From assembly GCF_021028975.2 (NCBI RefSeq), contig NC_059438.1:4960001-5024000 (forward strand): a stretch of DNA of 64,000 bases. The letters run 5' to 3'. Under the pieces are notes generated by a model. It was given only the letters and a program-made list of their open reading frames with translations, did not search any database and was not told the origin of the DNA. This document shows, in pieces, positions 1 through 64,000 of the stretch; positions within the stretch are counted from its first letter, which is position 1; each line of letters starts with the position of its first letter. Made by a program: the position numbers and the translations under genes. This DNA is from Sphaerodactylus townsendi. Lineage: Eukaryota.

Positions 1-825
1 CAATATCGGATATTTTTAAAAAGCAAAAAAAGTGTGAGCTTGCAGTAAAATAGGAGGCAACTTTTGTCTTTTGGCCAAGAACAAAAGGGTAATTTTATGC
101 AAAGGATAATTTCTAATAATTAGAATGTAGGCATGACAGAGCACTCGGTAAGGACTTTCACCTGATTAAACCAATCCGTCAATTAATTGCATGAATTTAA
201 AATGGATGGACTCTGCACAAATACTGAGGTGAGCAAAGAAATTATTCTGAATCCAGAATGGTATCCCTCCTCTTTTTTAGAAGAAATGCACCTGTTTCAG
301 AGCAAGAACTATTTTTAAAGGCGGAGTGGGAGAAAGCCTCTTCAAAGAAAACCCTCACCAATAAAGCAAAATAGCTAGCTACCCGTTAGACAAGGAGTGT
401 GCCGCCAAGGTGTGGAACCTGAGGCATAACTTCTGATCCAAATTCCTGTGTATGGATGAAACCATTAGGTTGATAGAATAATGGCCTTTTCTGCATGCAC
501 AGCTTACCACAGATTTTCCCAGTGGTCAAACCTTGTGTCTTGGAAATGTTTTCGGTGAAATCATTCTGTACGCCTTCTCTCCCCACCATCACATTGGGTC
601 CCCCACCTTGTCTCTTAAGTTGCATTTATTCCACAAACTGCTGCTGAAAAAAAATTATTCATCATGGTGGTACAAAAAACAACCCTCCCCTTTTTATTCA
701 TTGGCAGATGTCCTAGTGCTAGTGCACAGTTACATTTTGAAGTAGCTATTCAAAAATGTCTCCACCTCCGTTTCTGCTATTGAGAACTACTAACCTGAAA
801 TGGAAGCCAAAAGAACTCCTGGAGC

Positions 826-1675
826 CATTACCTAAAGGAACAGAAACACACACACAAACACACACAGAACTACATTTTCCAGCCAAATCTGATCTGCAGT
901 AACACAAGATCGTTACTGCATCAGTCCCTAACTACATGCAGTGATTTCCCCTAGTACTCTTTTCAATTGACTTCAGCTTCAGAATTGCTGTCTGCCCCAA
1001 CACTGCATCGGTAGTGCAATATGACCGACAAAGCTGCTCCAATGGACCATGCTACCTCGTATCTCTGCCAAAATGTTAAAATCACAAGTTCTGTGTGAAA
1101 TTGACAAAGCTGATTCTGCCTCAACATTTCATCATTAGTTTGATATGACAAAGGGGAAAAAATCCTTTTGAAAATGGAGGAGGGGGAGTAGAAAATGGCT
1201 GAAGGGGAGACTGGGCAACTGCACAGGCTGTGGATAAGGGTCAAGTGTTTGCACAAAATGGAAGTCCCCTCCCCGTCCCAAGAAATCCCTACTGGAACAG
1301 GCACTATTACCTGAAGAAACAGAAATATGTTTACACACACAAACAACCACATTTTCCAGCCAAATTAGAGCTTCACTAACACACAATGGTTACTGTGGCA
1401 GTCTCTTATCAGTTTCCTTCTGCAAAACTAACTTTCCTTGTCAATTTCATTCCTAACTTCAGATACAGTGTATCTTTGCCTTAACTTTACATCACTAATT
1501 TGAGATGAAATTGACAAAGCTGACTCAAGTGACCTGGCTTCTGTCTGTGTCCTAACATTGCATCTCTAAAGTGATATGACAAAGTGCAAATTTTTAAAAA
1601 ATAAAACAGAGGACAAGGAAGAGGAGAAAATGGCAGAAAGGGAGGTTGGGTGACTACATGGGAACATGGATAACA
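826..1675. repeat. Old diverged direct duplication (~826-1240 vs ~1302-1675)
   Basis: Shared ordered anchors acattttccagccaaat, tgaaattgacaaagctga, tgatatgacaaag, agaaaatggc and tggataa. Confidence 0.75.
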
Positions 1676-2242
1676 GCCTGGTGAGGTGGAGAGATAAAGA
1701 CTGTTTCAACATAATCACATGCTGAAGGGAAGCTGGATTGAAAATTGATAGAAAAAACTATTGTGGTAAAAGTGCTCAAGAAAGCAATGGAGGAAAAATG
1801 AAGGGAAAACATTTTCAGGAGAAAAAACATGTGGAATCAGTAGAAAAAAATGTAGCATTCGGCAGTAAGATACACTGTAAACAACTCATGCAGAAAAGGC
1901 CAATGTTGGAGATCCTTTTTCAGTTAGTGAGTGATTTGGCCAGAAAAGGGGACATTTCACCAGAGAACTTTATCATTTGTGCATTTTGCATATAATTCAG
2001 GGAAAGAAGCCAGCAGCTTCTGCTGAACAATTCTGAAACTTTCCTTTGTCTTTTTTCAAGTTAACAAATAGGCCGAGACTAAAATGGAGTGAGAGAAAGT
2101 CCGGAACCTAAACGGGAATTTGGTCAATCTGAGCAAACGTTAAAAATTCAGATAATAAAAGCTGAGGTTTGTCAATTACATGTTGTGGCACGGTGAGTCA
2201 AGAGCTCATTGCTTTCAGCCCCTACAACTTCACTGAAGTGCC

Positions 2243-2463
2243 TGTGTGTGTCTGTAAAGTGCTACCAAGTCACCAACAATTTATGGTGACTCCATAATTT
2301 GGGCTTCTAAGGCAAGAGACATTCAGAGGTGGTTTGCCATTGCCTTACTGTGCCCAGCAATCATGAATGTCCTTGTTGGTCTCTCACCCAAACACTAACC
2401 AGGGACAATCCTTCTTACCTGCCAAGATCTGAGGAGATCAAGCCAGCCTGGGCTGGCCAGGTC
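2243..2463 (-). mobile_element. 5S rRNA-derived SINE
   Basis: Reverse complement contains a degenerate 5S internal-promoter segment (gatct..agc/gtaag.aggg..ccctggttagt.tttgg), followed by the ggcaatggcaaaccacctctg body and a (CA)n tail. Confidence 0.7.
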
Positions 2464-2709
2464 CTTCTGGTCACAGAAGGGACAACAATACCAAAAGTAT
2501 TATAAAATATCAGGTCACAGGCTAAAGGTCACATGAGGCATCTAGATAAAGTAAAAGCACAGAGAAGTACCTCATGTACCAGGTACAAGTCTAATAGAAA
2601 TGACTTTATGACAGGCTGGCATTCAGAAGTAAAAATATTCCTGTTAAGGATTACAGATTTTTTACAGCGCTTAGCCAGATATGCAGTAGTTCATGGAAAT
2701 CAGCACGAA

Positions 2710-2958
2710 TGGAGGGAGGGGGCCCGGCATCTGGACATGGCCCACCCACCCTAGCAGAGGGAGGGGAGGGAGGGGGATGGGTGGCATGCAAGGGAGGGAG
2801 GGAGGGAGGGAGGGGTGGCATGCAAAGGAGGGGAGGAAGGGGCCCAACATCTGGACATGGCCCGCCCACCCACTCTAGCGGAGGGAGGGGAGGGAGGGGG
2901 ACGGGTGGCATGCAAGGGAAGGAGAGGGAGGGAGGGGTGGCATGCAAGGGAGAGGAGA
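2710..2958. repeat. G-rich ~120-bp tandem duplication
   Basis: ggccc..catctggacatggccc occurs twice and ggtggcatgcaa four times, among GGGA runs. Confidence 0.8.
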
Positions 2959-3444
2959 GTAGATAAACAGTAAGCACTTTGTTGAAAAAATATATTCCAA
3001 AATGATTATATTTTAGCTAACCCACTATTTGCTTAATCCCTTGCATCTTGAAACAATTTCCCAAGGTTTGTTCAAATTTAGACTCCAAGTCACATCAGCA
3101 TTTCAACAAACCCTTTTCCATGTAGGCTACAAAACCATCTCTGTACACCCTGCTAGAATCTGCCACTCCCAAACGAAAGCTTGTTCACAGGGGATTACTT
3201 CAATCCATCAGTCGCCCCTGCAATGTACGAAAACAGCAGACAAAGCAAGTCCATCTGAACATAATCAGAATGCCTTCCGTTCTTCCCAGCTCTCATGTAT
3301 TCTGCAAAAGGTAGGATCAGAAATCATCTCACAGAAGCATGCAGAAAATCTGAGGTCCAATCCACAGCATACCCAGATTCTCAGAGGGCATATATTTTAT
3401 CACGGCAGTTTAGAAGCTATGATTTAACAAAATGCTGTCAAATC

Positions 3445-3640
3445 ACAGCTGACCTATGGAGATCTGCTCATGTGGTTTTCAAATCAAGTGAGGAGCAGAG
3501 ATGGTTTGCCAATGCCTGAGTCTGTGAAGAGACCCCGGACTTCTTTGATAGTTTCCTGTCCAAGTACTAATTGACGCCAACCCTGCTTAGCTTCCAAGTT
3601 CTGTTGAGATGGGGCTAGCTTGGGCTGTCCAGGTCAGGGA
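3445..3640 (-). mobile_element. 5S rRNA-derived SINE
   Basis: Reverse complement contains cttggaagctaagcagggttggcgtcaattagtacttgga, resembling 5S rRNA. Confidence 0.7.
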
Positions 3641-3843
3641 ACTGACGTGAGTAGGCTAGGTCTAATTTTCTTCAGAACAAAACATGAAAGCTGCTGAGGG
3701 ACATCAGTTCTCTGCACCTTTACCCCCATTTCCCCTCATCATTCTCTACTGCTCAAAGTCCTCTTCACCTCAGCCAGATTCATTTCTGCTTCAGGAATCA
3801 GGCTGAGGAGAAAAGTGTTCACAATCCCTCTTTCAGCAGACAC

Positions 3844-4190
3844 CAGGGCCCTGCAGGACCTTGCTCTCTTCCGCAGGGCCTGTAAGACAGAGATGTTCCA
3901 TCGGGTGTTTGGATGAGGCTTCCCATGAGTCCACTGATCCCTCTATAGGTCAGCCTCCCTTACATGGCGCATCACCAACTGGCATGCCCCCTCCCCTTCC
4001 CCCTCCTAATAAGTAGAATTGATCTGTGTCAGGATGAAGGGATGGAAATGTTTTATAGGCTGGGTTTTAATGCACCATCTGAAATGTTAGATTTTAAAGT
4101 TTTATACTGCATGTACAGTTATGTTTTGATCCCAATTGTAAGAAGCCCCGAGCCCAGTGAAGGCAGGGAATGGGCAGTGTATCAATTTAA
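3844..4190 (+). mobile_element. L2-like LINE 3' end
   Basis: Encodes ALQDLALFRRACKTEMFHRVFG-stop (L2-like C-terminus), followed by a tgta..agcccc.gagcc...gggc tail. Confidence 0.55.
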
Positions 4191-4679
4191 CTTTAAAAAA
4201 TTAAAAAGAAAAGCAATGTGGGCAAAAAGGGTCATGCCGCCGCCCCTCCTCTCCATTATTAAAAAAAAAATAACCATCTCATCTATACCTTAACAAAAAT
4301 TATAGTTTTCCCTGTGGCAACCAGTTTAGCCTCAAATTAACAGGAAACTACAGATTCCCAGTGGTCCTGGAAGTATTTTGGGTGTGGCAACATACTCAAT
4401 AAACCAAAACCACTCATACAAATATAATTGTTTGGCCAGAGGAACAGAAGCTATATTAAGCAAGCAGCAGTCCACAGAAAGAGGTTTATGCTCTTCTACG
4501 TGAGCCTCCAGACTAGCATTTTTCTGTGCCTCTGCAGAAATTCAGACTATCAGGTGGGAGGGGTGCCCCGTCCCACTCAATGAACCAAATGAACAGCAGC
4601 CTTGATCCAACCTAGTACATTTCTTGTACTTAGGCCAAGTTATCGCCAACTCAAATGGGATCACTGTCCTTCTTTTCCA

Positions 4680-4972
4680 NNNNNNNNNNNNNNNNNNNNN
4701 NNNNNNNNNNNNNNNNNNNNNNNNNNNNNNNNNNNNNNNNNNNNNNNNNNNNNNNNNNNNNNNNNNNNNNNNNNNNNNNNNNNNNNNNNNNNNNNNNNNN
4801 NNNNNNNNNNNNNNNNNNNNNNNNNNNNNNNNNNNNNNNNNNNNNNNNNNNNNNNNNNNNNNNNNNNNNNNNNNNNNNNNNNNNNNNNNNNNNNNNNNNN
4901 NNNNNNNNNNNNNNNNNNNNNNNNNNNNNNNNNNNNNNNNNNNNNNNNNNNNNNNNNNNNNNNNNNNNNNNN
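4680..4972. other. Assembly gap
   Basis: Run of N. Confidence 1.
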
Positions 4973-5984
4973 TGCCAAGCTTGTTAACTCACTGATAGAT
5001 TGCATTAATATGAATATTGTCTGTAGGGGACAAATGCTTTCGAGGAGTGAATGCAGCATTAGAAACATCAGCAAAAGCATCCATTGACGCAAAAATGCGC
5101 AATAAATAATAGATCTCAACTTTTATGTTCCCAGTCTTTGATCTGGTGCAACCGACGCTGTGGCACAGGAACGAGAGGAGGACCTTTTTAAGCTGGGGAG
5201 GAGGATGCCGGATGTCAATATATATTTTTAGCACAAGGCCGAAATGCGGGGGTGGGGGGGGAGAACAAAAAAAGTGCCAAAAGGTATGACTGAATGAGCA
5301 CAGCAGTAGAGAACCGAGAGGGACCCCGACTATTGTTTGAAAGCCAGGAAGACGGTATTTAATTGTACTCTATGGCTACCAAAAGCCTTATTAACGAGCC
5401 TGTCCTCTCCAGTGTAATTTGCAATGGAACAATAGGCAGCACGTTCTTTTTTTAAAAAAAAAAAATCCCGACAACTTGCAAGATGTGAAAATCATCCTCC
5501 ACAAAAGAATATCAAAAGCAAAAGAGAACATGAGCAAAACAGAAGAGGGAGAGGTCCTTGCACACAAGCAAGGGTTTGAATTTATCTGAGGTCTGTTCAT
5601 CCCAAACTCCCTTTGCCTTTGGGTCATTCCTTTTCCCACTGACCAGCTGTAACTTAGGGATGGGGGGGGGCACACACTCTTCTCCAGAGGTATATCTAGG
5701 GAAAATGTAGCCCAGTGCAGAATCTGAGTTTTCCTCTCCCCCTCCCCTCATATGGGCGGCCATTCTCCCCCACCACAACCAAACAACGTCTTTTTGTACC
5801 AGGTCTTGAAGTCAGTGTATGGACCCAGGGGGAAGGAGGAGGGGGGTGGGGCCCCACACATGATGAAATGGCAGCCCAGGGACATTTGTCCCTGCTGTTT
5901 CCAAAATCACATCCCCATTCACCAGTTGGTTGGTATAAATTATGGAGAGAAAGGTTCTAACTGGCTATGGGGGAAGGGATTACA

Positions 5985-6151
5985 GAAAGAACTGTGCATC
6001 AATGAAAACTAGGGAGGTGGTTGAGCTCCTCATCACTGGCAGTCTTTAAGCAGCAGCTGAAAAACATGTTAGGGACGCTCTAGGCTAATATTGCACTGAG
6101 CAGAGGGTTGGACTAGATGGCCTGTACGGCTCCTTCCAACTCTATGATTCT
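5985..6151 (+). mobile_element. CR1 LINE 3' end
   Basis: gggttggactagatggcc...ccttccaactctatgattcta is a typical CR1 terminus. Confidence 0.8.
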
Positions 6152-6362
6152 AGGTTCAGCACCACAGCCATTCCTAACCCAGAACCAAGGAAACTCAACA
6201 AAAGGGTACATCTCCAAGTTCTTGACCCACTGTTGTTCTGTGCCAATGTGCTCCATTTTTCCTTCCTGGAGGGGTATGGGTAGAGTCCACACTTGCAGAA
6301 ATCCATTCAAGGTGCCCAGATGCATCGTTGTTTGAATGCTCTGGCAACCCAGGTTTGCAGAA

Positions 6363-6563
6363 TAGGGCTGCTAACCTCCAAGTGGGGCCTGAACATCTCC
6401 TGTAATTTCTACGGAACTCCAGATGATAGAGATCAATTGCTCTGAAGAAATGGCTGCTTTGGAGGGTAGACTGTATGGCATTATACCCTTTCCCAAATAC
6501 CACCTTTCCTGGGCTCTACCTTCCAGTCTATAGGAATTTCTCAACCCTGAATTGGCCAGCCTA
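6363..6563. mobile_element. Old tagggttgcc-type MITE
   Basis: Degenerate termini tagggctgctaa / ttggccagcct; related fragments near 50080-50170 and 63835-63930. Confidence 0.55.
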
Positions 6564-6998
6564 TTGCAGGAAACCCTATATTTATGAACCACATTGAGGG
6601 AAGGGCATGAGCAAAAGTAAAAAGAAAAGTTAGTCACTCAGTCACCATTTGTGGCTGCTGAAGCAACCACCAGGAGGAACACATACCCAGATCTGAGAGG
6701 GACCTCTTCTGAAAAATAAGGTGCTATTTAACTACAGTGGCCAATAATCCTACTCCTTAAAAGACAGTGTGGCATAATGGTTAAAAGAACAATGCAGGAC
6801 CAAAATGGCTGCCAGTTCAAATCTCAATTCAATCATATTTGTTACACAAAAAATCACTAGATGGCATGATAAGCCTCAGTCCTCCTGTCTGCAATAGGGA
6901 GATATGAATCTAATCTTGAAACATTACGTCTGTTGTAACATTACGGTGACACTTCAGTGTTCTTTAAAGCCAGGAAGCACCAATCTTTGGGGTGAAAG

Positions 6999-9337
6999 CA
7001 GAAGCTGCACTCTAGGCAAACTACTGGGACAAAACCTGAGTTTGGCGCCTGACCTGGCTGCATGCATGAGGCGTACACCCTCCCCACCATGACCAATTTG
7101 GGCATTTTGGGTTATTTTTATGTGTTTTAGTTGCCTGCAGGAAGGCGCATTTAAAGTTAGTTGCAGGTCCATTGATTTCAGGGTACCATCCAGAGACTGT
7201 CCTGATGAGTACCACCTTAAATTTGAGGATGTTTGGTTCAGGGAAAGCAAAGTTAGTGGTCTCCCCAAAGGGGGGTGCCCCATCCCCATTGTTTTCAATG
7301 GGAGCTAACCTGAGATGGGGGCTACCCATTTGAGAGGACAATAACTTTGGTCCTCCTGAACATAACTTCAATTCCAAACTTGGGTGGCATCATAAGAATA
7401 AGCTAACAGGATGATACTCCTTGAAATTTTGGTGTCACTAGCTGTAAAACACATCCTCTTCCAGGCAACTCCCAAAAAATTTGCCCAAGATTCTTTGTTT
7501 TGCAGTGACTTTGCTCCACTGCAGCTAATGAGGAATTCCTGAGGCAGGGCTGCACATTTTGGAAGATAGAGGCAACCAGACTTCCTCAAGGTGGCTCCAG
7601 GAGGGCATCCTGCTAACTGCATCCAGGCTTAGAGACCTTTGCTTTCTGTCCACCCATATGGGCCCCCAAAGGCTTATTTTGTTTCAGCGCTCCCGCACAT
7701 GAAGCCTGCTGGGTGAGTTCTCTCTCAGAACTTCTTCCAGCTCCCACTCCACCCCCAAAAGCAAAGCAAGCTCACCAAGCTTGATGCTATTACTCAAGGC
7801 CTCTTGGAGCCACCCTTGAAAGCTTCACTTTGTCTTCAAAAAATGTGTGGTCACTGCTTACACACTCAGAAATTCCCCAGAATCTGCCCATCATCAAGCC
7901 TGCATGATGTGTATAGTTCTGTGCAGGGAAAAATTATTTTTTTCCCACCATAGACTTCTCAATGGGGTTTTCTGTTATGCCCAGCTGGCTCCTGTGGTAG
8001 AGGTTTCTAAACAGGAGGCACTGTGGTAGTGGTTTTCTCTACAGGGGCACCCTTATTTCCCTGTAGGGCTGCTGGTGTGAATCTTCCTGAAAGGAACCAG
8101 CTTCAACTTTGCTATAAAGTTTGCCTCAGTGATGGGTCGAATCGCTGTAAGGGTACCAGGTTTCACCTTTCAACTGTCGGTGCCCACAGCATTTTCCTCT
8201 TCACACACATTTTAGCAAATTTGGCTGGTTCCTTTCAGGAGACTCACACCAGCAGCCCTACAGGAAATGCCCCCCACTCAGAGGCAACATCCCTACCACA
8301 GTGCCTCCTGTTGAAAAAACCTCTCTACCACAGAGCCATCTGGGCATAACAGATAGCCCCCTTTATTGAAGCTCTATGGCGGGGAAAGTAATTTTCCCAC
8401 CACAGAACTCTGCTGAAGAAACCCTGGCAAATTCTGGGGATTTCACTTGAGTGTGTAGCAGCATTACTGCATTATTTGAAGATAGAGGCATCTCAGGACT
8501 CTCTCAAGGTGGCTCCCAAGAGACCTTTGAGTAATAGCATCCAAGCTTGGTGAGCTTTGCTTCTGGAGTGGGGGAGTTGAGAGAGTTCTGGGGAGAACTC
8601 AGCCCACAGGCTTTCATGTGCAGGAGCAAAGGAAACAAAAATAAGCCTTTGGGGCCCATAAAATTGAACCCCCCCCAGCAAAAGTCTCCAAACTCTGGAT
8701 GCAATTAGCAGGATGCCCTCCTGAGCCAAATTCCTGAAAGTCTGGTGCCTCTATTCTTCTGCCAAAAAAAAATGTGCAGCCTGCCTACACACTTCCAGAA
8801 ATTCCCATTGGCTGCCTAATGTAACAAAGTCACTGCAAAAAACAAAGAATCTTGGGCAAATTCCTTGGGGTGCCTGTAAAGGGTGTACTTTTACAGCTAG
8901 TGACCCCAAAAATTTCAGGTATCATCTGTTAACAATTCTTATGTTACTGTCACCTGTTTGGTGAAGATTATGTTCAGGGAGGACTAAAGTTATTGTCCCT
9001 CAAATGGGGTAGCCCCCATCTCAGGCTTAGCTCCCATTGAAAACAATGGGGATGGGGCACTTGCTTTGGGGTCCATAACTTGTTTCCCCCTGAACCAAAC
9101 ATCACCAAATTCTAGATGGTATCATCAGGACAGTTCCAGTCTGGGTGGTACCTCAGAAATTTCCTGGTGCCGCTAGCCTTAAAACTGCGCCCCTGCAGGG
9201 CTGGAACGAACGAAAAAACACTTTTAAAATGTAAAAACATACAAATCGACTCCTGAAATGTTGGCTTCCCCACGTGACCAAATGGGGGGGCGCCTGGGAC
9301 AAAGGCACCCCATGTCCCTAGGTAGGAACGCTCACTG
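6999..9337. mobile_element. Non-autonomous foldback hAT-like DNA transposon, copy 1 (~2.3 kb)
   Basis: CAG...CTG termini flanked by ggtgaaag (6991-6998) and gtgaaag (9338-9344). Diverged ~1 kb internal inverted arms centred near 8160. No transposase ORF. Confidence 0.75.
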
Positions 9338-9344
9338 GTGAAAG

Positions 9345-11608
9345 CAGAGCTGCACCCTAGGCAAACTGGCTGGGGACCAAAACCTGAGTTGGCACTGACC
9401 TGGCTGCATGTGAGGCCACCCTCCCCACCATGACCAATTTGGGCATTTTGGGTTGGCCACTAGTGTTTTAGTTGCCTGCAGGGAGCGCATTTAAAACTGG
9501 CTGCACCCTTGGTTCAGGGTACCATCCAAGACTGTCCTGATGAGTACTCACCTTAAATTTGGTGATGTTTGGTTCAGGGGAAGCAAAGTTATGGACCCCA
9601 AAGGGGGGTGCCCCATCCCATTGTTGTTTTCAATGGGAGCTAACCCTGAGATGGGGGCTACCCATTTTGAGGGACAATAACTTTGGTCCTTCCTGAACAT
9701 AACTTCACCAAACTTAGGTAACATCCATATAGAATATTAACAGGATGATACTCCTTGAAATTTTAGTGTCACTAGCTGTAACACATCTCTTCCAAGGCAC
9801 CCCAAACTTGCCCAAGATTCTTTTGTTTTGCAGTGACTTTGCTCCACTGCAGCTAATGAAAATTTCTGGGGCAGGGCTGCACATTTTGGAAGATAGAGGG
9901 CACCCAGACTTTCAAGGTGGCTCAGGAGGGCATCCTGCTAATTGCATCCAGGCTTAGGATACCTTGCTTCCTGTCCACCCATTTATGGGCCCCCCAAAGG
10001 CTTATTTTGTTTCCCCGCTCCTGCACATGAAGCCTGCTGGGTGAGTTTCTCTCAGAACTTCCAGCGCCCCACCCACCCCCAAAAGCAAAACTCACCAAGC
10101 TTGGATGCTGTACTCAAGACCTCTTGGAGCCACTTGAAAGTCTAGGCCTTTGTCTTCAAAAATGTGTGGTCACTGCTTACACACTCAGAAATTCCCCAGA
10201 ATCTGCCCATCATCAAGCCTGCATGATGTGTATAGTTCTGTGGTGGGAAAAATTATTTTCCCACCATAGACTTACAATAGAGACTTCTATTTATGCCAGC
10301 TGGCTCCTGTGGTAGGGTTTCAACAGGAGGCACTGTGGTAGTGGTTTTCTCTGGGCAGGGGCATGGCTTCCCTGTAGGGCTGCTGGGTGTGAATCTTCCT
10401 GAAGGAACCAGCTTCAACTTTGCTAAAAAAGTTTGCCTGTGATGGCGAATGCTGTAAGGGCATCAGGTTTCTGCTTCAACTGTCGGTGCCCACAGCATTT
10501 TCCTCTTCCACACATTTTATAGAATTGGCTGGTTCCTTTCAGGAGACTCACACCAGCAGCCCTACAGGAAATACCCCACTCAGAGGCAACATCCCTACCA
10601 CAGTGCCTCCTGTTGGAAACCTCTCTACCACAGAGCCAAATGGGCATAACAGATAACCATTAAGTCTATAATTGAGGAAAATAATTTTTCCCACCTAGAA
10701 CTTACTGAAAGAAACCCTGGCAAATTCTGGGAATTTCTGAGTGTGTGGCAGCTGGCTGCATTTTTTGAAGATAGAGGCATCTCAGGACTTCTCAAGGTGG
10801 CTCCAAGAGACCTTTGGTAATAGCATCCAAGCTTGGTGAGCTTTGCTTCTGGAGTGGGGTTGAGAGAGTTCTGGGAGAACTCAGCCCACAGAGCTTTCAT
10901 GTGCAGGAGCAAAGGAAACAAAAATAAGCCTTTGGGGGGCCCATAGAATTGAACCCCCCCCCAGCAAAAGTCTCCAAACTCTGGATGCAATTGGCAGGAT
11001 GCCCTCCTGGAGCCACCCTGAAAGTCTGGTGCCTCTATTCTTCTGCCAAAAGCCTGGGCTCTCTACTTCCAGAAATTCCCCCCCCATTAGCTGCCTAATG
11101 TAACAAAGTCACTGCAAAACAAAGAATCTTGGGCAAATTCCTTGGGGTGCCTGTAGGGGGGTGTACTTTTACAGCTAGTGACCCCCCAAAATTTCAGGTA
11201 TCATCTGTTAACAATTCTTATGATGTCAAGTTTGGTGGGGATTATGTTCAGGGAGGACTAAAGTTATTGTCCCTCAAATGGGGTAGCCCCCCCCATCTCA
11301 GGGTTATTAGCTCCCATTGAAAACAATGGGGATGGGGCACTTGCTGGGGGGTCCATAACTTGCTTCCCCTGAACCAAACATCCTGAAATTTAGATTGTAA
11401 CCTCAGGACAGTTCCAGTCTGGGTGGTACCCCAGGAATTTTCAGTGCCCTTAACTCTTAAAACTACACCCTGCAGGACTGGTGAAAAAACACTTTAAAAT
11501 GTAAAAAACATACAAACGACCCTGAAATGTTGGCGCCCCCCCACGTGACCAAATGGGGGGCGCCCGGGGACAAAGGGTACCCCATGTCCCTAGGTAGGAA
11601 CGCCACTG
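9345..11608. mobile_element. Non-autonomous foldback hAT-like DNA transposon, copy 2 (head-to-tail with copy 1)
   Basis: Colinear with 6999-9337; ends ...gtaggaacgccactg, followed by ggtgaaag (11609-11616). Confidence 0.75.
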
Positions 11609-13363
11609 GGTGAAAGCCTGCCCTTCATCCACAGCTGTGGGGCAGCCCCATTCTCAACCTACCCCCAATGATTTTTAGTGTCCCCCCCCCCATGTACAGG
11701 ATGAAGCAGAATGCTGGCAAAAGAAACAAACAAAACCCATCAAACTTCCATTGCCCAATTTAAAACAAGATATGACCCCTGGCCCGTTCTGCGGAGTTTC
11801 TCTGATCAATTCAATTCTCACCTCCAGTGCCTGCCTCCTAGCAAATAAACTTAGCATGTCTTCCTTATAGGCAAGGAGACAGAGAAGGAAATCGCATTTA
11901 GCCACATCTGAATAATCATGATTATTAGACCATGCCTGGAAGGAGTGAGGGGGGGGGGGAGCATCCTCTCCATTCCCCTCCTTCTCATTGTCGTTCTCAC
12001 CTGGCTGGTGATTAAGCGGTGGGATGCTGCTGCCAATTGTTAATTAGGTGTTAATATCTGTAAGGTGCAACAGTATGATCCTGCACCTGGGGTCATTCCT
12101 CAGAAACTCAGGCTGTCTCCGGTGACAGTACCAGAAATTCCCCCAGCGAGCCATATTCCCGCTCAACAGCTGGAGCGTTCTGCTCCTTTCATGACTGGCT
12201 TCATTTCCCAATGCAAGAAATTATATGAGTGCTAATATCTTTATTATCTTTCCCGGAGAGGCGTGATGCTCGAGTGAGCCACATCGCCTGCTGTTCAAAT
12301 AGATTCGGTTCCCCCCCCCCTCTCCGCATCTTCAAACAGCAGCCTACCTGAGGCCAGAATCCCCCACACTCATCAACACGCACACACACACCTGCGCACA
12401 ACAACAAAAATGTGTTTGTGGTTAACCCGCTAAAAGATTCCAGCCGAACCAAAGATCAGCTAGAATGCTGGACAATGGAAGGGAATCAAATTTTAGCAAT
12501 TAAACCCCAGGATAAGCTTCAGGAATTAACAGGCAGAAATTCAGATTATTTTCTAAACAGTGAAAGCAGTGTAAAGGCACGGGGTGATACAAGCTTTTCC
12601 AGAGATATGAAGTAGTCTCGGGACATATGTTATTAAAAACCTTGCTGTATCGCAGATTTTTTTTTTAAAAAAGGGTTTTTTAAAAAATTCGGCTCTCCCT
12701 TACGAGCACTGAAGGAGACTCGTTTTTTTAAAAAAATCACTGATGTAATGTTCAAAGTGTGTATTTAGAACTAATGTAAACTCACTGTGGGATTCAAACC
12801 AATATACCCCCATGCTTGTAGAAAGAGGTCACAGGGGCCAGATAAAACAAACAGAAAATCGACAGCCTCGCTTCTGTAACGGTACTCACGTCAAAGTGTT
12901 CTACAAACATACCTTCATTCTCTTCGTATCCCTCAGAGATGTTGCAAAATGAGTTCCTACTTGCCAACTCGCTCAAAAGGAAAAGCCATCCACGGTTCAG
13001 GAGCAGAAGCAATTCATTCTCCCCATCTGCTACAACAGTAACCCACTGCTTAGTACCAAAACGGAACTGACGAGGGTCATGTTGGTTGAAAGCCTTCCAA
13101 GTAGAAAAGCAGGATACATCAGGGATGCCTACTGCCTTAATTTGGCTAGGACACGCTTAAAAGTAAATCATCATCTCTTGAGATGTTCTGAGTTTCAAAA
13201 GCATACAGCATTCAAATGCTTTAATTTCCTTAGTTAAATTTGATGTTACGTTTTACATACATTGTGTTTAACACCAGTAATTATCAATAAACAGAAATCA
13301 ATTCAGATTTCTCTCAGTATGCATTCAGTAGCACCACAAAGATTTCCAGTCAAGACCTTGGAC

Positions 13364-13697
13364 CAGTGTTTTCCAACCTTTTCGACGTCACGGTACCCTT
13401 GACCTTACTCTTCATATCTCATGGTACCCCTGCCATCCTCCCCCCACCTTCCCCTCCCAGTTCCCCTGCTTGCCACCCCCCACCTTCCCCTCCCAGGGTG
13501 AAGGAAAGCACAGGGTGTGGGTGAGAAGTGGCTGCTGACCTTGCGGCAGGCCCTGCCCCCTGTGCCAACTCCATATCCTTGCTGGTGCCGGCGGGAGACA
13601 CCACAAAAGTGAGGGGGGCCGGTAGCATTGCCATGGTACCCCTGGGGTATGCTCACAGCACCCCAGGGTACCATGGAACCCTGGTTGGAAATCGCTG
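13364..13697. mobile_element. hAT MITE
   Basis: Terminal inverted repeats (TIRs) cagtgttttccaacc / ggttggaaatcgctg; 8-bp TSD ccttggac/ccttagac. Confidence 0.85.
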
Positions 13698-14460
13698 CCT
13701 TAGACTCTTGAAACCATATACCCTGGAAATCTTGTTGGAATTTAAAGTGCTACAGGACTCAAATCTCACTTTTCTACTGCAGATACTCACAGCTAGCGTA
13801 ACCTCAGCTTGTGGGTTCTGTGGGGCAGAACTTGGAAGGAGTTTGCAACAACTAAATTTTAAACAAAATGGTTTACTTTCTTTAACATATGAAAATGATC
13901 AAACATTAACATTTAACTTAACACTCCAAGGTCCCATTCAAGTTTCATTCCAAGTCCTTCTAATTACAGTATGATAATGCCAAGTCCATTCTTCCTGCTG
14001 GTGGTTGGCTCATGAAGACTCCAGAGGCTTGGTGAACTGGATTCGAGATGATGAAGGTCCCCAAAAGAACTCTCACCATTTACATACACAAAACCCTTAA
14101 ACAAGGTGTTAAGGGCTTATAAAAATCAACCAAGGTCCCAGCCTGGTAGCCTTGCTCCCTCCAACTTCATGAGCTTTGCAGCCTCCTGCTGCTTTCAGTC
14201 TCCACCCCTTTCTCGGTCATCCCATTCTGAACATAGGGGTTACGCTAGTACCCTGAAACTGTCCTCAATATGGACTGATATCCAGGCATACATAAATGTA
14301 CAGATCCTTTAGCACTACATATCCATATCCATTTGTCTTCTAAATTCCAATCTACAGTCTTTCCCTTGATCAACATCACACATTTTGTTAATGCACAAAG
14401 ATGCACCTAAATAGGACATTCTTTGTTCAGACACTGGTGTTGATTCTGAGGAGAGGTTGC

Positions 14461-14810
14461 CAGTGGTGGGATCCAAAAATGTTAATAACAGGTTCCCATG
14501 GTGGTGGGATTCAAACTGTGGCGTAGCGCCAATGGGGATGGGCAGGGCACGATGGGGCCGTGGCAAGGACGCAGCTGCTGTGCCGGTCCTTGGGCAGGAA
14601 ACGAACGCACGCAGGTGCAGGCTGCCACGCACGCCGGTGCACCTCCTGCTAGACTGCTTCAAGTTCTGCGCACTACTGCTGAGAGGAGGGGCGTAACTAA
14701 GGCAAAAATCACGTGGCAAAATCACCAATTAGTAACCCCCTCTTGGCACACACAAATAATTAGTAACCTACTCTCGGGAACCTGTGAGAACCTGCTGGAT
14801 CCCACCTCTG
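14461..14810. mobile_element. hAT-like MITE
   Basis: TIRs cagtggtgggatcc / ggatcccacctctg; CpG-rich interior; only a possible 5-bp TSD (gttgc/gttgt). Confidence 0.75.
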
Positions 14811-17055
14811 GTTGTACGCCTGTTTTGTCAAGCTGGAAACAGATGATTCAGACTGGCACACTGAATCCCAAAACTAAATGTCCATATTATAAACAGAAGT
14901 CTGTCATAGACTTGTACCCAATTGTTTAAAGTCATAATTTCAACCCGGAAATGTACGAGATGAACAAATCTAATGCCACCAAGTGTCAATGCCTCTAAGA
15001 GTTTGGTTATTACAGAGTTGAGTCAGACTAGAAGATACAGTTTCGATCCCCCATTCTACAACGAAGCACATTGGATGAATGAATACGTGTTGGTAATTTT
15101 TTTTCCTCAGGCAAATCTTGATCACAAGGTTGTATGATAATACAATGGGAGGGGGGAGACGCATGCATCTCCTTTGAGACTAGGCAAGATAAAATATGCA
15201 ATACCTATCTGTTGGATGCATTAACATATTGCCTTGGGAAGGGTTTTCACACATGACATGACAATCAGATTTCCCACACATACAAACAACTGGCCAGAGC
15301 TCAGTTCCATTATAATCCATGTTAATAACACAGAACATCAAAAGTAAGCATATAAGGGGAAGGGTGGCATACAGATAAATAAGTATTAATTAATTAATTG
15401 TGTATCAGATGCTCATACAGGTTTTTAAGCATTGTGTGAAAGTGCCTCCAGCTCCTTCCTTGGGGGCAAAGTATAGTATGAGCCAAGAATAACCAAGGCA
15501 CGTGTCCAAAAACTGTTTTCAGGGCCAGAGCTCAATCTTTGAACAGGCAACATGAAGCAGTTGTCTAAATGGGTCAGTTTTATCGCTGGAGCTTAGCAAA
15601 TTTCACCTGGAATTGCACTAGAGATCACCTGGAAACCATTTACAAGTAATTCCGAGCTCTTAAGCCTTAAGGGGAAGAGAAAGACATATATAAAATAAAG
15701 GCAACCTTTTGATGCAAACCCTCAGTTGCAACTGCATTGTGATACCACCAACCATTCAGGGGGGTGGATAGAATGCAGGCCTGCATAACTATGGTAGCAA
15801 ATGTGTCTGGATCTTATGCTAACAATTATATTTTAAAATAATCCAGTGCTTTCTGCAGGTTACAAAAGCACTCAGAGCAAAAAGAATATAAAGTTTGTAG
15901 TCTTGATTACATTACTAGCACCAAAGCACGGCTTTTCCACTGATTTTTTTTTCATGCCAAAAGAAACCTACAGGGTGCTCGATGTACACTAGCAATCAAT
16001 AGACTGAGGAACTCTTTGTGAGAAAGTACCGCATTCTTTCGTCAAAAGAAGAAAGCCATATTTCAGTGCAGTTATTCCTGTATTGCTTGGAGGTATACAT
16101 GCATACCATTACATGACAGAATCCTCTAAAAGAAAAAGAAATGAAGACTTCAGTGCCAGTTAATGTAAGGTATTCTGAAAAAATGAATCGACTGTGAATG
16201 CGATTTTTAAAAAGTGATTTGCTGCTGCTTCCGATCCATTTTGTGCCAGGCTGATTTTTCATCATAAGTGTAGATCTCACCAATATCTAACCTGAGAAAA
16301 AAATGATGATACAATCATAGTCAAATTGACCTGATTTCTGAACACTGTCCTTACTATATGTTAAAGTGACACATTTATATATTATGGCTATGTTCTTGGA
16401 ATCATTCTCTTTTGGTCAGAGAATCAGGGTAGCTTCCTGACCAGAGTGTGAAAATGCGCCTCCTCTGCCAGAGCTGCAAGGAATGCTGGGTGGAAACAGT
16501 ACCCACGCAGCAGTCCCGCATCACCCATTATTTCTGCAACCCCACGATCACTTGCTCCTTCCGCTTACCCCCTGCCACTACATAAAACGAGGGCCCAAAT
16601 AAGGCATGTTGCAGCCCTAAGCTATGCCACGTTTAAGAGGTTCCACAGCATTACCCCCAAAATTGTAATCAAGTTACTTCTTGCATATAGGGGCATGTTA
16701 TAATCTGAGGCCCCTAATCTGTACGTTACTTGGTGGTGGAAAGTTCCATCAAGACAAAGATGACTTATGACGACCTCCTTGAGTTTTCAACATGGAAATT
16801 ATTTTGAACATTTAAATTATTTATTTATTCAAATATGAACTGGAAAATTTCCCTGAAAAACCCATATCATGGTTATAGAACATCCATGTTACATGCTCTG
16901 TTCTGTTGCTTCCAGACAAGAATACAGAAACATGTCCCTTCCACCGCAGAAGATGCAAGCAATGAAGAAATGGGCATCTGCCCTCCACTGATGTCACACT
17001 GCTTGTCGCTGCCAACACCTTGATGATCCTTGTAAAAGAAATTGTGGCACTCTTC

Positions 17056-17240
17056 CAGGGCCGGAGGGAGGGGAAACAGTGCTGGAGGATACGCTTGCGC
17101 CCTGTGACCCTGCCACACCCCATCTGCCCCGCTCTGCCTCCACCACAACCTGGAATGCCCCCATCATGCCTCCGCCACATTCCTGCCCCAGTGCGCGCCC
17201 GGTGTGTCACCCCCCAAGTCCCCTTGGTGCTACGCTATTG
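17056..17240. mobile_element. hAT MITE
   Basis: Perfect 8-bp TSD cactcttc on both sides; one terminus resembles the element at 56362-56502 in opposite orientation. Confidence 0.8.
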
Positions 17241-18214
17241 CACTCTTCCATGTCCCTAGTCAGAACTGAATAGAAACAACAGGGACCGAACAACTCCTAA
17301 TTTTTGCACTCTTATCCTTAAAACTTCTCTGTTGCCTTCTACCTGGTTTTTCATAAGGCACAGTTGCTTCTGTGCCATTCATATATTGCATGGCTTTCTC
17401 CTTTGTAATTTGACCCACCTTTCTCATTTCAGTTCTTCAGGCCAAGAGTCAGTTGATCCAAAGGACATGGGTCTGTTCACCAGCAAAGACAAATTAGCCA
17501 GGAACTGCTGACATCCCTACCAGATTCAATACTTTAAAGCCAGTTTAGCAAGAGGAGTTCAAGAGCAGGAATTTAAGTAGAAAAGTTGAGATAGCCACCA
17601 GGGAGAGCAAATATTGGACTTTTCATATCTCAGCTTATTATTCCTAATATTACACAGAAACTTCCCCCGATTGTCCTTTTCTTTCCCAAATTCCCCATCT
17701 GACCAGATGTCTCTCTCTCTCTCTCCCTTGCTTCCACCCGTCAATCACATTCACAGCTGAAATTTGATTTCACTCCCAACAGTAACCTTATATGAAATAT
17801 TACCATAGGGGTCAGTACAGTCTGAGCCTTGCCACAGAAATTCATTAACTCTTCCTAGGTCCAATATCTGTTTGTTTCAAAGTTAAATGGCTTTAGAGCT
17901 ACTTGTTTTTGCAACATGAATTGGTCAGCCGTTACTATCCCCAGTTGAGGAGGAAGAAAAATTACTGGATCTTTCTCTGGTTTCTCAAACCCAGACATTA
18001 CAATTGTAAATAGAAACACAGGTGTTTTCCTTTCCCCAACAACTACAAAAAAATCAGAAAACTGAAAGATTAATTAAAACGAAGTATATGGGCTGATATT
18101 TTTGGACAGCACAGTGACATCGCAAGGTTTTCTGCCTGTTTATTTATTAACAATTACTCCAGAGTCACCTGGTTAAAATTAATTAAAGAAGAAAATAAAA
18201 TTGGATTGTAAATA

Positions 18215-18476
18215 CAGTGGAACCTCGGTAATCGTTGCCTTTGGTTTTTGCCAGTTTTGGTTTTCGCCAGTCGCCCCCCGGCCGTTTTTTTGCCTCGGTT
18301 TTCGCCGGGCGCCTCCATTTTCAGCTACACCATTTGCGTAAATTTACGCTTTTTGCGTAAATTTGCTACGCCATTTGCATAGCGCATGCGCAAACGGCGT
18401 AGCTTCAGTTTTCGTCGGTTTCGGTTTTCGCCGAGCGTCGCCAGATGAATTACCAGCGAAAACCGAGGTTCCACTG
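18215..18476. mobile_element. Tc1/mariner (Tigger/pogo-like) MITE
   Basis: TIRs cagtggaacctcgg / ccgaggttccactg; TA TSD; internal ttttcgcc sub-repeats; CpGs retained, suggesting a young copy. Confidence 0.9.
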
Positions 18477-19980
18477 TAGTCAGTCTCTCTACTTGGCATG
18501 AAGTAACTAAGGCTATAACTGTAAACATTTTTAAAATTGTATTCTAAAGTACATCTGAACAAAACTAGTTATGGAAATCATATCTGGTCAAGCAAGCATA
18601 GAAATATATAAGGCCCCCAAGAGGAGGAGGAATAATTTTTTTAAAAAAAAGTAGGGGGGATTTTACCCATTTTTCTCCTGGGGATCTTTCTTTGACTTTT
18701 CTGTTGGAAAAACTGATAAATTTTAGGAAACACTAAAGAACTACATGTGAGATGCTATTTTAAGGCAAAGTTTCATTTGGTCAAAATATTTAGCACTAAA
18801 GTCTGAGGGATTATTCTTTCAATTTTTCCAGTGCACATTTTGGGGAGCACATTTATTCCCAGGAAATATTTATTTTATGTTGGAATTAATTCAGTTATTT
18901 TATGACTGTCACTCACTCAAAATAGTTACAATTCAGTTTTTCTGATGGAAAAATTTGGAGAAATTTGGAGAAATTCTGATGGAGAAATTTGGGAGAGTTG
19001 TGAAAAGCTATGAAATTTGATACGAATTGGAAAGAGTGAAATGTGCTAAAGTAGCATCAGCTGCAGTTTTTCCTCACTTTATGATTTTGGCACCTTTGCA
19101 ATTGTCCTTGTAGAAAACATTCCATAAATGTGTCAAATAATACAATTTTCTGTGATAGCTAACTTATAAGTGACCTATTTCATGATGTTGAAGAAACAGA
19201 ATAGGTTTAGATTGGATGGGAAGGCACAATGTATAAATATTGGTAAAAACAGCCCTGGAAAAGGGCCCCACCCTTCAGTCTGCTTTGCCTCTGCCCAGCC
19301 AAAGGACGGAAGGAGAAAGGAGATGTGTTACATCCTCCATGCCTGTCCAGACTTCCCAGCATTGTGCGCAACTTGACTGGACACTGCCCTTTTTGCCATT
19401 GGGCTGGCCGTCTACTAGTCTACCAGGAAAACTCCCGGTCATCATAATGGCCGAATCACACTATTTGCAACTCCATCTACTGTGCCACATTAACACAGGG
19501 AGATATTTGGTAGCAAATGGGTCAATGTATGATTTTTTTAAAGCAAACTTTTAAAAATGACGTTTAAACACAATAGCATTTGTGAACGGCATACAAACAC
19601 CCAATGTTTCCGTGCCTTAGTTTTTTCAAGCGTAAACAAAAATGACACACGATCCATACAAAAAGACATTTGAAGGGCTGCCGAGAAACTGGAGTCCATT
19701 TTATTCTATGTCTACGTAGATAAATGTGGAGGGACTGTAATGGGCCCTAGCCCTCAAAGGACTCAAAGGAGGAGCAAACGCATTCCAACATTTTCCCGCT
19801 TCACCCAATTCCTAAATCAATTCCCTGTAACCAGCAACCGTGCAATTAAACCCTCTTAACAGAAATAATTTTAAACTGAATGAAAAGACAACTGCATTCT
19901 TAGTTGAAGTAATTATTTGGCAAGGCAGTACAATGGGGCAGTCGTACTTTTCACTAACAGCAAAGATCTGACAATTAACT

Positions 19981-20134
19981 NNNNNNNNNNNNNNNNNNNN
20001 NNNNNNNNNNNNNNNNNNNNNNNNNNNNNNNNNNNNNNNNNNNNNNNNNNNNNNNNNNNNNNNNNNNNNNNNNNNNNNNNNNNNNNNNNNNNNNNNNNNN
20101 NNNNNNNNNNNNNNNNNNNNNNNNNNNNNNNNNN
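19981..20134. other. Assembly gap
   Basis: Run of N. Confidence 1.
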
Positions 20135-21658
20135 AGATTGTTTCCCCTTAAATATTAGGTAGCCCAGGAAAAACCAGCAAAACCAGCTTTTGTCTTTCTA
20201 AAGGAAGAAGATTGAAGGGGGTGGGGGGTGGGAAAGCCCTGAAATTGAGGGAAATAATAATAATAATAATTTTTGTTAGTATTAGTAGTAGATGTTTTTA
20301 CATGCTGAATCACTGTCTAGACATTTGTCCTGGTAGGTATCACGAATATTACAAGAAAAGGCAGAGAGGGGACCTTGCCCAGAATGCTGCTAAGACACAA
20401 ATCCAAAAGGAATCAATAAATTCAGCCAGTGGTACTTAACCTTGGACCCATTAACACAGACAGCCCGAAAGATAAGGGAGGAAGACAGGAATTCATTTAA
20501 GGAATTCATTAGAATCTGGGAGTACTAAAGGAACCCCACAAATAAGGCTATGCCCCTCTCACTGCAGCTGCAATAACACAGCTTGCTGATGGACAACTTC
20601 ACTACCACAACCTGAGGAGAAGTAAAGGTCCGAGGTGGCTTGCTAAGAGGGCCTTCCACTCCTGCTACCTGTAGTAGCAGCCCTCCCCTGGAATGTCCCT
20701 TGTGCCTCAAACAACCATGTGACAGACAAAAACAAAACAAAATCATAAATGCAGCTTTCCCAGTTGTGGATTTTCCATATTAGGAGGAGCTGTAACTAAT
20801 GAAGTTTCCAGAACCATCAGTTGCTAGTGGCTTATAAATTCTAATGGGGGTGGGGGTGGGGGTGGGGGTGGTAGCCTTACATCACTTCCATCTTTAGCAG
20901 AAAGTCAGATGCAGGAACTATAAATGCTTTCACTGGTTCTTGTTAGCCACAAGAGACAGCCAAAACCAGTGCTGCAGATCTGAATTATGCAAAGAGAAAG
21001 ACTAGCATCATCACACCAGGAGAAAGAGAGAGGGAGGAGAAAATGGTCAGATGTCCATCTCTGCACCCAGGCAAATATACAGACAAGTTTAAACACCCAA
21101 AGGTGGCTCACTCTTCCCACCAACATCTGCTTATCGAGCTTTAGAACACGAAGCCCCGTGATTTGGAAAAGTCAGCCAAGGGTACGAAAATGAGGCTGTT
21201 TCATTTGGAGGCCGAGGTGCTACATCTACACAATCATGTCGCAAAAGGTAAACTGAGTAGCACGGATCTTTCATACAATTTGAGACAGGCTGTCAGAATT
21301 CGTGCTCCATAAAGCCACAGCACATTCTGGAATGCGCACGGGTAAAAAAAATGAAGCATAACAGCAGCGCCACGTCTGAAAGCGGCGACACACGGCCCAT
21401 GAAATCACAGAGGAAATCTGCTTGGTATCCAAAGAGGAAGGCGAGAAAATGCAGCACAGAAGTCCACCGTTACACAGAAACAGCGGCTTGCTCAAAGCTT
21501 TCGGGAAAAAATCAATAAGGAAACTCTCATTGTATTCAATAGATTTTGCATCATGCACCAGCTTGGCAATTTGGTTTGGTTTTTTTTTTTAAAAAAATCC
21601 CAACTATATGAAAAGGAAAACAAAGTGTACCTTTTCAGACTTCAGGCAACAGGGATTC

Positions 21659-21692
21659 TCACATCACTGATGTAGAAGATTCTCTTGGGTAC
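21659..21692 (-). CDS. MAF: c-Maf long-isoform terminal coding exon (exon 2), encoding (M)YPRESSTSVM-stop
   Basis: The minus strand reads ...ttttactaaattag|G TAC CCA AGA GAA TCT TCT ACA TCA GTG ATG TGA. Joined to the exon-1 donor TTC AT|gtgagt (35631/35630) it gives EFFMYPRESSTSVM. This matches my recollection of the bird/rodent long c-Maf C-terminus (YPRESSTTVM-like). Phase is compatible; the intron is 21693-35630. Confidence 0.9.
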
Positions 21693-23177
21693 CTAATTTA
21701 GTAAAATATATTAAAATAAACAACATAGTATTAATAAGGGGGTTCTGAAAAGCTACATTTGTATAAACCCTGTACAAGGCAGAGTTATTTTTTGTTTTTC
21801 TTTAACAATATACTATTACAGGATGGATACTAAAGTAGTATTGTGGGAAATGGACTTCTATTTCATTAAAAAAATACTACATGTTCTGATGTTTGTTAAT
21901 ATAATAGTACTTCCTTAAAGTTGGAAATTAAATAACCTTTTCATACTTTTCATAAGCTGTGAACCATAATACTTCCAGGTTTTCCCTACTGAATTGATTG
22001 TATTGATATTTATATTTAATTCAAATAATTAATTAGCCATGTTAATATAAATGGGAGAGATTATATGTTCTTTGTTAGTTTCCAGGCAACCCTGCAATCT
22101 CAAAAAAGAGAAACCTCATTTTTCACTTTAATATATTTAAGTTATGCATGCTTGGATTGCAAAGAACCCCCCCTCCCCCGCCCCAACAGAACAAAACACA
22201 CATTTAAAACTCTGTTTTAAAAAAACTGAGCTTTGGAATGCATTGGAACTGCTACAGTGCAACCACTTTACCCTAGAGCAACCCCAGTCAAAAACATTGC
22301 TTCATACTAAACAAACTGAAATGATCATACAGTTAACATTACCTAAAAGTGGACAACACAAATTCTGGGGAAATGGTCCATGCTTGTATATAGCAGCATG
22401 CTTAGAAAAATAAATCCTGTAACTTGACATTAAAAGGGGGAAAAAAAGACGACTTATAGGAGTGATTGCCAAACTTCTGATCAGCACAGAAAAACTGTCC
22501 ACTCTACTTTTTTTCTTACTATTTTATTTTTCCTCCAGAGATACAGATCCCTATGAACAACAAAGCTTAGTGGTGTGAAATATTGAAACTTGTAGAACAC
22601 ACGTAAAATGTGCTGGATTGTGTGGGAAAACACAACAGTAGACTGCGAGATACATAATGATGGCTTCCGGATGCCTCCCGTGCCTGCCTCCTGTGTTATT
22701 TTTGGATCAAAAAAGAGCAAGCGATTGGGGATACTGCCTCCTTAAATGCAATATTTGGCATTCCGCCCAGGATCTCTTAAACAGATGACTTCTTTAGACC
22801 TTGGGTGTCATTTTCCTCAAGATGACCTCTGCTTTCATGCCAACTGGCGAATCCATCCAATTATGAATGCATTCATTTGGAAGGGATAGGTATTCAATTC
22901 TCCGCCCCCCCCCCCCCACGCACCTGAAGTGCGTCCAAAAAATCTGTTGTGGTCAGCATCCTTTTATTATCTTAAGGCTATCCAGAGGATATCCCTGCTC
23001 TGGCACAACCCCCAACACAATCGGCTCAGAAGATCTAAAGCCCGAGAACAGGCTCTTTGCAGAGGCAGCACACGAAGTCCAACCACTCCGTTCAAATGAT
23101 CTGGTGATTTGGGATTAATAGACAGAGGAAGCAAGAAGTTCAGCATTAATGCAGCCCAGCGAGGCAATTAGGTTTAT

Positions 23178-23264
23178 AGTGCAATCCAGAACAGAGTTTC
23201 TCCAGTCTAAACCCATTGACTTCAATTGGCTTAGATTGGAGTAACTCTGTTCTGGATTGCACTG
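23178..23264. mobile_element. ~85-bp palindromic mini-MITE; degenerate relatives near 28730-28810, 29510-29665, 42120-42200 and 60510-60541
   Basis: agtgcaatccagaacagagtt...aactctgttctggattgcact forms a near-perfect hairpin. Confidence 0.7.
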
Positions 23265-23376
23265 CTATTCATTTCACATGGCTGATATTATTCCTATCTT
23301 TTTTTCGTTTGGCAGCATTGGTATGAGAGTTAACATTCGTTTGTCCCTCCTCATCTGGGTCTCTTACAAGCTGGTG

Positions 23377-23583
23377 AGAGCCAGAGTGGTATAGGGGTTA
23401 AGAGTGGCAGACTCTTATCTGGTGAACTGAATTTGTTAGTCATACATTCCTGCCTGGTGACCTTGGGCTAGTCACAGTGCTCACAAGGCATCTGTTGTGG
23501 GGAGAGGGAGGGAAAGGAGTTTGTAAGCCACTTTAAGACTCCTTACTGGAGGGAGAAGCAGAATATAAATCCAAACTCATCTT
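23377..23583 (+). mobile_element. tRNA-headed MIR/CORE-like SINE
   Basis: gagagccagagtggtataggggttaagag...ataaatccaaactc. Confidence 0.75.
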
Positions 23584-23825
23584 ACATATATGTTTTAAAA
23601 AACCTTCCCCAAGAAAAACTGGTGGAATTGTCAATCTAATCTGATACAAATCTCTTCTCTTTCAATCTTACTATTTCCATTTTACCATTATTAAAGCTTG
23701 GCTTTGGACTAAGTCCCACATCAAATGTACAATACACTTTTTCTACCCACACACTCACTTTCTACCCACACACTCACACACTCACCCCCTGCCCCAAGAC
23801 TAAAATTTGTGGTATATTCTAGAAT

Positions 23826-24142
23826 GCCCTGATCTAGATGGCACAGGCTACCCCAGAGGTCTGCAACCTGCGGCTCTCCAGATGTTCATGGACTACAATT
23901 CCCATCAGCCCCTGCCAGCATAGCCAATTGGCCATGCTGGCAGGGGCTGATGGGAATTGTTTCAAGGCTGTCTGGAGAACCACAGGTCTAGTCAGGCTAA
24001 ACTAATCTCTCCAGGTCTCAAGCTAAGTAGGCCCAGCTGTGGTTAATATTTGGATGGGAGACCACCAAGAAGTCCAGGGACACTATGCAGAGGCAGGCAA
24101 TGGCAAACCGCCTCGGAAATGAGCTGTGACTTGGCAGCATTT
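23826..24142 (+). mobile_element. 5S rRNA-derived SINE interrupted by a MITE
   Basis: aagctaagtagg...ggttaatatttggatgggagaccacc and ggcaatggcaaaccgcctc. Confidence 0.7.
23854..23988. mobile_element. Palindromic URR1-like hAT MITE nested in a 5S-derived SINE
   Basis: Palindrome ggactacaattcccatcagcccctgccagcat...atgctggcaggggctgatgggaattgt; same core as 55631-55861. Confidence 0.75.
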
Positions 24143-25095
24143 TCCTCTACCAAGATGGCCTCCTTAGGTGCTTGCAAAAAGGAGAATACAATAAACTTGT
24201 CATTCCTAGCACTCACAAGTGCTGCGGGCCCCTCACCACTTTCCTATTTGCAGATGATTTCACCAGTGGAGCAAAAAACGGTATCTCACAAAGATTTTTT
24301 TAAAAAATAACCTCAAATAAATAAGCTCCCTGTGCAGGAACACTTTGACCCCTTGGGTTAACTGCAATGGTCCCAACCAGCCAAATTCATTAGCAGATAA
24401 AGACACACAACGGGGACTCCTCTCCTGCAAACACCCCAGGCTGTTTTTTTTAGATCTTTCTAAAGGTTAAAAGAAAGAAAGGGAGTGCAATGAATACAAA
24501 GGGCAGGAATATGGAACCGGAACTTCCATGAAGCAGCAATTTAGAAGCCTGGGCTTCAGATGTGACCTCTGAAAAATGTATAAAGGGGTGGAAATGACAT
24601 ACTTTTTGTATGTTTCTTGTCTGAATGTTAACCACCTAGAGCTCATCAGGAATATGCAAGGAAATAAATTGCAGACACCATTTGCACTAAGAGATACAGA
24701 AGTCATTTAGGGCAATGCTCTCAGAAGCTGGTATCAAAATCTGTCGTGTTTTTTTAAATGCACATTTTAAACCTGCAGTTAATGACTCAGCCAAATGACT
24801 CTGGTTCCATTTACCTGCAGCTAGTTTCTGAGTCTTGAGAAGCCAAAAAGTCTTAGAAAACCATCACGCCCTGCAAGGGATTAATTGCCCTCACAAAGGT
24901 CACAATCTGTTCTTGTAGCATGAGTATGAAAATAGAAAGAAAAGTTTAGTGCAGGCATTAACATGGCGGGCTGCTAGAAGGTTTTGTTCAAGGTGGAGGC
25001 TGCATACCTTGAACCAGCAGTCACACAAGTGAAACTTCTTCCAGTCAACAATGGTCGTAGCCAAAGACCCACCCCTGCTAGACCTAGCCCTGTTA

Positions 25096-25410
25096 GAAGA
25101 AGAGAAGAGTTGGCTTTTATACCCTACCTTTCTCTCAAGGAGTCTCAAAGTGGCTTACAATCGTCTTTCCTTCCTCTCCTCACAGATCTTTTTTTGCTTA
25201 ATTGAAGTGGTAGGTGGAGACGAGAGGAGTTCTGAGAGAAGAACTGTGACTTAAGGCCCAAGGTCACTTGGCTTAGAGGCTTCATGTGTGGAAGTGGGGA
25301 AAACAAATCTGGTTCGCCAGATTAGAGTCTGCTACATGCGTGGAGGAGCAGAGAATAAAATCTGGTTTCCTGGTTAGAGTCCACTGCTTTTAACCACAAC
25401 AACAGGCTGG
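25096..25410 (-). mobile_element. tRNA-headed MIR/CORE-like SINE (Squam3-like)
   Basis: Reverse complement shows an A-box-like tgtggttaa head, duplicated B-box-like units, a cctcac..gg..tgttgtg core and a (TTC)n tail, shared with many copies in the window. Confidence 0.75.
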
Positions 25411-26099
25411 TTAAGAAGACACTTGGATCATGGCAAACAGTGGCAAGGAGATCAAATATGCTTGGGTGTTCACAAAGAACTGGGGTGTGATATTAGCCAT
25501 CAAGACTGTCTCTGGGCACCAGTTGGGTTCTGCTGAAGGCCTATTTGACCAAGAAAGTAGGAACAAACTGTCCCATAACCTGCAATCAACATCTCAGAGG
25601 CTGCTTCTCCACAACCCGTCTCCCTTGCCATGTCTGGAGAAGGAAGGAAGGTGGCATTGGCCCCTGGGGGTAGGGGCCCACAGTTGACTGACAACCAGCT
25701 GATGCCAGTCAATCAGTAGGCTCCCTTCAATAGATGCTCCATAAGTTTTGGGGTATGCTTGGAAAGGCAAAGTAACCCTGGAGCCCCCCTGCCCTTTTAA
25801 TAGGAAAGAGAAAGAGAAGTGAGAAAGAGAAGGGGACCAGCTCCAATCCAGTCTCCTTGACTCAGCACTGAACTTGCCGCCCCCAAATATGTCAGGCCCA
25901 ACAGGAAAAGAGAACTCCTGTCCTTCTGTTCATTTCCCAGCAGGCAGTGCTTCTCTTTGTGCTTTAGTTTGACTGTCGCTTAGGAGAGGAGGACCAAGCA
26001 AGAATACCCAAAACCCAAAACAGATGTTGCTAAAAATGGAGAAGGAGGCGCCAACAACCTACCCAACACTGGCCGAGCTGGTCCTTTCAGCCACACACC

Positions 26100-29000
26100 G
26101 GCTGATGCCAGATGGAGGAAACCGTCTGCATTTTCCTCCCCGGGAGAATCCGCACAAATCTACTGGGAAGCTCTATTCGGTCGTCCCTATTGATTCCCCA
26201 TTTCTTCCCTATTCCCGCCGCCACTGGGGTTCTTAAAACCCGCCCGAAAGCCCTGCACCTCGCTGCAAATTCGGCCTGCCTTCTCCCCTGAATGCGCTTT
26301 TACGCACGGGCAACTTTCCATGTTTAGGGAAGCCGCCTCTGACTCTGGAGGGGCAAAGAAGACCGGCGACATCCGCTTCCTGCTGCCCTTTCCTGTGTGC
26401 CGGGGCAACCAGGTGATCCTTTGCCTCTTGCTCGAAAGGCCTGATTAAAGGATCGCAGCATCGGTCCCCTCAGGTGCTTCTTCTCCAAAAAGTTCTCCGG
26501 CGCCTGGCTCCTTCGCGCACCTGCCGTGCCAAAGGACCCGACGACCGAGTTGCCCCGGAATATCCTTGCCCTCTCCACCCGAGTCCGCGCGGGGCGGTTC
26601 GCGCTGCTGAGGAATAGCGATCCTATGTCTGCTTAGCTGGGAAATAGGGCTATCGATTGAACTCGGGGTTGCTTTCCAGTAAGCATCCCTACTAAGCGAG
26701 CACGGGGAATCCTTCGCGCCCTGTGGCTCTCCGCTCCATCTACATACCCGTTGCTAACAGGTAATCTCCACCCTACCGGAGCATCTGCTCGCAGGATCTT
26801 CATGCGCTTTTCAGTACTTATTTTTAGGGGTGGTTTGAGGACTCGTGTAACTCTGGGAGAATTGCTGCCAAGTAAATGCGTGTAGGGTTGCAGCAGCTGG
26901 AGCGCGTTTGACTCCAGCCGGAGCGCACAGAACTCCACAGCCGACCCAAAGGCAGTTCTCTTCCTTCGTTGTCGGCTGCTGTTAGGTTCCCTGGCTGGAA
27001 AACACGTGCAGCAGTTTTAAGCTCTCTGCTTAATCGCGCTTGAAGCCTGTCACACTTTCGAGTGTTATAGGGAAAGCAATACCACGCCTGCCTCTTTCTC
27101 GGGGTTCGACGCCCAGGGTCTGGCCAAAGACCAGCACCATCATCAGTGGGCCCACCAGGGGGTCTACTCAGAATCCCACTTAATGTGTTCAAGGGCGGGG
27201 TTGGCTAGTCCCAGGAATTGCATTTAAATCAGGTGCACCGCGCGGCTGGTGAGATGATCGCGAATGAAACGTGCATCGCGACCCGCGCACCCCTGATGGC
27301 ATTTTAGGGCTATGAAATGTGGGGGGTTCTTTGTCCGGAAGGCACATCGCCCCAAGCCTATGAGCAAAATCTCTTTTACTCTACGCAAATTTGTGTATGC
27401 AATTCCTAGCGAAGTAACCATGAAACACAAAACCTCCCGCTGCCTCCTCTTTCCTACGCATGCACACAACACTAAGGGATTACCCTGATCCCACATGCCT
27501 GTGCGTCTTCCGCGAGAAGGCAAGGCTCTCCCTGTTTAGGGACACTTCGTTGGGACTTGCTTAGTGTAAGGTACGCGGAGTTTTACAAGTTGGCTGAACC
27601 CGCGGGAGGGGAGCGCTCCGTTTGGTGCGCGCAGTGAGTTCGAACGGGGGATGCCGCGCAGCCTGATTTTAACCCCGTTCGAGCTCACTGCGCGCACCAA
27701 ACGGAGCGCTCCCCTCCCGCGGGTTCAGCCAACATTTTCCCCAAGTCCAAGTGCGTAAAACGCGCTTTCCGCGGAAGAGAGCCGGCTCTCCCCTCTCGGC
27801 TGCGCTCCCCTCCGTTGGGGCGGCATCGGGGCCCTCCAAAACGCTGCCAGTCAAGGTCCGGCGGAGCTCGCGGAGCCTGACTTCCGAGGAAGCGCGATGA
27901 AGGCGCGAGCAGCGAGAATCCCAACTCCGAGGAGCGAGTGCGTCAAAGTTTACTTTGGAGAGCAAGTCGGGAGAACGTATTACAAACTGGCCAGTTTCCT
28001 CCAAGCGCCTTTCTCGGGCGTGTTTGTGTGTGTGTGTTTGTGTTGTTGACCTCGGGAAACGGCCCAACTCGTGGTTTCTCCTCCCAACCCCAGAAGGAAA
28101 AGCCCGGGGAGCGATCCTGGCCAGTTCTCCCTCGCGGTGGGACGTCTGCAAGCCGCTGTGGGGACCGTATTGTTATAGCCCAAGAAGTCCGTGCCGTGCC
28201 TGGGTTGGCAATGGGGTAGCCTGGGGATCCTCCTTTCCTCGATGCTGGAAGAGTTGGACTAGAGGGCAGCTTTGGTTTATTGCCTCCCTGACCGAGAACC
28301 GGGATTATTAAAGGTGGGGAAGAGGGGTGGCATGAAGTTTATGGCATACTTAGGGGACAGAAGGTCAAACTTCCTTAAAGCACGATCCTTAAAATGCTTG
28401 CGCCCGTGCTACGGAAATGTGGCCGCGATCCAGCTTTGGAGCGGCCCGCGGGGAAAGGGGGAGAACTGCCTCTGCGGCGGTTCCACTGGGAGCAAATGAA
28501 CCGGCTTCGATTCGGAGCGGGTCACTGTCGAGAGACCTTCCTCTCCTGCGGTTCCTCCGGATTCAGCAAGCGCCACGAGGAAAACTTCGCAACTTTAGGG
28601 CAGCGGACACTTTCCTGGTTGGCCCTCCAGAGCCACGACGGGATTCCTTCCGGATCTTGCCGCAGTACCGTTGCCCCCTCCCTCCCTGGGCATAGATTTC
28701 CAACAGCCCCTACAACCACGCACCGCCTGGACCTCTTCCAATGCAACCCCATGTTGAAATATTCAGTTGCTTGCCACGGGCTTAGACTGGGCTAATGGAA
28801 CATAGGATCGCGCGACTGGGTTGCGCTTCAGGTCCGGTGGAAAGGTTTTCGCTCGTCCCTGGGATGCAGATTGCAGCACCTGTCGGCGTCCCAGCCCTCA
28901 CCTGCTCCCTGGCCTGCTTACTTGGGAGTCACTCCCCTTGTCACCAAAAGGATTCGCTCCCCAGGAAACGCGTCTCGGCGGAACGCAGAAAGCTTCCCAC

Positions 29001-31400
29001 AGGTCCGCCAGGACGCAGCGCAAAGGCAAGCGAATCAGTAACCGGGTTTGGCCGCGGGCAAAGCGGCCCCGAAGGCCCCGATCTCCGAAGCCAGACGCCC
29101 CGCAGCTTGGTCGGGTCTCCAGGAGGCTCTGGAGCGACCCAGCCCGCAAGGAAGCGCCATTCATTCCTCGTGCTTCCGGATTTTTCTCGTGGAAACCAAT
29201 CCGGACCAGGAGCAGCAGTTTACGCCTAAGCGAATAAAATCGCATCGACCGGCTTACGGGGCCGGGCTGCCGACGGCGAGGCGCTGCTGTTTGGACCGAA
29301 CCAGGCCCCGAATGTGAAACCCCCGCCCTTAACGCACTGGCTTCGTTCTTGCCCCGTTTGGAGATAGGATGATTTCGTCCGGTGCGGATGAAAATCAAGG
29401 TGTACCAGGTGGGCCTAGGTGGGAAACGATGCCCTTTTGGCGAGTTCCTACGCGGGTGGACTTGGAAGTTAAATCGCACTGACTTGGAAGTTAAATCCCA
29501 CATTGTGTTCAAGAGATCTGCGTGGAGTCACTTCGATCTAAGCCAGGTTCCAGTTGGAGCGACTCTGCATAGAATGGGAATGGGAGTTCAACCCTAAGAA
29601 CACTTTCCTAGGAGTAAGCCCCATTGTAGACCTGAACAGCATTCTGAGTTGACCTGCGGAGGATTGTGGTAGAAGGGGCAGGTAGCCAGGTGGGGCTTGA
29701 GCGAGTCCCACTGTACCCGCTGCTGCTTGGGCCCCTGACCTTTAAACACAACACATACCAAAACAGGCCAGGGACATTGGGGTCTGGGCTATTTGCAAGC
29801 ATCTTTGAAAACTTAAGAGCCAAACAGCGAGAGGAGAGTGTCTCCAAATAAAAATCTTTCACTCGGCTTTTAGGGGACGGATGTCCAAGTGCTGCCGTTC
29901 GTCTGAATGCAGGGTCATCTTTCCAAGGCGCAGAGGTTCAAATCTCTTTTTCCGCCCCGCCCCGCCGCGGTCCTCCCTCCCTGTGTGGTCCTGCCACCCG
30001 AGCAGCTGATCCTGATCCGCGCGTCCTTGACTCGTTCCAGCCGGGAAGGAAGCCAGCCCCCCCTCCCAACCAGGCGCAGTTACTAGATGCTGCAAGCAGG
30101 AGGGCAAAAGAGATATGGGGGGGAGGGGGGGTTACATAGGATTTCGGGCCAAGGGGCAAAGGGATGCTATGGAGCCTCGAGGGCGTTGAAGAAGAGCTGT
30201 GGAAAGGGATGAAAGGCAGACTTTGGAAGGACCAACTTTATAAGACTGTGGCCAAATTATGCCTGAAATTTACAACAGTTTTGCAGGGCGGTGACGAATA
30301 ACAAGATCAGATTTTGGAAGGGGGGTGTCGTAAAGCCAAGCAAAGAGAGGTTTTAAAAACAAATAGCCGCCACCCACACCCACAAACACCGCCTTGACAA
30401 AAAGTTGCGGAAGAAGATACCCTGCAGGATCTGGTGGTTGTGGGAAGCAGGGAAAGTTTTCTTCAAACCCCCTTCCTCCTTCCCTCGCACTGTTCAAGAG
30501 GAACAGAAATTCTGTCGGCGGGTGAGGCGGAGGCGGGCCCGATCCAAAGCTCCCACTTACTCGGAAGTAAGCGCCGCCGCATTCAGGACTGCATCCTTCA
30601 GCCACGTGCGCCCGAGCGCAGATGGCACTAGAAAGAACTTGGCAATGCCGAGAAATCTGAGGGGAGGGGGGAAGAGAGAGCGACCGGAAAAGGGGGTACG
30701 GAGGGGGCAGGGTGGCCACGATCCCTTCACCCTCTGCTGCTTTCGGCTTCCTTTCGAACACAGAGAGCTCAGGGAACCCGGCAGGAAGAGTTGGAGACGC
30801 TTCTGAACCAAACGCCCGAGGGGCGCACAGGTGGGGGACAGCTTTAGAGGCTTCTCCAAGCAGTTCTGTGAAGGGGGTGGGAGGCGACACACTATCCTCC
30901 TCGAAAGGACACTTGTAGACCCCACCACCAAGCCGGCTGGCCTTCAGAGCGTCGCCCTTTTCCTCTCCGGAGCAGACCAGCCCCATCCCCGGCCAGGGAT
31001 CCTCCTGCTTTGGGAAGGGAGAGCAAGGAAATGCTGGCTTGTTGTGAAGGGCCCGCGGCTGGAAGGCAGGGCTTCCCTCTCGGTTGCCAGAAGCGTCAAA
31101 GAGTCTTTGCAAACTTTGCCCCGCTCTCCGGCTCCGAGTGGTTATTTTCCAAGGCCGGTTTGGCAACACGTGCGCCGGTTTGCGCCCTCCCTCCTTCCCT
31201 CCCTCCCGGCTCGGGTTGCCAAGAAGGCGCACAGCTCGGCCTGCTGCGAACCTCGGGCAGTTTCAGTCTCCACGGCGGGCTGGGATCCTCACAAAACCAG
31301 AAGGAAGTTATGGCCTGCACACACACACACACTCTTATATCCTCTTTGCTTCTGGGGAGTGCGAGCGCCCTTTTGCAAATGCAGGGGTGCTTTTTTCCAA
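26100..31400. promoter_or_regulatory. Second, intronic CpG island inside the MAF long-isoform intron
   Basis: About 5 kb of sustained CpG richness with no credible ORF and few interspersed repeats. Confidence 0.75.
27589..27733. repeat. 61-bp near-perfect inverted repeat with a 23-nt spacer
   Basis: Arms 27589-27649 and 27673-27733 are reverse complements except for one position. Confidence 0.95.
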
Positions 31401-33279
31401 GAAAGGCAACGGAGCCAAAGTCTGGTTTCACGCTTATGGGGAGGGTCAGACGTTTGGTCCTTTGTGTGGGCTGTTCATGGTGGAGGGGTGGATATATTGA
31501 AGGGTGGCCCCACTTCAGCCAGAGGCCCAGGGCCGCTTTGCAGAGAGGTCTAAACATTTCAGGCAGGGCAGTGGAAAAGCCCTACTATCTTTATAAGGGC
31601 AGATCATTCCTCTGATCGGCCAATGGCAGGCAGTTTACCTTCCGATTACACATTAACCTTCCCAGAGAGTTGCAGTGATGCACTCTGCAATTCCCTTGGC
31701 AGGGATCAGAATAAGGTCAAGTGCTAAAGGATGACAGGGGTGAGGGTGTCAGGATTAAGAAGAGGCTGGGTTGACTTGGCCTTTGGCAGAGCGAGGAAGC
31801 CACTGGAACCGGGTGCCCTTTGAGGTGCCCCTTCCCCTTTGCCCAGCATGAGTTTCACAGCTCCATGCCAGAAACCCGGAAAAGAATAGCGGGGTTAGGG
31901 GACAGGAATGGTCCTAGGCCTGCACAGATTCACTGGCTTTTTGTTATATAACTCTCAGCAGATACAGATCTGCAATCTACAGGACTGCTGAGAGGAAAGG
32001 TAATCAACTGTACCTTAGGGCAAAGCTAGGCCCCACAAGTTTGTTAAGAGTCTGATGACCTTTGCACGTGGCTCAGCAGGGGTTGAACAGCAGTATCTTG
32101 TAAATTTTTACAGGCCAAATCTTGCCTGTAAATGAAAAACATGGCCCAGGTCCCAGCAATTTCTGTGGCAGAGTCCTGTCCCCCCTCCCCACTTGCTTTC
32201 TGTGCCTCCTCCACAACAGTCCAGCTTTTACCCAGTTACTAAGATCACTCAGTTGGGGAAGCTACATGGGGTGGGGGGGGAGGGATCACCCAGTTGATGC
32301 CATAGCTAGAGTACAAGAACAGCACTGCGTGGACTTTAAAGGCAGAAAATCTTTTGGGGAAGGCAGAAAGAGTGTTTGCTCTTTCTACCCACCTCAAAAA
32401 CAAAGCACTGCGGATTTTGTTTCCGGGAAAAGTTGTCCAAGTCCTTAGATTCTTGTCTCCTCTCTTGTGAAGGTTTGTGGAATGATTGGGGCTAGCGGTG
32501 ACTTTTTTTTTTAAATGACTTTCCTGAACAGGACAGAAAAAAAGGATCCACTAAAATTCAAGGAGCATTGGAGGGCTGAGCTACTGCAATAGGATGGTTG
32601 ACTTTCTTCCCTTTGAAAGGGCTGTTGCCACCCCCATGTCACAAGCTGCTTTTGAAACAGAGGTTTCAACAGCAGCTGTCCATTTGCCCTGGGATGCAGG
32701 CGACCAACTGAGGGCCAGGAGGCTAAAGCATCCCTCTGCATACTTTGTGGAACATATTTCACAGCTCGGCCACAATTGTCTGCCTCTCACCATGGCAGGA
32801 AGTGTATTTCCATCCCCAGAAATCTGCTGCAGGCCTATCTTTTACCACTGGCTGGTGTGTTCTGCCCAGTTATGTAAAGTTTAATTCTGTCATAAAACTA
32901 TCCGACCACAGAGTTTTGAAAGCAAAACTCATCACTGAGGTCAGCAGCTTCAAAATACAAGCGAAGGGCATGACTCACAAGCAAGTCGTCAGGCCTTCCA
33001 AAATGATTTGGAAACTCAAAAAAAAAAAGAAGTTAAGCCAAGACCTGAAAGTGTATATTTTCCACTTACCTGTGGGATAAATGTGGAAAGGTGGATAGCA
33101 ATTTTCAACCTTGTATGTAGGGGATCTAAAACAGCCTATAGCTTCTACTTTATCCATACACATATCATGCCATTATACCGCCCCCTTTCAATGCCCAACT
33201 AGATACTCTTCTTAAATAGCATAAATACCATTCCTAAATTTAGTGTGCTTGACTTTTTCGTAAACTACAAACTAACAAA

Positions 33280-35626
33280 ACAGTACGGAATCAAAAAATG
33301 AAGTTTATTATAGTAGATTATTCTTTCTTTTTTGATATAACCATAGAGTTGAAAAAAGTGAAAGGAAAACACATAGGGAACATCACACATAGTTAGTAAC
33401 TTAAAATATGAAACAAATTTTGCACAGCAAAATATGTAAAAGGAAAAAAGTAACTGACAAGATTTTTTTATATTTATTGTGGCAAGGTTTTTACTTTCCA
33501 TTTTTTTAAAAAGACAGGATTATCAGTCCCTGAAAATGAACTTTACTGGTTAATGCCTTTAAACCTTTGTGAATTTTGTGAAGTTACAGAAAATCCAGTT
33601 CTGCACCACAATACAACTGTAAAAAAATCTGCATCATTTAAAAAACCGAGCAGTAATGCCTTCTTTTGCAACTGCATAATGGTGTTAGCATCTGAGTCAG
33701 GGTTGTAATGGTTTATCTCTTTTTATGCTTTCAGGTTATATCATAGTGCAATTCAATCCCAAATAGTTCAATTTCCCCAAAAAAACCCAGCACCCCCAAA
33801 CCCAACCATACATGTTGAACACAAAATACCCCTATTAATATAAACAAGGGGGGCTCCCCTTTTTTAATACTTTGGTTTCCAAATACAGTCAGTGGTATAG
33901 CAAGGACTACATATACCCAACTTGTTTTAAAGTTGTAATCACATGCTGCAATAAGCTACTTTAAAAAAAAAACCAGTCCCATTGTAATTCTAACCCCTTT
34001 TAACATCACAACAGTGAACAATTTAGTGCATAATTTTTTTTAAAAAAAGACCTACATCTAGACAGACCTAACTCTTCTGAATTAATCTATAACATTCCTT
34101 TATCTGTAGCATACATTTGAACTGGGCTAACAGACAATAAAAACTCGAATTAAATTATATTGTAGGAACCCATAGCATTCCACATTGGACAATGACCAAA
34201 TGCAAAAGGAAAACTTAAAAAATAGACAGAAATGAGGTTGATCATTCCAAAATAAAATTTAGACTGCTTTAAGCGCAACAGTATGGAGTTCAAATTCCAT
34301 AAATTGGAAGGCGATCTCACTCTTTATTTTTTGACCAGTTCCCCCCCCCCCCAAGAAACGTCTTCCCAAAGTTCTTTTTTTGACTCATTAACATGATCAC
34401 AATCGATTGTGGCTTCCTTTTTTTCAGGGATTGTTTCTTTCTTTCTTTTAAAAGATGGGCGTTTCAGTGCATTTTTTAAAAAAAGAAGTCTGAAGTTTGC
34501 AGCAACTCAAAGCAGTTTTCCAGAGCAGATGCACCCTTGGATGGGGAGGAGGAAGAAACAAAATAATGGAAGTTGGCACTTTTTTGATTGCAGTTCAAAA
34601 AAGTGGCGAGGAGGCGAGATAACTAAAGAGGAAAACATGTCATGCCATCATAGTCTTCAAAGTCCATATCCAAGCAAAAGGAAAAAAAATATACCATACA
34701 TGTCCAGCATGCAAGGCGGTTTTTTAATCAATATAATGTCTCTTTTCTCTCTCTCTCTCTCTCTCCCCCCCACACAGTCTTTTCTTTGAAAGAGTTCTAT
34801 AGTTAATAACCAAGCAGCAAGCATAATGCATGAGATGAGGATGGTATTCTAATGGCAGGCAAAAAAGAACAAAATAAGTTTTCACCGTTTGGCAGCTTAA
34901 AAGCCAAAAGTCACGTCATGAACACCTGGGAAGGCTGGATGAGAGCTTCTTTTGGCAGGTTGATCTAGATATATTTCTCTAGGTTTAGCACAACAGCAGA
35001 CGGGGCTGGGAAAGCTGAGGTCTAAAACTTGCATAAACTTTTTTTCCGCGTCTGTTTCTTTTTGTGTGTGCGTGTCTCTGCATCTTTTTTGTTTTTGCAA
35101 AGTTCAAAACCCATACGAAGAACTCAGCGTGGCAGAAAAAAAGTTTTTTTTTTGGGGGGGGGCACACACCGCAAACTCAAAAGCAAAGAGGGGATTGGGG
35201 GGTTGGCGTTAACGCGGGCGACAGCTTTCAAAGGCCAGCTTCCTCTGCAGAACCGAGTCCATGGTGGGAAACTGGGGTGTGTGTTTTTTTTAAAATGCAC
35301 ACAGTTAAAAGCCCCCTCCCCAAACACACACACAAAAGAAAGTAGGCAGGCTGTCACCAAGTCCAACTTTTTGCAAACAAAACACCCTCCAAGTGGACGT
35401 CTGTTGTTTTTTTTAAAAGCAATCTAAAAAAACCGAGGCGACCGGGACGGGGGCGTTGGAGCCAGCCCCCCCTCCCAGCGCAAAAGTTACTCGCCCGGAG
35501 GAAACTTTTTGCGGCGCTTGTGTGCAGGGTGCCCAGGTGCTGTTTAGTGGCGGTGCGGTTTTTTTTGGGGGGGGGGGTCTCGGAGGGGGGAGAGAGAGTC
35601 GTGGGGTGGGGTCGTGGGGGGGCAAC
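33280..35626 (-). other. MAF: MAF short-isoform 3' UTR, AT-rich, with candidate polyA signals
   Basis: No interspersed repeats recognised; AT-rich. Minus-strand AATAAA at 34328->34323, 33478->33473 and 33309->33304. The true 3' end is not determined and may lie further downstream. Confidence 0.65.
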
Positions 35627-35632
35627 TCACAT
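35625..35632 (-). other. MAF: 5' splice donor AT|GTGAGT overlapping the short-isoform Met-stop (ATG TGA)
   Basis: Minus strand TTC ATG TGA GT; a consensus GTGAGT donor starts at 35630. Confidence 0.9.
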
Positions 35633-36092
35633 GAAAAACTCCGGCGAGGAGGGCTCGTCGCTGCTGGCGCCGTTTTCTCGGAAGCCGTTGCTGACCAGCT
35701 TCTCGTACTTCTCCTTGTAGGCGTCCCTCTCCCGGACCAGCCTGGAGATCTCCTGCTTGAGGTGCTCGACCTGCTGCAGCAGCTGGGTCTTCTCGGACTC
35801 GAGGACGTGCCGCTGCTGGACGCGCTTGAAGCGGCACGACTGGGCGTAGCCGCGGTTCTTGAGGGTGCGCCGCTTCTGCTTGAGCCGGATCACCTCCTCC
35901 TTGCTGACGCCGCGCAGCTGCCGGTTGAGCTCGCGCACCGACATGGTCACCAGCTGGTCGTCCGAGAAGCGGTCGTCGTAGGGCGAGCCGTGGTGCGGGT
36001 GCGAATGGTGCGCGTGCAGCCCGCCGCCGCCGCCGCCGCCGCCGCTGGAGCTGCCCCCGTTGCTGCTGCCGGCCGAGCTCTGCACGCTGCCC

Positions 36093-36128
<36 letters not shown>

Positions 36129-36727
36129 GGGTGGTGGTGCGGGTGGTGCGGGTGGAAGTGGGGCGCCCCTGCGCCGCCGCCGCTCTGCGCCGCCGCCGCC
36201 GCGATCACGGCCGACACCACGGCCGCCGCCGAGCCCATGTCGTCCGGGCCCATGGAGGCGGCCGGGCCGGCGCCCAGGGGCTGCCCGCGGGCATAGCCCT
36301 CGAAGCCGGTGCCCTGCAGCGGGTGGTGGTGGTGGCCGCTGCTGATGAGCGCCTCCACGGCGTCCTCGGGGCTGAAGGCGAGCGCCTCCGGGTTGAGCTG
36401 CTGCTGCGGCTGCGGGTAGCCGGTCATCCAGTAGTAGTCTTCCAAGGGGCCCTTCTGGTCGCCGCCCGAGCCCGGGCTGGGCGCCGAGAAGCTGGGCGAC
36501 GGCGGCACCGAGCTGCAGGGCGTGCTCATCGGCGTGGACGACAGCGAGCCGCCGGCGATGAGGCGGCCGCACTGGCTGATGAGGCGCTCGCTCTCGCCGG
36601 GCTCCTTTTTCACCTCGAACTTCATCAGATCGAAGTCATTAACATATTCCATGGCCAGCGGACTGGTGGGCAGGTCGCCCCCGCCGCCCAGCGCCAGATC
36701 CGACGCCGCCGCCGCCGCCGTCGCCAT
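35627..36727 (-). CDS. MAF: Transcription factor c-Maf (large Maf bZIP), intronless short isoform, 366 aa
   Basis: The protein has the large-Maf N-terminus [25 protein letters not shown] and the c-Maf-type segments [31 protein letters not shown] and [12 protein letters not shown]. It also has the extended homology region ([21 protein letters not shown]), basic region [17 protein letters not shown], a leucine zipper and the C-terminus SSPEFFM. The ATG is at 36727 (ggcaagaggATGg); the ORF-track start at 36955 is a TTG. Confidence 0.97.
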
Positions 36728-37560
36728 CCTCTTGCCCGGCCGCCAGAAAGGGCCCGGCGCGACGGGGCTGCTCTGGCCGGCCAGCGGGTGCGCCAGCTTG
36801 CCGGTGGGCGGCTGCTCTGCTCTCCGGCTGCTTCTCTCTTCTCCGCTCCTGCTGCTGCTGCTGCTGCCGCCGCTGCTGCCGCGGCTCTCCGGCTCGCTCC
36901 TCCAGCCCCTTTGCCGCCGCCGCCGCTCCAACGTGCGCCCCCCCCCCCTTTGCAAAAGAGCGGCTCGGGGGGCTCTTCGGTGCGCCGCGGGCTGCTGCTG
37001 CTGCTGCTGCTGCTCCGGGTCTATTTATTTGCCTTTCGCATCTGGGCTGGCTGGGGTTTTTTTTTCTCTCGCTCTTGCAATTCCCTCCCCTTTCTCTCTC
37101 TCCCTTTCTGCAGCTTGCAAAAAAAGCACACGCAACCCGCTGCAACTGGAAATGGGAGTTCGCTGCAGAAGAACGGTCCGAGAGATTTTTTTAGGGGGGG
37201 TGGGGGTCGCTCTCGTTTAACACTTCATGGCGCTCCTTTTGGGCTTTGGTTTTTGCTTTGCACGCCAAGTGCAAAGAGAGAGAGAGAGGTTCACCATCGG
37301 GGGGAGGGAGGACGAGGAGGAGGAGATAGATCCCCGGAGAATTGGAGATCAGCAATCTTTTTTTTTTTTTGGTTAAAGGAACAAAATGAAAAGATCTGCA
37401 AAAAAAAAAAGAAAAGAAAGAAAAAGGAATCCTCAGGTCAAGGCGATGACCCCAAACAGCGCCAGGTTTTTGTTGCTGGGGGAAGAGGAGGAGGAGAAAA
37501 AATCAGAGCGACTTAAAAGTCCCAACAAGCGCCGGCCGCGAGAAGTGTTTTAAAGCGCTC
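36728..37560 (-). other. MAF: MAF 5' UTR (~830 nt) with uORFs and CAG/GGC repeats
   Basis: Lies between the inferred TSS and the ATG. Upstream ATGs at 37297, 37228 and 37041; (CAG)7 at 36992-37012. Confidence 0.7.
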
Positions 37561-37589
37561 GTCCAGGAGGAGAGTTTGCGAGCAGGCGG

Positions 37590-37745
37590 CCTTTTATAGC
37601 GCGCCTGACGTCAAGGGGGACAGGGACGCCCGGGCCCAGCCAATCGGCGCCCGCGAAGCCGGCCCTCATTAGCATAAAAATATAGTAACAAGGAAACTTT
37701 TCGAAGCTGTCAATCAGGGAGCCAATCAGCTGACTGTCAGCTGGG
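37590..37745 (-). promoter_or_regulatory. MAF: MAF core/proximal promoter
   Basis: TATAAAA at 37598->37592; perfect CRE TGACGTCA 37606-37613; CCAAT boxes 37640-37644 and 37722-37726; octamer-like ATGCTAAT 37675->37668; PBX-PREP/MEIS decamer TGATTGACAG 37716->37707; palindrome CAGCTGAC-T-GTCAGCTG 37727-37743. TSS inferred ~37560, about 30 nt downstream of the TATA. Confidence 0.85.
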
Positions 37746-40700
37746 GAAGAGGGCTTTTTTGTTCTTTTAACTCCTTCGCCGCCGAAGCCGCTCGCTTGGG
37801 ACGCGCCCCCCGGAGAGGAGTCGCCGAGACCTCCAGAAAGCCGCCGTGTCGTTGCTACCGGGGAGTGATTGGCAGGTCTTTCGAAAGTGCCCGCGGGGTA
37901 CCGGTTGGAGACGGACGGAGGCTTTCCAGTCGCCAAGGACGCCTGGTTCCTCGTGCCTTTTGCAGCGCACTGAAACATCTGGTTAACTTGGCGGGGGGGG
38001 GGCAGAAGGGTGCTTGCACAGCTGCTTTGCTCTCGTCGCTTTGCCTTCGGAGCCCCGGGAGGAACTCGCGCTCTATCCGCGATTGGGAACGATCTGCGCG
38101 GAGGGGGCGCTCCAGAGATCGACCGTTTCCCGGCTCGAGGTAGGGACGGGAGGGAGGGGGGGGGGGTTAAGGGGTAGGATTGTGGATCCTACCCCTTTTG
38201 GGAAAGCCACGGGTTGGGGAAGAGTTAATGCAGACCTCCGCTGTCCCCCGAGGAGGAGCCAACCTGAGCCCCCTCCCCCACCCGCTCCGCGCCCGGTACT
38301 CCCTCCCCGCTTGCCCATCTTTTCCTCTTAGGGCATCAGGGGCACTCATCGGCTTCCTGGCTAGGAGGGCTGCGGGCCCGATCCTCCGCTCGATGAATCC
38401 ACAAGAGGTCCTAGTGTTAGAAAAAAGTTTCTAGCTGCCTGCTACGATGTCGCTCCCCTCTTTTCTTTCCAATGCTGCCCCTTCCCCGAAGCGAATGCAT
38501 TAAGAAAAAAACTGCAGAAACCTCCAAAATATGTTCTAAAGTTTAAAAATTGCATTTCGGGGACGGGGTGAGTATGTGTGTGTGGAGCGAATTTTTTTTT
38601 TTAAAGGTTTAAAATATGAACCTTAACCCTTGCGAGCAGATGTTTCCGGGAGGGGGGGGGTTGGTCTATGAAATTAAAAATCAAAACATACAAATACCCC
38701 CCTTTTGGGAGGAGAGAAGGTGGGGTGTTAACCCGTTTCAAAGGAGAATGGATGGGAAGGAAATTAACCAGCCTTGAAGTGTTCAGTTTAAACCTCGACA
38801 GCGCCACCTTTCGGTATATGTTAGTATAGGTCGGCTTCATGTTTGAACCGCTTTCAATTTTCTCGAAGTGGGGGGAACCATAAAAGTGTAAATATGACAG
38901 GACAGCCTGACATTAACTCCTTAAAGCCCGAGGATTTGCAAATCTTCCTCTAATTGAAGGCAGTTTGCCAATCATTCTTTAACTCATTCCCATCTATATG
39001 TAGAAGATTAACCCCGCAGAATATTTTGAGGAAAAAGACTTTAGATATATCTGCTCCAGCCCCACCTTTTTAAAAATGTGTGTGTATTAAGACAAACCAA
39101 TATTTAAAAGTGACAGCCTTGATTTTTTAAAAAAATACAACAACCTAACTTCATGGTAACATCAATAGAACTAGAGTTACCTGTAATTTGATGATAAACA
39201 GGTTGCTTCTGGTTAGTAAGATTAAGTGCAGCGCTATAAAGTTGTTTATCTGGAAAAAGTAATTCTCAGAAACCCAACAGATGACACTTAGTCATATATT
39301 AAACCAGTCTTTTGACCATTGTACTTTGGTGAATGGCTTCTGCCTGCTATGAGCGTTTCCTCCTGGAAAATCTCACAAGTATTGAGTTTGCTTAGAGGGC
39401 CTTTGCCATTGGTCTACAGAAGCCATCCTTTTCTGTAGTTACCCAAACTCAGCTTATTACAGAACAGGTATTTTGGGTGTCCTGACATTTCTCAGCCATT
39501 GTTGTTGGGATCTGTACTGTAGTTTGGTCTCAGACTCTTTGAGATGGTGTCTGGACTGACGTGTTGGCATGGAAAACTTAGAGTTGCCACCCTAGGATGC
39601 CAAGATTGCTTTGTAGGCAGAATGCAAAAATGCAGAGATCTCTGACAACGTTTCAGAGATTGCATTCACGAGTTAAGTCAACGTGACGCGTCTAGGTTTG
39701 ATTTCAGTGTCTGAGAATTGTCAGCAACAACAATTCCACCCCCACCCCCCAAAAAACACATTTTTTCCTCCATAAATCTCATCAGGACAGGCTAAATTCC
39801 TTCTATTTGGTTTCTTCTGCAGTAAGATAAATGTGGTGTGATAGATCATTTTTAGCCTTCTGGCTGCTATGAATCACAAACACGTGTTAATACTTTAAAC
39901 TGAAAAAAAAAAAGTTATTGCTCTTCTGGAGTTACACTTGTAGCAGTTTTGTCGGATTAGAAACATCTCCTTCATCCCATTAAAAAAACCAGTTCCTTTG
40001 GGCAGAGATGTTTTAATGTAGTTTTCAGCCCTTAAATTACTATCCCCCCCTCCCCCCCCCCCCGCCTTGAGTCAGCTTTGAAAAATAGGCAGAGAATTAA
40101 AGCAAACAGTGTTGGGGAATGACATCTACTGCTGCAAACTTCACTGGGCTTTGGCCTGCAAAATATCAAGTCCAATTACTGCAAGTGTGGGATTCTCCTA
40201 ATTTGAATGTTCGAGGTGACGGGGGGCAGTCAAGCGTAGCCTGTTGAGTAGTGTACCCGGGAAGAAGAGGAGAAGGAGGGCTGTGCTCAGTTTTAAAGAT
40301 AACCTCCTGAAGAAACACGACCACCTTCTTCCTTTTCCCAATGCAGATTTCGCGTTTTGGCAGCGTTTTGCTGTATTATTGAGAACCCACAATGGGTGTC
40401 TAAACATTTACAGTTCTCTATTAAGACTGCCTATTCTCTAACAATTGCAGGCTCTTCTTTCAATTAGAGCCATTCAGTCCTCTGTCTTTTTGTGGCTATG
40501 ACAGGCCAAATTCCCTCCCTGTGCCTACACTGTCTCTCGCTTCTAGTTTGCTTGCTTTCGAGCCTGTCTATTAATCGACAGAGTCTATAAGGCCCAGTTT
40601 TAATAGTCTTTCTGCTTTTCAAGGAACTCTTCTCTCCCCCTTCAAGAATGCACAGCTGGGGGTATCTGGTTGTCAAAGACTGGTTTTCAAAAGAAGAGCA

Positions 40701-42732
40701 TTGAGCTTTCCAGACATGGAGAGCTTCTTTTGCAACAGGCAAGGCATTGCCAGTTCGGCGAACTACACAGCGGCCCACACGCTGCACACGCCATTCCGAC
40801 ATAGCGCCACACAACACTATGACACAGTCCTTGGTGCCTGCCAGAGTACATATGAAAGACTTCCTTGGCTGAGCAAACAAGCAAAGCAAGGTTTAGAAAA
40901 GTCAGGCGACATACCTCTTGTGAGTTATATTGACTTTGAGTGTCATTTGTTATAACTTAAACTCATCTGTCAAGGCTAACACATTAAGTGCAGTTATGAC
41001 TCCCTTTGTTTATCCAGTGCCTTATTTTATGGCATAGAACCAAACTGTGCCCACTACAATTAAGTACGAAAGGCAATCCAATTGATTTCCCAAAGACTTC
41101 TACAGGGGAAGTAGAAATGGCTGAGGTATCCCCTGCTCTTAGACACCCAGCTAGATAAATCCTTTTAACCATGCTTTAGATCCCTTAACGGGACAAGCAA
41201 ATAACAAATCACTGTTAGCAGATTTATGGGAAAGAAATAATAGAATCAGACGAGATAATCTGATGGGGTAAAATTGCTGAGGAAACAAGTCCCCCTCCTT
41301 GTCCATGTCTATGAAAACAGTATCCCGATAACCAGAAGTCATTACGAATAGGTGAATTATGAGGGAAATAATCATCCTTGTAATTCAGTATTTATTAATC
41401 CTTTTCTCTTTAAACAATTTGCAGATGCCTGAGAAAATCCACCTCAAAGATCTATTCTTCGTCTGCACCTGTGTATAGATGTATATTTTTCCTCACTGGG
41501 TGTAATTTACTGTTTGCATTACCTGTGTTTTATTTCATAATTGAGCATTTTGCATTCAAATTTATGTAATGGATTCGGCACATTTCTGCCCGATTAGCAT
41601 AAATAGTCACTTCATGAATTACTAACAAAGTTGATCTGAAAAATATCGGCGTATTATTTTATTAAGTGGAACACAAACATATGTTCAATAAATTCTTGTT
41701 TGCTGGTGGCAGGAAGGAAAGCGCTACGATCCCCGGCTGCGATGCAGCGTGGATGAAAGGAGAGGATAAGCTGAGTTAATTTATATGTATGAAATTAATT
41801 TGCCCTGTCAACCTTTCTGTTTATCTTTAATAAAGAAGAATGCCCGGGACTATTGCGATGCCAAGAATCACAAGGCGAGAAGAGACAGTGGCTGCAGCAT
41901 CCGTGACATTTCTCCTTCTTAATTTCTTATATGGACCTACGTGATTCAGAGGGACAATCTGAATCGTTTATTTTTTTTGGCAGTTCAGTTTTCCTTTGGG
42001 ATAAATTGGCAGTTTGGCCCAAGTCAGGCAGATTACACCAATGGAGCTGCAAGAAGCAAGTGAGTGGAAATTTCTCCGAATTCCAGTTTTCACTCCCTTT
42101 CTTTTTTAATCACTGTGGTTTCAATCCAGTGTAAAGTTACGCTTGCTTAAGCCTCATTGAAATCAATAAAAATTAAGTATGCGTGAGTCTGTGCTGGATC
42201 TCACTGAATCACCCAGGTGAAATTTAGTCAGTCAATACGATTTGAGTCCTGGTGGGAATTCTCATCCCTCTGGTCTTCGAACTAGATTTCGCTTGCAGTG
42301 ACCATAGACATTGATGTGCAACAGAAGCATCCTGTACAGAACTCTGCGCATGTTGAACTGTGCATGCTGTCTTTACTTGCTTTTAATTATGTTATTTATA
42401 GTACACCTTTGTTTCTGAGAATCAAGGCAGATAACGCAGTTCTAGGTCTATATGTTCCATGGGATGGAATGTCCAATAAGCAATGTAATAGGAACCAGTT
42501 TTTTGATCAGTAGATAGTAGGAGGAGTGGTTTTGTGTCATTCTAAAAAAAAAGAGTGCATAGACTTTTATGCCCCACCCCCAGCAGGCTGAGAGAAACAG
42601 CTCTGAGCTAGGGAAGATTTTGAGCCATTTCATACACTTCTGCCTTATGCAGCAAACAGGAAGATTCATATGTGAAAGCAAAGTGCATTGCCATACTTCT
42701 CTTTGCCATTATATATGGACACATGTAAAATT

Positions 42733-43080
42733 GGGAGGGACTGTGGCTCAGTGGTAGTGCAGAAAATACTAGGTTCAGTTCCTGCCATCTCCAGTTTCAA
42801 AAAAAAAATCAGGTGGTTCTGATGTCAAAGTTTTTTCCTGAGATACTGGGGAACCAGTTTGAGCAGACTACGCTGCCTTTGATCCACTAATGACCTGGCT
42901 TAGCACGAAGCAGCTTTTCCTATCAAAGACTGTGGCCCAATGGTTAGAGCATCTGCTTTCCATGCAGGAGGTCCCATGTTCAGCCCAGCATTCCCAGTAT
43001 TAAAAGAGTCAGGTGGTACGGAGGACAGCTATCCGAGACTCTGGAGAGCTGCTGCCAGTCTGGGTAGGCAATACTGATGC
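42733..43080 (+). mobile_element. Two tandem tRNA(Ala)-like SINEs (family also at 60175-60365)
   Basis: tggctcagtggtag A-box, ggttcagttcc B-box and a shared ggagagctgctg..a.tctg.gtag.caatact body. Confidence 0.65.
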
Positions 43081-43149
43081 AGGATGTGACAAATGTGTAT
43101 TTAACTTGGGTGGCACTGTGTCCTGTCTGAAGCAAGTACATTTGCATTT

Positions 43150-43648
43150 GTTTATTTATATTCCACATTTCTCTCCAGTTGAGTCTCAGATTGGCTCAGG
43201 AATTTGTTCTCCCTGCTCCATTTGCCTACAACAACAATCCTGTGAGGTAGGCTAGGGAGAGAGTTTGTGATTGGGTCCTAGGTCACCCTGTGAGCTTCCA
43301 TGGATAAAGCGGAGATTCAAATCGGGTCTCCTGGAATCCTCATCCAACACTCTATGCAGCCAGCGTAGAGGACTGGTTGAGAGCGGGGGGCTCTGATCTG
43401 GAGAACCATGCTTGATTCCCCCAATTCGCCACATGAGCTTCTGACTCTGATCTGGTGAACTGGATTTGTCTCATCTACATGAAGCCTGCTGGGTGAGTTT
43501 GGGCTAGTCACAGTACTCTCAGAACTCTCTCAGCCCCACCCACTTCACAAGGTGTCTGTTGTGGGAATAGGAAGGGAAGGAGTTTGTGAGTCGCTCTGAG
43601 GCTCCTTATAGGAGAGAAAGGTGGGATATAAATCCAAATTCTTCTTCT
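43150..43648. mobile_element. Two head-to-head MIR/CORE-like SINEs (minus ~43150-43360, plus ~43355-43648)
   Basis: Similarity to the other copies, in both orientations. Confidence 0.7.
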
Positions 43649-45956
43649 GTCCACTATGCTGCACCAGCTGTTCTGTTTGAATCAGGCAAGGAACAGCTTG
43701 GTTTGGTGGCTTTAAGAACTTCACTAAGTGTGAAGCAGAACCAGAGCAAAATGTGTGTTGGTGTCTTTGTCAATTATGTGGTGTAGCAAAAACCACCTGT
43801 TTTCAATGGGATCTCTCTCTCCGTAACTTATAATGAAAGGCTAAGGATCCAAGAAATTAAAGCATGCAATTAAAGAGCCAATATCAGAACAGGCATGTTC
43901 TTGAGCCCTGATTCACAATTGGTTGAACGCCGTGGAGCCCTCTGCACCAAAGTTCCTTGCATCAGAGAAAAGTGCCATCCCTCTACGGGATCCCAAACAA
44001 TCAGCAAAATAGATCACCAGCTGATAATAGCTACCACTGTTTTGAAAAGACTGGGGGATCCAGCCCCCAGTTCCTGACTCCTGCTTTCTGAATTTTGTTT
44101 GGGTATTTATATCTTACTCCCCTCCTCCCATGGTAACCCAAAAGAACCCTGTAGGGTAGGTTAGGGTAAGAGAGAGTGACTGTCCCAAGGTCATTCAGTG
44201 AGCTACCCTGACAGCATGTGGATTTGAACCCTGCTCTCCCAAATCCTAGCCCAATACTCTGTTTTATCAGTGCCGTTGCCAGTTATCTGCCTGGGTCTCT
44301 GTTCACCGCTAGATGAGGCTTTGTGGGTCACAGGAAGGGCAGCTGCAGCCCTGTTCATGCTTGCGATTCCTCCTCTGAGCAGGGATGCGTGTGCAAACTC
44401 TTCCTTCGCTGCACAGATCCTTCCTTCGGACTGGGGGGATTTTGTCTTGAGTAAACGCCGGCGAATTCGTCCTCAGCAGAGTCAGACGGATGCTTGAATA
44501 AAAGAGAAATGAATATGATAGATATAGTGGCTCATGTTTATCTGCACCTCACCATGCAAGAGTACCTGCCGGGTCTATCTGGGTAAGTGGAGAGGTGAGA
44601 CTGCTATGTTTGCTGTTCTCTGGAATTCCCTGAGTGTTTTACAATCCATTACTCGGGCTACAGTTTTCTGACCAATTGGAGACCAGGCCTTCTTTCTCTC
44701 TTTTTCAGGCACAGAAAATCTCCTTTTTAAACCCACGCAGAGCATCAAATTGGACTCTGCTTGCTGGTAAACATTATGGCTTCCATTTTCTTCTCTTTCC
44801 TGCTTTCTCAACTTTGATTTTTCTCCATCAAATCCATTACAGATTTTATACATGCCTCTTTCTTCTGCAATAAATCCTTTTTTTTTTTCTTTTTTGGTCA
44901 TCTCAGTCTTGATTTGTTTTAATTTTTTAAAAAATCAACAACCCGAGAGATTGGTTTTCTGTTATTATAAAGTTTATTCTGGTTGATTATCCATTCTGTG
45001 TAATACTTCTCATGCACAGGTTGTATTTTAAAACCTTCACTGCTAAATTGCCACAACCATGCTTTTATTTGTTTCTTATAGCGTATCATTATTTTCTATT
45101 TAATGTTAAGAGGTCTGCATACTTAGATTTCATGAGCTATTCAAAGTCATTCGGTTTTTCTGAGTTTCGAAATAGCTCCTAGCAAAAAGACTGAAGCATC
45201 AGTAGAGGCGTTTGCTTGGTGTATATTTTGAATCCATATCAGCAATTCTTATTCTCATCAGGTTATTGATAATATGTTAGAGGTAGTCCTAGCATAACAC
45301 GGGGGGAAATTATTATGATACTGGGAGCATTTTCTCTTTCCTGGGAGACAAACTGCAGTTCTGCTAATCAGCAAATCGGAGTTGGTGGAACCGAAGATGC
45401 GGTACAGTTTTTTTATAGCAAACATAATTGGTTAATTCTCATGTAGAATTTTGTCTGAATTAAACAAAAAATCGATACATGCCCGGTTTATGTAAATCAA
45501 TGCCAGTAATAAAAGAAATACTAAACTGAAATAAAGATTAAAAACACACAAAAAAATGGACATCTAGTGGAATTTATTATTTACAACCTGACTGTTTGCA
45601 GGACTGTATCCTGTGATTTTACAAGAAATTAAAATGTGATGTTTACTGTAGATTAAAGTGCAACGAATTGATCCCAAATCCAGAGAACTCACACACTAAA
45701 TCTATATAAAATTGGTTAGTCCGAGGTGGGAAGAGGAATAGAGGGGATCTAATATAATTATTTCTGAAAACACAACAAGCTCTATAGCCTGGTCTGAATA
45801 TGAATATATTAATGTATTTTTTTAACAACCGACCCCTGGTCTATTGTGTTTAACAGTGTCTATTGAAACTGGGAACACTTTTCTGTGAATTAAGGTACAG
45901 AAGTCCTTTCCAGCACTTGCTGAATCTGGCAAGTAACTTCTTTTTGGGGTGGAGAA

Positions 45957-46262
45957 TAGAAGAAGAGGAGGAGGATTTGTTTTCATACTCTGTTTTTCTC
46001 AACCTTCAAGAAGTCTCAAAGTTGCTTACAACTGCCGTCCCTTCCCCTCCCCACAACAGACACCTTGTGAGACAGTTGGGGCTGAGAGAGTTCTGAGAGA
46101 ACTATGACTAGACCAAGATCATCCAGCAGGCTTCACGTGGAGGAGCAGGAAAACAAATCCAGTTCACCAGATTAGAGTCTGCCACTCATGGGGAGGAATG
46201 AGGAATCAAACCTGGTTCACCTGATTACCGTTCACTGCTCTTAACCACTACAACATGCTGTT
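45957..46262 (-). mobile_element. tRNA-headed MIR/CORE-like SINE
   Basis: Full-length match to 47007-47295. Confidence 0.8.
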
Positions 46263-47006
46263 CGTAGCTTATACCTTGTATCCAAGATTGCTAAAACACT
46301 TAGGGAATTTATTTATTACATTTCTATCCTACCTTTTCTCCCAGGAGGAAGTCACAGTGATATATATAATCCTCTCTGCCTCCATTTTATCCTCACCACT
46401 GTGAAGTATGTTAGGCATAGTCACACATTATGGCACAGTGGGGATTTTTATCCCAGATTTCCCCATTTTTAGACCAACCACTGCACCATTTTTGCTCAAC
46501 TAAGGTTTAAGGCATTGCAGTTTATATGGCTGCTACCATAGGATACAGACTGACTTCCTCTTAGCTAATCCTCTAATGTGACAGGACATGAAGATTTTCA
46601 ACAGTTTACCATTAATTAAGAACCCTGTTCACACTATCCCAGGACAATAATGAAGAAGCTGTCTTCATTATTATTAGCTTGGGTTGCTGTTTGGTCATGT
46701 TGAATGAATGACATGATGTTTCCGCCATGTTTTCCAGCAGCTCCTGAATGTTTGGCTATAGAGGGGTCGGATTCAAAGATACTCCACTCCTCTCCCTTAA
46801 CAAAGGTACCACTGAACTGATAGCTGCACAGAGTAGTGTCTGGGCTCCTGAAGGCAACCAGCCCCCTGCTTCCCAAATTATGTCCCCCTTTGCTTTGTCC
46901 TCTCAGCAGTACAGGTGAATCAGCCCTAATCTGCAATTGACAGAGAGGTCCTTTACCCTAACCCTATACCATTCAGTTCACTGTTGGAGGATACTCCATG
47001 TACACA

Positions 47007-47295
47007 GAAGAAGAGTTTGGGTTTACACCCCATCTTTCTCTCCTGAGGGAGACTCAAGATGACTTACAAGCTCCTTTCCTTTCCTCTCCCCACAACAGAC
47101 ACCTTGTGAGGTGAGACTAAAAGATTTCCAAAGAACTGTGACTAGCCCAAGGTCACCCAGCAGGAATGTAGGAGTGCGGAAACACATCTGGTTCACCAGA
47201 TGGACCTCTGCCGCTCAGGTGGAGGAATGAGGAATCAAACCCAGTTCTCCAGAATAGAATCCACCTGCTCTTAACCACTACACCACGCTGACTCT
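47007..47295 (-). mobile_element. tRNA-headed MIR/CORE-like SINE
   Basis: Ends ctcttaaccactacaccacgctg (reverse complement of the tRNA-like head); agaagaagag tail. Confidence 0.8.
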
Positions 47296-48130
47296 ACATA
47301 CCACTACATACTTCATATGGCAAGGAATTCCCCCCTTTCTACATTCTTGAACAAGGAATCCTTGCTTTGGCAAACTCTAACTTATGAGGAGATGCTGGGT
47401 AAATGGTATCAGTGTGTTGATTGTTCCTATAGTACTCCACAGCTTTGGTCTTCAATGAGTAATGCACCACCAGAAGGAGCTCAAGAGGAAAGAGGTATCT
47501 TTTTTTATGACCATGCTAGCCCCAGCCACTGTTCAGAGAAGAAGCAGGTAGCAGAAGTCTCCTGTTCCTGCCAGAGATTCCCACAAGTTGCCTTGAGCTT
47601 GGAAAAGGCAGAGGAAATATACTCTGCCCTTTGTCACTGGCCATAGGAGTTAAGGCCATAGGAAACTTTCACCATTTTCATCAGTCCAAAAACACCAGTA
47701 TGTGGGGTTGTGTTTGGGTTTTTATCTGGATTTGAAGGCACGCAGCCAGACCTTTCTCCAAACATCCCAAGCTGCTGCACTCCTCTCATCCCTCTGAATC
47801 AGAACTGTCACACCTGCAGAGGTGCTGTAACAGATCACTAGATGGGGAATCAGTTTGTGCCATAATGGAAACTCATGTGCCACTTCAGCAGCTGCATTGT
47901 GGGTAATTTTTTGCAGAATCAAGCTGGGTTTCTTACCTCAGCTTCACTCACTGATTTATTCAAAGTACCTTTATCCTAATGTAGGTCATATTGAAGAAGG
48001 GATCATCATCCCATTTGACAGTAAGATAACAGCCTATTGGCTTCTGATGTGCTTCTGGGTATAGTGAAATGTCTTCCCCAGTTGTACAGCAGCTGGTATC
48101 CTTAACCAGCCAAGTAATTTTAAAAATCTA

Positions 48131-48272
48131 AGCCCCCTTCCACACATGCAAAATAATGCATTTTCAAACCACTTTCACAACTGTTTGCAAGTGGATTTTG
48201 CTATTCCGCACAGCTTCAAAGAGCACTGAAAGCAGTTTGAAAGTGCATTATTCTGCATGTGCGGAATGAGCC
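48131..48272. mobile_element. Palindromic MITE (possibly PIF/Harbinger)
   Basis: About 40-bp imperfect TIRs: ttccacacatgcaaaataatgcattttcaaac / gtttgaaagtgcattattctgcatgtgcggaa. Confidence 0.7.
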
Positions 48273-49239
48273 ATGGTCACACCAGTAGCTGGAACTCAAG
48301 ACACAAATCAGAAGACTTCCCATCTTGAGTTCTTTCATGGTAACTAACCATCCCAGTCATAAAGAACCACTCTGGTCAACATTTACTGCCTGAAAACTTT
48401 GCTGTCCAAACAAATGAGGTCCACAGCACAGCTTGTACAATGGGTACTGAAGTATCAGTCATGTACGAGTCGTTTTTTTTCTCTGGCACCAGCTTTTACA
48501 ATGAGATAGGTTTGCTGAGGTAAGAAACCCAGCTGGTTCAGAAAAAATTTACCCACAATGCTCAGCTACTGAAGTGGCCCGCGAGTTTCCGTTATGCTGA
48601 AGATTCTTCACACAGAAAGATAAAGAGCATTGAAGCAACGGTCACCTGTTATTTCAGGGCATTGTTTTATTTCTACAGCAGAGGATTAGCAGCGGATATT
48701 AGTAACAGGGGCCCTTTCCCAACACTGGCCAAATCCAGATTCTTCCGGAGCTCTTGTGATTTTATTCAGAATCCACACGGCACAGGCTTCTCATTGCTCT
48801 TACAGAGTTAGAGGCAACCAGCTTTTTTTGTTCGTGAAAAGGAAGGTTCCCATTTGATCTTCCAAACATGCTGTCCTGGTTGCCTGGACAAAAATCATGT
48901 GAATTTGGGGGCTACCCTCAGGAGGGGAATTGGACAATATTGAATAGAAGAGCTGACTGAATCCAACCTATGGCTTGCGTAACACTGCTGGCTTCAGTTC
49001 TTTTTTGCACTTTAGTTCTTTTGGTTTTTCTTAATTGCTCTGAAATAATTATGCATTTTTAAAAAATGTTTTTACATACCAGGCCTCTATTATAAATGCT
49101 CAACAGGCAGCTTCTACAGAACGAATCAAACAATCTAATTGAAAACAGCAGGACGATTCACAAAAATAATAATCTCCCCAGAAAAGCATGAGGAACATTA
49201 CGAAACAAACCAGTAATAAGTTTATAATATGATACATGG

Positions 49240-49500
49240 TATGGAGAAAGTGGACACGCAGAAGATATTCTGCCTCTCTCATAATGCCAGAACTCAGAGG
49301 GGGATGCCTAGTCAATGAAATTATGGGTAGTAGAATCAGGAATGGGCAAAAGGAATTACTTCACGCTGTGCCTAATTAACTTGTGGAACTCCTTTCTATA
49401 GGATGTAGCAAGGGATGCTAGCTTAGGTAGCTTTAGAAAAAGGGAGACACATTCATGGAAGGATGGATCCATTAAAGGCTGTTGGCCAGCAATCTGTTCT
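49240..49500 (+). mobile_element. Degenerate CR1 ORF2 C-terminal/3' fragment
   Basis: aattaacttgtggaactc...gctttagaaaaagggagacacattcatggaag resembles the end of CR1 ORF2. Confidence 0.6.
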
Positions 49501-49564
49501 CCTGAAGGAGATGGTAGCTTCTAAGGTCAGATGCCATGGCCTAGGAGACAGGGAAAACCTAGAG

Positions 49565-50056
49565 CAGTGGTGGCGAACCTATGGCACAGGTGCCAGAGTT
49601 GGCACTCAGAGCCCTCTCTGTGGGCACACGCAAACAGAGTCCCCCCCCCCCCCATCTAGGCTGGCCTGGGCCACTGGGCTCGATTATTACCATTAAACCT
49701 AAGACCTAGTTTTGGGGAGACACTGTAGGTAACCCTGTTAAGCACTGTTAAATCCCACTGATTTTCATGTGAAGAACTGAAGCGCAATCCTTTACCTGGG
49801 AGTAAGCTTGGTTGCTGGCAATGGGGCTTGCTTCTGAGTAAACCCTCCTAGGGTCGTGATTCACCTGTTGGAAGAGTTGCATGGTTGCTTCAAAGCAAAG
49901 CCACCGACTACCACCAAGCTTACTCACGAGTAATGCACGCCTCTAAACTAAAACCTCAGCATTCAGGTTAAATTGCTGTGTTGGCATTTTGTGATAAATA
50001 AGTGGGTTTTGGGTTGCAATTTGGGCACTCGGTCTCAAAAAGGTTTGCCATCACTG
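49565..50056. mobile_element. hAT non-autonomous element
   Basis: TIRs cagtggtggcgaacct / aggtttgccatcactg; TSD acctagag/acctagaa. Confidence 0.85.
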
Positions 50057-50193
50057 ACCTAGAATGACATAAACACCCTGCTGAGCTCCCTTCCCAAACT
50101 CCAATCTCCCCAGGCACTGCCTCCCTGACACCAAATCTTGAGGATTGTCCAAGTTGGAATTGGCAACCTTATGAGTCCTCCTTCATCTCTATG

Positions 50194-50414
50194 CAGAGGC
50201 ATATCTATGGAAAATGTAGCCTGGTGCAAAATCTGAGTTTTCCACCCCTCCATGGGCCCCCGCCCCGACCAAGCAACTTTTTTTGCATCAGATCTTGAAG
50301 TCAGTGTGTGGACCCCGGGGAAGGAGGAGGGTTTTTCCGGCCCCCCCATGTGACTAAATGGCTGCAGCCCAGGGACATTTGACCCCATATGTTCCCCTGG
50401 GCGGTACACCCCTG
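50194..50414. mobile_element. hAT MITE (a truncated relative lies at ~5685-5895)
   Basis: Perfect TSD tctctatg; CAG...CTG ends; body shared with 5685-5895 (tcttgaagtcagtgt.tggaccc.gggg). Confidence 0.85.
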
Positions 50415-51133
50415 TCTCTATGCATTGTTATATAAGCCAGGTTGCATTACTCAAAGTACAGGAACACCTATCCTTCAGTTTGGAGTGTAGCACAGAAGCT
50501 GGAAAGTGTTCAAGGTAAGCTCACTGCTCATGTCAACAGAGACTTGTTAAGCTTGCAGTTCTTAAGACTGGGAGAGATTTCCTTCCAAATCAACACAGAA
50601 TCAGGATGGAAGACTGCTGGAGGGTGGAGTTACAGCCCGATTCGTATGTTGCCAGCCTCCAGCAGCCAATGACTACAAAGCTGAGCCGGAAATGCTGGCG
50701 CAAGTCACCGATGAAACAGAGTCCTATTGCTTCCAATCCTTGTCAATATTTGCAGGTATCAGAGCAATTCAATGGCCCCGCTAGGGAATGTTTAATGAGG
50801 GATCTCTCCTAAGCAGCAGATATCAGAACTGGGTTCCACAGAACCAGTTTCCAGCATGTTATAGCCATTGTTTCCACTTTGCCTTTGTTTAGGTTCTTCA
50901 TTATCGAGCACATTGGGTACCCATTAACCCTGATACCCAGCCATGACTTTTCAGCCCTTGCAGGAAGAATTCAGACAGGAAACTGTTATTAGTGGTGGGC
51001 AAAGGCGGAAGAGCAATGTACACCTCTGTAGTGACTGGGAAGCCAAAGTCTGAAAGGCCCAGTCCCTTCTCTGAGCTGCAGCTTGGCAGCTCTGTTATGA
51101 AATAAAAGCTGAATGGTAGTCAAGTTGGTTGGA

Positions 51134-51339
51134 AAGAGCATCAAGTTGCAGCCAACTTATGGCCACCCCACAGGGTTTTCAGAGCCAGAGATGTTCAGAG
51201 GTGCTTTGCCATTCCCTCCCTTTGCACAGCAACATTGGACTCCATTGGTAGTCTCCCATCCAAGTACTTACCAAGGCCAACCCTGCTTAACTTCTAAGAT
51301 CTGATGAGATTGGACAAGCCTGGGCCACCCAAGTCAGGG
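51134..51339 (-). mobile_element. 5S rRNA-derived SINE
   Basis: Reverse complement contains gatcttagaagttaagcagggttggccttggtaagtacttggatgggagac. Confidence 0.75.
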
Positions 51340-51649
51340 TAGCTTATCATAGCAAAATCCAGGGCTGCTTAAAGCCTAAGAACATTTATTCCAATATGAA
51401 CTTCTGTGAGTCAAAGTTCACTTGTTCAGATGTGATAAAGAGGAAATCATTGTCCATATTTTTATAAGAAAAATAATTGCGGGGGATTGGGGGTAGAGGA
51501 AGGTTTGATGTGAATCCCATCATAAATCTTTGAGGTGTGATTCTCCATCAGTGTTCCAACTCCTTATCAAAAGGTGGAAAATTATTTTCCCTCACAAATA
51601 TTTTTAAGGTGCCACAAGAATAAACAAATAGTGAAATAGAAGACGACTT

Positions 51650-52345
51650 GTTGGTCTCTAATCTGGATAACCAGGTTTGGTTCCCCGCTCCTCCACATGA
51701 ACAGCAAACTCTTATCTGGTGAACTGGATTTGTTTCCCCACTCCTACACATGAAGCCTGCTTGGTGACCTTTTTATTAGAACTCTCTCAGCCCCACCTAC
51801 CTCACAAGGTGTCNNNNNNNNNNNNNNNNNNNNNNNNNNNNNNNNNNNNNNNNNNNNNNNNNNNNNNNNNNNNNNNNNNNNNNNNNNNNNNNNNNNNNNN
51901 NNNNNNNNNNNNNNNNNNNNNNNNNNNNNNNNNNNNNNNNNNNNNNNNNNNNNNNNNNNNNNNNNNNNNNNNNNNNNNNNNNNNNNNNNNNNNNNNNNNC
52001 CCCTTTCTCTCCTGCAGGAGACTCAAAGGGGCTGACAATCTCCTTGCCCTTCCCCCCTCACAACAAACACCCTGTGAGGTAGGTGGGGCTGAGAGAGCTC
52101 AGAGAAGCTGTAACTAGCCCAAGGTCACCCAGCTGGCGTGTGTGGGAGTGTACAGGCTAATCTGAATTCCCCAGATAAGCCTCCACAGCTCAGGCGGCAG
52201 AGCTGGGAATCAAACCCAGTCCCTCCAGATTAGATACACAAGCTCTTAACCTCCTACGCCACTGCTGCTCCTGACAGGAGTTTGTAAGCCCGTTTAAGTC
52301 TCCTGACAGAAGAGAACGGCAGGGTATAAATCCAAACGCTTCCTT
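51650..52345. mobile_element. Nested or inverted MIR/CORE-like SINEs around an assembly gap
   Basis: Plus copy 51650-51813 whose tail resumes ~52277; minus copy 52000-52272 lies between. Confidence 0.7.
51814..51999. other. Assembly gap
   Basis: Run of N. Confidence 1.
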
Positions 52346-52894
52346 TTCCTCATCTTTTCCTGATGTACATTTCTGGCCTCCGCTCTTGTAGCACAGTCAA
52401 AAGACCCACTGCTGCAGTGCATTCTGGTTAGTGATGGAAGGGATATTGAAAGCTACATCAGCACAAAACCCAGTCCTGTGTTACACTGGAGGCTAATAAA
52501 GGGTCAATCTGGCTGAGCAAGTGTGTGGCTGCTTTCTCAGATGTCCATTAAAAACTGGCTGGTGGGGACGGGGTATCCCTTCAGTTTATTATTTACTTTG
52601 TGGCTGCCAAATGGGACCATCCTCCCAAGAGAATAATTGGGATTAAGCGCCAATGTCGGAATGTTCTGTTATTAGTGGTATTTTATTGTTAACTGTGCTG
52701 TTAAATGATGAATAATGTTTGAAGTGAGTCCACCTAGTTGGGAAAGGGTGGAGATAAATAATTTTTTTTCATGGAGAGATTGATCCATTAAAAAAAAAAG
52801 CTAACAGTTTGGGGATCGACTGTGCAAAAAGTTCAAACATGTGCACAAAATTCACCAAACCATAGTGACTTCTCATAAATGTGCACTAAAAAAG

Positions 52895-53130
52895 TCAGTG
52901 TGCTGTAATGGTTGGAGAGTCAGAGTAGGCTTTGGAAGACCCAGGTTCAAATCCTGCCTCTGCCATGGAACACTGCTGGGGGATCTTGAGCCAGTCGCAA
53001 ACTCTCAGCCTAAGCTACCTCACAGGGTTGTTGTAAGGATAAAATGGAGGAGGGGAGAATGATATAAGTCACTTTGTGTCCCCAGTGGGGAGAAAGGCAG
53101 GGTATAAATGACACAAATAAAATAAATCAA
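52895..53130 (+). mobile_element. MIR-like CORE SINE
   Basis: ggttcaaatcc B-box and CORE-like cctcacagggttgttgtaaggataaaat. Confidence 0.75.
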
Positions 53131-53721
53131 CAAAAGGGGGAAACTAGACTCTTTAAAATTCCGGTTTCCCAAACAAAACTTTTGTTTCCCTAAAGGTACA
53201 GACGACAATCCCCCCACGAGGATCTGTTTCTTCGTATTTCCTTATACCCTATACATAGCAAACAGTGGCAGCTTTTTAAAGGGGGAGAGACGTTTGCCAC
53301 AAAAATTCAGAATATTGTTGGCTGGACTGGCAGAAGTACGGCCAAAGCTTTGCTCCTGACAGATCACTTAGGTTGACGCCTCTCTCCATTCATAACTGAA
53401 ATAAACAGCTCCGTTTGATTTCCTTCTGCTAGCCCTGACAAGCTGAACTTTACATCCAGCAGTTATCCTGAATTTGATCCTGAGGTCAGAAGTATGAGCG
53501 TTTAAATGGCCAGGGTGGGTCCTCCCCCCCCCCACTAAGAGAAATGATTCACAGCACTTTATCTCCCCTATCACCTGTTTTGGAAACAATGGAAACATTT
53601 AGAGACAGTCCTCTTTGTGGAAGTCTGAGGGCTGGTGGCAGGTTTAGAGGCAACTCTTCCACCAAAATGTAAGAATCCCACCACCATTTTCAGGAATCAA
53701 ATTGACTAGGTTTATCTATTG

Positions 53722-53969
53722 CAGGGGTCTGCAACCCGTGGCTCCGGAGCCGCATGTGGCTCTTTCAGCCTTATACTGCGGCTCCGCATGGCCTGGAGGT
53801 TGGAGGGTAGAATGGGCGTGTCCCACAAGCCCTCCAGAGCAGTGCTGGAAGAAAAGGTGAGTGGAGGGGCTGAACCGGAGGCGGCCCCGCTCTCTGGCTC
53901 AGTAGATCTTCGGGGCCATGGAAAACGGGTCCAAATGGCTCTTTGGGTGGTAAAGGTTGCTGACCCCTG
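53722..53969. mobile_element. hAT (Charlie-like) MITE
   Basis: TIRs caggggtctgcaacc / ggttgctgacccctg; degenerate TSD atctattg/gtcttttg. Confidence 0.8.
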
Positions 53970-54386
53970 GTCTTTTGTGTGGGAAAGCATACATGACTGA
54001 TATATATTTATGTATTGAAAGATCAGGCAGCAGAAAGGCCTTCTGAGGGCATCAGACCATTTTACTCAATGGGGTAGCTCCTCTTAGAAGTTGGTAAGAT
54101 TTTAGGTGAGACGGGGGTGTTGGTTTAGGTCGCAGCAGCTGTGGAAAAAAGCTGGACCATGCTGACTTTGAGCTGCTCCAGACTGCCCCAAGTTGGTGGT
54201 AATAACTGGCTTAAATAGCATTTCTCTCACGTTGTACTGCTTTTCAGTTAATGCAAAGTGCTATGAGAATTATGCTGGCACATTTATACATTTATTTACT
54301 TCCAGAGCCCCTGGGGATGGGGCGGTATAAAAATTCAAATAATAAATAAATAAATAAATAAATAAATTTCTAGCTCACATTCTCCC

Positions 54387-54557
54387 CAGTGGGCACCCAA
54401 AGTAACTTACAACCCTAGTGGTTACTTACAACCCCAACCCCAAAGTAACTTACAACCCCAGTGGGCACCCAAAGTAACTTACAACCCTAGTGGTTACTTA
54501 CAACCCCAACCCCAAAGTAACTTACAACCCCGGTGGGCACCCAAAGTAACTTACAAC
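54387..54557. repeat. 72-bp higher-order tandem repeat (~2.4 copies) with acttacaaccc sub-units
   Basis: Units start at 54387, 54459 and 54531. Confidence 0.9.
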
Positions 54558-54967
54558 CTTCTTCCCTTTTCCCTTTTCTCTCTGCAACCATCCTTACAGG
54601 TAGGTTAAGCTGAAAGAGAAAGTGACTGGCCCAAAGTCCCATCAAGTTTCCATGGCAAAGTGTGGATTTGAATGCAATCTTCCGGACCCTAGGTCAACAT
54701 TTTAACCTCTAAACCATACTGGCTCTCAAGGTTCCTTGTGTTTTATGTGTGAGTGAGATGCACTAGAAAAATTATTATTATTAGCAATAATTAACACATT
54801 AAAACAAAATACATTCAAAGATGGAAGCATCTTTCCTTCTTAAAACTCCAGGATGAAGACACGTTCAGGATAGAATTACATGTGAGATGTACTCTGCCAC
54901 TGGAAATGGAAATTACATGAGCGATATACAGCTGCCACTGGACATGGTATCCCCATATCCACATAGT

Positions 54968-55468
54968 TAGTGTGGTGTAGTGGTTAAGAGCAGGTGGATT
55001 CTAATCTGGAGAACTGGGCTTGATTCCCCACTCTTCCACCTGAGTGGCAGAGGCTTATCTAGTGAACCAGATGAGTTTCTGCACTCCTCCATTCCTGCCG
55101 GGTGATCTTGAGCTAGTCACAATTCTTCAGAACTCTCTCAGCCCCACCTATTCTATGGCTACCAATCGTGATCCTCCTTGATCTGAGATTGCAAATGCCT
55201 TAGCAGACAAGGTGATCGGGAGCAGCAGCAGCAAAAGGTCATAGCTTTCACATCCTGCATGTGAGCTCCCAAAGGCACCTGGTGGGCCACTGTGAGTAGC
55301 AGAGTGCTGGACTAGATGGACTCTGGTCTGATCCAGCAAGTTCTTTCTTATGTTCTTACCTCACAAGGCGTCTTCTGTGGGGAGAGGAAGGGAAAGGAGC
55401 TTGACAGTCACTTTGAGTATCCTTACAGGAGAGAAAGGTGGGGTATAAATCCAAACTCTTCTCTTCTC
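54968..55468 (+). mobile_element. MIR/CORE-like SINE interrupted by a CR1-like LINE 3' end (~55150-55357)
   Basis: The SINE halves join at cccaccta / cctcacaagg; the insert ends ggactagatggactctggtctgatcc...ttcttatgttctta. Confidence 0.75.
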
Positions 55469-55630
55469 CTGTTGTAAATTATCACTTACCCATTCAGTAA
55501 TGCCATCAAATTGTGTATTTCCTCACCCTTCCTGACTACACCTGTCTGACACCAGCAGAGGCAAAGAAATCCACCAGGGTATGACACTAGAGAGCCAGCT
55601 TTGTGTAGTGGTCAAAGTTTAGGACTAGGA

Positions 55631-55861
55631 CAGTACTGGCGACCCTATGGCACTCCAGATGTTCATGGACTACAATTCCCATCAGCCCCTGCCAGCATGG
55701 CCAATTGGCCATGCTGGCGAGGAAGCTGATGAGTATGAATCCATGAACATCTGGAGAATGCCATAAGTCTCCCTATAACTATGCCGATTGGCCATGCTGG
55801 CAGGGGCTGATGGGAATTGTAGTCCATGAACATCTGGAGTGCCGTAGGTTCGCCACCACGG
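55631..55861. mobile_element. Palindromic URR1-like hAT MITE nested in a SINE head
   Basis: Perfect TSD gactagga (55623-55630 and 55862-55869); palindromic body with an internal partial duplication. Confidence 0.85.
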
Positions 55862-56361
55862 GACTAGGATCTTGAAAATCCAAATTCAGATCCCCACTGT
55901 GCCATGGAAATTTGGTCAGTCACAAACTCTCAGCCTCGATCCTGGCAAGTATTTGGATTGGAGACCTCCAAGGAATATAAGGAGCATGATGAAGAGGCAG
56001 GCAATGGCAAACCACCTTTGAACATATCTTGCTTACAAAACCCTACCAGTGGTCACCATAAGTCTGCTGCAACTTAATGGCATTTCACACACACATGACA
56101 TTGCTGCACCAGGGCATGACATCATCACACTTGGGTTATGTTTATTATTTATTTCTGCAATTTATACCTTGCCCTACACCATAGTCTCAGGGCGGCTAAC
56201 AAATGGGGATGATCCTGTTGAAACATACGAAGTTAAAATCAGAGTAAAAATGTAGTTAAAACGATACATAAAATCCGTTAAGACCCCATTAAAAATCCCC
56301 ACCCCCTGTGGCTGGCATCAGTGAGAGGGGCCCAGGGGGGTCAACCACTAAAGGCTATAGC

Positions 56362-56502
56362 CAGAGGCGTAGCTACAAGGGGAACGGGGGGTGCACGATG
56401 CACCAGGCGCAAGCTCCTGTGGGGGTGTAGTAAGGGCGTTCCGGGGCGGGGGCGGAGGATGAACCAGGGCACTGGGCACTTTCCCCCCTTGCTTTGCCTC
56501 TG
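56362..56502. mobile_element. hAT MITE
   Basis: cagaggc...gcctctg termini; related to 17056-17240. Confidence 0.6.
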
Positions 56503-59500
56503 GCTACGGGAAAGTCAGCAGCTCAGATGGCATTCTACACCCTGTAGTGCAAAGAAGCTGTGACATTCCCCCAGACAGAAACCAAAGAGAGAAACCAGAT
56601 CTGGGAAACATCAAATCAGCACCATACACAAATGATAACACAATCATAACATATTGATAAGCTCGACAGTATTCCAGAAAACAATTTAATTTTAAAGCAA
56701 TGGATAAAGTATTTTATGTTGATAAATACACTGTGGGGCCTTTTCTGTCTTTTCAGCACTGCACTCGAGTTTGGAGATAAAAATGAGCGTGTTCATTAAT
56801 GCTTAATACTGCAGAGTGATATCTTTGGCAGGCCCTCTTATGGCGCTTTTAATGCCTGACATATGGTATTGGGTGGAGTCTCTCTCTCACTCTGCGTTAC
56901 AGACATCAGCTGAAATGTTTAACAGCGAACTTAACAGGTCAGATGCATGATGTGGACAAGGAATTTTTGTAAAGAGCAAATTTTGTTTTCATCATGTTAG
57001 GGCTCCCCCCTCCACCCCCACACTTTTGGCAGCGCCAATAAATTTGTTTGACACACTTTAAATGTTTAATTAAAACATTATGCTAGCACATTTACAGTAA
57101 GTGATAAAAAACACCCTCAGGGAAGGAGAGAGCGTTTTGAAGCAATTGGCAGTCCTGAAATTGCTAGACATGCCCCAGTAAATCAGCCACCGTCTATACA
57201 TGGGAATGAGCCCCTGTCATTTGCCTGCCATTGCTTAGATATTAGAATGGCTCAGTTTAATTCTTCGATAATGTTGATGACAGGGTGCTTCAGAAACGCT
57301 TCTCAGATTTGGGAGTTTCAAATGATCTGTTCTTGTTCCAAAGTGGAAACGAAAGCTCTGGCTTTCACTTCCAAATTTCTCACGAGTGCTGCGCATGTGC
57401 AGTTTGCTCAGCTCCTAGCTCCTTTGTGTCTTCACCCTCTATTTTGGCATGAGCTCTTGTGTTATATTAACACAATACAGCAAAAACAAATTGTATGTAC
57501 ACTCACAGCTATAATTCTATCTGTGGGACAGCGCACCAGTACCCATCACCCCCCTCAAATAATCTTGACAAAAAACAGTCACACCAAGATTTTTTTGCTG
57601 TTGTTGTGGTTGTTGTTGTTGGTAGTGTTTTACCAATGTTTGCAGCTATAACCAGTACGGTTGAGGGAGGGAGGAAAGATACAAATGACCCGAAGAAACT
57701 GAACAGAGAGGCAAATTGGACACGTCCCAGTTCTGGGACAAATTTTTTCCACTAAGTTGAAGGAGATTTCAAGAGGAGTGGAGAATAGAATCATAGATGA
57801 AATGGTGAAATGATTAAACAAAATAGCAGATGGAACTATTAACACATTTACTTGATAATTATGTACGCCTTGCAACCGTAATGAATTTAAGTGACTATCG
57901 AATTGTATTTATTTACTGGAAGGATATATAAAGATATGCAGTATATATAGAAAGATGTGCTAGATGAAGTAATCGATAGTGATAAGTACTTTATGTTCTT
58001 ATTCATAATGTTGTTGTAAGCTAGAGTTTTCAGATTAAGTGTCAGAAATTATAGTAGGAACCAGGCAAAGCAAATGAGATGGGCAGCCCCATCCAAACCC
58101 AGAGGTGGCAGGACACCACACCAATGTAGTGTCACCGTGGGTTATTGACCTAAGTTCGAGCTGCGTTTGACCTAAGTGCTCCGCACAACCACTGAGATCG
58201 ACGTGGTTTTGTACCAGCTTCGCCCCGTGTAACTGTCAAATTTCTGACTCCAGTTGGGAACTACTACTTTTTCAGGGAACCACGCTTGAACTCAGCTCGA
58301 TTCCAGTAAAGTGCCAGGAGTCCCCCATTCAGCCAATCACAGCTGAGTGTTTTGGGCATGCGTACAGCTGGCCAATAAAAAAAAACGCCACCTTCGTCCC
58401 TCCATTCCTGTGGCAGTTTTTTTTTTATAACGTGTGTGGGGATAGACGGAACATGGCCGTAGAACAGTAGCCAATCGGAATGGAGCGGTGAAGAGGCACA
58501 AGATGATTCCGCCCTCCGAGCTGGGATCAAACTGGTTGCAGTGGGGGACAACAATGGCTTTGACCTAGGTCAGTACCCTTCTCAGGGAACTGGGTCGAAC
58601 CTATTTTACTCGTGTGCAGAATCGCCCTAAGTAGGCTTTCCAGCAACATGGAGAGCTGGGAAAAGCCCCCAACCCTTACTGCCATACAGGACTTATGCCA
58701 GCAAAATGGGAGAGGGAAATATAAAAACAGTATTTTAACATGGGAGGGGGGTATGCATCTTTCCTGCTCACTAAGATTTCCCTACAAATGCCCCACCTCT
58801 GCATTCACAGCATACTGGGAAAAGTGGGTAGGGAATGTAACATCATCTTCTGCTATAGTAGGACTAGGGACACGGTCAGTTTTGAAGATCTGCCCCACAT
58901 TTTTTTAAAGTTGTTCACAATCTGTATCACTTACTCAAGGCTTGCAGAAAGAAAGAGCTGCCTGTGCGACATTCTTTCAGCTGCTTCAATTCGACCCCAA
59001 TAATAAAAACTTCAGAGCACATTATTACGCTTTGCTTCTTTGTCTATCTCGGAAATTTTTCCTGTATCATATTAACACCCAATATGAATGTAACAATTTG
59101 ATTTAGAAGAGAAGAAAACAAGGAATTACTTTCTTTTTCTTCTCCCCCAGCCAGGAAAGCAGAAAATGGTTTGTCAGCAATTTTTTAGCTCCAAAGACTT
59201 CTTTTTTTTTCCACTGAGAGAGTCAATAGCCAGGAAGTCAATGATTTCCAAGAATGACATGGATAACCTGTAATAGGAAAGGTAAAGGTTGACCCATTGA
59301 GATGTGTAGATAATCTGTTTTGTTCCTTTGTTTTAAATAATATGTAACATGAAATTCTTAGGTTAGGGGAAGCTAACTAAATAGTGTAATTAGAAAAAAA
59401 ACTAATGGGTGGAAAGGTTGTCCCAGGATACTTGGCAAGCTCATCTTAGTGGAGGCTTCATTGTGAAGACACGGTGTGAGTTTTGAGCGTACCTCCATCC

Positions 59501-59854
59501 ATGCGTCCTCAGATACATGCATGCAAAATCAAGACCAGTTTGCTCAAGTGTTGGGTACACTCCCGTATCAGACACATCCACTTGATATATGCTGTTTAAG
59601 ACAAGGAAGCTGGGTGCATGCATGATGCCTCCCTTTGCTTGTTCAGTCATTCCTTTCATTTGTACCATACACTTCTTCCAAAGAACATAGAGGGATATGA
59701 TTCTCTTTTTTCCTCACCCCCCCCTGAGAAATGGGCCAGCACTTTCTCCCTGCCCTACCTAAGGTCACTCAGAGTTTCCTGGCTCAAGTGGGGACTTGAA
59801 TGTGGCCTCTATGCTTAGTTCAGCAAGACTGCTGTACAATATGCTTTCCTGAGA

Positions 59855-60092
59855 ACGCTGAGAGCTAACATGCAATGGACTCTAATCGGGAGCAACTGGG
59901 TTTGATTCCCCACTCTTCCACATGAAGCCTGCTTGTGACCCTGAGCTAGTTACAGTTCTCTCAGAACTTTCTCAGCCTCACCTGCCTCACAAGGTGTCTG
60001 TTGTGGGGACAGGACAGGAAGGAGCTCGTAAGCAGCTTTGAGAGCCCTTATGGTTGAAATAAGTGGGGTATAAATCCAAACTCTTCTTCTTC
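59855..60092 (+). mobile_element. tRNA-headed MIR/CORE-like SINE
   Basis: Same family; (TTC)n tail. Confidence 0.75.
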
Positions 60093-60174
60093 TTACATGC
60101 ATGGTAGTTCCTCCATGAGATTTGGAGCCTCACAAAAACTAGGATCTCTACTTGCACATGCATGTGGAGTGGTT

Positions 60175-60365
60175 TCATGGCTCCGTGGTAGAACATCTGC
60201 TTGGCATGCCAAAGGTCCCAAGTTCAATTCCCAGCATCTCAAGTTAAAAGGATCAGGTAGATGATGTGAAGAATCTCTAAATGAGGTCCCGGAGAGCTGC
60301 TGTCAATCTGAGTAGACAATACTAACCTTGTTAGACCAATGGTCTGATTCAGTAAAAGGAAGTCT
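60175..60365 (+). mobile_element. tRNA(Ala)-like SINE
   Basis: Head tggctccgtggtagaacatctgcttggcatgccaaaggtcccaagttcaattcccagcatctc. Confidence 0.75.
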
Positions 60366-61891
60366 CCTCTATTCAATTAATCTGTGTTTGACTTTTTTCA
60401 GATGTTCTTGAGCAGTAAAGTAGGACAGTGGCCATGATCTTGATCACTGCATGCACAAGTGTTCACACCTCCCCTGGTTTTGAAGGTCTGGTGAAATCTA
60501 TTTGGTCCACAGAAGAGTGTAACTCTGTTTAGGATTGCACTAACAACAGCTGCTGGTTTTCACATTTCAGTGGCCACATAACAAGTATGGGGCAAAAGAA
60601 TGACACACATTTAATTAGATTAATTTCTCCATCATTTATGGAACCACTGTCTATAGTTGTTCACCATCTGTCCACCAAGATATTTCTACTGCTCCTGACA
60701 GCCCAAAGGTTCTCTAGATGTCTTACAGCCTTAAACAATGAGAGGAAAACATTGGCCTATGGAATGAACACATGGACTAAACACTGCACATTGATGCAGT
60801 GAATGGTCACAAAATGATAATGGGATTTTATAGGTAGAGCTGCTGCTATTTATCAGATAAAACTGCTTCTGGAGCTTGTTGCTGAAATGAAATGAGAATG
60901 TCACATCCAAAGATTAAAAGGTTAAATACAATGATAATCCAAACCTCTATAGATGTCAATATGCCAACATGTTTTAATAATCCCACTTGTCATTATGTTA
61001 TAATATGAAATTGAAGCTAATGGGAGCGGAATCTATTACCATCTTTCTCTGAAGAAGCCCATAATCTGGTAAGGATACAATAAATATTCGGTTAGGGAAT
61101 CAAGTTAATGCTACCAACATTTTTTTAAAAAATTATACACGGCTTTTCTCCATTGTCAGGGATCTAAAGTGGTTTTTCACATCATTCATCACTCCTTTAC
61201 TTAATTCTCATGACAACAAACCTATGAGGGTAGGTTAGGTTGAGAGATTGGGATGGGCCCAAGGTCACCTGGCAGGCTCCCATGGTTGAGCAGGAGATTG
61301 AAACCTGGTCCTCCCAAGTTCTAGACCAACACTCTAGCCTCTATGCTATGCCAGCCCTTGCAACACTAGCATCAGTTTGCATACTTGAATATATGTTGGA
61401 AGTACTGCATGAGTTGAGCACAACTCTAATACTCTGGTGCTTCCTAAGGCCACAAGTCTTCTTCTTTTCTTATTATTTTTTCATAAACATTTCTAAACAG
61501 ATTTCTAAACGTTTGCATCTTCTGGATGCTATTTAGTGCCGCCATTGTTCAGGCTACCTATTTCCTATCAGTTTGTGAAATTTAGTTGCCATCCTTTGAT
61601 TCTATCATATTCTTATTTCCTTGGCTACTATCCTCAAGGGCATCATGGAGTTTCCAGATATTTACTGCTTATTTACTTTGTCTACTACTAATACATATTG
61701 TCTGCTTCCCCGGGTTTACTCTGAGGAGTTCCTGCTAACACATCAACTTTTTTTTTAACATACCTAGCTCCCACAAGTCCTCTTTTCACCAAATTCTTTT
61801 CTAATGCTTTTCACATCACCAGGACTGTTTATGGACATGTCAAAAAATTGCCTGAAGAGCTTGGAAGATTTAAATACTGTAATTTTTAATC

Positions 61892-62099
61892 ATCCTGACC
61901 TAAATGGCCCAGGCTTGCCCAATTTCATCAGATCTTGGAAGCTAAGCAGGTTAATGCTTGGATGGATGACCAACAAGGAAGTCCAGGGCAGCTTTGAAGA
62001 GTCCGGCAATGGCAAATCATCACAGTTTGTATCTTTTCTTGAAGACCCAATGGGGTCACCATAAAATCTTCTGCAACTTGATAACACTCTGCACACACA
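61892..62099 (+). mobile_element. 5S rRNA-derived SINE
   Basis: cagatcttggaagctaagcagg...cttggatgg, the same body as other copies, and a (CA)n tail. Confidence 0.7.
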
Positions 62100-62375
62100 A
62101 TTTGTAATCTAAAAATGTTGAACTGGCTTATTTGTTCATACTGAGCTACTGCTGTTAGCTCAAAGTGCAGATATCCCCTTATCATCTGGCATTCTGACCT
62201 CCACACATGAATCTCTAGGCTGCTATCCAAGACATTTGTCCATCTTGACCAGGGATGTTACTGAATGTTGTGACTACTCAGTTTTGATTTTAACAACGGA
62301 GGTTCTTTTATGTTTGTTTTTGGGGGGTTCTGGGTGAAATTGTGATGATCTTTTTTTCTGATAAAAATAAAAGAA

Positions 62376-62378
<3 letters not shown>

Positions 62379-62443
<65 letters not shown>
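62379..62443. repeat. Compound (GT)n(GA)n microsatellite at a SINE tail
   Basis: Directly visible. Confidence 0.95.
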
Positions 62444-62447
<4 letters not shown>

Positions 62448-63221
62448 GCCATCAAGTTGCTTCTGACTTATGGCGACCCTATGAATTAATGACCTCCAAA
62501 ACATCCTATTGTTAATAGCCTTGCTCTGACCAGAATTAGATAGTCACATTTTTGTGCATAAATGGCATAAAATTGGATCTGTTATTTATAACTGAAAACA
62601 CTGTGCATGGATAAAAGGACATAGTCAGTGCCCTGACAGAAAAGACTGAAACGGAAATTCTAGCAAACAAAACTACTGGGGCAAAGATGCTCAAAACGCA
62701 CACATGCAAAAATACATATGAAGAGGCATATTCGGAATCTCTAACTTTGACCCCAATCCTCTTCTGCTAGAGAATTCCATCTCCTACCTCACCCCAACAT
62801 ACAAAAAAAGTAAATTATTCTGACAGCTTTTACTGGCTGATTTTTTTTCCTGTGAGGAAACCCCATTTGGAATGTTGTATGGGATATGATTTTTGTCCAT
62901 ATCACCCCACAGGAACAGAGAATGTTCCAGCAAATCAAATCAGGAAATAATTCTTGAAACTTCTCTGGGAGATGAGCAAATAACATATCGCCAGTGTTTT
63001 AACAACTTCCAGACTCAATCACATCTATCCTGCTCTCGAGAGCGGCAAACGTTTGACTCCAGTGTAGGCGAGGCAATTACACGGGGGATGTAATTGGCCA
63101 GGCATGTTTTGAGTAAATAGTTAACTCTTCTCACTTGGAAGAAACGTTTATTGAAAAGTTTGTCTCCACATAGAAATGCAAATGATTTTGGGAACGTTCA
63201 TCTTTCAATCGGAGACTGTAG

Positions 63222-63361
63222 NNNNNNNNNNNNNNNNNNNNNNNNNNNNNNNNNNNNNNNNNNNNNNNNNNNNNNNNNNNNNNNNNNNNNNNNNNNNNNN
63301 NNNNNNNNNNNNNNNNNNNNNNNNNNNNNNNNNNNNNNNNNNNNNNNNNNNNNNNNNNNNN
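63222..63361. other. Assembly gap
   Basis: Run of N. Confidence 1.
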
Positions 63362-64000
63362 ATCTCTCACAGCTGTGCGTCAGAATATACAGGGAGATTA
63401 GCCAGCTGATAGCAAGGGAGGGAGAAAGGAGGGGGGCAATGGGAAAAGGGGACTGTCATCAGCTTAACAAGAGGTACTGTGGTAGCGATGTGGGGGATGG
63501 TGGGGAGAGAAGATCTATTTTGTTCCTTGAGAGTCCTTCAGGCAAGAGGTCTCAAGGAGCTTTTCAAAGGTTTAAGGCTATCAAATCTAACTTCTGGCAA
63601 ACTAGAGGTAGGAAAAGATCTGGCAGAGGTGAAGCAGGGACACAGCTATCCAGGGCAAGCCGCAGTGAAGGTAGAGAGCCCTAATTGCTCAGAATAACAA
63701 ATGACCTGACCTAGAAGTCTTTTATAGGAAGTCAGTGGATGTCACGTGATCAGCTCCAGCCTATTGTTATCAAGAGGCGTCCTTTCTGCTCTAGCTGGCC
63801 TCCATGCAGTTTCCATCTTTGGATCCTGTTTGAATTGCCTGCCATTCCTCAGGTGCCAGCTCCAAAACTTGACCCCTGGGAATTTGTGGGCAAGCATCAG
63901 TGGAAATTTGGGGATTACAAAAAGCGGTCTGTGAGATCAAACCTAACATTCCTCTAGTTCAGTGTCTTGCTTCCCGTGGTGGCCAGCAAATTGCTTCTAG

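What the first reader, a model, noticed from the sequence alone, without database searches (positions are those of the whole stretch)
36728..36796. Candidate CUG-initiated N-terminal extension of c-Maf
Seen: the MAF reading frame is stop-free for ~99 codons upstream of the ATG (first in-frame stop TAA at 37027->37025). An in-frame CTG at 36796 has an optimal Kozak context (ggcAagCTGG: A at -3, G at +4). It would add 23 aa: (M)[22 protein letters not shown]. Recollection, not verified here: the human MAF leader has a similar GGCAAGCTGGCTCACCCGCTGGCC segment that also runs in frame to the ATG (LAHPLA.Q.SP.AP...P.WR..G.RM). Inference: conservation of both frame and peptide would point to an unannotated non-AUG c-Maf proteoform across amniotes.
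Basis: partly seen in the sequence, partly recalled or inferred. Interest (0 to 1): 0.72.

Follow-up and report, generated by a model that had tools for sequence, protein, structure and literature searches.

The report
CUG-started long c-Maf, gecko to fish
This lizard c-Maf gene has an in-frame CUG codon 23 codons before its AUG that likely starts a minor, longer form of the transcription factor; the matching human form is already listed in two papers, and what this adds is that the extra peptide is recognisable in amphibians and bony fish.

Summary
Observation confirmed: CTG at 36796 (minus strand, A-3, G+4) is in frame with the c-Maf ATG at 36727 and adds 23 residues. In this genome alone that is weak evidence: a 99-codon open frame arises in 37% of shuffles, such a CTG in 3.8%. 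Comparison makes it real. Of 25 c-Maf-type database proteins that run upstream of the Met, 22 carry a P-x-W-R motif, among them tamarin, frog-like, salamander-like and teleost sequences; likeness ends at a K-L-A that falls on the AAG-CTG-GC. A contig of another organism keeps the frame with a 6-base insertion, four synonymous changes and one replacement (read by hand). MafA/MafB paralogues lack it. It is not new as a phenomenon: human MAF is in the PhyloSET of Fedorova 2022, and a 2025 review lists a 32-residue CUG extension with ribosome footprints. No protein-level proof is in the papers I saw. New here: depth beyond mammals and amniotes, the conserved motif, and salmonid copies annotated with an AUG inside the extension. 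The scan's earlier notes hold no MAF case.

The parts
36728..36796 (-). 23-codon in-frame N-terminal extension of c-Maf, from CTG to the codon before the ATG
   Evidence: homologous peptide in other vertebrates
36792..36805 (-). CTG start codon (36796-36794) and its context: C-7, G-6, C-4, A-3, G+4, C+5; matches 5 of the 7 specified upstream positions of the published NAT1 motif
   Evidence: read against the motif definition in PMC13754004
36740..36751 (-). codons of the conserved P-F-W-R motif (P-x-W-R)
   Evidence: kept in frame in the contig
35627..36727 (-). c-Maf coding sequence from the annotated-type ATG, 366 aa, Maf_N and bZIP_Maf domains, single-exon (short) C-terminus
37025..37027 (-). 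first in-frame stop (TAA) upstream of the ATG
36929..36931 (-). in-frame TTG with A-3/G+4, a second possible near-cognate start (68-aa extension) with no homology in other species
37021..37041 (-). 6-codon AUG uORF, out of frame, ending 225 bases before the CTG
37217..37297 (-). 26-codon AUG uORF with a nested 3-codon AUG uORF (37228) sharing its stop
37593..37613 (-). TATA box (37598) and CRE-type palindrome (37613); the leader would be about 840 bases, like the 812 bases of the human transcript
   Evidence: human length; the start of transcription is inferred, the element names are recalled

Best explanation
The c-Maf leader holds an in-frame CUG in strong context 23 codons before the AUG, and a minority of scanning ribosomes likely start there, making a predicted 389-residue form beside the 366-residue AUG form, with the extra peptide likely under selection as protein. 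Shown: the codon, context, frame, the homologous peptide from mammals to teleosts, one coding-like DNA comparison. From papers: positive PhyloCSF and ribosome footprints for the human orthologue. Inferred: initiation at this CUG in the lizard; leaky scanning of most ribosomes on to the AUG; a ratio of the two forms that follows start-codon stringency (eIF1, 5MP); the P-x-W-R core acting as a short docking motif placed in front of the N-terminal activation region, so that long and short forms would share DNA binding and dimerisation but differ in a partner or in turnover.
For: (1) 22 of 25 c-Maf-type proteins with more than 30 residues before the LAMEYV motif have P-x-W-R in the upstream peptide, 23 of 25 have W-R; 0 of 3 MafA-type proteins do (counted by eye; the 25 include 9 near-identical salmonid, 3 cyprinid and 2 other near-duplicate rows). 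(2) In 9 selected sequences the extension is 22-28 residues and pairwise identity falls to 0.06-0.31 at columns -14 to -2 before K-L-A. (3) The residue before the Leu is K or T (codons starting with A, giving A-3) and the next is A (giving G+4, C+5): what a start context predicts. (4) Contig of unnamed organism A aligns at 36759-36800 (42 bases, 5 differences, no gap), is unlike the window upstream of 36800, and its downstream loose end, read by hand, stays in frame with a 6-base insertion, synonymous changes in Ala, Pro, Gly and Arg codons, and one replacement (tables 7, 8). (5) Human MAF: PhyloCSF 9.269, Ribo-seq start predicted at AAG 99 bases before the AUG, which by arithmetic is the codon just before the CUG of the 32-aa extension; footprints judged convincing on manual review, start CUG. 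(6) All extension-bearing proteins lie outside the MafA/MafB clade (99/97); the genome's own paralogues have no upstream in-frame CTG with purine-3 and G+4.
Against: No translation data for this species. Human proteomics count for the extension is 0, the PhyloCSF score is low (set median 155.9), Ribo-seq rank 1683 is outside the top 500 and coverage is 43%; MAF does not occur in the supplement of a proteomics survey of translated 5' leaders. The protein set is biased: only leaders with an open frame can yield such database proteins, so frameshifted orthologues would be invisible, and only the best 120 of 595 and of 387 hits were listed. Columns -1 to +2 were used as the anchor, so their conservation there is by construction. 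The Leu codon was seen as DNA only in the window; Leu in a protein does not prove CUG; one sequence has Val (P0030) and also lacks the Trp. Three models (P0012, P0056, P0072) diverge before reaching K-L-A, probably through predicted splicing, not checked. K/R before the Met and K-L-A are explained by start contexts alone. No special hairpin follows the CUG (z +1.40). No bird, crocodilian, turtle or shark extension was seen.
Confidence: 0.8

Rival explanations
1. The CUG is used, but only the act of initiation matters (tuning c-Maf output to start-codon stringency or stress); the peptide is a tolerated, probably unstable tail.
For: The best-kept columns at both ends are the two start contexts; length varies from 22 to 32 residues; the middle is variable; no peptide detected in human proteomics.
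Against: P-x-W-R lies in mid-extension, away from both contexts, and is kept from mammals to teleosts; the Arg codon changes synonymously at its first base in organism A.
Confidence: 0.12
2. The stretch is a conserved RNA or DNA element (structure, protein-binding site) and the peptide likeness is a by-product; the CUG is not a real start.
For: Leaders of developmental regulators are often conserved as nucleic acid (own knowledge); some teleosts also share residues upstream of the Leu (N-K-E-I), which shows leader conservation that is not coding.
Against: All length differences seen are whole codons; 4 synonymous against 1 replacement codon; folding is no better than shuffles; human footprints reported.
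Confidence: 0.05
3. The AG before CTG is a splice acceptor, and the peptide is the start of a coding exon joined to an unknown upstream exon.
For: An ab initio tamarin model (P0005) switches to the homologous peptide exactly at the Leu.
Against: No pyrimidine tract precedes the AG in the window (purine-rich); the upstream parts of such models are unlike one another; the 2022 pipeline excluded extensions that overlap annotated coding exons.
Confidence: 0.02
4. Chance CTG in a GC-rich open leader.
For: Open frame in 37% and CTG with purine-3/G+4 in 10.5% of shuffles.
Against: Cross-species peptide and boundary; published human signal.
Confidence: 0.01

Closest known systems
Human MAF CUG-initiated 32-aa N-terminal extension (PMC12045569, section 'Dataset assembly' and Table S1 row; PMC9789052, Supplementary PhyloSET rows)
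   Same: Same gene, same start position (AAG then CUG), 14 of the first 21 residues identical by hand, same P-x-W-R, basic residues before the Met.
   Different: 23 rather than 32 residues, no Gly run; non-mammalian. The papers give a table row only: no experiment on MAF, no comparison outside mammals in the parts I read.
Conserved non-AUG N-terminal extensions as a class (PhyloSET of Fedorova 2022; the 59-gene set of Ivanov et al., seen only as cited there)
   Same: In-frame near-cognate start in good context, coding-type conservation that stops at the start codon, AUG form retained.
   Different: Those sets were built from mammals; here the peptide is traced to teleosts by protein likeness.
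Vangl2-Long, a near-cognate-started vertebrate extension (PMC11065751; search listing only) and CUG-started c-Myc, FGF2 (recalled)
   Same: Minor longer proteoform of a developmental regulator from an upstream near-cognate codon.
   Different: Those have protein-level and functional proof; c-Maf-long has none in what I found. No sequence relationship is claimed.

Membership tests
c-Maf (large Maf bZIP) orthologue | Maf_N and bZIP_Maf domains | tested here: met
   PF08383 E 1.4e-16, PF03131 E 1.3e-33
c-Maf (large Maf bZIP) orthologue | groups with c-Maf, not MafA/MafB | tested here: met
   sister to gecko Maf proteins (94/94, 92/90); MafA-type rows and both own paralogues form a separate clade, 99/97 (bootstrap not fully settled)
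Conserved non-AUG N-terminal extension | near-cognate codon in frame with the AUG, no stop or AUG between | tested here: met
Conserved non-AUG N-terminal extension | strong context (purine -3, G +4) | tested here: met
   A-3, G+4, C+5
Conserved non-AUG N-terminal extension | peptide conserved, conservation ends at the start codon | tested here: met
   anchor columns circular, W-R motif and spacing are not
Conserved non-AUG N-terminal extension | start codon itself conserved as DNA | tested here: inconclusive
   Leu in 8 of 9 anchored proteins, Val in 1; the contig covers the codon but its 5 differences are not placed; human CUG from a paper
Conserved non-AUG N-terminal extension | coding-type substitutions, indels in multiples of three | tested here: met
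   one pairwise comparison over about 10 codons by hand; human PhyloCSF positive but low; thin sample
Conserved non-AUG N-terminal extension | ribosome footprints or initiation peak | not testable with these tools
   reported for human only
Conserved non-AUG N-terminal extension | longer protein detected | not testable with these tools
   human proteomics count 0; not in the supplement searched
NAT1-motif non-AUG start | GCCGCC-R-NN upstream motif, exact or one base off | tested here: not met
   two mismatches (-9, -5), though C-7 and G-6 are kept; MAF does not occur in that paper's text or the 2 supplements searched

The most novel reading that the evidence does not exclude
A CUG-started long c-Maf is ancestral to bony vertebrates and carries a c-Maf-specific P-x-W-R docking motif that gives it partners or a half-life the AUG form lacks; one salmonid duplicate has put an AUG in front of the motif and so makes the motif-bearing form constitutively. 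The human 5' leader stretch would then be coding sequence for variant reading in MAF disease.
Probability: 0.4. Interest if true: 0.62.

Novelty: new member of a known kind. Interest (0 to 1): 0.36.

Why it matters
c-Maf is a much-studied regulator of lens, immune-cell and sensory development and a myeloma oncogene (own knowledge), and cDNA constructs that begin at the AUG would miss the long form. The human extension has so far been a weakly scored table row; conservation of start, frame and a Trp-Arg motif out to fish moves it from likely noise to a proteoform worth one direct experiment, and names the residues to mutate.

Tried and rejected
Metagenome contig scan for orthologous DNA: 617 pattern matches, none confirmed. 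Sequencing runs: no RNA holder listed. Profile search of 50%-identity representatives: 19 hits, only 2 with the extension, both already known; the 7 multi-stretch hits that match only the middle of the profile were set aside as compositional (3 looked at). The long open frame as evidence: rejected (paralogues). A downstream hairpin as enhancer: no support. The TTG at 36931 as the conserved start: rejected, no homology upstream of K-L-A. MYND and 14-3-3 motifs listed for the human peptide: P-x-L-x-P is absent from the lizard peptide, so not adopted. Whether the v-maf fusion includes the leader: one search, listing only, nothing usable. Literature searches for a paper devoted to the extension or to its conservation outside mammals found only the two papers cited; the library lacks most subscription journals, and Supplementary Data 2 of PMC9789052 was too large to read, files 4 and 13 were not searched. 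No structure or complex prediction was run: the peptide is short and no partner is known. Earlier scan notes: fungal CUG cases and an unrelated bacterial one, no MAF.

Full report
Observation. On the minus strand the c-Maf ATG is at 36727, an in-frame CTG with A-3 and G+4 is at 36796, and the first in-frame stop is the TAA at 37027-37025; the frame is open for 99 codons and the 23 codons from the CTG read [23 protein letters not shown]. The gene is c-Maf: Maf_N and bZIP_Maf domains, closest hits named Maf from geckos, the best one identical over the annotated N-terminus, and a tree that puts it with gecko Maf and away from the MafA-type proteins and the two paralogues of its own genome.

Chance. 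In 5000 dinucleotide shuffles of the last 300 leader bases, 37.0% stay open for 99 codons, 3.8% hold an in-frame open CTG with A-3/G+4, 10.5% with purine-3/G+4. The paralogues L002 (MafA clade) and L003 (MAFB, label recalled) have 43 and 154 open codons before their ATG, and no upstream in-frame near-cognate codon with both purine-3 and G+4. So the open frame carries no weight and the case rests on comparison. In the window's open frame only two near-cognate codons have both context bases: the CTG and a TTG at 36931.

Protein-level comparison. Some database gene models start too far upstream and so expose the leader as protein. Among 233 stored proteins with the large-Maf motif LA[MI]EYV, 30 have more than 30 residues before it: 2 are the window's own, 3 are MafA-type, 25 are c-Maf-type. 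By eye, 22 of the 25 have P-x-W-R shortly before the Met, 23 have W-R; the exceptions are P0030 (Trp replaced), P0056 (no Pro) and P0072 (no Arg). None of the 3 MafA-type proteins has it. The 25 are not independent: 9 are salmonid, 3 cyprinid, 2 another teleost pair. They include a tamarin (P0005), named teleosts (Bagarius, Mugilogobius, Danionella, Puntigrus, Xenoophorus), an unnamed protein that is sister to Xenopus Maf (P0007, 96/92) and one that clusters with salamander Maf (P0006). I anchored 9 of the 30 (the window and 8 non-redundant sequences that reach past the Leu) on [KT][LV]A[HQL]; the other 21 were left out as duplicates (4), Met-started inside the extension (10), starting at the Leu (1), diverging earlier (3) or MafA-type (3). 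In the 9 the extension is 22-28 residues; identity upstream of the anchor is 0.06-0.31 per column, and P, W, R of the motif are at 1.0, 0.78, 1.0 when anchored on the motif. Both anchors are circular for their own columns; what is not circular is that both motifs occur together, in this order and at this spacing from the Met. The residues at the anchor are those that a start context demands: K or T gives A-3, A gives G+4 and C+5. Bias: leaders with a broken frame cannot appear in such a set, and only 120 of 595 and 120 of 387 hits were listed.

DNA-level comparison. One contig from another, unnamed organism (run X1) aligns at 36759-36800 with 5 differences in 42 bases and no gap, and is unlike the window from 36801 upstream, so likeness begins 4 bases before the CTG. 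Its downstream loose end, read by hand in the same frame, has synonymous changes in the Ala, Pro, Gly and Arg codons, a 6-base insertion that restores two residues the lizard lacks relative to mammals and fish, an unchanged P-F-W, and one replacement. That is a coding signature, from a single pair and about 10 codons. The 5 differences in the aligned part are not placed, so the CTG itself is not shown there. The other 3 runs gave nothing usable.

What is in print. Fedorova et al. 2022 (PMC9789052; I saw passages, section 11, and supplement rows) list human MAF in PhyloSET: 53-codon open region, PhyloCSF 9.269 (set median 155.9), Ribo-seq start AAG at 714 with the AUG at 813, rank 1683, coverage 43%, proteomics count 0; the single 'maf' in the main text is a file format, and MAF is not among the 30 genes reannotated. 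A 2025 review (PMC12045569; section 12 and the Table S1 row) re-inspected footprints by hand and gives MAF a CUG start and a 32-residue extension, with an inconclusive dimer prediction. 99 bases is 33 codons, so the 2022 AAG is the codon just before that CUG, as in the window. MAF does not occur in the one supplement of PMC11317171 nor in text or 2 supplements of PMC13754004. PMC6886504 mentions only the MAF variant tag. Seven searches gave no paper devoted to this extension or to its presence outside mammals; subscription journals are mostly not covered.

Mechanism. The inferred leader of about 840 bases has three upstream AUGs in short uORFs. Ribosomes that pass or reinitiate after them meet the CUG in a context with C-7, G-6, C-4, A-3, G+4, C+5, two bases off the NAT1 enhancer motif. 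A minority would start there and the rest scan on 69 bases to the AUG, which is itself in strong context; no special hairpin follows the CUG (z +1.40). The result would be a 389- and a 366-residue protein with the same bZIP, able to dimerise with each other. eIF1 and 5MP suppress near-cognate starts (PMC13754004, passages), so the ratio would follow stringency. The function of the peptide is inferred only: the ends are explained by start contexts, but P-x-W-R in the middle is not, and a conserved Trp-Arg in a short low-complexity tail most likely is a binding motif. Nine salmonid proteins (Salmo, Oncorhynchus, Salvelinus, Coregonus; 7 of the 15 listed members of one cluster and 3 of 4 of another begin so, two of these counted in both my lists) are annotated with a Met inside the extension, ahead of the motif; if that AUG is used, one duplicate makes the motif-bearing form by default. 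P0006 also begins with Met 26 residues upstream; whether this is the CUG position or two codons further in cannot be told without DNA.

Verdict. A real, conserved, very likely CUG-started extension of c-Maf. The human orthologue is already listed, so this is a new member of a known kind; the added value is depth of conservation and a named motif. Protein-level proof and function are open. Interest 0.36.

Noticed in passing
window 21659-21692, minus strand: Alternative last coding exon of c-Maf (Y-P-R-E-S-S-T-S-V-M-stop) about 14 kb downstream, behind an AG acceptor; matches the C-terminus of database isoform X2. The exon for isoform X1 was not found in the window.
   Followed up: partly
window 36903-36905, minus strand: Out-of-frame CTG with G-3/G+4 opening an 88-codon frame that overlaps the extension and the start of the CDS; it could divert ribosomes before the in-frame CUG.
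   Followed up: no
window 37021-37297, minus strand: Three upstream AUGs in short uORFs (26, 3 and 6 codons); conservation not tested.
   Followed up: no
window 36088-36126 and 36700-36724, minus strand: This c-Maf has a Gln run in the His/Gly-rich region and an Ala run just after the Met, longer than in most orthologues listed; CAG runs also lie in the leader.
   Followed up: no
proteins P0017, P0018, P0212, P0213, P0216, P0217, P0222, P0225, P0227: Salmonid Maf copies annotated with an AUG-started 23-residue extension that keeps the P-x-W-R motif, while other copies in the same cluster start at the usual Met.
   Followed up: partly
L003 (own genome), upstream of its ATG: The MAFB-like paralogue has a 154-codon open frame before its ATG, with no well-placed near-cognate start; probably a GC effect.
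   Followed up: partly
proteins P0010, P0011, P0016, P0210, P0211: Goby and cyprinid leaders share N-K-E-I just before the Leu, so teleost leader conservation extends a few codons upstream of the presumed start.
   Followed up: no
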